From positions 8,626 through 32,625 of the forward strand of contig NZ_MRUL01000027.1 of NCBI RefSeq assembly GCF_002006995.1: 24,000 nt of DNA, given 5' to 3'. Numbering within the stretch: position 1 is the first letter of the stretch; every line of letters starts with the position of its first letter. Both the position numbers and the translations under genes were made by a program. Shown here in pieces: positions 1 through 24,000 of the stretch. Source of the DNA: Izhakiella australiensis. Lineage in GTDB: Bacteria; Pseudomonadota; Gammaproteobacteria; Enterobacterales; Enterobacteriaceae. The notes beneath the pieces were generated by a model, which was not told where the DNA came from, did no database searches, and was given only the letters and a program-made list of their open reading frames with translations.

Positions 1-114
1 CATATTGATTGTGGCATTAAGAACAGAACCACCAAAAGTATCACTGTAGGGGGAGACATCCGTTCCACCACCCGCGATACCTAAACGAAGAGGAGCTTTG
101 CTTCTGACTTTCAT
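1..114 (-). CDS. GHMP-family sugar kinase, first 38 codons only (gene runs off the window); HddA-like D-glycero-D-manno-heptose 7-phosphate kinase candidate
   Basis: My translation of the minus strand from ATG (112-114) gives [38 protein letters not shown]. The PLRLGxAGGGTD motif is the N-terminal GHMP-kinase signature. The gene starts 15 nt after the stop of the dehydratase gene on the same strand. Confidence 0.6.
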
Positions 115-129
115 GGACTATACACTCAG

Positions 130-1158
130 TTATCGGTTTAAAGGGATACGTCCTGAAGAAATTTCGGATCTCCAGTGTTGGAGTAAGTCGCGAAACATAT
201 CAGATGCTTTAATTTCAGGTTTCCAGTCAATAAAATTCTTTATTTTAGTATTATCGAACATTTGATAATCTGCATCAATTGGTCGCAATCGATCCGTGTC
301 AGTTACAATCTCAATATCATTTCGCGAACTAAAACTTAGCAAAAGCTCTATAACTTCGGTCAGTTTAAATGCTTCTTCACCGGCAATATTGAATGCCTCG
401 CCATTAGGAACCCCCCCAGCCTCACTTTTGCAGGCTAGTAAATAATAAGCGCGTACTGCATCACGTGCATCCTGAAAGGTTCGGACACTTGCAAGATTTC
501 CAACTTTTAATTTCGGCTCCTGATGTCCTGCTTCAATCAAAGCAATTTGTTTCGCAACGGTGCTTTCGAAGAAGACATCACTTCTACGTGGACCTGTATG
601 TGTCCCCATTCGGGTAACAAAGGTACGAATGCCGTAAGCTTCTCCATAAAATCGGCCAAGATAATCCGTCCCAATTTTACTAATACTATAAGGACTTGCA
701 CCATGAAACTGAGTATCTTCGTTAAGTGCTTCCCCTACTTTAGCTCTCCCATATACTTCACTTGAAGAACATACATGTACAACAGGATTATAGCCATGTT
801 GCTGCTTAAGTTTTCTAACGCATTCAAGTAAATTCGCAGTGCCAATGATATTCGTCTGAAGGGTTTCTATGGGAATATCGAAAGAAGTCCGCGGGAATGA
901 TTGCGCAGCTAAGTGAAAAATAAATTTCGGTCTCGTAGACTCTATTAAGTTATATATAGAGACATAATCATTAAGGTCTGCATATTTAATAAAAACGCGA
1001 TCTTTTCTATTGATCCTATCTGTCAGATGGTAGATGTTATCCATTGGCTCCTGCCAGCGCATCATGCCAATAACAGCATCATCAGTTTTATCAATAATAT
1101 AATCAGCTAATTGTGATCCAACCTGACCTGTAAATCCCGTTATTAATACATTATTCAT
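130..1158 (-). CDS. GDP-sugar 4,6-dehydratase (extended SDR, Gmd family); DmhA-like GDP-D-glycero-D-manno-heptose 4,6-dehydratase candidate
   Basis: ORF 130..1167. N-terminal Rossmann motif LITGFTGQVGS and catalytic SSSEVYG...YSISK pattern. The likely true start is the ATG at 1156-1158 (MNNVLITG), preceded by AAGGAG. The ORF-track start at 1167 is a GTG overlapping the upstream stop. Confidence 0.8.
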   Translation of the reverse strand: MNNVLITGFTGQVGSQLADYIIDKTDDAVIGMMRWQEPMDNIYHLTDRINRKDRVFIKYADLNDYVSIYNLIESTRPKFIFHLAAQSFPRTSFDIPIETLQTNIIGTANLLECVRKLKQQHGYNPVVHVCSSSEVYGRAKVGEALNEDTQFHGASPYSISKIGTDYLGRFYGEAYGIRTFVTRMGTHTGPRRSDVFFESTVAKQIALIEAGHQEPKLKVGNLASVRTFQDARDAVRAYYLLACKSEAGGVPNGEAFNIAGEEAFKLTEVIELLLSFSSRNDIEIVTDTDRLRPIDADYQMFDNTKIKNFIDWKPEIKASDMFRDLLQHWRSEISSGRIPLNR

Positions 1159-1163
1159 AAAAA

Positions 1164-1997
1164 TCACTCCTTACATACTGCCAAATATGACTCAAGAGAT
1201 CTATTAATAATAGATTCCAAGAAAATGCTCTTAGTATGGATTTTTTTAGGACGTCCCTGCCAAAATGACTCAGGGGCATCAATAAATTTGAAACTTAAAC
1301 TATGATATTTTTCTTTGACAATCGCCGTAACGATATCTTGTCGGCTAACCAGACTATTCCCTGAAAAATTCACTACTCTGGTATTGATTTTTTCCCAATT
1401 AGTAATAATATTTCTAATACCGCTTAAAACATCGTTTATCATGATCACACTTCTTTCAAAGCCGTCGAAGACAGCAAGCGTTTTACCGTTATTATAATAA
1501 TCATCAATCATTAAAGTAAACTTGTCACCTTTCCCTAAAACATATGAAAATCTAGTTACAAAGAAATTATTATTATCATGAAAATAATCTTCAACCTCAG
1601 ATTTCATTTGACCATACTTTCCAAATGGTCTCTTTTCATCTCGCTCATCACAGATATTTTTTGCATTACCAAAAACAGCATCACTCGATGAGAAAATAAC
1701 TTTAACTTTTTTCTCCAGAAGCATTGATGTTAATAGGATTGTTTTCCTTACATTAATATCAAATGCATACTCATAATTTTTTTCGCATAAATCAGGTGCA
1801 GAAATAGCCGAAAGAAAAACTAACGTATCGTTGGCATTTATTTTATCTACAAGTTCATCAAAATTATTACTTTCAAGATCAAATATTACATCAGAATTTT
1901 TTCTGCCAAGCGTAACAACCTCGAAATCATCACGAAGAAAAGCTGCCAGATGAGAGCCTATATACCCTGTAGCCCCCAATATAAATACTCTTTTCAT
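1164..1997 (-). CDS. NAD(P)-dependent SDR reductase/epimerase; DmhB-like GDP-4-keto-6-deoxy-heptose reductase candidate
   Basis: 277 aa ORF with the N-terminal motif ILGATGYIGSHL. It lies directly upstream of, and is coupled to, the Gmd-like dehydratase gene. Low GC like the rest of the cluster. Confidence 0.7.
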   Translation of the reverse strand: MKRVFILGATGYIGSHLAAFLRDDFEVVTLGRKNSDVIFDLESNNFDELVDKINANDTLVFLSAISAPDLCEKNYEYAFDINVRKTILLTSMLLEKKVKVIFSSSDAVFGNAKNICDERDEKRPFGKYGQMKSEVEDYFHDNNNFFVTRFSYVLGKGDKFTLMIDDYYNNGKTLAVFDGFERSVIMINDVLSGIRNIITNWEKINTRVVNFSGNSLVSRQDIVTAIVKEKYHSLSFKFIDAPESFWQGRPKKIHTKSIFLESIINRSLESYLAVCKE

Positions 1998-2062
1998 ATA
2001 AGAACCTATTTTCAGAATAAAATATATAATTGAAATCGAATTTATTTAGCTGCCTAATTAAT

Positions 2063-3037
2063 TCAATAACCAATTGTTATTTTTATACTTTCTTTGTTGT
2101 CATTCTTTCTTTGCAAAAAGATATGATAGCTATCGTCATGAAACATTCTAATCCAAAAGCCATTATCTTTAACTATCACCTTGTCACTATGACCAGATTT
2201 CGTCTCGAAATATACATCTGATATATCTTCTTCCATAATAAAATTAAGGTCAGAATAGTTAGGCGATGGATTCACACTATCAACCTTAAATGCAACGACA
2301 TTATTATTGACGTATTCATGAAGATGCAGGCCGTAGCTTGTTAGTTTCATTATCAAATTATACTTGTTATAAACGCTTTCACTAGGACCTTCAAATAATA
2401 CGACGCCATTTTCAATGCAGACTAAACGGTCTGAAAGCTGTTTTAATTGGGCTTCATCATGTGAGACGATGACAACTGTAGTGTCTGACTTAATTTTCTC
2501 TCTTATACTTTTCTTTGCTTTCTCCGCAAATGTCACATCTCCAACCCCAAGCACCTCATCAATGAGAAGAACTTCCGGTGTAGTATACATTGCAATAGAA
2601 AAACCCAGACGAGCTAACATACCAGAAGAGTAGTTCTTAATTGGCTTTTCAAAAAAATCATTTAATTCAGAATATTTTTTAATGCTTTCGATAATGGTTT
2701 TTATATAGGAAAGACGATGTCCCAACACCATCCCACTGAATATTGTATTCTGACGACCAGATAAATTTGGATCAAATCCAGCCTGAAGTGCCATAAGTGA
2801 AATGCTATTTGAATGTATTTTAATATCGCCAGAGTCCGGCTTAATTATCCCAGCCAGCACTCTCAGCAATGTCGATTTGCCAGCACCATTTCTTCCAATA
2901 ATTCCCAAAGTTTCGCCTTTATATAGATCGAAAGAAATATTTTTAAGTGCAGTATATTCATCATAGGTAAATAATGTCTTTTTTTCCCTGTAAGTAACTT
3001 CGACATTTTTTAATTCAATTATTTTTTCATTACTCAT
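2063..3037 (-). CDS. wzt: Polysaccharide ABC exporter ATP-binding protein Wzt, with a roughly 85 aa C-terminal extension
   Basis: Walker A GRNGAGKST, ABC signature YSSGMLARLGF, Walker B LLIDEVL. 4-nt overlap with the upstream wzm (3034-3037). Confidence 0.9.
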   Translation of the reverse strand: MSNEKIIELKNVEVTYREKKTLFTYDEYTALKNISFDLYKGETLGIIGRNGAGKSTLLRVLAGIIKPDSGDIKIHSNSISLMALQAGFDPNLSGRQNTIFSGMVLGHRLSYIKTIIESIKKYSELNDFFEKPIKNYSSGMLARLGFSIAMYTTPEVLLIDEVLGVGDVTFAEKAKKSIREKIKSDTTVVIVSHDEAQLKQLSDRLVCIENGVVLFEGPSESVYNKYNLIMKLTSYGLHLHEYVNNNVVAFKVDSVNPSPNYSDLNFIMEEDISDVYFETKSGHSDKVIVKDNGFWIRMFHDDSYHIFLQRKNDNKESIKITIGY

Positions 3038-3807
3038 TTCTGCACCACTCTTGGAAAAATAAATTCTAATTTTTTGAATGCATATAATGAGATAGAAATT
3101 AACGACAGGGAGAGAATAATAACATATCCGAGTAATTTAATATCAGGCGCATTGTGATACATCAGTACATCTCTATATGAACTTAATATCACAGCCATCG
3201 GATTAATAAAGAATACTTTAGTCTCCATAGATGGGATAACTTTGTAGTTAAAAAATATCCCGGAGCAGAACATCATTATTTGCAGACTAGTTTCAATTAC
3301 AAAAGAAAAATCACGAACAAATGGCACAATTAACGACACAATCAAAGAAAACGCAATAATTAGTAATAACTGAATCAATATGACTGGAATAATCCATAAC
3401 AGTCCAAAATTATAGTCATAGCCATATAGCAATAAAAAAATAAGTAAAAGCATGAACACTAGCAATTGCTTTATAGCATCTTGTAATACGAAAGTCATAG
3501 GGAAGAAAATTTTCGGGATATGCACTTGATTCATCAAATACTTACCTTGAATAATACTGCCTTGTGCATGACTTACGCTGCGCCCAAACCATATCCATGG
3601 GATTAATCCTGTAAGCAAGAAGGGTACATAATCAGGCCCCCCTTGTTTTAATAAAAACGAAAAAACCAAATAATATATAGCCATCTGAAGGATTGGTTCA
3701 ATAATCCACCATGCGTAGCTTAAATAATTTATTGATGCTTCTGATTTAAGGTTTAACTTTGCTTTTACCCAAACCAGCTCAAAAGTTCTAAAATAAAATT
3801 TGCTCAT
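3034..3807 (-). CDS. wzm: Polysaccharide ABC exporter permease (ABC-2 type) Wzm
   Basis: 257 aa, highly hydrophobic with about 6 predicted TM segments. Paired with wzt, which is the typical Wzm/Wzt arrangement. Confidence 0.85.
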   Translation of the reverse strand: MSKFYFRTFELVWVKAKLNLKSEASINYLSYAWWIIEPILQMAIYYLVFSFLLKQGGPDYVPFLLTGLIPWIWFGRSVSHAQGSIIQGKYLMNQVHIPKIFFPMTFVLQDAIKQLLVFMLLLIFLLLYGYDYNFGLLWIIPVILIQLLLIIAFSLIVSLIVPFVRDFSFVIETSLQIMMFCSGIFFNYKVIPSMETKVFFINPMAVILSSYRDVLMYHNAPDIKLLGYVIILSLSLISISLYAFKKLEFIFPRVVQK

Positions 3808-3808
3808 G

Positions 3809-4663
3809 CTATCTTTTTCTCAAAAGTGCTCTAATATAAATTATTAAGTTGAAATTCTTGAGGCATTGCAAAAAGTGATAAACATAAAGGGAAATAGAAT
3901 ATACGAAATAAGTATCATTTGTTTCCCTACTAAATTTAATACTGTTTCGCAAAATATGCGACAACCGAAAAACGTCATATTTTCTGATGCCACTCTCCAT
4001 ATCATGCGTTACACACAGATTTCCCAAGTAAATACCTGAAGAGGATTTTATTTTTGAAAGTCTATATGTAAATGTCAAATCATCATAATATATAAAATAA
4101 TCAACAGGCACTAAAAGTGATTTTTTGAATTCCCTTTCGTTGACAATGGTTAGCCCAATAAAACTTGCAGCTTCAACTATTTCAGTTTTGTCACCAAACT
4201 TTCTTCTATTTTTTAAATAGTTATACATTTTACCCAGAGAATTAGGAATTATAGTCATGGGGCGATTCATTGTAAGCCTTAAACCAGCCCTGTTCACCAC
4301 TTTAGGTGTTATAAAGGAATATTTATCCCCGTAGCGGCTAACTTCATTATTGAGGGCATCAAGAAAGTGCTGGTCAAAATATGCATCATCATCCAGGAAT
4401 GTTGTCACGAACGATTCATATTTATCTTCAAGATAACTCAACCCTGCTTTGAAGCCATATGATGCTCCCATGTTTTTATTCAGTTGAATCAACCTAATAC
4501 GGGCATCAAAGTGAGACATATTTAACAAAATATTTCTTGTTGCCTGCTCCGAGTTATTATCCACTATAACTAACTCATCGAGCGTTGTAGCAAGAAGGCG
4601 GTTAATAGATTCCTGAAGTTTTGTAGTCCTATTATAGGACACCATTACTACTGTATATATCAT
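3809..4663 (-). CDS. Family 2 glycosyltransferase
   Basis: 284 aa. N-terminal VVMVSYNR...VIVDNNS and a DDD motif (FLDDDAYF), as expected for a GT-A/GT2 fold. Located between the mutase gene and wzm. Confidence 0.8.
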   Translation of the reverse strand: MIYTVVMVSYNRTTKLQESINRLLATTLDELVIVDNNSEQATRNILLNMSHFDARIRLIQLNKNMGASYGFKAGLSYLEDKYESFVTTFLDDDAYFDQHFLDALNNEVSRYGDKYSFITPKVVNRAGLRLTMNRPMTIIPNSLGKMYNYLKNRRKFGDKTEIVEAASFIGLTIVNEREFKKSLLVPVDYFIYYDDLTFTYRLSKIKSSSGIYLGNLCVTHDMESGIRKYDVFRLSHILRNSIKFSRETNDTYFVYSISLYVYHFLQCLKNFNLIIYIRALLRKR

Positions 4664-4665
4664 TT

Positions 4666-6744
<2,079 letters not shown>

Positions 6745-6748
<4 letters not shown>

Positions 6749-7614
6749 TCACCCTTTGCAAAAGCGATAATGTATCTTCCGTACTCATTTTTTTCCATCG
6801 GTAGAGCGTTTTTAAGTACCTGCTCTTTAGTCAGCCAGCCATTTCGAAGTGCAATTTCCTCAAGACAAGACACTTTCAATCCCTGTACATGCTGAATGGT
6901 TTGAACAAAAGATGATGCTTCATTTAAACTTTCATGGGTCCCTGTATCCAGCCAGGCAAAACCACGCCCTAGTAGCTCCACATTCAGAGACCCATCATTC
7001 AGATACATTTCATTAAGCTCTGTTATCTCAAGTTCGCCGCGTATAGATGGTTTAACTTTCTTTGCAAATTCGACCACACGGTTGTCATAAAAATATAGTC
7101 CTGTAACTGCATAATTTGACTTTGGCTTTTTTGGTTTTTCTTCGATTGAGACAACTCGCATTTTATCGTCAAATTCCACAACACCGAAGCGCTCAGGATC
7201 TTTTACCTGATAACCAAAAATTGTAGCTCCATGCGTTCTTTCAACAGCATTTTGCAGAATTTTTCTGAACGATTGTCCATAGAATATATTATCGCCCAGA
7301 ACTAAACATACGTTATCGTCAGCAATAAAGTCTTCGCCAATCAAAAAGGCCTGAGCCAAGCCATCAGGGCTTGGCTGCACTGCATAGGTCAAATGTATGC
7401 CGAAATCACTGCCATCACCCAATAAGCGTTTAAAACTTTCGTTATCTTCTTGTGTTGTTATGATAAGGATATCCTGAATTCCTGCCAACATTAATGTTGA
7501 TAGCGGATAATAAATCATTGGTTTATCATAAATAGGCAACAGCTGCTTTGAGACACCACGTGTTATTGGATAAAGACGGGTGCCAGACCCGCCTGCTAAA
7601 ATTATACCTTTCAT
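6745..7614 (-). CDS. rmlA: Glucose-1-phosphate thymidylyltransferase
   Basis: [18 protein letters not shown]...[25 protein letters not shown] is near-canonical RmlA/RfbA sequence. 289 aa. Confidence 0.95.
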
Positions 7615-7623
7615 TTTTCCAAC

Positions 7624-8712
7624 TTATTTTATCAGACCCAGACGTTCGCGCGCATATGAACCATCGATCACACGTTGCCACCATTCTCTATTATTTATAT
7701 ACCAGCTGACCGTCTTTTTTATTCCCGACTCAAATGTTTCCTGTGGGAGCCAGCCTAATTCATTTTTTATTTTACTGGCATCAATAGCATAACGCCGGTC
7801 ATGACCGGGTCGATCATCGACATAAGTGATTAATTGTGCGAAGCTATTTATATTATTCGGCTTTTCTTCAATAATTTCATCAAGAATTAAACATATCGTT
7901 TTAACAACATCAATATTCTTACGCTCATTATGGCCACCTATATTATAAGTTTCACCTACCGAACTCTCAGTAACGACTTTATATAAAGCTTTGGCATGAT
8001 CATCAACAAACAACCAGTCGCGAATTTGCTCGCCGTTGCCATATACCGGTAGGGGCTTTCCTTCCAATGCATTGAGAATAATCAATGGGATTAATTTCTC
8101 AGGGAAATGATAAGGACCATAATTATTTGAGCAATTAGTAATAACGGTTGGTAGACCATAGGTACGCCGCCATGCCCGTACTAAATGGTCGCTGGAGGCC
8201 TTTGAAGACGAGTAGGGGCTGCTAGGAGCATATGCTGTATTTTCATGAAATAGAGGGAGCTCAGTATCTGCCGGGACCTCATCAGGATGAGGGAGATCCC
8301 CATAGACTTCATCAGTAGAAATATGGTGAAAGCGAAATGCTTGCTTGTGATTTTCATCAAGCGCTGACCAATATTTACGGGAGGTTTCAAGCAGGACATA
8401 AGTCCCGATAATATTGGTCTCAATGAAAGAGGCAGAGCCAGTGATTGAACGGTCTACGTGGCTTTCTGCTGCTAAATGCATGATGGCATCAGGGCGATGC
8501 TCGGCAAAAATGCGCGTCATCTCATTGGCATCACAAATATCTGCCTGCACAAATGCATAACGCTCGCTGTGTTCGATACTCTTTAGCGACTCAAGATTGC
8601 CTGCATAGGTTAATTTATCAACATTAACCACGAAATCTTTTGTATTATTAATAATATAGCGAACGACCGCAGACCCAATAAAACCTGCACCGCCTGTGAC
8701 TAGAATTTTCAC
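7624..8712 (-). CDS. rmlB: dTDP-glucose 4,6-dehydratase
   Basis: [21 protein letters not shown]..., [11 protein letters not shown] and [11 protein letters not shown] motifs are canonical RmlB/RfbB. GTG start at 8710-8712. First gene after the JUMPstart element. Confidence 0.95.
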
Positions 8713-8804
8713 GTCAACTTTTCCGTTTATACTTTCTAAATGACAAGTGGGACGGCAGAGCTATGGTTAACTGCGCCCCTTCGAGCAATTCAATAACTTT
8801 TATG

Positions 8805-8843
8805 CACGCTACCGCCCCTGACTCAACAGCTGCCAGTGCACTG
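8805..8843 (-). promoter_or_regulatory. JUMPstart element containing the ops site (RfaH recruitment) in the leader of the polysaccharide operon
   Basis: The minus strand reads CAGTGCACTGGCAGCTGTTGAGTCAGGGGCGGTAGCGTG. The ops core GGCGGTAGC lies at 8808-8816, about 95 nt upstream of the rmlB start. Confidence 0.85.
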
Positions 8844-10335
8844 CGTACAATCAAGTGTATATAACAGCATCAATACACCAAACCTAGTATCGCTTTCTCC
8901 CAAGTTACAATTGTCTTACCAAATGCCGCCGGAAACAAGAAAAAACCTAAAGGATCTCCGTTTTGTGACGCCCATAATAATTTATTGTTTTAATTGACTT
9001 TTTTACTGAGAAAAGTATCATGAAATCGATGTTGTGATTTAACATATCCAGATCACCTGGTTATGTAATAATCTTTCGATTAACATTTAATCTTATTACC
9101 CTGCCAGATACAACTTACCTGACGATTTTAAACTTCGCTCGTACTGAGGCAGAGTTCACCACTTTAACCAAGGAAATTGTAGCAGATAATCGTCTATGTA
9201 AGACCACTAACATCAGCATAGTAACTTATTGTTTTTAAATGAATTAAATCACCAAGATAACTTTACAGCCTGGCAACCCAAACACTTCCCACCATCCTTC
9301 TGAATCGGTTATAAAAATAGCTTTTAGTAAAATTAGTGTTAATTCACAATGTCCAATAATTTCCACCAAATCATCAGAAATGAATAGTTCTCTTCACTCA
9401 TTATTCAGGGACTTTGTTAGGCTGAAAAACAGAATGCTCCTAAATATTTACGTTACAACATAACATCTTGACAACATCATCATCCGCAACGAATTGGGAT
9501 TGATGTTGTCAGTTATAGAATGAGATGTCGCCACAGGTGAATAGGCAACATTAAAAATTAAAGTAGTGCAGTTACGCCTTATCATGTGGTTTAGTAATGT
9601 ACATATTACTAATGTACATTACTGCCTAAATAAATAATAGAAACCACCACACAAAACAATATTAAAAACCCGATTAATCAAGATGTAATCCATTCAAATA
9701 AACTAACAATTATCCATTACATAAAAAATAAAACAGGTTAAAAATTGCAACGAAGAATAAACTGAAATCACTTCTAATCATCACATTAACTTCCAACGAA
9801 ATATTTACACTGCAGATAACCATCACACAGGACACGACAGCAATCATAATATCATTGAAAATTATGACGTAATAAAAAAAGCACAAACAAGCTAAAAAAA
9901 CCCATTAAAAACATTATTGATACTTCCAAACACCCAACGCGGCACACCCTTAATAAAATAGTTAAAAATACGTACAACCAAAACTATTGACATAATTAAA
10001 CAACATCATTTCACCAATGACCGACCGATGAAATTTCGTATTTCCACCGACTTTAAACACAGCAATCTATTATTTACTGTGACAATCCTAAATCAGTTGA
10101 AACACCATATTAATATGAATAAAAAACCGTTATAATTTAATATTAAAAATGGATAGAATGTTCATTTCCTACCAAGAAGAAACTATCACTATCACATTGC
10201 CTCCAACTTATATTCACTATTGTTTCAGAAAATAAAGATGATATAGTCAATCAAACCCATATCATCATTTCCCGAACAGTTCAAATAACACTTACTTATT
10301 GTCGGGGTTAATCAGACGAGCATAAGGACTTTTTA

Positions 10336-11679
10336 ATGGCAGGTTTTACCTCTCTGGCGTCGTTTCTGGACACCATTCAACAGCGTGATCCACATCAAAT
10401 TGAATTTCAGCAGGCGGTACGTGAAGTCTTTACCTCACTGTGGCCATTTCTGGAACAAAATCCTCGCTATCAGCAGCAGGGCCTGCTGGAACGTCTGGTT
10501 GAACCCGAGCGCGCCATCCAGTTCCGCGTTGCCTGGACTGACGACCGCAGTCAGGTACAGGTAAACCGCGCCTGGCGCGTGCAGTTTAATTCTGCGATTG
10601 GCCCCTTCAAGGGCGGAATGCGCTTCCACCCTTCGGTCAATCTCTCAATCCTGAAGTTCCTCGGCTTTGAACAGACCTTCAAAAATGCGCTGACGACGCT
10701 GCCGATGGGCGGTGCTAAAGGCGGTTCGGACTTTAATCCAAAAGGCAAAAGCGATGCGGAGGTGATGCGCTTCTGCCAGGCGCTGATGACGGAACTATAC
10801 CGCCATCTGGGTCCGGACACTGACGTGCCTGCTGGCGATATCGGCGTCGGCGGTCGCGAAGTCGGCTTTATGGCCGGGATGATGAAGAAACTCTCCAATA
10901 ACACCGCCTGCGTGTTTACCGGTAAAGGCCTGTCGTTTGGCGGCAGCCTAATCCGTCCGGAAGCGACCGGCTATGGCCTGGTGTACTTTACCAATGCGAT
11001 GTTAAAACGCCACGGCCTCGGTTTTGAAGGTAGCCGCGTCGTGGTTTCCGGTGCGGGCAACGTGGCGCAATATGCTATTGAGAAAGCAATGGAGCTTGGT
11101 GCGCGCGTGATCACGGCCTCCGATTCCGCAGGCACGGTGGTGGATGAAGCGGGCTTTACGCCGGAAAAACTGGCTCAGCTGGCGGAAATCAAGAACCAGC
11201 GTTACGGCACCGTGGAAGAGTATGCGCGCGAGCGCCAGCTGACCTATTTGCCCGGACAACAGCCGTGGAGCGTGCCCGCGGATATTGCCCTGCCGTGCGC
11301 AACGCAAAACGAACTGGACCTGCCGGCAGCACAGCTGCTGATCGCCAACGGCGTGAAAGCGGTTGCGGAGGGAGCGAATATGCCGACAACTATTCAGGCG
11401 ACGGACGCGTTCCTTGAGGCTGGGGTACTGTTTGCGCCGGGCAAAGCGGCCAACGCCGGCGGCGTGGCAACCTCAGGCCTGGAAATGGCGCAGAATGCCG
11501 CGCGCCTGGGCTGGAAATCAGAGAAAGTGGACAGTCGATTGCAGCATATCATGCTGGATATTCACCACGCCTGTGTTGAGCACGGTGGAGAAGGCAAACA
11601 GACCCACTATGTCCACGGTGCGAACATTGCTGGCTTTGTTAAGGTCGCCGATGCGATGCTGGCGCAAGGCGTTCTCTAA
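10336..11679 (+). CDS. gdhA: NADP-specific glutamate dehydrogenase
   Basis: 447 aa, collinear with E. coli GdhA as I recall it (LLERLVEPER, KGGMRFHPSVNLSILKFLGFEQTFKNALTTLPMGG, GVATSGLEMAQNAARLGW, ANIAGFVKVADAMLAQGV). Confidence 0.97.
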   Translation: MAGFTSLASFLDTIQQRDPHQIEFQQAVREVFTSLWPFLEQNPRYQQQGLLERLVEPERAIQFRVAWTDDRSQVQVNRAWRVQFNSAIGPFKGGMRFHPSVNLSILKFLGFEQTFKNALTTLPMGGAKGGSDFNPKGKSDAEVMRFCQALMTELYRHLGPDTDVPAGDIGVGGREVGFMAGMMKKLSNNTACVFTGKGLSFGGSLIRPEATGYGLVYFTNAMLKRHGLGFEGSRVVVSGAGNVAQYAIEKAMELGARVITASDSAGTVVDEAGFTPEKLAQLAEIKNQRYGTVEEYARERQLTYLPGQQPWSVPADIALPCATQNELDLPAAQLLIANGVKAVAEGANMPTTIQATDAFLEAGVLFAPGKAANAGGVATSGLEMAQNAARLGWKSEKVDSRLQHIMLDIHHACVEHGGEGKQTHYVHGANIAGFVKVADAMLAQGVL

Positions 11680-11754
11680 GCCGGTTGCGGTGCCAACAGC
11701 GCGTTACGCCGGGATTCTCGCAGAATGTTGCTACGACGATCGGATGCAGTCTGC

Positions 11755-11876
11755 CAAAGTAAGCCGCCGGTAACGTATCACCAGCGGCGGGTTGCCGGGG
11801 TGCAAAGTAAGCCGCCGGTAACGTATCATCGGCGGCTGTCTGGCGGGGTGCAAAGGTCCGGGGCGGCTTAGCCGTG
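11755..11876. repeat. 48-bp tandem repeat (2 full copies plus one degenerate partial), each with a GC-rich hairpin, between the convergent gdhA and MFS genes
   Basis: Copies start at 11755, 11803 and 11851. The first 26 nt, CAAAGTAAGCCGCCGGTAACGTATCA, are identical in copies 1 and 2. Hairpin example: AGCCGCCG (11810-11817) pairs with CGGCGGCT (11830-11837). Confidence 0.8.
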
Positions 11877-11884
11877 TAGAACTT

Positions 11885-13186
11885 TCAGTATTCTGCGGCG
11901 GTTTTTTCGTCGGGCCTGTGCCCTTTCAGGCCACGATGTCCGTCGCTTAACAACAAGGCGCCCAGCATTGCCAGCAGCGCCAGTACGACGGCATAGCCCG
12001 CAATAGGCCACCAGGCGCCGCCAGCGCTGCTTTGTAGTGCTACGGCGATAAACGGCAGAGTGCCTCCGGCAACGGCGCCGGCCAGCTCGCGGCTACTGGC
12101 CATGCCGGTATAGCGAATATGCGGGGGGAACGCCTCCGAAAGCATGGCGGCCTGTGCGCCCAGCATGGCGTCATTACACAGGCAGTAAATAAGAAACATC
12201 CCCAGCCAGATCATCCCCTGCTCGCCGGTATTTAATAGCATGAAGAACGGCGCTATCAGCAGCGCCAGTCCGCAGGCGCCAGCGATAAAGATCTTTCTGG
12301 CGCCATATCTATCGCTCAACGCGCCGGCGCCGGGAACAGTGACAAACTTGATGAAGTTACAGATCATCACCCCCATTACGCCAACGCTTTTATCAACGCC
12401 GACCTGCGCGACCAGATAAGTCAGGGCAAAAGCCGAAGGTAGATAAGAGGTGACGTTCGGGCCAATACTTAGCAAAAAAGCGCCTAAAAAATTGCGCGGT
12501 TTACGTTGAATAACCTCCATTAGCGGCATGCGTTTTTCCGACCGCGTGGCCTTAGCCGCGTTAAACTCAGGGCTTTCAGCGACGCCAATACGGATCCAGA
12601 TACCGACGATGCCAATAGCAAAAGAGGCAATAAATGGAACCCGCCATCCCCAGCTCATCATGTCCTCTTTCGGCAATTGTTGAACGGCGATAATCGCCAG
12701 GCTGGCGATAATTGAGCCCAGCGCGTTGCCGGCGCCAGGGATCGACGCGAACAGCCCACGGTTTTTATGCCCGGCATGCTCGGCCGAGAGGAGTACTGCT
12801 CCTGAATATTCACCACCGGCAGCGAATCCCTGGCCCAGACGGCAGATTACCAGCAGGATCGGCGCCCACAGCCCGATGGTATGCCAGGCCGGAATAAGAC
12901 CGATCAGCGTGGTAGAGGCCGCCATCAATATCAGGGTGAAAAACAGCATTCCACGGCGCCCCAGCTTATCGCCAAGCGAGCCAACGATCAGGCCGCCGAA
13001 GGGCCGGGCAAAGAAGCCAACACCAAAAGTGGCGAAAGAAGCCAGAATGCCATATGCGCCGCTCATCTGCGGGAAAAATACCTGGGGAAAAATGAGCGCG
13101 CTGGCCATGCCGTACAGGGCGAAATCATACCATTCAAGGGCCGTGCCCACGGTTGAGGCCAGGGCGGAACGTTTTGCATCAGACAT
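11885..13186 (-). CDS. MFS transporter, metabolite:H+ symporter (MHS) family
   Basis: 433 aa, about 12 TM segments. The N-terminal LEWYDFALYG motif and GxLGDKxGRR loop are typical of MHS members (KgtP/ShiA/ProP-like). Last gene of a tightly coupled 3-gene operon. Confidence 0.85.
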   Translation of the reverse strand: MSDAKRSALASTVGTALEWYDFALYGMASALIFPQVFFPQMSGAYGILASFATFGVGFFARPFGGLIVGSLGDKLGRRGMLFFTLILMAASTTLIGLIPAWHTIGLWAPILLVICRLGQGFAAGGEYSGAVLLSAEHAGHKNRGLFASIPGAGNALGSIIASLAIIAVQQLPKEDMMSWGWRVPFIASFAIGIVGIWIRIGVAESPEFNAAKATRSEKRMPLMEVIQRKPRNFLGAFLLSIGPNVTSYLPSAFALTYLVAQVGVDKSVGVMGVMICNFIKFVTVPGAGALSDRYGARKIFIAGACGLALLIAPFFMLLNTGEQGMIWLGMFLIYCLCNDAMLGAQAAMLSEAFPPHIRYTGMASSRELAGAVAGGTLPFIAVALQSSAGGAWWPIAGYAVVLALLAMLGALLLSDGHRGLKGHRPDEKTAAEY

Positions 13187-13189
13187 AGC

Positions 13190-13525
13190 CTACCCCTTCA
13201 GTGCCAGATGTAGCGTGATCATCGCGGTTTGCGCCGCCCCTTCCAGCGTCAGCTCAAGGCGCAGCCAGCCGCCAAAATGAGACTGCGCGATGGCGGTCAA
13301 TCCCGGCCCCTGTACCGATACAACGTCTCCCGGCGCATCCAGCCAGTGTATACCGTCGGGTGATATTTTTGGCCTGACCAATATGCGAGTAAAATCAGCC
13401 TGCTCAGAATGTACCGTCAGAAAAAATAGCGCTTCATCCGCCCAGCCGCATTCATAGGGTTCACTGGAAAAAATGCCGTCAATGGGCTGACGCATTTCAA
13501 TAACTGAAGTATAAAACTCTTTCAT
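13190..13525 (-). CDS. Hypothetical protein, 111 aa, no family recognised
   Basis: ORF with core-like GC. A 2-nt gap from the upstream gene stop and a 3-nt gap to the MFS start imply co-translation. No signal peptide and no motif I can name. Confidence 0.7.
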   Translation of the reverse strand: MKEFYTSVIEMRQPIDGIFSSEPYECGWADEALFFLTVHSEQADFTRILVRPKISPDGIHWLDAPGDVVSVQGPGLTAIAQSHFGGWLRLELTLEGAAQTAMITLHLALKG

Positions 13526-13527
13526 TT

Positions 13528-14469
13528 TTATATGCCTTTATCTTCAGGGTTAATATAACCATCGGTAGAAATAACCACGGAATCGAGGTAAAGAAAAACC
13601 CGACGGTTAGCGCCGGTTTCAATAAAGAAAACGGGATTTAATAATCCGGTAATGCCTTTATATTCCTGTGCCATGGTGGGCTGCTTGCCACGCAGATCCA
13701 TGACCTTATCCATACATTGCAACGCCACATATTCCCGGCGTGAAACGTCAATCGTCAGGCGCATATACATCCAGTTAATTTTGTCATCGGCCTCGTTAGC
13801 GACCAGCTCCTGATGTCCATCATCTATCCACTGAAAACCATCACCTCCGCCATCCGCCTGGCGTTGTCCATACCACTGACCGTCAACGCCAACCTTATGC
13901 CAGCCGTCATGGCCATAGTTCCAGCGCCGGTGATCGACCCCGTCGCTAACGCGAAAATATTGCCAGCGCTTAATCGATTCTCCGTCGGCGCTGTTAACGT
14001 AGCGCACGCCCGGCATCCAGCGATTTCCCTGACTTTGCAGGTCGATAAAGCAGCCAAAGGCCCGCACGTCCCGATCGCCGATACCGGCAACGGATGGCTC
14101 CGGCGTATAGGTGAACCAGGCTTCAAGCTGTAATAAATGCAGGCTACCGGGCACTGCCATGCGTTTAATCGCCAGCCCCATGCTTCCCGCCGCCGGCGGC
14201 TGATCAATGGGCGCGCTGTTAGCGCGGGTGGCGAGTTTAAGGCAGTGTCCACCGCTCATCGCTCCATGGGTGCCCATCATCGGAAAGGTGGCGGAAGAGA
14301 GCATCGTCGGCCCCCAATGGATCAGGTCAATTTCCTGCGAATGTGGCGCAAAATCAGATTTAACAAAATTAGGTCTTAAATCCAGCCAGCCATTATGGCC
14401 GCGATGAAACTCATCAAACGTTATAATTTTTTTTAGCGGATTAAACTTTGCCAGTCTGTAATCATCCAT
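13528..14469 (-). CDS. Hypothetical protein, 313 aa, apparently beta-rich, no family recognised
   Basis: Long ORF with core-like GC. First gene of the operon. Rich in W/G/D, no signal peptide and no catalytic motif I can name. Confidence 0.75.
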   Translation of the reverse strand: MDDYRLAKFNPLKKIITFDEFHRGHNGWLDLRPNFVKSDFAPHSQEIDLIHWGPTMLSSATFPMMGTHGAMSGGHCLKLATRANSAPIDQPPAAGSMGLAIKRMAVPGSLHLLQLEAWFTYTPEPSVAGIGDRDVRAFGCFIDLQSQGNRWMPGVRYVNSADGESIKRWQYFRVSDGVDHRRWNYGHDGWHKVGVDGQWYGQRQADGGGDGFQWIDDGHQELVANEADDKINWMYMRLTIDVSRREYVALQCMDKVMDLRGKQPTMAQEYKGITGLLNPVFFIETGANRRVFLYLDSVVISTDGYINPEDKGI

Positions 14470-14698
14470 AGCGTATTCTCATATTTAAGGGACAGCGATA
14501 CCGTCCGCTGTGCAGATGGGGTAGCGGGTTATTAAAGTAATTAAATTAGCGCGTAGCCTGAACGCTCACGCCGGTTAAGAGCGCGTTAAATAGCGTAATT
14601 AATTCCTTACTTACCGGATCGGAATAAAAATAAGCATAGTGGCGTTTTACTTGCAGGGTAAAGTCATCTGAAGCGGTTATGTGAGGAGTTGCACAAAA

Positions 14699-14742
14699 TT
14701 GGTCCAGCCAATAATAATGAATCACTATTTTGGCCTGACCAA
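14699..14742. promoter_or_regulatory. Two candidate GntR-family (UxuR/ExuR-type) operator boxes, TTGG-N5-CCAA, upstream of the unknown operon
   Basis: TTGGTCCAGCCAA (14699-14711) and TTGGCCTGACCAA (14730-14742), with centres 31 bp apart. They lie in the 289-bp region between the GntR stop and the start of the 313-aa gene. Confidence 0.55.
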
Positions 14743-14758
14743 TTAAGTTCTAAGAGGC

Positions 14759-15514
14759 TCAGCCGTCAGCGTCGAGCGGAGAGGAGTTAAACAAATAGCC
14801 GTCGAAATCCGCAGCTGCGGTATCTGCCAGCTTAAAAAGTTTATTTTTTACGTTTTCAAGGTGTTGCCACATCGCCCTCTTCGCGCCCTTCGCATCCCGG
14901 CGTTGAATCGCCTGCAAGATGCGCAAGCGATCCTCGAACCATTGCCAGCGAGCGCTGAAATCACTGGTATCCTGATGCTGGTTTTGCCACATCCCCGAGC
15001 GGCTGCGCAGCTTCCAGCTCTCCTGAACAATCGCCACCAGCGCGGCGTTTTGCGTCGCCGATGCCACGAGGTAGTGAAAATGCTCATCGGTGTCATCCGC
15101 GATATAGCCTGAGGAAAGCTGCTCCCGCTCCAGTTCGATGGCATTGCGCAGCTCGGTGATATCACTTTTTGTTGCCTGCAATGCGGCAAAGGAGGCGATC
15201 TCGCTTTCCAGCAGTTGCCTTGCCTGCAGCAGTTCAAATACCCCGCAGCTAACGCTATCAGATAAGGGAGACTCACCTGATTCGCGCGGCGCAGAGGCAA
15301 GTACATACACCCCGGAGCCTTTCCGAATTTCAATGCATCGCTCCACTTCCAGCAGAATAAGCGCCTCTCTGACGACGCTACGGCTGACGTTGAACTGACT
15401 GGCGATATCGCGCTCCGCAGGTAACTTATCGCCTGGCTGGTATGTCCCACGGTGAATGGCATCACGCAGCTGTTGACCAATCTCCTGATAAAGTCTCATG
15501 CTTTTCATATCCAC
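14759..15514 (-). CDS. GntR-family (FadR subfamily) transcriptional regulator, UxuR/ExuR-like
   Basis: N-terminal winged HTH LPAERDIASQFNVSRSVVREALILLEVERCIEIRKGSGVYV resembles UxuR/ExuR. C-terminal FCD-type helical domain. The start could instead be the ATG at 15508 (MKSMRLYQ). Confidence 0.85.
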   Translation of the reverse strand: MDMKSMRLYQEIGQQLRDAIHRGTYQPGDKLPAERDIASQFNVSRSVVREALILLEVERCIEIRKGSGVYVLASAPRESGESPLSDSVSCGVFELLQARQLLESEIASFAALQATKSDITELRNAIELEREQLSSGYIADDTDEHFHYLVASATQNAALVAIVQESWKLRSRSGMWQNQHQDTSDFSARWQWFEDRLRILQAIQRRDAKGAKRAMWQHLENVKNKLFKLADTAAADFDGYLFNSSPLDADG

Positions 15515-15528
15515 TTAGAATAACGACT

Positions 15529-15565
15529 CTGGCCTGACCAAAAGCCCCGCATTCGGTCAGGCCAA
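15529..15565. promoter_or_regulatory. Inverted pair of the same operator-like box just upstream of the GntR gene (candidate autoregulation site)
   Basis: CTGGCCTGACCAA (15529-15541) and TCGGTCAGGCCAA (15553-15565). The 10-mer TGGCCTGACC (15530-15539) is exactly inverted at 15555-15564 and also occurs at 14731-14740. Confidence 0.55.
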
Positions 15566-15851
15566 TATTGATTTCATCATAGCGCCTGCGACCGTGAATA
15601 GCCAACCTCAGCGCATCTGACGATATCGACGACTGCAAGGTCATTGCCAGCAGAAGCCTGCAGACTGCCCGGACAATTTTGCCCGCATTATCGCGGCAAA
15701 CACCACGGCCCGTCGCGCTGCGCCATGTGAAGATTACACAGTTAGCCACACGCCTTAACTCAGCACAAAAAAATAACCTCATGATTTAAAAATAAAGTAA
15801 TCGCTCAATCGGTCTTAGATATGATGCGCCTTGCGCCAATTGTGTATTCAA

Positions 15852-15867
15852 TGTGTAATTTTACACA
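15852..15867. promoter_or_regulatory. CRP-like palindrome upstream of the PTS operon
   Basis: TGTGTAATTTTACACA has perfect 7-bp arms TGTGTAA/TTACACA. It matches 4 of 5 positions in each half of the CRP core TGTGA-N6-TCACA. Centred about 73 nt upstream of the IIB start codon. Confidence 0.35.
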
Positions 15868-15932
15868 CAGATCACACTTCCCCGTTCATTTGCATGCTTT
15901 AATCTCCCCAACAAACAGCAAGGGGTACACAA

Positions 15933-16214
15933 ATGAAACATATTATGATTTGTTGCGGCGCTGGCGTGGCAACCAGCACGGTTGCGTTAAATAAACTGCA
16001 GGACTTCCTGAAAAAAGAAGATCTACTCAGCAAGGTGCGTATTTCCCAGGGCACGGTTGCGGAGGTGAAAACCCGCGATGATATTGATTTTATCGTTTCC
16101 ACCTCCCCGGTTTCACTTAACGTGCCGGTGGTAAATGCGCTGCCGCTGCTGACCGGTATTGGTGCAGATAAAGTTTTTACTAACGTCAAAGAGTTAATTC
16201 TCGCCGGGAGCTAA
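15933..16214 (+). CDS. PTS EIIB component, galactitol (Gat) family
   Basis: 93 aa. The N-terminal IMICCGAGVATS carries the phospho-cysteine motif as in GatB-type IIB. AAGGGG SD 8 nt upstream. Confidence 0.85.
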   Translation: MKHIMICCGAGVATSTVALNKLQDFLKKEDLLSKVRISQGTVAEVKTRDDIDFIVSTSPVSLNVPVVNALPLLTGIGADKVFTNVKELILAGS

Positions 16215-16217
16215 GCA

Positions 16218-17582
16218 ATGTTTATTATCGATTACATTGTCAATCTGGGGGCGTCGGTAATGATGCCGCTGATATTTATCATCCTCGGCTTAATATTACG
16301 CATCCCGCTTTCAAGAGCGATTAAAGCCGGATTGATGGTCGGTATTGGTTTTATTGGTCTGAGCATTACCGTTAACCTGATGATTGACTCATTGACGCCG
16401 GTCAGCCATGCCATCGTCGATCGCTTTGGCCTTAACTTTTCAGTGCTGGATGTCGGCTGGCCGGCTGCGGCGGCCGTAGCGATGGGCACCCGCGTTGGCG
16501 CGCTGGTTATTCCGGTGTGCGTCGCGATTAATATGCTAATGCTGTACACCAAAACCACCCGGGTGCTTAACGTTGATATCTGGAATCTTTGGCACCACGC
16601 TTTTACCGGTTCGCTGGTGGCAATTATTACCGACAACCTGTGGCTGGGTATTTTTGCCGCCGCCCTGAACTGCATAATCACCATGATTATTGCCGACCGG
16701 ACCAGCGGCGACGTGGAAAAATATCTGAATCTGCCGTCAATATCCGTGCCGCACGGTTTCTCGGTTTCATTTGTGCCGGCTGCCTGGCTGGTTAATGCCA
16801 TTGTCGATCGCATTCCGCTGGTGCGGGATATAAAAATTGATACCGAGGTCATTCAAAAGCGACTGTCTATTCTTGGCGATCCGGCCTCGCTCGGCGCAAT
16901 TATTGGTGCTCTGCTGGGGATCATTGCCGGCATCGAAGTTAAGATGATTTTGCAAACCGCGATTACGATGGCCGCCGTGATGACCATTATTCCCCGCATG
17001 GCGAAAATGCTGATGGAGGGGGTTTATCCGATTAGTGAACGCATCCAGGAAATTGCGCAGTCAAGGGCCGGTTCCTTCGGCAAAATAGCGATTGGTCTCG
17101 ACTCAGCCGTCAGCGTCGGCCACCCGGTTACGCTGTCAGTATCGATGCTGATGATCCCGATAATGCTGGTTCTCGCCGCTATCGTACCCGGTAACCAATT
17201 CCTGCCCTTCGCCTCGCTCACCGGTTTACCTTTCGCCTTTGTGCTGGTCACTGCCGTTTGCCGTGGCGATATGTTCCGCACCCTGCTGACCGGCCTGCTG
17301 ACGCTGAGTCTGGCGCTGCTGATTGGCACCAGCCTGGCGCCGATTGTTACCAGCACCGCGGTCAGCACCGGATTCTCACTTCCCCAAGGTACAACCAGCA
17401 TCAGCAGCGTTGATTACGCCGGCGCCATGCTGCCGTGGGTAATTATCCAGAGCTTCTACTTTAAGGCAATCGGCGTGGGTATGCTGAGCCTGGGTACGCT
17501 GGGACTGCTGCTATGGAACCGCCGTAAGCTACAAAGGGAAAACGCGCTGCAGGCTGAGGCCGCACAGGCAGAAGGAGAATAA
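16218..17582 (+). CDS. PTS EIIC component, galactitol (Gat) family permease
   Basis: 454 aa polytopic membrane protein placed between IIB and IIA. Size and layout are typical of GatC-like IIC. Confidence 0.85.
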   Translation: MFIIDYIVNLGASVMMPLIFIILGLILRIPLSRAIKAGLMVGIGFIGLSITVNLMIDSLTPVSHAIVDRFGLNFSVLDVGWPAAAAVAMGTRVGALVIPVCVAINMLMLYTKTTRVLNVDIWNLWHHAFTGSLVAIITDNLWLGIFAAALNCIITMIIADRTSGDVEKYLNLPSISVPHGFSVSFVPAAWLVNAIVDRIPLVRDIKIDTEVIQKRLSILGDPASLGAIIGALLGIIAGIEVKMILQTAITMAAVMTIIPRMAKMLMEGVYPISERIQEIAQSRAGSFGKIAIGLDSAVSVGHPVTLSVSMLMIPIMLVLAAIVPGNQFLPFASLTGLPFAFVLVTAVCRGDMFRTLLTGLLTLSLALLIGTSLAPIVTSTAVSTGFSLPQGTTSISSVDYAGAMLPWVIIQSFYFKAIGVGMLSLGTLGLLLWNRRKLQRENALQAEAAQAEGE

Positions 17583-17584
17583 CC

Positions 17585-18037
17585 ATGTTCAGCGCACAGC
17601 GTGTATTTAAGTTCAACCAGTCCATCAGCCGTGACGGGATGCTAAAACAGCTGGCGGCAAGCCTGCAGGCGGACGGGCTGGTAAAACCCACCTTTACTGA
17701 CGGCGTGCTGGGTCGGGAACGGGTTTACCCTACCGGTATTTTTATGGAAACCCATAGCATTGCCATTCCGCATACGGAATTTGAACATGTACACCGCACC
17801 GGCTTCGCGATTGCTATCAACCAGTGCGGCGTCGCGTTTCACCGCACTGATGAACCTGACGAGGTCGTGGTCCCTGACATTGTCATTATGATGGCCATCG
17901 ACCCGAACTGTGAAAAAGTAGCCATTATTCAGTCGCTGTTTGCGTTACTGTCAGAACAGGATCGGGTTCACCATATTGCTAAACTGGCGCCGGAGGAGAT
18001 AGCAAAAGTATTCAAGGATGCCATCGTCACACGTTAG
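17585..18037 (+). CDS. PTS EIIA component (mannitol/fructose-type EIIA_2 fold)
   Basis: 150 aa. SIAIPHTEFEH contains the AIPH phospho-histidine motif. GGAGAA SD upstream. 2-nt gap from the IIC stop. Confidence 0.85.
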   Translation: MFSAQRVFKFNQSISRDGMLKQLAASLQADGLVKPTFTDGVLGRERVYPTGIFMETHSIAIPHTEFEHVHRTGFAIAINQCGVAFHRTDEPDEVVVPDIVIMMAIDPNCEKVAIIQSLFALLSEQDRVHHIAKLAPEEIAKVFKDAIVTR

Positions 18038-18049
18038 AATAGCCCTGAT

Positions 18050-18412
18050 ATGAGTGAGGCGGAAAAGCAAGGGAAACAGATGCTGCGAATCAGCGATGTC
18101 ATTGAGTTAGCGATGGTCAGCCGTAAAACCATCTACAATGCGATCAACAGCGGTCGGCTGAAATATCAGCTGGTTACGGTTGATAATCGCCAGGTTCGGA
18201 TGTTCCATGAGGAAGATGTTTTTAGTGCGTTCCCTAAAGCCAGCCGGACGATAACGCACGAGCAGGAAGTGCAGGATCTGAGGGAGGAAGTCGCCTCCCT
18301 CAAGTTTGCCCTTGCTGAACTGCAAAAAGCCGTCGAAGCGATGGACCCTAACGGACAGTATGAAATGAAATCGCTCAAAGGCCAGCCCGGAAAACCTGGC
18401 GATGAGGAATAA
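18050..18412 (+). CDS. Small helix-turn-helix DNA-binding protein (MerR/excisionase-like HTH) with an acidic coiled-coil tail
   Basis: LRISDVIELAMVSRKTIYNAINSGRL is an HTH_17/Xis-like motif. The C-terminal half (EQEVQDLREEVASLKFALAELQKAVEAM) looks like a coiled coil. The start is more likely the ATG at 18080, preceded by AAGGGAAA. Confidence 0.65.
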   Translation: MSEAEKQGKQMLRISDVIELAMVSRKTIYNAINSGRLKYQLVTVDNRQVRMFHEEDVFSAFPKASRTITHEQEVQDLREEVASLKFALAELQKAVEAMDPNGQYEMKSLKGQPGKPGDEE

Positions 18413-18432
18413 TCGCAGCCATGGCTGGCACT

Positions 18433-19212
18433 TCAGAAGACGGCTTTCAGCACCAGCTCCAGACCCAGCAGCAGCAGAAATAAAAGGAAGCACTGGCGAA
18501 AACGCCGGGGGCTTATTCGCTCCCGTATGCGCTGCCCTAATGCCATGCCAGCCAGCGCGGGAACCAGCGCCAGAGCCGACAATGCCAGCAGTTCTCCCGC
18601 GAAAGCACGCTGGCTAAACAGGCCGCCGGCCAGCGACAGGGTCGAAACGGTAAACGATAAACCTAAGGCCTGTACTAAAGCATTCTTATCCAGCTTCAGC
18701 GCCTGCAAATAGGGCACCGCCGGTATCACGAAAACCCCGGTAGCACCGGTTATCACGCCGGTAATTAAACCGATAACCGGTGATAGCCAGGGTTCAACAG
18801 CGGATTTCACCGTCACTGACGGAGAAAGTAACGCATAGCTACCATAGCCTATTAGCGCGCTTCCAAGCGCAAGGCCGGACCAGCGTGGATCAACGCGAGT
18901 GAGCAGTGCTGCCCCGCTTACCGTACCCAGCACGATCCCCAGCATCATGGTCCGTAAGCGGCGCCACAGCGGGCCGATGGCGCTGGCGCTGAATAACTGC
19001 CAGATATTGGTAACCAGCGAAGGGATTATCAGCATCACCGCCGCGTCCGCAGGCGGCATAACGCTGCCCAGTAAGCCCATGGCGACGGTAGGCAGGCCCA
19101 TGCCGGTGACACCTTTAACCAGCCCAGCCAGCACAAAAGTCACGCTCAGCGTGAGAAGAAGAATCTGCGTATCATTCATCGTCATATTGAAACCCACCGC
19201 CGACGACTGCAC
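18433..19212 (-). CDS. TSUP-family (TauE/SafE) membrane anion exporter
   Basis: 259 aa, about 8 TM segments, with glycine-rich repeats (GVTGMGLP, GVITGATGVFV) typical of TauE/SafE. The start may be the internal ATG at 19179 (MNDTQILLL). Confidence 0.8.
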   Translation of the reverse strand: MQSSAVGFNMTMNDTQILLLTLSVTFVLAGLVKGVTGMGLPTVAMGLLGSVMPPADAAVMLIIPSLVTNIWQLFSASAIGPLWRRLRTMMLGIVLGTVSGAALLTRVDPRWSGLALGSALIGYGSYALLSPSVTVKSAVEPWLSPVIGLITGVITGATGVFVIPAVPYLQALKLDKNALVQALGLSFTVSTLSLAGGLFSQRAFAGELLALSALALVPALAGMALGQRIRERISPRRFRQCFLLFLLLLGLELVLKAVF

Positions 19213-19230
19213 AATGTGGTTTTAGCATTC

Positions 19231-19255
19231 AAGCCTTCGGCTAAGCCGAAGGCTT
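19231..19255. promoter_or_regulatory. 25-bp perfect palindrome in the TSUP/LysR divergent intergenic region (candidate LTTR binding site)
   Basis: AAGCCTTCGGCT-A-AGCCGAAGGCTT, 12-bp perfect arms around a central A. It lies 16 nt upstream of the LysR start. Confidence 0.45.
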
Positions 19256-19270
19256 AATGGAGCTAATCCC

Positions 19271-20155
19271 ATGCATTTTGACCTCGCCGACCTGCGTTTA
19301 TTTTTATGCGTTACCGATGCAGGCAGCATTACCGCTGGTGCGGCGGCTGCCGGCCTTGCGCTGGCCTCAGCCAGCGAACGGCTGCGCAATCTTGAAGCGG
19401 AAGTCGGCGTCAGCCTGCTTACCCGCCATGCACGCGGCGTGGTCACGACGGAGGCGGGAGAAGCCCTCGCTCACCACGCCCGCCTGATCCTGCAACAGCG
19501 AGCGGTGCTGGCCGGGGAGCTGCAAGGCTTTGCCAGCGGCGCACGCGGCACCCTGTCACTGTATGCCAATACCGCCGCGCTGACAGAATTCATCCCGCAG
19601 CGCCTCGCCGACTGGCTGGCGGCCAGGCCAGAGCTGCACCTCGACCTTAAAGAGCGCACCAGTCAGGAGATTGTACGCACGATTGCCGCCGGACTGGCCC
19701 AGGCCGGGATCGTGTCTGACGCGGTGGACAGCGAAGCACTGCAATTACAGCCGGTGGCGCAGGATCATCTGGTGCTGATTGCGGCCCGTACTCATTCTAT
19801 GGCGGCCCGGCATAAGCTCCATCTGGCTGATGTGCTTAGCGAAAGATTTGTCGGTCTGGCGGCGGAAAGCGCCCTGCAGCAACATATTGACCATCACGCC
19901 CGGCGCTGCGGGCATCCGCTCGCGCTACGCGTACGGATGAAAACCTTCGAAGGCCTCTGCAATATGGTGGCCCACGGCGTCGGTCTCGGCATCGTGCCGC
20001 AAAGCGTCGCCATTCGTTATGGCAGAAAATATGGTTTCCGCCAGATAGCGCTACAGGATCGGTGGGCGCAGCGTCAGCTATGCCTGTGCTACCGCCACTG
20101 GGACGAGCTGTCGTCAACAATGCAGAGCCTGCTCAACCACCTGGGCGCCCGTTAA
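19271..20155 (+). CDS. LysR-family transcriptional regulator
   Basis: 294 aa. N-terminal HTH LRLFLCVTDAGSITAGAAAAGLALASASERLRNLEAEVGVSLLTR. Divergent from the TSUP transporter gene. Confidence 0.9.
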   Translation: MHFDLADLRLFLCVTDAGSITAGAAAAGLALASASERLRNLEAEVGVSLLTRHARGVVTTEAGEALAHHARLILQQRAVLAGELQGFASGARGTLSLYANTAALTEFIPQRLADWLAARPELHLDLKERTSQEIVRTIAAGLAQAGIVSDAVDSEALQLQPVAQDHLVLIAARTHSMAARHKLHLADVLSERFVGLAAESALQQHIDHHARRCGHPLALRVRMKTFEGLCNMVAHGVGLGIVPQSVAIRYGRKYGFRQIALQDRWAQRQLCLCYRHWDELSSTMQSLLNHLGAR

Positions 20156-20206
20156 GACTGAGCGGCACAGATGAAACCAGCCTGTCGCCCTTTGCCGTCG
20201 CTGCGA

Positions 20207-21118
<912 letters not shown>

Positions 21119-21196
21119 ATTTGCGCCAGACTATCACACTTCTATAACCACACTAAAGGTATGGCTTGTAACAGCATGCTGAAATTCAGCGCATCG

Positions 21197-22069
21197 CTAT
21201 GGCAGTAATTTACGCAGCGCGCCTTCATGCTCAGGCGCATTCCAGGAGCCGTCGAACACCGTCCATGTGATATAGCCTTTATCCAGCCAGCCGCTATCGG
21301 TATCGCTATCAGTTTTCTTTGACGAAGCCTCGCTCATAATTTGCTGAGCCCGCCCGTCTGATAATATTTTATAAGAAAACTGTGGCGTCGGATGCTGCTC
21401 GTTACCCACGTACTTAATCCCTTTAATCGCAGATTCAGGCAGCGCCGGATAGTTGATGCTCAGCCCGATGCCGCCCGGTAGCACCGGCGTTCCCGGCTGC
21501 CATTTGCCATGCAGTTTATCAACCAGCGTCACCACATAGTTGACTGACTCAGGCCAGTATTTTTTGGTGCTTGGCCAGCCCGCCTTCATCTCTTCTGTGG
21601 TCATGATATAGCCAATGCTGGCGGCAATGGACGGGTAGCCGTAACGCAGCGCGCGCGCCGCGGCGGACAGAGTGCCGGAGTTCATCTGTGCCGCGCCGGT
21701 ATTGGGGCCATCATTAACCCCGGAAATGACCAGGTCGGGCGGATTATCTTTCAAAAGCCCTAACAGCGCGAAATCAACCGAATCAGCCGGCGTGCCGGGG
21801 AAACAGAAACGCTGTTTTACCAGCTGCTTCACGTCAAAAATTTTATTCGGCTTAAAGGTAATTGCTGAGCCAATGCCGCTTTGATTCGTGGCCGGCGCCA
21901 CCATCCAGACATCGTAACCTTTGGCTGCCAGCTTTTCCTGCAAAGAGACAGTACCTGGTGATTTGCAGCCATCATCATTGACCAGCAAAATACGCATCGG
22001 CCGGTCTGCCGCATTAACGCCCGCACTAAAGCAACCGGCCAAAGCCAGTGTAATTAATAATTTTTTCAT
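21197..22069 (-). CDS. SurE-family 5'/3'-nucleotidase or acid phosphatase with an N-terminal signal peptide (predicted periplasmic)
   Basis: Signal peptide MKKLLITLALAGCFSAGVNA-AD, followed by RILLVNDDG and SGVNDGPNTGAAQMNSGTLSAA, which match SurE metal-binding and active-site motifs. Confidence 0.8.
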   Translation of the reverse strand: MKKLLITLALAGCFSAGVNAADRPMRILLVNDDGCKSPGTVSLQEKLAAKGYDVWMVAPATNQSGIGSAITFKPNKIFDVKQLVKQRFCFPGTPADSVDFALLGLLKDNPPDLVISGVNDGPNTGAAQMNSGTLSAAARALRYGYPSIAASIGYIMTTEEMKAGWPSTKKYWPESVNYVVTLVDKLHGKWQPGTPVLPGGIGLSINYPALPESAIKGIKYVGNEQHPTPQFSYKILSDGRAQQIMSEASSKKTDSDTDSGWLDKGYITWTVFDGSWNAPEHEGALRKLLP

Positions 22070-22090
22070 ATTTCCCTCTGGTTTAAATAA

Positions 22091-23422
22091 TTAAAGTATG
22101 CCAAATCGATACTCTACGGTGACGCCGCCACCAATACCCTGCGAGCGGTGGTAGCCATTTTTATCCCCCGTCAACCAGGGATTGCCCTTATCCAGCTTCC
22201 AGCTGTAAGCAGGACCAAATGCAGCGGCAAAAGAGAAGCCTTTAATTTGTTTCGGCGTCCAGCGAAAATAGCCGCCATATTCCCACTCTTTTAATGAAAC
22301 CCCATGGTATTTAACATCCCAGCCATAATAGCCGTAGGTACCCACGGAAAATTCTTCGCTGAATGCATACTGGCTATACAAATAAAGCATCTGCTCGCCA
22401 TTGTTAATATAATCATTTCCCGGACCATCGGCCTTACTGTTAAATGCACCACGGGTATTTCGCCCTAAATGCCAGTAAAATCGTCCAAGTCCATCATCAA
22501 GGTCGGCTTTAGTTTTCGACCAGCCAAGACCAGATTCGACGTTTTTATAACGGTATCCTACTAAACCATAAATATGCTGTGCGCTGTGCGAAAAGCCTCG
22601 GGTTCCCTCCCACTCGCCCAATCCTTTGTTATAGTAATAAACGCCGCGAAATAGCAGATCGGAATCGGTGCTTACAGCTAAACGACCTTCCGCTTCAACA
22701 CCGTGGCGCATAATATAGTCTTTACTTTCACCAACAACATAAGTTAATGAATTACCCTTTGAGGGACGCCAGCTAATATCACTCGTGGCGATATAAGGTA
22801 TTTTTTTATGTGATGAAAGCGTATAAAAGTGACGCATTTCAGGCTCATCACGCTCTGAGAAACGATTAACGACAGCCGCACGAAAAACAAATTGATCCCA
22901 GCCACTTACCAGGCTGACCCCCTCCCAACTGCTGGGAGCCGCGCGACTGCGCGTCACGTTGAGAATTCCGAACTTATACAGCTGCTTCCAGCCCAGATTA
23001 ACGTGGGCATAGCGTTGTTTATTTCCCCAGCGGGCCTTTGCGTAGAACTGGCCGAATTTATTAAACCCCTCGGCATGGCCATTATTATCGCGGACCAGGT
23101 CTCTGGGGGCAAAACTGTTGTTGGCATAAAGCTTTTCGACGTCATACCAGGAAACGCCGAAGCCGAGGGTATCTCGCCACCATCCGCTGTCATAATCTAC
23201 CAGCACCGCCTGAGCCCACGCGGCCTGATCGCCCATCCCTATCTGCGAAAGGCCATCGGTGCCGTTCAGCATCCAGACATTTTTTAACCTAATGTCCAGC
23301 TTGCTGTCTTCCAGTAATCCATCACTATTGAAAGGTAATGCCACCGCCCCGCAAGCTGCGAAGCTACATCCGGACAGTAGCGCCAAGGGAAGGCCTATAT
23401 TTTTTATTTTCATCGTTATCAT
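22091..23422 (-). CDS. Outer-membrane beta-barrel porin, OprD/ChiP-like family candidate
   Basis: 443 aa with alternating aromatic/glycine beta-strand pattern throughout, a terminal VTVEYRFGIL strand and an N-terminal export signal. An alternative start lies at 23413 (MKIKNIGLPLALLSGC). Confidence 0.65.
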   Translation of the reverse strand: MITMKIKNIGLPLALLSGCSFAACGAVALPFNSDGLLEDSKLDIRLKNVWMLNGTDGLSQIGMGDQAAWAQAVLVDYDSGWWRDTLGFGVSWYDVEKLYANNSFAPRDLVRDNNGHAEGFNKFGQFYAKARWGNKQRYAHVNLGWKQLYKFGILNVTRSRAAPSSWEGVSLVSGWDQFVFRAAVVNRFSERDEPEMRHFYTLSSHKKIPYIATSDISWRPSKGNSLTYVVGESKDYIMRHGVEAEGRLAVSTDSDLLFRGVYYYNKGLGEWEGTRGFSHSAQHIYGLVGYRYKNVESGLGWSKTKADLDDGLGRFYWHLGRNTRGAFNSKADGPGNDYINNGEQMLYLYSQYAFSEEFSVGTYGYYGWDVKYHGVSLKEWEYGGYFRWTPKQIKGFSFAAAFGPAYSWKLDKGNPWLTGDKNGYHRSQGIGGGVTVEYRFGIL

Positions 23423-23490
23423 CCGCTGATTTCTACGAAATAATTACCCTGGTGTTAATGCAAAGTAATAATTTTAGCGCCTCCTTTTTT

Positions 23491-23571
23491 AAAACAAAAA
23501 AACCTAAGCGGCTGAATTACCCTTTCAGGTAACTCGGCCGCTTAGGTTTTGCCTGTATTGAGTAACAACCC
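23491..23571 (-). promoter_or_regulatory. RAT antiterminator target overlapping an intrinsic terminator, in the leader of the porin operon
   Basis: The minus strand reads GGGTTGTTACTCAATACAGGCAAAACCTAAGCGGC-(24 nt)-GCCGCTTAGGTTTTTTTGTTTT. The 12-bp stem pairs 23501-23512 with 23537-23548. The RAT (23545-23571) closely resembles the E. coli bgl RAT GGATTGTTACTGCATTCGCAGGCAAAACC as I recall it. Confidence 0.75.
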
Positions 23572-23875
23572 TAAGTGAATGGAATGGAATCTACCACCGG
23601 AGAACGTAATTATCTACATTAAGAAAAATTGTTTGTTATTTCTGTGAAGGCCGTCATTATTGAATCCACTAATTAACAGTAGTAAAAACAAGGAAAGATC
23701 GACATACAACCATAAGATTATTTTAATAAACAATATTTAATATTATACAGAATAATTAATTAAAAAAATAAGAAGAATGACTTATTACGAACGCTATTGA
23801 GGTGCTGGATGAATATGAATCTGGCAAGAGGATAACAAAGCGTTAATTTAGCAGACACCCGGGTAAGATGCTGTT

Positions 23876-24000
23876 TGATCCTACCCACGTAATGTGGACA
23901 CGCCCTAAGCGAGGATTTGGTTTTCGAACTGTTCCGGGCTGATACCACCGCAGGCACTGTGGCGACGCCAGCGATTGTAATCACACTCGATATAATTGAA
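23876..24000 (-). mobile_element. IS3-family (IS3 group) insertion sequence, right-end portion; the element continues beyond the window
   Basis: The terminal inverted repeat TGATCCTACCCACGTAATGTGGACACGCCCTAAGCGAGG starts at 23876. It matches the IS3 IRR as I recall it. The transposase 3' end lies immediately inside. Confidence 0.85.
23905..24000 (-). CDS. IS3-family transposase OrfB, C-terminal 31 codons (partial)
   Basis: My minus-strand translation gives [31 protein letters not shown]. This is nearly the C-terminus of E. coli IS3 InsF as I recall it ([31 protein letters not shown]). Confidence 0.85.

Follow-up and report, generated by a model that had tools for sequence, protein, structure and literature searches.

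A strictly paired DUF6772-DUF6385 gene couple in an enterobacterial regulator-transporter cassette: a candidate two-subunit enzyme for acidic sugars

Introduction

The hexuronate and glucuronide units of Escherichia coli are compact: uidR-uidABC on the one hand, and exuT/uxaCA under ExuR/UxuR on the other. A different design is found in Agrobacterium, where glycoside 3-dehydrogenase and a 3-keto-disaccharide hydrolase (PF06439/DUF1080) combine a flavoprotein oxidase with a concanavalin-A-like cleaving protein, in the cytoplasm or the periplasm. Here we analyze a locus in Izhakiella australiensis, within a 24-kb stretch of DNA that we call the window, in which two members of the Pfam families DUF6772 and DUF6385 are encoded together with a regulator and a transporter. 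Both families are already catalogued in Pfam, without a described function, structure or paper; literature searches for the two found no paper on the function of either.

Results

The DUF6772 and DUF6385 genes are separated by 2 nt, and the DUF6385 and transporter genes by 3 nt; the junctions read TAA-AA-ATG and TAG-GCT-ATG, and purine-rich runs closely precede both start codons. The tightly coupled three-gene unit claimed in an earlier note on this DNA is thus confirmed, with the open reading frames exactly as given there. A gene for a GntR+FCD regulator lies on the same strand, 289 nt upstream of the DUF6772 gene, and beyond it, on the opposite strand, are genes for PTS IIB, EIIC-GAT and EIIA. 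Compared with the nearest orthologous locus (L016) at dS 0.41-0.56, dN/dS was 0.03 for the 313-aa protein, 0.11 for the 111-aa protein, 0.04 for the transporter and 0.07 for the regulator. All four genes evolve under purifying selection, and the open reading frames are therefore real genes. On reading the N-termini of the 313-aa and 111-aa proteins we found no signal peptide or hydrophobic segment in either, in agreement with the earlier note, which had reported signal peptides and transmembrane segments to be absent. At the far end of the unit, a hairpin is called at 11763-11788 in the first copy of the tandem repeat listed in Table 1, and a homologous palindrome can be read by eye in the second; the repeat is likely to be a terminator or a REP-like element.

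Table 1. Features of the cassette, in coordinates of the window
Feature	Position	Strand	Basis and remarks
Tandem 48-nt repeat, 2 copies	11755..11850		between convergent transporter and gdhA genes
MHS-type (metabolite:H+ symporter) MFS transporter, 433 aa	11885..13186	-	NCBIfam and orthologous group
DUF6385-like partner, 111 aa	13190..13525	-	sub-threshold PF19912 match, homologues, AF2; predicted 8-strand jelly-roll beta-sandwich
DUF6772 protein, 313 aa	13528..14469	-	PF20562 match, AF2 model; predicted cytoplasmic, concanavalin-A-like beta jelly roll
Candidate sigma-70 promoter, TTTACC, 18 nt, TATGCT	14633..14662	-	for the three-gene unit; predicted only
Two exact TTGG-N5-CCAA palindromes, candidate operators	14699-14711, 14730-14742		between regulator stop and DUF6772 start
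GntR HTH + FCD regulator, UxuR/ExuR-like	14759..15514	-	Pfam, NCBIfam; position kept in enterobacterial loci
Two operator-like boxes, CTGGCCTGACCAA (15529-15541) and TCGGTCAGGCCAA (15553-15565)	15529..15565		just upstream of regulator start

The two upstream proteins had been described as unrecognisable, a claim that did not survive profile searches. The 313-aa protein belongs to PF20562 (DUF6772) over its full length, scoring 323.6 bits (E 1.3e-96) against a gathering score of 27 bits, with residues 2-303 matching profile positions 7-283 of 284. The 111-aa protein reaches 21.3 bits (E 2.9e-4) against PF19912 (DUF6385), short of the GA of 26.8 bits, and homologues that are 40-48% identical to it at full coverage carry PF19912; by these matches it is a divergent DUF6385 member. 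Neither has a relative by sequence in the PDB. In Pfam, NCBIfam and PDB sequence searches, neither protein fell into a well-characterized family, as the earlier note had required of its own proposal, which therefore stands on this point.

The AF2 model of the 313-aa protein (pLDDT 89.7, pTM 0.91) is all-beta, as had been suspected, and predicts a concanavalin-A-like lectin/glucanase fold, an assignment made at fold level only. Foldseek against the PDB returned 152 matches at E<=0.001, of which the best 50 were all jelly-roll lectins, lyases and lectin-like domains; L-type lectins, calreticulin and PL14/PL36 alginate lyases matched at TM 0.3-0.5. Nor did we identify a catalytic motif belonging to any known family of lyases or hydrolases. 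The model of the 111-aa protein (pLDDT 94.5) is a single jelly roll, consistent with the description of DUF6385 as a jelly-roll domain (PMC13700489), and Foldseek found for it generic jelly rolls only (CBM32/36, P-domain, XepA/YomS). We also looked for homology between the two proteins and rejected it (hhalign probability 2%).

Across 48 DUF6772 sequences there are 51 invariant columns, many of them D, E, R, K, N, H or Y; as positions in the sequence only, they include H68, Y247, Y270, Q145, Q170 and several Arg. Jelly-roll polysaccharide lyases (PL7/PL14/PL36) are characterized by a catalytic Arg/Gln/His/Tyr constellation in the cleft. Identity between phyla is about 50%. A search of 1.8 billion representatives gave just 265 DUF6772 matches, and among the 150 matches listed no protein exceeded 441 aa or had an evident extra domain. 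Apparent domain fusions, in the form of long open frames ahead of DUF6772 in loci of high GC, turned out to overlap the upstream gene in another frame. The conservation and the search result suggest one conserved function.

That function might be binding rather than catalysis: the pair could be non-catalytic cytoplasmic carbohydrate binders, acting as a lectin-like sensor, as a sink that traps an imported compound, or as a modulator of the regulator or transporter. The best structural matches are indeed lectins and carbohydrate-binding modules rather than enzymes, DUF6385 elsewhere forms the head domain of structural proteins, and no catalytic motif was recognized. However, the dense invariant polar and charged residues look more like an active site than a lectin, the pair occurs independently of transporter class and regulator class, and in Arthrobacter it sits mid-operon among enzymes. 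We regard a purely binding role as decidedly improbable.

The pairing of the two families is strict. Each of the 97 DUF6772 genes, which come from 80 loci in seven phyla, is followed by a DUF6385 gene on the same strand; 86 pairs are adjacent (within 150 nt), and in the other 11 a single PF12831 flavoprotein gene intervenes. The pair in the window belongs to the two-gene form, with DUF6385 directly downstream on the same strand across its 2-nt gap. We found no mention of this obligate pairing, or of the transporter linkage, in the literature or database annotation searched, Pfam entry texts apart.

The neighbors of the pair are carbohydrate-catabolic. LacI regulators are present in 57 of the 80 loci, Opp-type SBP5 in 36, PF12831 in 35, Zn-ADH in 22, the mannitol-dehydrogenase family in 21, sugar-type SBP1 in 19 and PfkB in 13, with BNR sialidase-like proteins (10), beta-helix proteins (10) and sulfatases (9) following. 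An Arthrobacter operon consists of an ABC importer, PF12831, DUF6772, DUF6385, a mannitol-dehydrogenase family member and PfkB, and contains no known glycosidase. The mannitol-dehydrogenase-family neighbor scores equally as D-arabinitol dehydrogenase and as fructuronate reductase, below the cutoff for both. Overall the contexts are heterogeneous, ranging over phosphoesterases, sulfatases, sialic-acid-type genes and polyol dehydrogenases; they therefore imply no single substrate and would suit a generic accessory role equally well.

One such role would be that of a converter of ring forms or isomers (a mutarotase, anomerase or ring-opening activity like GalM, NanM, YhcH or KdgF), which would break no bond and would speed the slow spontaneous interconversion of an imported sugar acid for pathway enzymes encoded elsewhere. 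Mutarotase genes typically adjoin transporter genes, and the pair does so with transporters of any class (MHS, Opp-type ABC, sugar ABC, SSF). The sugar-acid contexts vary widely and extend to sialic-acid-type loci with NanM-SSF and a NanA-like lyase, which fits a generic step; the very high sequence conservation fits one chemistry. Yet operons of the Arthrobacter type import through an oligopeptide/oligosaccharide-type ABC system and hold no other candidate for cleavage; at 424 aa in total, the two subunits are big for a converter of this kind; and Pfam and Foldseek revealed no sequence or close structural likeness to a known mutarotase or cupin family. We judge a converter unlikely.

The frequent presence of PF12831 raises a different possibility, namely that the pair handles the substrate within a flavoenzyme of three components that oxidizes and then cleaves, by analogy with glycoside 3-dehydrogenase plus a 3-keto-glycoside hydrolase or lyase, and that in the window genome it works with an unlinked PF12831 protein or on a pre-oxidized substrate. 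In its favor, the flavoprotein gene lies within 10 kb in the 35 loci counted above and exactly between the pair genes in 11 cases. The partner is itself uncharacterized: its FAD-binding motif alone matches the PDB, and the PF12831 literature yielded nothing relevant. The window genome has one full-length PF12831 gene, whose 31-38% identity to the pair-linked proteins is inside the family spread of 30-92%. Nevertheless, we rejected it as a partner there, as this sole copy belongs to a CoA-transferase/enoyl-CoA hydratase operon that has a GntR regulator and an MFS transporter to itself and looks like a different pathway. Moreover, 45 of the 80 loci, all enterobacterial ones included, lack PF12831 within 10 kb, and DUF6772 has no profile similarity to the DUF1080 3-keto-disaccharide hydrolases (hhalign probability 0.08% with a nine-sequence DUF1080 profile; no PF06439 match at E<=1). 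For the cassette as a whole we consider a flavoenzyme of this kind unlikely.

A Mycobacterium operon with the order GntR, UxuA, DUF6772, DUF6385, MHS joins UxuA to the pair and the transporter, and could be read to mean that the pair takes the place of uronate isomerase (UxaC) as a non-orthologous substitute, feeding glucuronate or galacturonate into the UxuB/UxuA/KdgK pathway. Consistent with this, the window genome, rated 100% complete, has UxuA and lacks UxaC, UxuB-like dehydrogenases and PfkB kinases are frequent neighbors, and the regulator is UxuR/ExuR-like. But UxaC is present in 28 of 40 pair-carrying genomes, including all five other enterobacterial carriers searched and G008, and when we looked among the 40 for the complementary distribution that a replacement would produce, none was seen. 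We think that this replacement is very improbable indeed. UxuA was also dismissed as a regular partner, being linked in only 1 of the 80 loci.

The best NCBIfam model for the transporter is TIGR00883 (MHS, TC 2.A.1.6), matched over its full length at 378.5 bits and thus below the subfamily cutoff of 443.45 bits; ShiA (NF007414) comes second at 338.4 bits, its equivalog cutoff of 538 not being reached. The MHS assignment of the earlier note accordingly holds in the sense of an MHS-like protein outside the curated cutoff. Gene-neighborhood analysis bore out its further expectation that pair and transporter would be co-conserved elsewhere: an orthologous MHS transporter directly follows the pair in 14 loci from three phyla (Pseudomonadota, Actinomycetota and Acidobacteriota). 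These pair-linked transporters are 46-54% identical across phyla, as against 33% to unlinked MHS paralogues.

The regulator has the GntR + FCD architecture in Pfam (GntR, 4.5e-24; FCD, 9.7e-20). Its nearest NCBIfam types are UxuR (254.6 bits, cutoff 442) and ExuR (227.7 bits, cutoff 396), as the earlier note had it, with both equivalog cutoffs missed. Orthologues of 66-93% identity occupy the same position in enterobacterial loci L016, L017, L018, L022 and L025, and conservation is confined to the Enterobacterales. The Gat-type PTS, which the earlier note invoked as context together with the regulator, lies outside the conserved unit.

The two exact palindromes upstream of the DUF6772 gene are 31 bp apart, and their positions are kept in L016, L018, L022 and L025. 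Exact TTGG-N5-CCAA has three matches in the entire window, all within the cassette. The boxes upstream of the regulator gene are each one mismatch from this sequence, and exact boxes stand at the equivalent position in L016 (8920) and L025 (6995). The candidate promoter motif is largely kept in a 7-locus alignment and was not called by a consensus scan; the leader of ~165 nt that it would define has no Rfam match to a riboswitch.

Finally, the distribution of the cassette is patchy. It was found in 2 of ~440 sampled Enterobacterales genomes (1 of 401 order-level genomes and one relative), and E. coli genomes gave no match; Superficieibacter electus strain BP-1 and Sodalis sp. RH21 are cultivable relatives that carry it. 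The enterobacterial clade (SH-aLRT 99) has as its sister an actinobacterial Frankiales MAG, whose locus likewise has GntR, the pair and an MFS transporter. Together, the sister clade and the patchy distribution indicate that the cassette was acquired horizontally. The core-like base composition reported in the earlier note was reproduced (G+C 0.537, against 0.532 for the neighborhood), but its view that the DNA does not look recently foreign is contradicted by the distribution and the Frankiales sister clade.

Discussion

Because DUF6772 and DUF6385 are always together in sugar-breakdown clusters of seven phyla, the pair is probably an undescribed sugar-acid-processing enzyme. On balance, and with modest confidence, we favor the view that the window contains an inducible, horizontally acquired and self-contained cassette for the uptake and conversion of an acidic sugar, in which the pair is a two-subunit enzyme. 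The GntR/FCD regulator would bind TTGG-N5-CCAA boxes before its own gene and before the DUF6772 gene, and would control a single transcript encoding DUF6772, DUF6385 and the MHS acid:H+ symporter. The symporter would bring in an anionic carbohydrate, be it a sugar acid of the uronic or keto type or a small glycoside or ester derived from such an acid. The two cytoplasmic beta-sandwich proteins, jointly most likely a heteromeric enzyme without a recognizable cofactor-binding domain, would then cleave or rearrange it into a substrate of core sugar-acid metabolism. We suppose the substrate to be acidic because of the linked MHS orthologous group, the UxuR/ExuR-like regulator and the TTGG-N5-CCAA boxes at kept positions. 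We infer a physical complex, catalysis, an acidic-sugar substrate and repression by the regulator; the 'new enzyme pair' of the earlier note is likewise an inference.

A bolder proposal, which we put forward only tentatively, is that DUF6772 and DUF6385 might found a two-subunit family of carbohydrate-active lyases or hydrolases without a recognizable cofactor-binding domain, whose substrates would be uronic acids, keto sugar acids or small glycosides of these. Many Actinomycetota might combine the pair with the PF12831 flavoprotein in an oxidize-then-cleave route that sidesteps the classical glycoside hydrolases.

With its strict pairing and strong conservation in loci for sugar breakdown from at least seven phyla, the two-gene unit points to a gap in the map of carbohydrate catabolism. 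The window has its minimal, enterobacterial form: regulator, pair, transporter and nothing else. At 3.6 kb the cassette is small enough for transfer to E. coli K-12, so that the question is directly testable. Solving the reaction of the pair would supply an annotation for hundreds of loci in soil Actinomycetota, Chloroflexota and Planctomycetota, and would probably illuminate the widespread PF12831 flavoproteins too.

How does the cassette compare with known systems? DUF6772 appears to share its concanavalin-A-like fold with PL14 vAL-1, PL36 Aly36B and the L-type lectins (Emp46p/Emp47p, legume lectins, calreticulin), at Foldseek E values of ~1e-6 to 1e-5, and the uronate substrates of the jelly-roll lyases would suit the acid transporter of the cassette. 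It differs from these lyases and lectins in that TM is 0.3-0.5 and identity 8-13%, with no common motif and no sequence-level match. The Agrobacterium 3-keto system is a possible working model for loci in which PF12831 is interleaved in the pair; unlike it, the cassette in the window has no flavoprotein, while the Agrobacterium system has no second small subunit. The E. coli hexuronate and glucuronide units differ from the cassette in their enzymes, the putative enzyme here being unrelated to GH2 beta-glucuronidase or UxaC, and in their transporters, which are GPH or ACS rather than MHS-type; the regulator, too, falls below both equivalog cutoffs. Nevertheless, the plan is the same, in that a regulator, either local or of the UxuR type, is combined with an enzyme of the cytoplasm and a symporter that couples protons to the uptake of an acidic sugar or its glycoside, and the likeness to ExuR/UxuR extends to a regulator that is nearest to these two and to operator-like boxes of TTGG...CCAA architecture.

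Identity and predicted fold of the two proteins

The earlier note had described the two proteins encoded upstream of the transporter as unrecognisable, but both belong to families catalogued in Pfam. The 313 aa protein is a full-length member of DUF6772 (323.6 bits). The 111 aa protein scores 21.3 bits against DUF6385, below the 26.8-bit threshold; since the domain is present in its homologues (40-48% identity), it is a divergent DUF6385 member. NCBIfam has no model matching either protein, profile searches of the PDB with both gave no sequence relative, and full-text literature searches for DUF6772, DUF6385 and their accessions gave no functional study. DUF6385 is mentioned as a single-jelly-roll domain (PMC13700489).

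AlphaFold2 gave confident models for both. That of the 313 aa protein is all-beta (pLDDT 89.7, pTM 0.91) and, in a Foldseek comparison with the PDB, has the concanavalin-A-like lectin/glucanase fold; it matches Emp46p/47p, legume lectins, calreticulin and PL14/PL36 alginate lyases, a likeness at the level of fold only (TM 0.3-0.5, identity 8-13%). The eight-stranded model of the 111 aa protein (pLDDT 94.5) matches jelly rolls of a generic kind, among them CBM32/36, protease P-domains and XepA/YomS. That the two proteins are non-catalytic binders is a reading to which we give very little weight.

The transporter's top match is the metabolite:H+ symporter (MHS) model, at 378.5 bits against a cutoff of 443.45; the second-best, ShiA, is also below cutoff. 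Models nearest to the regulator are UxuR and ExuR, but its scores lie far below both equivalog cutoffs.

Organization of the cassette

Features of the cassette and its surroundings (positions in the window)
Feature	Position	Strand	Remarks
GntR/FCD regulator gene	15514..14759	minus	GntR and FCD domains
DUF6772 gene, 313 aa	14469..13528	minus	289-nt gap after regulator gene
DUF6385-like gene, 111 aa	13525..13190	minus	2 nt after 313 aa gene
MHS-like transporter gene, 433 aa	13186..11885	minus	3 nt after 111 aa gene
Tandem 48-nt repeat, 2 copies	11755-11850		88% identical; between convergent transporter and gdhA genes
Exact TTGG-N5-CCAA boxes	14699 and 14730		31 bp apart; between regulator stop and DUF6772 start
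Exact TTGG-N5-CCAA box, TTGGCCTGACCAA	13369-13381		within 111 aa coding sequence; identical to box at 14730
One-mismatch TTGG-N5-CCAA boxes	15529 and 15553		just 5' of regulator start
JUMPstart RNA element (Rfam RF01707)	8805-8843	minus	55.1 bits
Nine-gene cluster	130-8712	minus	low GC (31-40%)

The gene junctions read TAA-AA-ATG and TAG-GCT-ATG, each with a purine-rich stretch just 5'; the 2-nt and 3-nt gaps reported earlier are therefore exact, and translational coupling of the three genes is plausible. In comparison with L016, the closest orthologous locus, dN/dS values are 0.03 for the 313 aa protein, 0.11 for the 111 aa protein, 0.04 for the transporter and 0.07 for the regulator (dS 0.41-0.56); all four are protein-coding genes under constraint. 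Downstream of the transporter gene, a scan called a GC-rich hairpin in copy 1 of the tandem repeat. The repeat resembles a terminator, or a REP-like element, that has been duplicated.

All three exact TTGG-N5-CCAA palindromes of the 24-kb window lie within the cassette, as against an estimated 0.4-0.7 expected from eight fixed bases, whereas one-mismatch boxes are at chance level (13 versus a shuffle mean of 11.9). Four other enterobacterial loci (L016, L018, L022 and L025) have boxes at the same two intergenic positions. The box inside the coding sequence is present in the 98%-identical locus L016 and absent from more distant enterobacterial loci. A weak, largely conserved promoter candidate, TTTACC-18-TATGCT, lies 3' of the boxes; no Rfam element was found in the leader. 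From this arrangement we infer that the GntR protein may autoregulate and control the three-gene unit through these putative boxes.

Elsewhere in the window, the JUMPstart element lies 5' of the nine-gene cluster, whose first gene is dTDP-glucose 4,6-dehydratase-like.

DUF6772 and DUF6385 are strictly paired

A DUF6772 profile scan, with one genome per species, gave 79 loci in 7 phyla: Actinomycetota (54), Pseudomonadota (12), Chloroflexota and Planctomycetota (5 each), and Acidobacteriota, Bacteroidota and Deinococcota (1 each). With the window these make 80, and because they are phylogenetically related, counts over them measure linkage and should not be read as independent statistics. HMMs built from clustered neighbours were run on all six-frame ORFs. 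A DUF6385 gene lies 3' of DUF6772 on the same strand in 97 of 97 cases, the window included, and within 150 nt in 86. The DUF6772 family is compact, with about 50% identity between phyla and 51 invariant columns. Among 1.8 billion representatives there were only 265 matches, many of them not full-length; the 150 matches listed were at most 441 aa long. Such strict pairing in so compact a family argues for the two proteins jointly doing one conserved job.

In the other 11 cases a single gene separates the two, always that of a PF12831 FAD-oxidoreductase. For these loci it is attractive to think of a three-component system in which the flavoprotein is joined by the pair, and the pair handles the substrate. 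The window's cassette, however, has no PF12831 gene, the only full-length one in its genome sits in a CoA-transferase/enoyl-CoA hydratase operon, and DUF6772 has no profile similarity to DUF1080 3-keto-disaccharide hydrolases; overall, we regard such a system as quite unlikely. The operon just mentioned (L095, G000:C12:602000-621500, locus positions 5829-11602) also includes an MFS gene and adjoins a divergent GntR/FCD regulator, near an IlvD/Edd-type dehydratase and an RraA-like aldolase. It looks like another uncharacterised organic-acid pathway.

Thirteen loci (L023, L028, L029, L039, L042, L047, L057, L065, L068, L070, L074, L081 and L083), from Micrococcales, Nakamurella, Tessaracoccus and unclassified Actinomycetota MAGs, have a second, very divergent pair (tree branch length 1.6), whose DUF6772 gene is the first copy in the locus, near position 1900-3400. 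This pair adjoins a LacI gene and faces an Opp-type ABC operon whose last genes are the main pair.

Neighbouring genes point to imported carbohydrates

Pfam annotation of recurrent neighbour clusters (n=80 loci) gave LacI regulators (57), Opp-type (SBP5; 36) and sugar-type (SBP1; 19) binding proteins, PF12831 flavoproteins (35), Zn-ADH (22), the mannitol-dehydrogenase family (21), MHS transporters and GntR regulators (16 each), His-phosphatase (14), PfkB kinases (13), exo/endo-phosphatase (12), BNR sialidase-like and beta-helix proteins (10 each) and sulfatases (9). In Arthrobacter psychrolactophilus, next to a LacI gene, a clean operon runs in the order ABC importer, PF12831, DUF6772, DUF6385, mannitol-dehydrogenase family, PfkB, and has no classical glycosidase. 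The mannitol-dehydrogenase-family neighbour scores equally as D-arabinitol dehydrogenase and fructuronate reductase, both below cutoff, and the PfkB-family kinase is ribokinase-like. A Mycobacterium operon runs GntR, UxuA (mannonate dehydratase, 441 bits), DUF6772, DUF6385, MHS. Sulfatase genes surround the pair in Aggregatilinea, a beta-helix protein and an alginate-lyase-family gene accompany it in Microlunatus, and a GH38 gene lies beside it in a Phycisphaerae locus. The common denominator is an imported carbohydrate, often acidic or substituted, that is processed in the cytoplasm; the neighbourhoods do not single out one substrate.

In Larkinella and planctomycete loci, the genes found with the pair are a BNR sialidase-like one, a NanM-SSF fusion and one for a NanA-like lyase. 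The pair might itself be an accessory converter of ring forms or isomers, like NanM or KdgF, which we think unlikely.

GDPD, His-phosphatase, exo/endo-phosphatase, PhoD and PAP2 also recur next to the pair in L004/L068 (Microbacterium murale) and L011/L069 (Thermomonas). These are unrelated phosphoesterase families, and their recurrence is a hint that sugar or polyol phosphodiesters may be the substrates of some versions.

The transporter is linked more widely than the regulator

The reading in the earlier note required the pair to be co-conserved with the transporter or regulator in other genomes. The link of the pair with the transporter extends over three phyla: the MHS gene directly 3' of the pair forms an orthologous group in 14 loci, and a further carrier genome, G008, has the same four-gene order intact. 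The window's transporter is 81-96% identical to enterobacterial copies and 46-54% identical to those of Mycobacterium, Microbacterium, Herbiconiux, Promicromonospora, Thermomonas, Pseudoxanthomonas, Sphingomonas and an acidobacterium, versus only 33% to unlinked MHS paralogues of the same loci. In the DUF6772 tree, the transporter-linked pairs are spread over three distinct clades. The link with the regulator, by contrast, holds only within Enterobacterales (66-93% identity); in other loci the regulator is 21-32% identical or is replaced by one of the LacI family.

Distribution and origin

The DUF6772 gene occurs in the window's genome and one other genus among 41 relatives, and an even sample of 401 genomes from across the order contained it once. 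The enterobacterial copies, from a MAG labelled Buttiauxella (98%), Superficieibacter, Sodalis sp. RH21 and Sodalis MAGs, form one clade (SH-aLRT 99), which is sister to a Frankiales MAG (support 87, 69% identity) with the same order GntR/FCD, pair, MFS. These findings are evidence of a horizontal origin, and the cassette does not belong to the enterobacterial core. The core-like GC noted earlier stands (0.537 for the cassette versus 0.532 for the surrounding 14 kb); the transfer was therefore not recent, or the donor was of similar composition.

The cassette looks decayed in the Sodalis glossinidius chromosome (L008/L009, 6020-10045), where a shortened DUF6772 has 268-286 aa, the 111 aa gene is intact, the transporter is reduced to fragments and an IS110-family transposase is adjacent. 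One Sodalis MAG has a split regulator and a truncated transporter.

A proposed function

Overall, we lean slightly towards a GntR-controlled cassette in which the MHS symporter would bring in an anionic carbohydrate, and DUF6772 and DUF6385, as a beta-sandwich heteromer with no recognisable cofactor-binding domain, would convert it to a metabolite of core sugar-acid pathways. An acidic substrate is suggested by the family of the transporter, the likeness of the regulator and its boxes to UxuR/ExuR, the Mycobacterium operon in which UxuA is coupled to the pair, and the lyases among the fold neighbours.

We also asked whether the pair replaces the uronate isomerase UxaC, because none is detectable in the window's genome (rated 100% complete), which does have UxuA (C44:66158-67318). 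The distributions of the pair and UxaC are not complementary: 28 of 40 other carriers have UxaC, among them every other enterobacterial one searched, which makes replacement highly improbable. Among same-family relatives of the window's genome, 13 of 24 have UxaC.

The window adds a minimal enterobacterial form of the system, an orthologous MHS linkage across three phyla, conserved operator-like boxes, a negative test of the UxaC idea and evidence for horizontal origin. Catabolic cassettes of regulator, enzyme and transporter are known; this one differs in that the putative enzyme is an uncharacterised two-protein unit.
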